Shown in pieces: positions 1 to 8,425 of a stretch of DNA of 8,425 nt. Position 1 is the stretch's first letter, and each line of letters begins with the position of its first letter. The notes beneath the pieces were generated by a model. That model searched no databases. It had not been told where the DNA came from and was given only the letters and a program-made list of their open reading frames with translations. The stretch is from a virus (Duplodnaviria > Heunggongvirae > Uroviricota > Caudoviricetes). Location of the stretch: positions 1-8,425 of IMG/VR virus record IMGVR_UViG_2737471839_000001; one strand, 5' to 3'. The position numbers and the translations under genes are program-made.

Positions 1-105
1 TTGCTTCCGGTGGGATGCACAGACATTAACAGAACGGGCCAGCTGTTTGACGCGGCGGCGCAGGTCTGCCGGATTATTGACGGCATCCGGCAGTGCTCAC
101 AGAAC
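1..105 (+). CDS. 3' end of an upstream gene (partial, start lies outside the window); product unknown
   Basis: Frame +1 is open from base 1 to a TGA at 103-105 (…LLPVGCTDINRTGQLFDAAAQVCRIIDGIRQCSQN*). Same strand as the downstream operon. No motif recognised, so the call rests only on the open frame and context. Confidence 0.3.
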
Positions 106-129
106 TGATTTTTTTAAGGTTTTGCACAA

Positions 130-450
130 ATGAAACAAAAAGAAAACACCGCGATTGCACTGACGGAAGCCGCTGTTCCCGGGCGTCCCTTTAAGTTCGG
201 ACTGACGCAGGTTGTGGCTTTGCACGTCAGCGGCGAATGCGGGGAAATTAAAGCCCGTACCCAGTATGCAGATGGTGAAAACCGTTATCTGGTTTATTAC
301 CAGGACGCCCGCAAGGCAGCACAGCTGAAATGGTTTGGTGAGTCCATGCTGGAAATGATTGAGGATGTCCGCCATCCCGGAATGCCTGTATTTGCAGTCA
401 CCGAACTACCTGATGGCGCAATGGTTTCAGATACCCGGAAGGGCGTTTGA
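130..450 (+). CDS. Hypothetical small phage protein (106 aa), conserved position just upstream of the terminase genes
   Basis: ATG at 130 to TGA at 448-450. The stop overlaps the next gene's ATG (TGATG), implying translational coupling with the terminase operon. Weak AAGG about 12 nt upstream. No recognisable catalytic motif; function not inferable from sequence. Confidence 0.5.
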   Translation: MKQKENTAIALTEAAVPGRPFKFGLTQVVALHVSGECGEIKARTQYADGENRYLVYYQDARKAAQLKWFGESMLEMIEDVRHPGMPVFAVTELPDGAMVSDTRKGV

Positions 451-950
451 TGGCGTGGTCACAGGATATCAGGGACAAAGTCCGTAACGGGTACATCTTT
501 GACCAGCTTCCGCTGGATATCGTCGCCATGAAGTACGCCGTGCCGCACGACACCGCGCGGCGCTGGAAAACGCAGGCGATGAAGAACGGCGACGACTGGG
601 ACAAGCTGCGTGCCGCTCACGCGCTCGCCGGTGACGGGCTGGAAAGTGTCGCCCGCACCGTGCTTATCAGTCTGGTGGTGAAGTGTCAGACGACGCTTGA
701 GCGGCTGAACCAGAACCCGGACATCCCGCCGCAGGAGTCCGTCGAACTGCTGGCGAGTCTGTCCGACAGTCTCAGTAAGGCGGTGGCCAGCAGTAAAAAA
801 ATCCTGCCGGAAACCGACCGGCTCGCCACGGCACTGGAAGTGGTGCAGCGGCTCGGCGCGTTCATCAAAGAGCGTCACCCGGCACAGTATGCCCCGTTTC
901 TTGAGGTGCTCGAAGGCTTTGCTAAAGAGCTTGAGGATAATTTCAGTTAA
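450..950 (+). CDS. Putative terminase small subunit / DNA-binding protein (Mu gp27/D-like)
   Basis: ORF 447-950 begins TTG-ATG; the ATG at 450 overlaps the upstream TGA and is the likelier start. The N-terminus (IRDKVRNGYIFDQLPLDIVAMKYAVPHDTARRWKTQAMKNGDDWDK) looks like a helix-turn-helix region, typical of small terminase subunits of Mu-like phages. Lies immediately upstream of the large terminase. Assignment is by position and motif resemblance, not by search. Confidence 0.55.
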   Translation: MAWSQDIRDKVRNGYIFDQLPLDIVAMKYAVPHDTARRWKTQAMKNGDDWDKLRAAHALAGDGLESVARTVLISLVVKCQTTLERLNQNPDIPPQESVELLASLSDSLSKAVASSKKILPETDRLATALEVVQRLGAFIKERHPAQYAPFLEVLEGFAKELEDNFS

Positions 951-1002
951 CCACAGCGGCCCGGTTTTCCGGGCCGTCTGATATTTGTATACCAGGTGTG
1001 AC

Positions 1003-2643
1003 GTGGCAAAACGTAAACTTTCCATTAAAGAGTTTCAGAGAAGCTTACAGGAGTACATCGCCAACCTCCGCCAGACCATTGAGGCTGAATGTCTGGGGTT
1101 TGATGTTAACCCGCAGGCCACACAGGCCCGCCGGGCGGCAGTCTGCGACCCGGTGACGGGCTACGATTATTTTGTCGAAAACTATTTCCCGCACTACGTC
1201 CGCAACCCGGCAAAAAGTGAGCTGCATAAATACCTGTTCAGCCGTCTGCCACAGGTTGTGGCAAGCCCGGCCCCGGAGAACGACGCCATCGCCGCGCCCC
1301 GTGGTGAAGCAAAATCCACGCTGGTGACTCAGCTGTTTACCCTGTGGAACATTATCCGGGCCATTAAGCATTACCCGGTCATCATTATGGACAGTATCGA
1401 CCAGGCTTATCCGATGCTGGAAGCCATCAAGGCTGAACTGGAATTTAACCCCCGTTTAAAAAACGATTTCCCGGAAGTGTGCGGGCAGGGGCGTGTCTGG
1501 CGTATGGGGACCATTGTCACGGCCAACAATATCAAGGTGACCGTTGCCGGTAGTGGTAAAAAGCTGCGTGGTCTGCGCCACGGCCCGTACCGTCCTGACC
1601 TGGTCATCCTCGACGACATCGAGAACGACGAGATGGTGCGTAACCCGGAGCAGCGCGACAAGCTGCACGACTGGCTCACCAAAACCGTGATGCCGCTGGG
1701 TGAGGCTGGCGGTAAAACCGATATTATTTATATCGGAACCATCCTGCATTACGACTCCGTACTGTCGCGCACACTCAATAACCCGATGTGGAAAACGGCC
1801 CGTTTTAAGGCCGTCATTCAGTGGCCTGCTAACATGAAACTGTGGGATGAGTGGGAAGAACTCATCCGCAACAAACAGCCGGAAGCAGCGGAGGCACTTT
1901 ATCAGCAGAACGAAGCCGACATGCTCGCCGGGTCGGTGGTGTCATGGGCGGCGCGTCCCCTGCTGGCGCTGATGAAAATCCGTGTCCGTGACGGTCATGA
2001 CACCTTTGATTCTGAATACCAGAACGACCCGGTCAGCGGTGAAGATGCGCTGTTTGCGGGCTGCATTAAGTTCTGGGTTAACCGTCTTGATGAATGGGTG
2101 TTCTACGGCGCTGTTGACCCCAGCCTCGGGAAGAAAAACAAAAACCGCGACCCGTCGGCCATTCTCGTGGGGGGCTTTAACCGCTTTACCGGCATTCTGG
2201 ATGTGGTTGAAGCCGATATCCGCCGACGTCTGCCAAACAAACTTATCGAAGACGTGATTAAGTATCAGCGGGAATATCACTGCCTGTGCTGGTCGTTTGA
2301 GTCCGTCCAGTTTCAGGAGTTTCTGCGTACCGTGCTGGTTGAGCGTTCGGCGGCGCTGGGTGTGCCGGTTCCGGCGCTGCCGGTCATCCCGCTGGAGGAT
2401 AAGGCGCTGCGTATCGAATCCCTTCAGCCGCATATGGCCAACGGCCTGATTCGTATCAGTCCGGCACATCAGACGCTGATTGACCAGCTGCGCCACTACC
2501 CCAAAGCCGACCACGATGATGGCCCGGACTGTCTGCACATGCTGTGGACGCTGGCGGTATCGCGCAGCGCAAAATTTCAGATTCACACCCCACGCAGCAC
2601 CGGGCGTGACCGTGGCGGGCGTTTTGGTTCAGGAGGATGGTAA
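1003..2643 (+). CDS. Terminase large subunit (Mu gp28/E-like)
   Basis: Open frame 985-2643 (552 aa). Start is either TTG 985 or, more likely, GTG 1003, which has AGGTG 4 nt upstream. Walker-A-like segment AAPRGEAKST (1291-1320); Walker-B-like hydrophobic run plus acidic pair LVILDDIE (1600-1623); nuclease-domain acidic motifs FYGAVDPS (2101-2124) and DHDDGPD (2509-2529). Size and position 5' of the portal fit. Confidence 0.85.
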   Translation: MAKRKLSIKEFQRSLQEYIANLRQTIEAECLGFDVNPQATQARRAAVCDPVTGYDYFVENYFPHYVRNPAKSELHKYLFSRLPQVVASPAPENDAIAAPRGEAKSTLVTQLFTLWNIIRAIKHYPVIIMDSIDQAYPMLEAIKAELEFNPRLKNDFPEVCGQGRVWRMGTIVTANNIKVTVAGSGKKLRGLRHGPYRPDLVILDDIENDEMVRNPEQRDKLHDWLTKTVMPLGEAGGKTDIIYIGTILHYDSVLSRTLNNPMWKTARFKAVIQWPANMKLWDEWEELIRNKQPEAAEALYQQNEADMLAGSVVSWAARPLLALMKIRVRDGHDTFDSEYQNDPVSGEDALFAGCIKFWVNRLDEWVFYGAVDPSLGKKNKNRDPSAILVGGFNRFTGILDVVEADIRRRLPNKLIEDVIKYQREYHCLCWSFESVQFQEFLRTVLVERSAALGVPVPALPVIPLEDKALRIESLQPHMANGLIRISPAHQTLIDQLRHYPKADHDDGPDCLHMLWTLAVSRSAKFQIHTPRSTGRDRGGRFGSGGW

Positions 2644-4238
2644 TGGCACAGCTTGTTGATATTTACGGACGCCCGCTGAAACGTGAGGCACTCAAAACCA
2701 CGCAGTCGGTCAGAGTGGCGGAACGGCTGCGCATTTATCCCGACCACCCGTCCCGAGGTCTGAACATCAGAAAACTGCCGCGCATTCTGGAAGCAGCCGA
2801 ACGCGGTTATCTTCCGGCGCAGGCGATGCTGTTTGCGGATATGGAAGAACGTGATGGCCATCTGTTCGCCGAGATGGAAAAGCGCAAAAAAGCGTTGCTG
2901 ACGCTGGACTGGTCGGTGGAGCCGCCCCGCAATGCCTCGAAGGCAGAAAAGGAGCTGGCCGCCGCCGTGGATGAGTGGCTGCACGGCATCCCGGACATGG
3001 AGGACATCATCCTCAACGGGATGAGCAGTGTCGGTTATGGCTTCAGCTGTCAGGAAATCAGCTGGGCGTTCGTGGATAAAACGTGGTTACCGGATGCGGT
3101 GACGCTGCGCCCGCATAACTGGTTCATTACCCTGCCGGAACACAATGACGAACTCCGGCTGGATGACGGCAATCGTGGGGAAGATGGTAAAGACGGTTCC
3201 GCGCTGTGGCCGTTCGGCTGGCTGGTTCACCGTTACAACGCCCGGTCGGGGTTCCTGGGTTCATCCGGCCTGTTCCGCGTACTGGTCTGGCCGTATCTGT
3301 TCAAAAACTTTGCGCTGCGTGATATGGCAGAATTTCTGGAGATTTACGGCCTTCCGGCGCGCATTGCTTACTATGCACAGGGCACCAGTGACGAGGACCG
3401 GGACAACATTCTTGAGGCGCTGGTCAATCTGGGTCATGAAGCGGTGGCAGCCCTGCCGCAGGGTAACGAGATTGAATTCAAGGAGGCCGCCTCCGGCGGA
3501 CCGGAGGCGTTCATGTCGATGGTGGAATGGGCGGAGCGTACCACCTCAAAAGTGATTCTGGGCAGTACGCTGACCAGCCAGGCTGACGGTAAAACCTCCA
3601 CCAATGCGCTGGGTAATGTGCATAACGAGGTCCGGCACGACATTCTGGCCGCCGATGCTCGCCAGCTGTCCGGCATGTTCAGCAGCCTGATACAGATGAT
3701 GGCCAGCCTCAACGGCTGGCAGGATATCCCGCCACGCCGTCTGCCGCGACTGGTGTTTGATGTGCAGCAGGAAGCCGACATTAAGGGTGTGGCAGAAGCC
3801 GTCAACGTGTTGCTCAACAATGTGGGAATGAAGGATATCCCGGCGTCGTGGGTGCGCAAAAAAACCGGTATCCCCACACCAAAAGACGGCGAAGAGGTAC
3901 TGGTGCCGGTGGCACAGCGTCTCCCTGTGCAGGCGGGCCTCAGCCAGCTGCGTGAGCGGCTGAATGTTGTTGCACTCAGTCAGCAGGACAACGGGGAGGA
4001 CGACCCGGCACAGCGCGCCATCGACCGGGCAGAGCTTCCGGCAGAGGCCATCGCGCAGGGGATGAACGAACTGGTGGCCCCACTGGTGCAGGCCATACAG
4101 GAAGGCCGGGATGCAGACGAGGCCATGAACGTACTGGCGGAAGCATGGCCGGAGCTGCCGGATGACACGCTGCGGCAGTTGCTGACGCAGGCATTCTTTG
4201 TGGCGGATATCTGGGGGCGACTGAATGCCGACAGCTGA
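2643..4238 (+). CDS. Portal protein (Mu gp29/H-like)
   Basis: 531-533 aa ORF directly after the large terminase. AGGAGG at 2631-2636 sits 6 nt before the ATG at 2643, which overlaps the terminase TAA (TAATG). The ATG at 2637 has no spacing to the Shine-Dalgarno sequence and is less likely. Acidic C-terminal region and size are typical of Mu-type portals. Confidence 0.8.
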   Translation: MAQLVDIYGRPLKREALKTTQSVRVAERLRIYPDHPSRGLNIRKLPRILEAAERGYLPAQAMLFADMEERDGHLFAEMEKRKKALLTLDWSVEPPRNASKAEKELAAAVDEWLHGIPDMEDIILNGMSSVGYGFSCQEISWAFVDKTWLPDAVTLRPHNWFITLPEHNDELRLDDGNRGEDGKDGSALWPFGWLVHRYNARSGFLGSSGLFRVLVWPYLFKNFALRDMAEFLEIYGLPARIAYYAQGTSDEDRDNILEALVNLGHEAVAALPQGNEIEFKEAASGGPEAFMSMVEWAERTTSKVILGSTLTSQADGKTSTNALGNVHNEVRHDILAADARQLSGMFSSLIQMMASLNGWQDIPPRRLPRLVFDVQQEADIKGVAEAVNVLLNNVGMKDIPASWVRKKTGIPTPKDGEEVLVPVAQRLPVQAGLSQLRERLNVVALSQQDNGEDDPAQRAIDRAELPAEAIAQGMNELVAPLVQAIQEGRDADEAMNVLAEAWPELPDDTLRQLLTQAFFVADIWGRLNADS

Positions 4239-5391
4239 CGATGTTGACCTGGGGTATGCGTACACCCTGAAACCGGAAGAAGCGATTAAATATTTCGAAA
4301 GCAAGGGATACGTTATCGGCTTCCGCTGGCACGATGTGAAGGACATCGCACACGCCCGGGCGTTCACGGTGGCGGGCGTGCTGAAACTGGATGTGCTGAA
4401 GGATATCCGTGATGGCCTGACGGCGGCAATAGCTGACGGCGGGACGTTCCGGGAGTTTGCTGCACAACTGGAGCCACTGCTGGAATCAAAAGGCTGGCTG
4501 GGTAAACGGCTGATTGTGGACGAGGACACCGGCGAACTGCACGGCAGACAGCTGACGCCGCGCCGGTTGCGCACGATATTTGATACCAACATTCAGTCGT
4601 CATATAACGCCGGACGTTATCAGCAGCAGATGGCGAACGTGGCTGACCGGCCTTATTTTGAGCGCGTGGCAGTAATGGATCTTCACACCCGCCCGAAACA
4701 CGCCGCCCTGAACGGTTTTACCGCCCGGGCGGATGACCCGGTCTGGGAGTATTTCTACGCGCCTGACGGGTACGGATGCCGCTGCCGTATCCGGGCGCGT
4801 TCGGTGTCTGATGTGGAGAAATATGGCCTGACGGTGCAGAGCAGCGAGGGGCGACTGGTTGAGGTTGAACAGGAATATGGCCAGCCGGGCCAGACCATCA
4901 GAACAATGGGGCTGAAGATGCCGGACGGTTCCGTGTATACCACCGACCCGGGCTTCGGATTTAATCCCGGTCGGGTGGCATGGCAGCCGGAACTGGAAAA
5001 ATACAATTACCACAGCGCCCGCCAGTATGTCACCGGCACCCTGACCGGGCCGGATTTTGCCCGGGGACTGGCAAACGTCAGCGAACTGGATGCGCGCCAG
5101 CGATATCCGCTGGCCATCCGTTCACCGGAACAGGTCGCCGCCACGGGCGCTGCACGGCAGACGGTAAACCTTACGGCTGACGTTATGAAGCGCCTCAGTG
5201 CAGCAGACACGCCCCCGACCGCCGCCGACTATGTGCTGATGCAGCAGACCATCGAACGGGCGGAGCATGTCACGCAGGACGGTAACGCGTGGCGGTATGC
5301 GTTACAGTCAGGCGACCGCTGGTCAGTGGCAACGGTGGAGGATGACGTGCTGACAGACTGGGTTATGCAGGACACACCAGAGGCATCATGA
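4225..5391 (+). CDS. MuF-like minor head / head morphogenesis protein (Mu gp30/F-like)
   Basis: 388 aa; ATG 4225 overlaps the portal 3' end by 14 nt, with a GGGGG run 7-12 nt upstream. Contains the characteristic MuF core DLHTRPKHAALNGF…DDPVW…PDGYGCRCRIRA (about 4680-4800). No extra C-terminal domain beyond the normal MuF-length tail. Confidence 0.8.
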   Translation: MPTADDVDLGYAYTLKPEEAIKYFESKGYVIGFRWHDVKDIAHARAFTVAGVLKLDVLKDIRDGLTAAIADGGTFREFAAQLEPLLESKGWLGKRLIVDEDTGELHGRQLTPRRLRTIFDTNIQSSYNAGRYQQQMANVADRPYFERVAVMDLHTRPKHAALNGFTARADDPVWEYFYAPDGYGCRCRIRARSVSDVEKYGLTVQSSEGRLVEVEQEYGQPGQTIRTMGLKMPDGSVYTTDPGFGFNPGRVAWQPELEKYNYHSARQYVTGTLTGPDFARGLANVSELDARQRYPLAIRSPEQVAATGAARQTVNLTADVMKRLSAADTPPTAADYVLMQQTIERAEHVTQDGNAWRYALQSGDRWSVATVEDDVLTDWVMQDTPEAS

Positions 5392-5939
5392 GCAGCGGTA
5401 AACTGGATATTAAGATTGATTTAAGCGCGTATAACACCACGCTGGGTAAACTGATTCGTTCCGTGAAGGACCGGCGCGACCTGATGACGGCACTTGCAGG
5501 CTCCATGCTGGATGCGGTGGAAACCAACTTTGAACAACAGGGTCGCCCGAAATGGATGGGCTGGAGTCCGGCCTATGCGAAGCGACGCGGCCCCGGGCAA
5601 ATCCTTCAGAAGTCCGGGCGACTGGCTGCCAGTATCCGCTCTGCGGTTAACAATAACGAGGCCACGGTCGGGACAAACGTCCGTTATGCCCGTATCCACA
5701 ACGAAGGCGGCGAAATCCGCCATCAGGCACGGACGCAGAACCTGTATTTTAAACAGTACAAAAACGGCAGCGTCAGCAGCCGCTTTGTGAAAAAGCGCAA
5801 CAGTAATTTTGTGCAGAGCGCAACGGTCGGAGCGTATACGGTCAACATGCCCGCGCGTCCCTTCCTTCAGCTTGTGCAGGACGACATCGACGAGCTGGAG
5901 AACACCGCAAACCGCTATTTTGCGCGTGTGATTGACTGA
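5388..5939 (+). CDS. Virion morphogenesis protein (Mu G-like)
   Basis: 183 aa; ATG 5388 overlaps the F stop (ATGA). Sequence shape (…GRPKWMGWSPAYAKRRGPGQILQKSGRLAASI…RYARIHNEGGEI…PARPFLQL…) fits the phage virion-morphogenesis (Mu gpG) family, and the position after the MuF gene matches Mu. Confidence 0.7.
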   Translation: MSSGKLDIKIDLSAYNTTLGKLIRSVKDRRDLMTALAGSMLDAVETNFEQQGRPKWMGWSPAYAKRRGPGQILQKSGRLAASIRSAVNNNEATVGTNVRYARIHNEGGEIRHQARTQNLYFKQYKNGSVSSRFVKKRNSNFVQSATVGAYTVNMPARPFLQLVQDDIDELENTANRYFARVID

Positions 5940-5954
5940 ATAACCACAAACGCG

Positions 5955-6003
5955 CTGTAATCGTCTGTGACAACATAAACGCCTCACGGATGAGGCATTA
6001 CAG
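5955..6003 (+). terminator. Nested inverted repeat downstream of G; possible terminator or RNA processing structure
   Basis: Outer repeat CTGTAAT (5955-5961) pairs with ATTACAG (5997-6003). Inner perfect hairpin GCCTCA (5981-5986), loop CGGA, TGAGGC (5991-5996). A 19-nt bulge sits on the 5' arm. No U-tract follows immediately, so it is not a canonical intrinsic terminator. Confidence 0.3.
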
Positions 6004-6031
6004 CACCGCACCCCGTAAATGCCGTCAGAAT

Positions 6032-6094
6032 CGTTTTTAAAAGGGTTTTAAAAACGGTTTTATTTCCCCTTTTATCCTTTCCCGTTATGGCAGG
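6032..6094 (+). promoter_or_regulatory. Candidate late promoter / activator-binding region upstream of the I-like gene
   Basis: 25-nt AT-rich palindrome CGTTTTTAAAA-GGG-TTTTAAAAACG (6032-6056) followed by a pyrimidine-rich stretch with -10-like hexamers (TATTTC 6061-6066, TTATCC 6072-6077, GTTATG 6084-6089). It is the only long intergenic gap in the operon and lies where Mu carries its C-dependent P_I late promoter. No -35/-10 pair with canonical spacing identified. Confidence 0.3.
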
Positions 6095-6139
6095 GTGCTG
6101 AACACCCTCCACAGTACCCCGTGTTCCCCTTCCGTCATC

Positions 6140-7264
6140 ATGTCGCGTATGAAGATGAACATTGCGGCGTTAAGCCTCGAAATTACTAAAGCAACCCACA
6201 GCGAAATCCAGCTGTTTCCGGCGGGCGAGTTCAGCGCGGTGGATGGACGCCCACATACCGATGAAGTCGAAAGCGGTAAATGGGTGCTGACCGCTGAACT
6301 GGCCGCGCAGCTTGTCGCACAGGTGGCAGCCCGTACCACGCCTTTTGTCATTGATTACGAACATCAGACGCTGCGCGCCGTAAACAACGGCAAGCCCGCC
6401 CCGGCGGCGGGCTGGTTCAGCCAGGTGGAATGGCGTGAAGGCGCGGGCCTGTATGCCACCGGTGTGGAGTGGACGGAGAACGCGGCGGCCATGATTGCCG
6501 CCGGTGAGTACAAGTTTATTTCCCCTGTTTTTGCCTACAACAAGCGCGGCGAAGTGCTGGAGCTGTTACATGCTGCGCTGACCAATACCCCTGCGCTCGA
6601 CGGTATGGACGCGGTCATGCTGGCTGCGGCCAGCCGTCTGGCGAGTCTGTCAACTGAAACGGAGACCACAACGGTGGATGAAGAACTGTTAAACGATTTG
6701 CTGTCCAGTCTGCGCTGGATGCTTAACCTCCCGGTTACCTCAACGGCGGAAGATATTAAAAGCGAGCTGCAAAAGGTCGTTGACATGATTTCGAACGGTC
6801 AGGGAACGGCGGCGGCATCCGTCAGCCTGCTGACCCTGCTGAATCAGAAAGACGAGCAAATCGCCAGTCTGTCAGCAAATGCCTATGACCCGACGAAGCA
6901 TATCCCTCTGACGGCATATGAAGAACTTCAGGGGCGTTATGCCGCACTGGCGCAACAGTCCGGTGAGGCCGAAGCCGGGGCACTGATTCAGGCGGCGCTG
7001 TCTGACGGGCGACTGCTTCCGGCGCAGGAAGACTGGGCGAAAGATTACGCCGGTCGCGATATCAACGGCTTTAAGTCCTGGCTGGAGAACGCACCAAAAC
7101 TTGTTGCGCTCAGTCAGACACAGACCGGCGGCAAAGCCCCCAAAACGCCGTCGCCTGCCCCGGCGCAGATTAAAACCGGCGATGACGTTGATGTCGATAT
7201 CGCCATTTGTTCAATGATGGGCGTTGATCCAGAGGATGTCGCCCGTTACGCAGGAGACAAATAA
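6140..7264 (+). CDS. Head protease / scaffolding protein (Mu I-like; C-terminal part may also be made as a separate Z-like scaffold)
   Basis: Open frame 6095 (GTG) to TAA 7262-7264. The first ATG is at 6140, with further in-frame ATGs at 6149 and 6155; none has a strong Shine-Dalgarno sequence, so the start is uncertain within 6095-6155. N-terminal half (…FPAGEF…DGR…FVIDYEHQT…) resembles the Mu I protease domain. C-terminal half is Ala/Leu/Glu/Gln-rich and probably helical, as in scaffolding proteins. Confidence 0.7.
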   Translation: MSRMKMNIAALSLEITKATHSEIQLFPAGEFSAVDGRPHTDEVESGKWVLTAELAAQLVAQVAARTTPFVIDYEHQTLRAVNNGKPAPAAGWFSQVEWREGAGLYATGVEWTENAAAMIAAGEYKFISPVFAYNKRGEVLELLHAALTNTPALDGMDAVMLAAASRLASLSTETETTTVDEELLNDLLSSLRWMLNLPVTSTAEDIKSELQKVVDMISNGQGTAAASVSLLTLLNQKDEQIASLSANAYDPTKHIPLTAYEELQGRYAALAQQSGEAEAGALIQAALSDGRLLPAQEDWAKDYAGRDINGFKSWLENAPKLVALSQTQTGGKAPKTPSPAPAQIKTGDDVDVDIAICSMMGVDPEDVARYAGDK

Positions 7265-7660
7265 ATGGATCGTAATACCCCCTATCGTGACGGCGAACTG
7301 AACCCGGTGCCGGTTGCCGCTGCGACCGAAATTTTTGGCGGTCATATGGTGGCCGTTAACGCATCCGGTTATGCCGTTCCGGCCAGTGCCACGGCCTCAC
7401 AGATTACGCTGGGCGTGTCTGATGGCTGGGCGGATAACAGCACCGGCAGCGATGGTGATGTCACCGTTCTGGTGCGTTGCGGCAAAGCCTTTCTGATGGC
7501 GAACAGCACCTCAGACCCGGTCACACAATCGCAGGTCGGTAAGCTGTGTTACGTGGAAGACAGCGTGACCGTGGCAAAAACCGACAACAGCAGCGCCCGT
7601 CCTGTCGCCGGTAAAGTGATCGGCATCTGTGGCGATGGCGTCTGGGTTCATTTCAGTTAA
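7265..7660 (+). CDS. Small structural protein between protease/scaffold and major capsid (DUF2190-like; possible head decoration or accessory protein)
   Basis: 131 aa; ATG 7265 immediately follows the I stop (TAAATG). Gly/Ala/Val/Ser-rich, beta-type composition (…VAVNASGYAVPASATASQITLGVSDGWADNSTGSDGDVTVLV…GKVIGICGDGVWVHF) typical of small capsid-associated proteins found in this position in Mu-like and HK97-like head modules. Confidence 0.55.
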   Translation: MDRNTPYRDGELNPVPVAAATEIFGGHMVAVNASGYAVPASATASQITLGVSDGWADNSTGSDGDVTVLVRCGKAFLMANSTSDPVTQSQVGKLCYVEDSVTVAKTDNSSARPVAGKVIGICGDGVWVHFS

Positions 7661-7670
7661 GGAGCAAAAC

Positions 7671-8425
7671 GTGTTAGTCAACGTTAAAAACGTCAAACAG
7701 ATTTTTATCAATCTGAAGGCCACCTTCCAGAAAGCCTTCGACCAGTCGCCAACTGACTGGCAGAAGGTGGCAATGGAAGTGCCATCAAACGGCAAGGAAA
7801 ACGACTACAGCTGGTTAAGTCGTTTCCCGAAAATGCGCGAGTGGATTGGTGACAAGGTCGTCAAATCACTGGCGGCATTTAACTACACCATCCGTAACAA
7901 GGACTGGGAAGCCACGGTTGAAGTCGATCGTAACGACATCGAGGACGACCAGATTATGGGCTATGCCCTTCAGGCAAAAGGCGCCGGACAGTCGGCGGCA
8001 GAACTCCCGGCAGATATTGTGGCGTCCCTTATCAGTAACGGTTTTACCAATCCCTGTTACGACGGTCAGATGTTCTTTGATACCGACCACCTGGTCGCCG
8101 GTAAATCGGTGTCCAACAAAGGTACCAAAAAACTCAAAGTTGGCTCGCTTGCCGAGGCGAAAGCCTCCTACGGTGCCGCCCGTACGGCCATGCGTAGTCT
8201 GAAAGATGACGAAGGCGCATCCCTCAAAATTCGCCCGAATCTGCTGGTTGTGCCACCGGCGCTGGAGGATGACGCGAACTACCTGATGACCGCCGAGAAG
8301 TTCCCGGACGGTACGCCGAACCCGTACCGCAACACCGCCGACGTGCTGGTGATGCCGGAGCTGGCGTCGGATTCTGCGTGGTTCCTGTTTGACACCACCA
8401 AACCGGTGAAACCGCTGATTTATCA
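7671..8425 (+). CDS. Major capsid (head) protein, Mu T-like; 5' partial, continues beyond the window
   Basis: AAGGAG at 7659-7664 sits 6 nt before GTG 7671. The frame stays open to the window end at 8425 (about 251 aa shown), so it is absent from the ORF track only because it has no stop. N-terminus MLVNVKNVKQIFINLKATFQKAFDQSPTDWQKVAMEVPSNGKENDYSWLSRFPKMREWIGDKVV… resembles Mu-type major head subunits, and the position after protease/scaffold fits. Confidence 0.75.
   Translation, partial: MLVNVKNVKQIFINLKATFQKAFDQSPTDWQKVAMEVPSNGKENDYSWLSRFPKMREWIGDKVVKSLAAFNYTIRNKDWEATVEVDRNDIEDDQIMGYALQAKGAGQSAAELPADIVASLISNGFTNPCYDGQMFFDTDHLVAGKSVSNKGTKKLKVGSLAEAKASYGAARTAMRSLKDDEGASLKIRPNLLVVPPALEDDANYLMTAEKFPDGTPNPYRNTADVLVMPELASDSAWFLFDTTKPVKPLIY

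Follow-up and report, generated by a model that had tools for sequence, protein, structure and literature searches.

The window, by which we mean the whole 8,425-nucleotide stretch of DNA that we analysed, contains a head module with the gene order DUF1804, terL, Mu portal, F, G and Mu-like I protease. G occupies positions 5388–5939, and the gap that follows it measures 200 bp up to the first ATG (6140) and 209 bp up to the ATG at 6149, which is the PGAP start of I in every E. coli relative that we fetched. A sequence-only reading of this DNA had described the G–I gap of about 200 bp as the one break in a module whose other gene junctions overlap or abut; the length is correct, but there is a second gap, of 34 bp, at 951–984, and it carries a GC-rich hairpin. 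The same reading had placed two inverted repeats, one nested and one palindromic, between G and I, and direct reading of the sequence confirmed the positions of both. Related prophages of ~97% identity are present in 55 E. coli genomes, and the lineage, to which TUM1881 also belongs, is found in ~1% of complete E. coli genomes, including that of EPEC E2348/69. One relative, L001, is a complete prophage that is 97% identical to the window and spans about 1780–37065 of a 42-kb locus. Megablast against a phage collection gave no match to the window, and the best match in a distant blastn search, to a Klebsiella phage, had only ~70% identity. The best result of an Rfam search of positions 5800–6300 at permissive E-values was STnc310, whose score of 20 bits (E 0.28) fell well short of the threshold of 40. 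Two small open reading frames on the − strand (5984–6112 and 5842–5976) were rejected as genes because the relative AVS0151 has a 1-nt indel and the stretch is highly variable.

The I-proximal part of the gap contains a 16-bp imperfect dyad, GCTGAACACCCTCCAC (6097–6112, + strand; centre 6104.5), which we propose as the site of a late activator of the Mor/C family. Its 13-bp core, GCTGAACACCCYC, occurs in three mismatch-free copies in L001 (at 13288, 20710 and 32611), all of them intergenic and on the + strand, and these copies precede the lysis operon, I and the gp46 homologue. The box pattern is also found at three sites in Klebsiella phage ST405-OXA48phi1.1 and at two in D3112. Over 33 promoters, 59.8% of cells are complementary across the dyad, compared with 52.9% when shuffled (0 of 500 shuffles) and 23–37% in slid controls, and the half-sites vary by lineage with changes on both halves (CTGAA, TTAAA, CTAAC and CTGAC). 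L001 also contains a Mor-family gene (12491–12958; Pfam Mor, 29.1 bits against a cut-off of 24.9) directly upstream of its lysis-operon promoter, and the encoded protein has in common with Mu C the motif FLGGxxFYIP; this gene lies outside the window and was seen only in L001, the 97%-identical relative.

A σ70 scan of the gap identified no complete −35/−10 promoter. A −10 hexamer without a −35 element, CATCAT, is located at 6136–6141 on the + strand. Each of the three L001 promoters has, at an offset of 39–44 from the start of the box, a hexamer whose second base is A and whose sixth is T. In the 33-promoter alignment every non-coding column varies except those of this A and T, and the only other invariant columns are the TG of the start codon. 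The hexamer begins 31.5 bp from the dyad centre (6104.5 to 6136). C sites in Mu combine a 16-bp imperfect dyad at −43.5 with a −10 hexamer and no −35 element, giving a −43.5 to −12 geometry (PMC2582627); the window has this geometry in its dyad-to-hexamer distance, its own −43.5 being counted from the predicted start. The particular counterpart in Mu is PI, a C-dependent late promoter (Jiang & Howe 2008, PMC2582627), which, as in the window, lies directly upstream of I past the G–I gap and has a −10 without a −35 as well as an imperfect dyad of 16 bp placed 31.5 bp ahead of the hexamer. Moreover, Mu resembles L001 in having the same box at its lysis- and baseplate-operon promoters and a Mor/C-family gene directly upstream of the lysis operon. 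The two systems nevertheless differ in several respects. The box is GCTGAACACCCYC in the window lineage, whereas the four late promoters annotated in Mu have CATAACCCC in common; a single Mor/C gene is present in the complete relative, whereas Mu has two (Mor and C); the third promoter of L001 is situated between the baseplate V and gp46 homologues, whereas that of Mu is inside N; and the mRNA from Mu PI begins with a leader of about 25 nt that includes a Shine-Dalgarno sequence, whereas in the window the predicted transcription start falls at the start codon. Mu PI is also said to have been treated by Margolin et al. in 1989. Taken together, we consider it very likely that the G–I gap holds an activator-dependent promoter, at which a Mor/C-family activator would bind the 16-bp dyad, whose centre lies about 44 bp before the start, and recruit σ70 RNA polymerase to the −10 element CATCAT without a −35 element.

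Hexamer spacing and the PGAP annotation put the predicted transcription start of I at 6147–6149 and its start codon, ATG, at 6149–6151, so that the two together span only 6147–6151. The ATG at 6149 lies 8 nt past the hexamer, and 36 of 47 loci have an in-frame ATG whose A follows the hexamer's final T by 7 or 8 nt. No Shine-Dalgarno sequence is present at any of the three candidate ATGs of I, whereas one is found at the portal gene, at G, at orf7265 and at the next gene downstream. Because the ATG of I follows the hexamer so closely and is not preceded by a Shine-Dalgarno sequence, the mRNA is probably leaderless: transcription would start at or beside the start codon of I and yield a leaderless protease/scaffold mRNA. 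We lean modestly towards a start of the I mRNA that is leaderless or nearly so. Against it, the homologous gp46 start codon of the Klebsiella phage is a GTG; AUG is strongly favoured by E. coli in leaderless translation; and the leader of Mu PI likewise speaks against it. About a third of related promoters have a GC-rich inverted repeat that brackets the −10 and ends at the ATG, and this repeat is absent from the window's own promoter. A search of a collection of papers found no description of leaderless mRNA in Mu-like phages, and RNA-seq of the B3-like phage Fc02 (PMC9936078) was uninformative on late promoters.

At the other end of the gap, directly 3′ of the G stop codon, lies a conserved block, CAAACGCGCTGTAAT (5947–5961, + strand), that is nearly invariant in an alignment of 13 sequences, the exceptions being one substitution in Z1324 and a change of the first base in L004 and L007. 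In relatives this block forms the left arm of a canonical intrinsic terminator, the right arm of which is missing from the window lineage. The terminator in L004 consists of AAACGCGCTG-taattcgct-CAGCGCGTTT followed by TTATCC (−15.1 kcal/mol, z −4.4), and that in L003 of AAACGCGC...GCGCGTTT followed by TATCTT (−13.2 kcal/mol, z −4.0). Rho-independent terminators after G in Intestinirhabdus, Buttiauxella, Trabulsiella and Klebsiella phage ST405-OXA48phi1.1 have the left arm CAAACGCGCTG in common with the window, but in place of the right arm and U tract the window lineage has unrelated, fast-evolving sequence. Indeed, 29% of the columns between 5962 and 6026 are variable and diversity there is 0.105, approximately five times more variable than the flanking coding sequence (0.02–0.036), whereas the diversity of 6027–6148 is as low as that of coding DNA (0.021–0.024). 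The nested inverted repeat (5954–6004, + strand) falls in large part within this variable stretch. Its outer arms of 8 nt match at 100% (GCTGTAAT/ATTACAGC, comprising CTGTAAT at 5955–5961 and ATTACAG at 5997–6003) and enclose the inner hairpin GCCTCA-CGGA-TGAGGC at 5981–5996, with GCCTCA at 5981–5986 and TGAGGC at 5991–5996. As RNA, the inner hairpin folds at −9.3 kcal/mol (z −4.7) and the region 5940–6010 at −20.3 kcal/mol (z −2.85). In most E. coli relatives, however, the arm ATTACAG is replaced by ATAACAG or ATTGCAG, and more distant relatives lack it; the repeat is followed by CACCGCACCCC, such that there is no U tract on the + strand and a terminator scan finds a terminator-like structure on the − strand only. 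A different hairpin, spanning the G stop codon (GCGCGTGTG...CAAACGCGC), was rejected, its fold being equal to that of shuffles (z 0.0). We suggest that positions 5940–6026 constitute a boundary after G in which the 15-nt block would be what is left of an ancestral terminator, and the rapidly evolving sequence after it may fold into the nested hairpin by chance.

Between this boundary and the promoter lies the AT-rich palindrome CGTTTTTAAAA-GGG-TTTTAAAAACG (6032–6056), which has perfect 11-nt arms (11+3+11) and extends to 14-nt arms at 93% (6029–6059). It is exceptional in the window, in which there is one other inverted repeat of at least 10 nt with separate arms within 40 nt (7796–7828). The sequence-only reading had proposed conservation in related prophages as a check on the palindrome, and such conservation is found in part: the palindrome is invariant among the E. 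coli relatives, but wider relatives keep a TTTAA(A) direct repeat instead. In particular, of 47 loci, 14 have as their best repeat upstream of I a direct repeat with 11-bp spacing and 9–10 matches out of 10, and in each case at most 7 of 300 shuffles do as well. Judged by these comparisons, the palindrome is a pair of TTTAAAA boxes 11 bp apart that appears to correspond to the right-arm boxes of the strong gyrase site of Mu. A degenerate first A/T box, CGTAAATGCC (6013–6022; CTTAAATGCC in L001), is positioned 22 bp upstream of the next box, and the spacing box 1–22–box 2–11/12–box 3 is also seen in Mu (17891–17935), Vibrio phage ZX4290 and L012. Boxes upstream of I are kept in Mu-like phages of both gamma- and beta-proteobacteria, among them D3112, Vibrio phage ZX4290, the Klebsiella phage and a Mu-like element inserted in an Stx2c phage. 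The latter has the same boxes as the window in its own G–I gap, and no DNA-level match was found between it and the window lineage (E. coli E2348/69, TUM1881 and others). TTTAA boxes with 11-bp spacing are not confined to the genome centre: they are seen at other places in these genomes, such as the transposase A/B junction in Mu and in L001.

The boxes belong to a series of helically phased A/T tracts (6021–6075; centres near 6017, 6029, 6038, 6050, 6061 and 6072), which we propose as a gyrase-wrapping arm. In a Fourier analysis of A/T content at periods of 10.5–12 bp, no position in the window exceeds 6021–6075 in amplitude (z 4.13). As a control, the same measure ranked the Mu right arm (17907–17961) as the second-best cluster in 36.7 kb, so that the control was passed; in the 42-kb locus of L001 the element ranks sixth among clusters. 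Immediately downstream of the palindrome, a T-/pyrimidine-rich tract, GTTTTATTTCCCCTTTTATCC (6057–6085, + strand), aligns with CCCGTTTTATCTTCC of Mu and could serve with the palindrome as the U tract of a weak terminator. Its Mu counterpart lies within a TransTermHP-predicted terminator (17908–17953), and the U tract is missing from L003, L004 and L007, all of which have a canonical terminator after G. Read as a stem-loop (6029–6066), the palindrome has the U tract GUUUUAUUU, but its stem is almost all A-U, it falls below the scan minimum of three G-C pairs, and the hairpin is not conserved in relatives. That the boxes of this lineage form an AU-rich RNA hairpin at all follows from the self-complementarity of TTTAAA. 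It is conceivable, though we rather doubt it, that these boxes additionally act as a terminator, in which case the AU-rich hairpin and GUUUUAUUU would weakly terminate the upstream late operon.

The G–I gap of Mu itself is annotated with a gyrase cut site (17879/80), a terminator and the late promoter PI. In its remarks on Mu the sequence-only reading had correctly placed PI upstream of I but had overlooked the strong gyrase site in this gap, a site that is reportedly described in work by Pato, Howe & Higgins from 1990 and by Oram et al. from 2006. Close relatives of Mu are at least 98% identical across the gap, and as a result provide no conservation signal there. The best local alignment to the Mu site pairs Mu 17912–17958 with window 6033–6082, and its score is reached by 0 of 500 shuffles. 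Like the Mu strong gyrase site (Sutormin et al. 2019, PMC6379681), the element in the window lies in the G–I gap near the genome centre, has right-arm boxes followed by a GTTTTAT(C/T)T tract in a collinear and significant alignment, and displays extended helically phased (about 10.75 bp) A/T signals on its I-proximal side. The right arm, with its phased bending signals, is the essential part of the Mu site (PMC6379681; PMC13284261). In Mu, L001, the Klebsiella phage, D3112 and the Vibrio phage the element is positioned at 49–54% of genome length (49% in Mu, about 53% in L001). There are also differences: the element of the window is about 60 bp from the G stop codon, compared with 20 bp in Mu; boxes 2 and 3 form a perfect palindrome in the window lineage; and the candidate site of the window has a putative cleavage core that is only weakly similar and is not conserved. 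This candidate core (5989–6011) pairs ATGAGGCATTACAGCA-CCGCAC with ATCAGGCATAAAATCAGCCGCAC of Mu, an alignment that 25 of 1000 shuffles score as well as; the match is collinear with that of the right arm, is weak in the close relative L001, and falls in a stretch that is poorly conserved even among E. coli relatives. By homology to Mu, the cut is predicted to fall near 6000–6008. The boxes further resemble an arm of the published 133-bp gyrase consensus, ...CCTTTAAGGGGGCCTTTTGG. When A/T-versus-G/C templates derived from that consensus, one full-length and one for the right arm, were applied, the full template put the G–I gap first in both the window and L001, but the Mu site itself ranked only 46–299 of 73,000, a failed control on account of which both templates were discarded. 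Central intergenic regions of Mu-like prophages have been proposed as gyrase sites, according to the accounts of that work given in later papers (Oram & Pato 2004, J Bacteriol 186:4575, via PMC3820752 and PMC10052514). On this evidence a gyrase-site role for the boxes is, in our estimation, evenly poised. The phased A/T boxes (6013–6085) would probably wrap gyrase as an arm of the site, and gyrase acting with high processivity at the centre of the genome would help the prophage ends to synapse for replicative transposition. Oram and Pato, in 2004, reportedly tested candidate prophage gyrase sites in Mu.

The sequence-only reading had offered a different account, in which a late activator (or IHF) would bind the palindrome, the pyrimidine tract would supply the −10, and the nested hairpin would act as terminator. 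The palindrome is indeed statistically unusual as well as invariant among E. coli relatives, and Mor/C activators do bind dyad sites. However, the proposed activator box lies instead 40 bp downstream, and the two other late promoters of the prophage lack the palindrome but carry the GCTGAACACCCYC box. What is kept in relatives is the direct repeat and not the palindrome, at a distance from I that ranges from about 112 to 250 bp. The −10-like hexamers noted in the pyrimidine tract are present but are not conserved in relatives, and the −10 element is CATCAT instead. No match to the IHF consensus WATCARNNNNTTR with at most one mismatch was found within 5940–6139, and the nested hairpin makes a poor terminator candidate, given its missing + strand U tract, its lack of conservation and its position within the fastest-evolving stretch of the region. 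We therefore regard this account of the palindrome as improbable; its broader proposal of an operon boundary with a Mu PI-type late promoter directly upstream of I is supported. Alternatively, the palindrome and T tract might do no more than end transcription of the lysis-to-G late operon as a Rho-independent terminator, with no gyrase role and with the boxes of relatives serving the same RNA purpose. The RNA hairpin (−12.3 kcal/mol) is followed by GUUUUAUUU, the homologous stretch of Mu is the TransTermHP-predicted terminator, and the canonical post-G terminator of relatives has been lost in the window lineage, all of which would fit. Even so, we think this unlikely, given that the boxes are present without a comparable hairpin or U tract in L003, L005, L013, L015, L018 and D3112, that L004 combines the palindrome with a canonical terminator, that the stem is almost pure A-U with a modest fold z-score (−2.6; 3 of 200 shuffles are as good), and that conservation tracks the 11-bp direct-repeat register, which is meaningless for an RNA hairpin.

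It might also be that gyrase is not the direct reader of the phased TTTAA boxes, and that they are instead sites for some other DNA-architectural protein, either a host nucleoid protein or one encoded by the phage, that organises the genome centre or the region upstream of the I promoter. Boxes are nearly identical within a phage, more alike than those of different phages are, whereas their flanks differ between phages, which fits a sequence-specific, phage-encoded binder; similar phased boxes are found at the A/B junction and at other intergenic sites in Mu and L001; and in D3112 anti-CRISPR genes have been inserted between G and the boxes, with the consequence that the boxes remained beside the I promoter. 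Moreover, IHF, Fis and HU are also needed by the Mu domain (PMC3820752). Weighing against such a protein are the lack of a candidate and of any match to a known consensus in the gap, the location of the homologous Mu boxes within the experimentally defined right arm of the gyrase site, and the variable distance from boxes to promoter, and we rate it as distinctly unlikely. Finally, intergenic DNA is AT-rich and short two-copy repeats often arise by chance, but that the repeats are functionless features of such a spacer is very improbable: positions 6027–6148 vary as little as coding DNA while the adjacent stretch is 5 times more variable, the boxes recur across distant phages, and no shuffle attained the score of the alignment to Mu. 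Our preferred reading is that the G–I gap is the prophage's version of the central intergenic control region of Mu, in which a post-G boundary, phased A/T boxes and a late promoter stand in a row. We think this reading probable, and what it describes is a new example of a known arrangement.

The same features raise a possibility concerning a large Mu-like clade, which contains this E. coli prophage, Klebsiella phage ST405-OXA48phi1.1, Pseudomonas phage D3112 and many proteobacterial prophages. We suggest, tentatively and with somewhat more doubt than conviction, that Mor/C-type promoters in this clade give rise to a leaderless head protease/scaffold mRNA, and in the myovirus members to a leaderless mRNA for the gp46 baseplate operon too, the predicted +1 coinciding exactly with the start codon. 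The promoter in this clade always lies directly downstream of a phased-box, gyrase-type element, which suggests that late head-gene expression might couple to the local supercoiling set by the central gyrase site.

The candidate late-activator box defined here could be used for predicting late regulons in Mu-like prophages, with lineage specificity that is readable from the dyad, and the predicted leaderless start of the protease/scaffold gene would correct starts that are likely mis-annotated, such as that of D3112 orf33. The G–I gap also supplies a candidate strong gyrase site. If the boxes are gyrase-wrapping arms across the transposable phages of gamma- and beta-proteobacteria, then they would provide natural variants for studying how gyrase chooses its T-segment, and would support the view that a central gyrase site is a general need of replicative transposition in genomes of around 36 kb.

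The window holds genes for DUF1804, terL, the Mu-type portal, F, G (5388–5939) and a Mu-like I protease, and the gap between G and I spans 200 bp to the first ATG and 209 bp to ATG 6149, the I start that PGAP annotates in all relatives fetched. The sequence-only reading had the gene context right. The G–I gap, which it took as the one spacer among abutting or overlapping genes, is not the sole junction with a structured spacer: the genes for DUF1804 (small-terminase-like) and terL are separated by 34 bp (951–984) that contain a GC-rich hairpin, GCGGCCCGG-TTTT-CCGGGCCGT, at 956–977 that is terminator-like by scan. Phage sequence searches found no close phage record for the window. A prophage 90–99% identical to the region was present in 55 of 5,426 complete genomes of E. 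coli, including EPEC E2348/69; the copy in strain TUM1881 (locus L001, 42 kb) is a complete Mu-like prophage of ~35.3 kb inserted at scpC that encodes a repressor, transposase A and B, GemA, one Mor-family gene, lysis genes, the same head module and a Mu-type contractile tail.

Direct reading bore out every sequence feature previously described in the gap. In particular, outer arms CTGTAAT (5955–5961) and ATTACAG (5997–6003), extended to 8 nt by a repeat finder, enclose the inner hairpin GCCTCA-CGGA-TGAGGC (5981–5996), and the palindrome CGTTTTTAAAA-GGG-TTTTAAAAACG (6032–6056) has perfect 11-nt arms (14 nt at 93% by the repeat finder). In the whole window, the palindrome and one other are the only inverted repeats of at least 10 nt with separate arms within 40 nt. 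RNA folding was better than that of shuffled sequence for the inner hairpin (z −4.7), for 5940–6010 (z −2.85) and for the palindrome (z −2.6). The corresponding gap of Mu is 196 bp long, and its record annotates a strong gyrase site cut at 17879/80, a predicted terminator (17908–17953) and the C-dependent late promoter P_I (17977–18043). Because of this annotation we tested two hypotheses for the window gap, a late promoter and a gyrase site; the earlier reading had considered the late promoter alone. The G–I gap is another case of a known arrangement, the central G–I control region of Mu-like transposable phages.

A block conserved among relatives in other enteric genera, GCTGAAC-C-CTC, lies ~50 bp upstream of the I start. 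The 13-mer GCTGAACACCCYC has exactly three zero-mismatch copies in L001, all on the + strand and all intergenic: ahead of the holin/lysis operon, in the G–I gap (window 6097–6109) and between the baseplate V and gp46 homologues, positions that correspond to P_lys, P_I and P_P of Mu. Each of these promoters has, at an offset of 39–44 from the box start, a hexamer whose second base is A and whose sixth is T (TACCCT for lysis, CATCAT for I, CAGACT for gp46). The regulon recurs in Klebsiella phage ST405-OXA48phi1.1 (sites 9270, 18063 and 29750), where the box is lineage-specific, and in Pseudomonas phage D3112, in which one box copy directly follows the annotated late transcriptional activator gene and another lies upstream of I. 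When 33 promoters from distant Mu-like prophages were aligned, no column was invariant apart from the hexamer's A and final T and the start-codon TG; in a sigma-70 −10 element the two defining positions are this A and this T.

The proposed activator box (6097–6112) is an imperfect dyad. Over the box columns of the 33 promoters, 59.8% of cells are complementary versus 52.9% in shuffled sequence (a value at or above that observed in none of 500 shuffles) and 23–37% in slid controls. Half-sites vary by lineage with both sides changing (CTGAA...TTCAG, ATTAAA...TTTAAT, CTAAC...GTTAG, GCTGAC...GTCAGC), a pattern that would be expected of a dimeric activator co-evolving with its site. The Mu C site comprises a 16-bp imperfect dyad at −43.5 and a −10 hexamer, with no −35 (PMC2582627), and the 31.5 bp from the dyad centre (6104.5) to the hexamer start (6136) in the window equals this published geometry. 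The Mor protein of L001 (Pfam Mor, 29.1 bits against a cut-off of 24.9) has the motif FLGGxxFYIP in common with Mu C; a Mor-family gene encoded outside the window thus answers the question, left open by the sequence-only reading, of a Mu-C-type activator. The late promoter proposed in that reading was right in kind, with its parts wrongly assigned: it is the GCTGAACACCCYC box, not the palindrome, that recurs at late-operon starts in L001, and we found no support for the palindrome as an IHF site.

A small hairpin, AGGGTG-CTGAA-CACCCT (6091–6107), overlaps the activator box. The lysis-operon promoter of L001 (13282–13298) has GGGGTG-CTGAA-CACCCC, a two-sided change that keeps the pairing, and the baseplate-promoter copy is without such a hairpin, which could be an extended dyad or chance. 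Separately, 10–11 of 33 related late promoters have a perfect GC-rich inverted repeat of at least 6 bp around the −10 hexamer and ending at the start codon (consensus GCCGCC-gACAnT-GGCGGC-ATG; 0.2 cases in shuffles, none at shifted positions). It occurs in L011, L015, L016, L019, L021–L024, L039, D3112 (L055 808–824) and L001 (32646–32661); the I promoter in the window is without it.

ATG 6149 has its A 8 nt after the final T of the hexamer, and among 47 related loci 36 have an in-frame I ATG 7 or 8 nt after such a hexamer. No Shine-Dalgarno sequence precedes any of the three ATGs at which I could start; such a sequence is present at the portal gene, at G, at orf7265 and at the gene that follows I, presumably the major head gene. 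The gp46 homologue of L001 has the same hexamer-to-start layout with only 53 bp to the previous gene, a spacer that no other sigma-70 geometry fits. Together, the spacing, the missing Shine-Dalgarno sequence and the gp46 layout place the predicted transcription start at 6147–6149, and judging from these features the I mRNA is probably leaderless. As caveats, the transcript from P_I of Mu has a leader of ~25 nt with a ribosome-binding site, and the gp46 homologue of the Klebsiella phage (L057 29800) has GTG rather than ATG where a leaderless start is predicted, which either counts against the model or indicates that this gene is translated in another way. A full-text literature search returned no paper linking 'leaderless' to Mu-like phages. 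In D3112, the protease/scaffold gene orf33 is annotated from 19918, and an in-frame ATG (MKKNRLHVAIAA...) at L055 825 (NC_005178 19794) follows a −10-like hexamer, CACCAT, by 7 nt, with a late-activator box, GTTGAACCCCTTC, at the standard offset; the annotation probably leaves out the first 124 nt of the gene.

The nested hairpin had been put forward as a terminator, which we consider unlikely: on the + strand its U tract is absent, and its outer arm is unconserved even among E. coli copies. Diversity in the nested-hairpin stretch is 0.105 versus 0.02–0.036 in flanking coding sequence; that of 6027–6148 is 0.021–0.024. A canonical terminator directly follows G in Intestinirhabdus, Buttiauxella and Trabulsiella relatives and in the Klebsiella phage, its left arm being a near-invariant block, CAAACGCGCTG. 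The window lineage has kept this block (5947–5961) and lost the right arm and U tract, with the nested hairpin in their place. The palindrome would form an AU-rich hairpin followed by GUUUUAUUU, which aligns with the U tract of the predicted terminator of Mu. Were the upstream late operon to end inside the gap, this hairpin with GUUUUAUUU would be the better terminator candidate than the nested hairpin, a role to which we give rather less than an even chance. Read on the − strand, the inner hairpin (5978–5999), followed by GUUUAUGUUGU, is terminator-like by scan (−11.5 kcal/mol, z −4.4), with no − strand gene or promoter evident nearby.

Alignment with relatives did not show a conserved palindrome; they keep instead TTTAA(A/C) boxes directly repeated at 11-bp spacing. 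What gives the window boxes their palindromic look is only that TTTAAA is its own reverse complement and that the flanks match by chance. Such boxes occur in Photorhabdus and Xenorhabdus (TTTAAACGGGG-TTTAAATGGGG), Natronospirillum (GTTAAACAGG twice), a Burkholderiales genome (TTTAACGGGG/GTTAACGGGG) and D3112 (AACCCCGTTA twice), as well as in the Klebsiella phage, Vibrio phage ZX4290 and a Mu-like element inserted in an Stx2c phage. For 14 of the 47 loci, the top short-range repeat in the region upstream of I was an 11-bp one with 9–10 of 10 matches (reached in at most 7 of 300 shuffles in each case). The gap of the Stx2c-phage element (LC727881; L059 1058–1234) is laid out likewise, with phased boxes TCTAACCTG-TATTTAACGGGC-TTTAAAATC, repeated CTGAAA motifs and then a hexamer (TATGCT) 7 nt before the ATG, without a Shine-Dalgarno sequence. 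In D3112 (L058 18797–19700), G is separated from the phased boxes by AcrF2, an anti-CRISPR gene, and two small ORFs, which marks the gap as a place where accessory genes insert; the boxes have stayed with the I promoter on the I side.

Whether the boxes form a gyrase site is, in our estimate, evenly balanced. The best local alignment between the Mu gyrase-site region and the window gap pairs Mu 17912–17958 with 6033–6082 (0 of 500 shuffles), and Mu TTTTTAAACCGGTATTTAACGG (17913–17935) lies at +33 to +55 from the cut, within the right arm. It is this arm, with its phased bending signals, that is essential in the Mu site and that forms the T segment, and the arms of the Topo-Seq gyrase motif show a periodicity of 10.75 bp (PMC6379681; PMC13284261). 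The window boxes are much like the published consensus arm (...CCTTTAAGGGGGCCTTTTGG; PMC6379681; PMC13284261) in the same orientation. Upstream of and collinear with the right-arm match, Mu ATCAGGCATAAAATCAGCCGCAC aligns with 5989–6011, a weak match (25 of 1000 shuffles as good) that is not kept in L001; the two alignments would place a cut near 6000–6008. By 10.5–12 bp periodicity of A/T content, a measure by which the Mu right arm ranks second in its genome and so passes as a control, 6021–6075 ranks first in the window (z 4.13) and only sixth in L001; substitute gyrase scoring templates failed to recover the Mu site, their positive control. The element sits at 49–54% of genome length in Mu, L001, the Klebsiella phage, D3112 and the Vibrio phage. 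The two boxes of one phage are closely alike, as would also be expected if a sequence-specific protein read them. Runs of TTTAA boxes (three or four, 11 bp apart) are found too at the transposase A/B junction of Mu (L002 3315–3342) and of L001, whose two runs (5200–5227 and 8105–8143) occupy that junction and one early-region intergenic gap; the boxes are thus not unique to the genome centre. Of greater interest as leads are the conserved, probably leaderless arrangement seen at the late promoters and the fact that the adjoining phased boxes are so deeply conserved.
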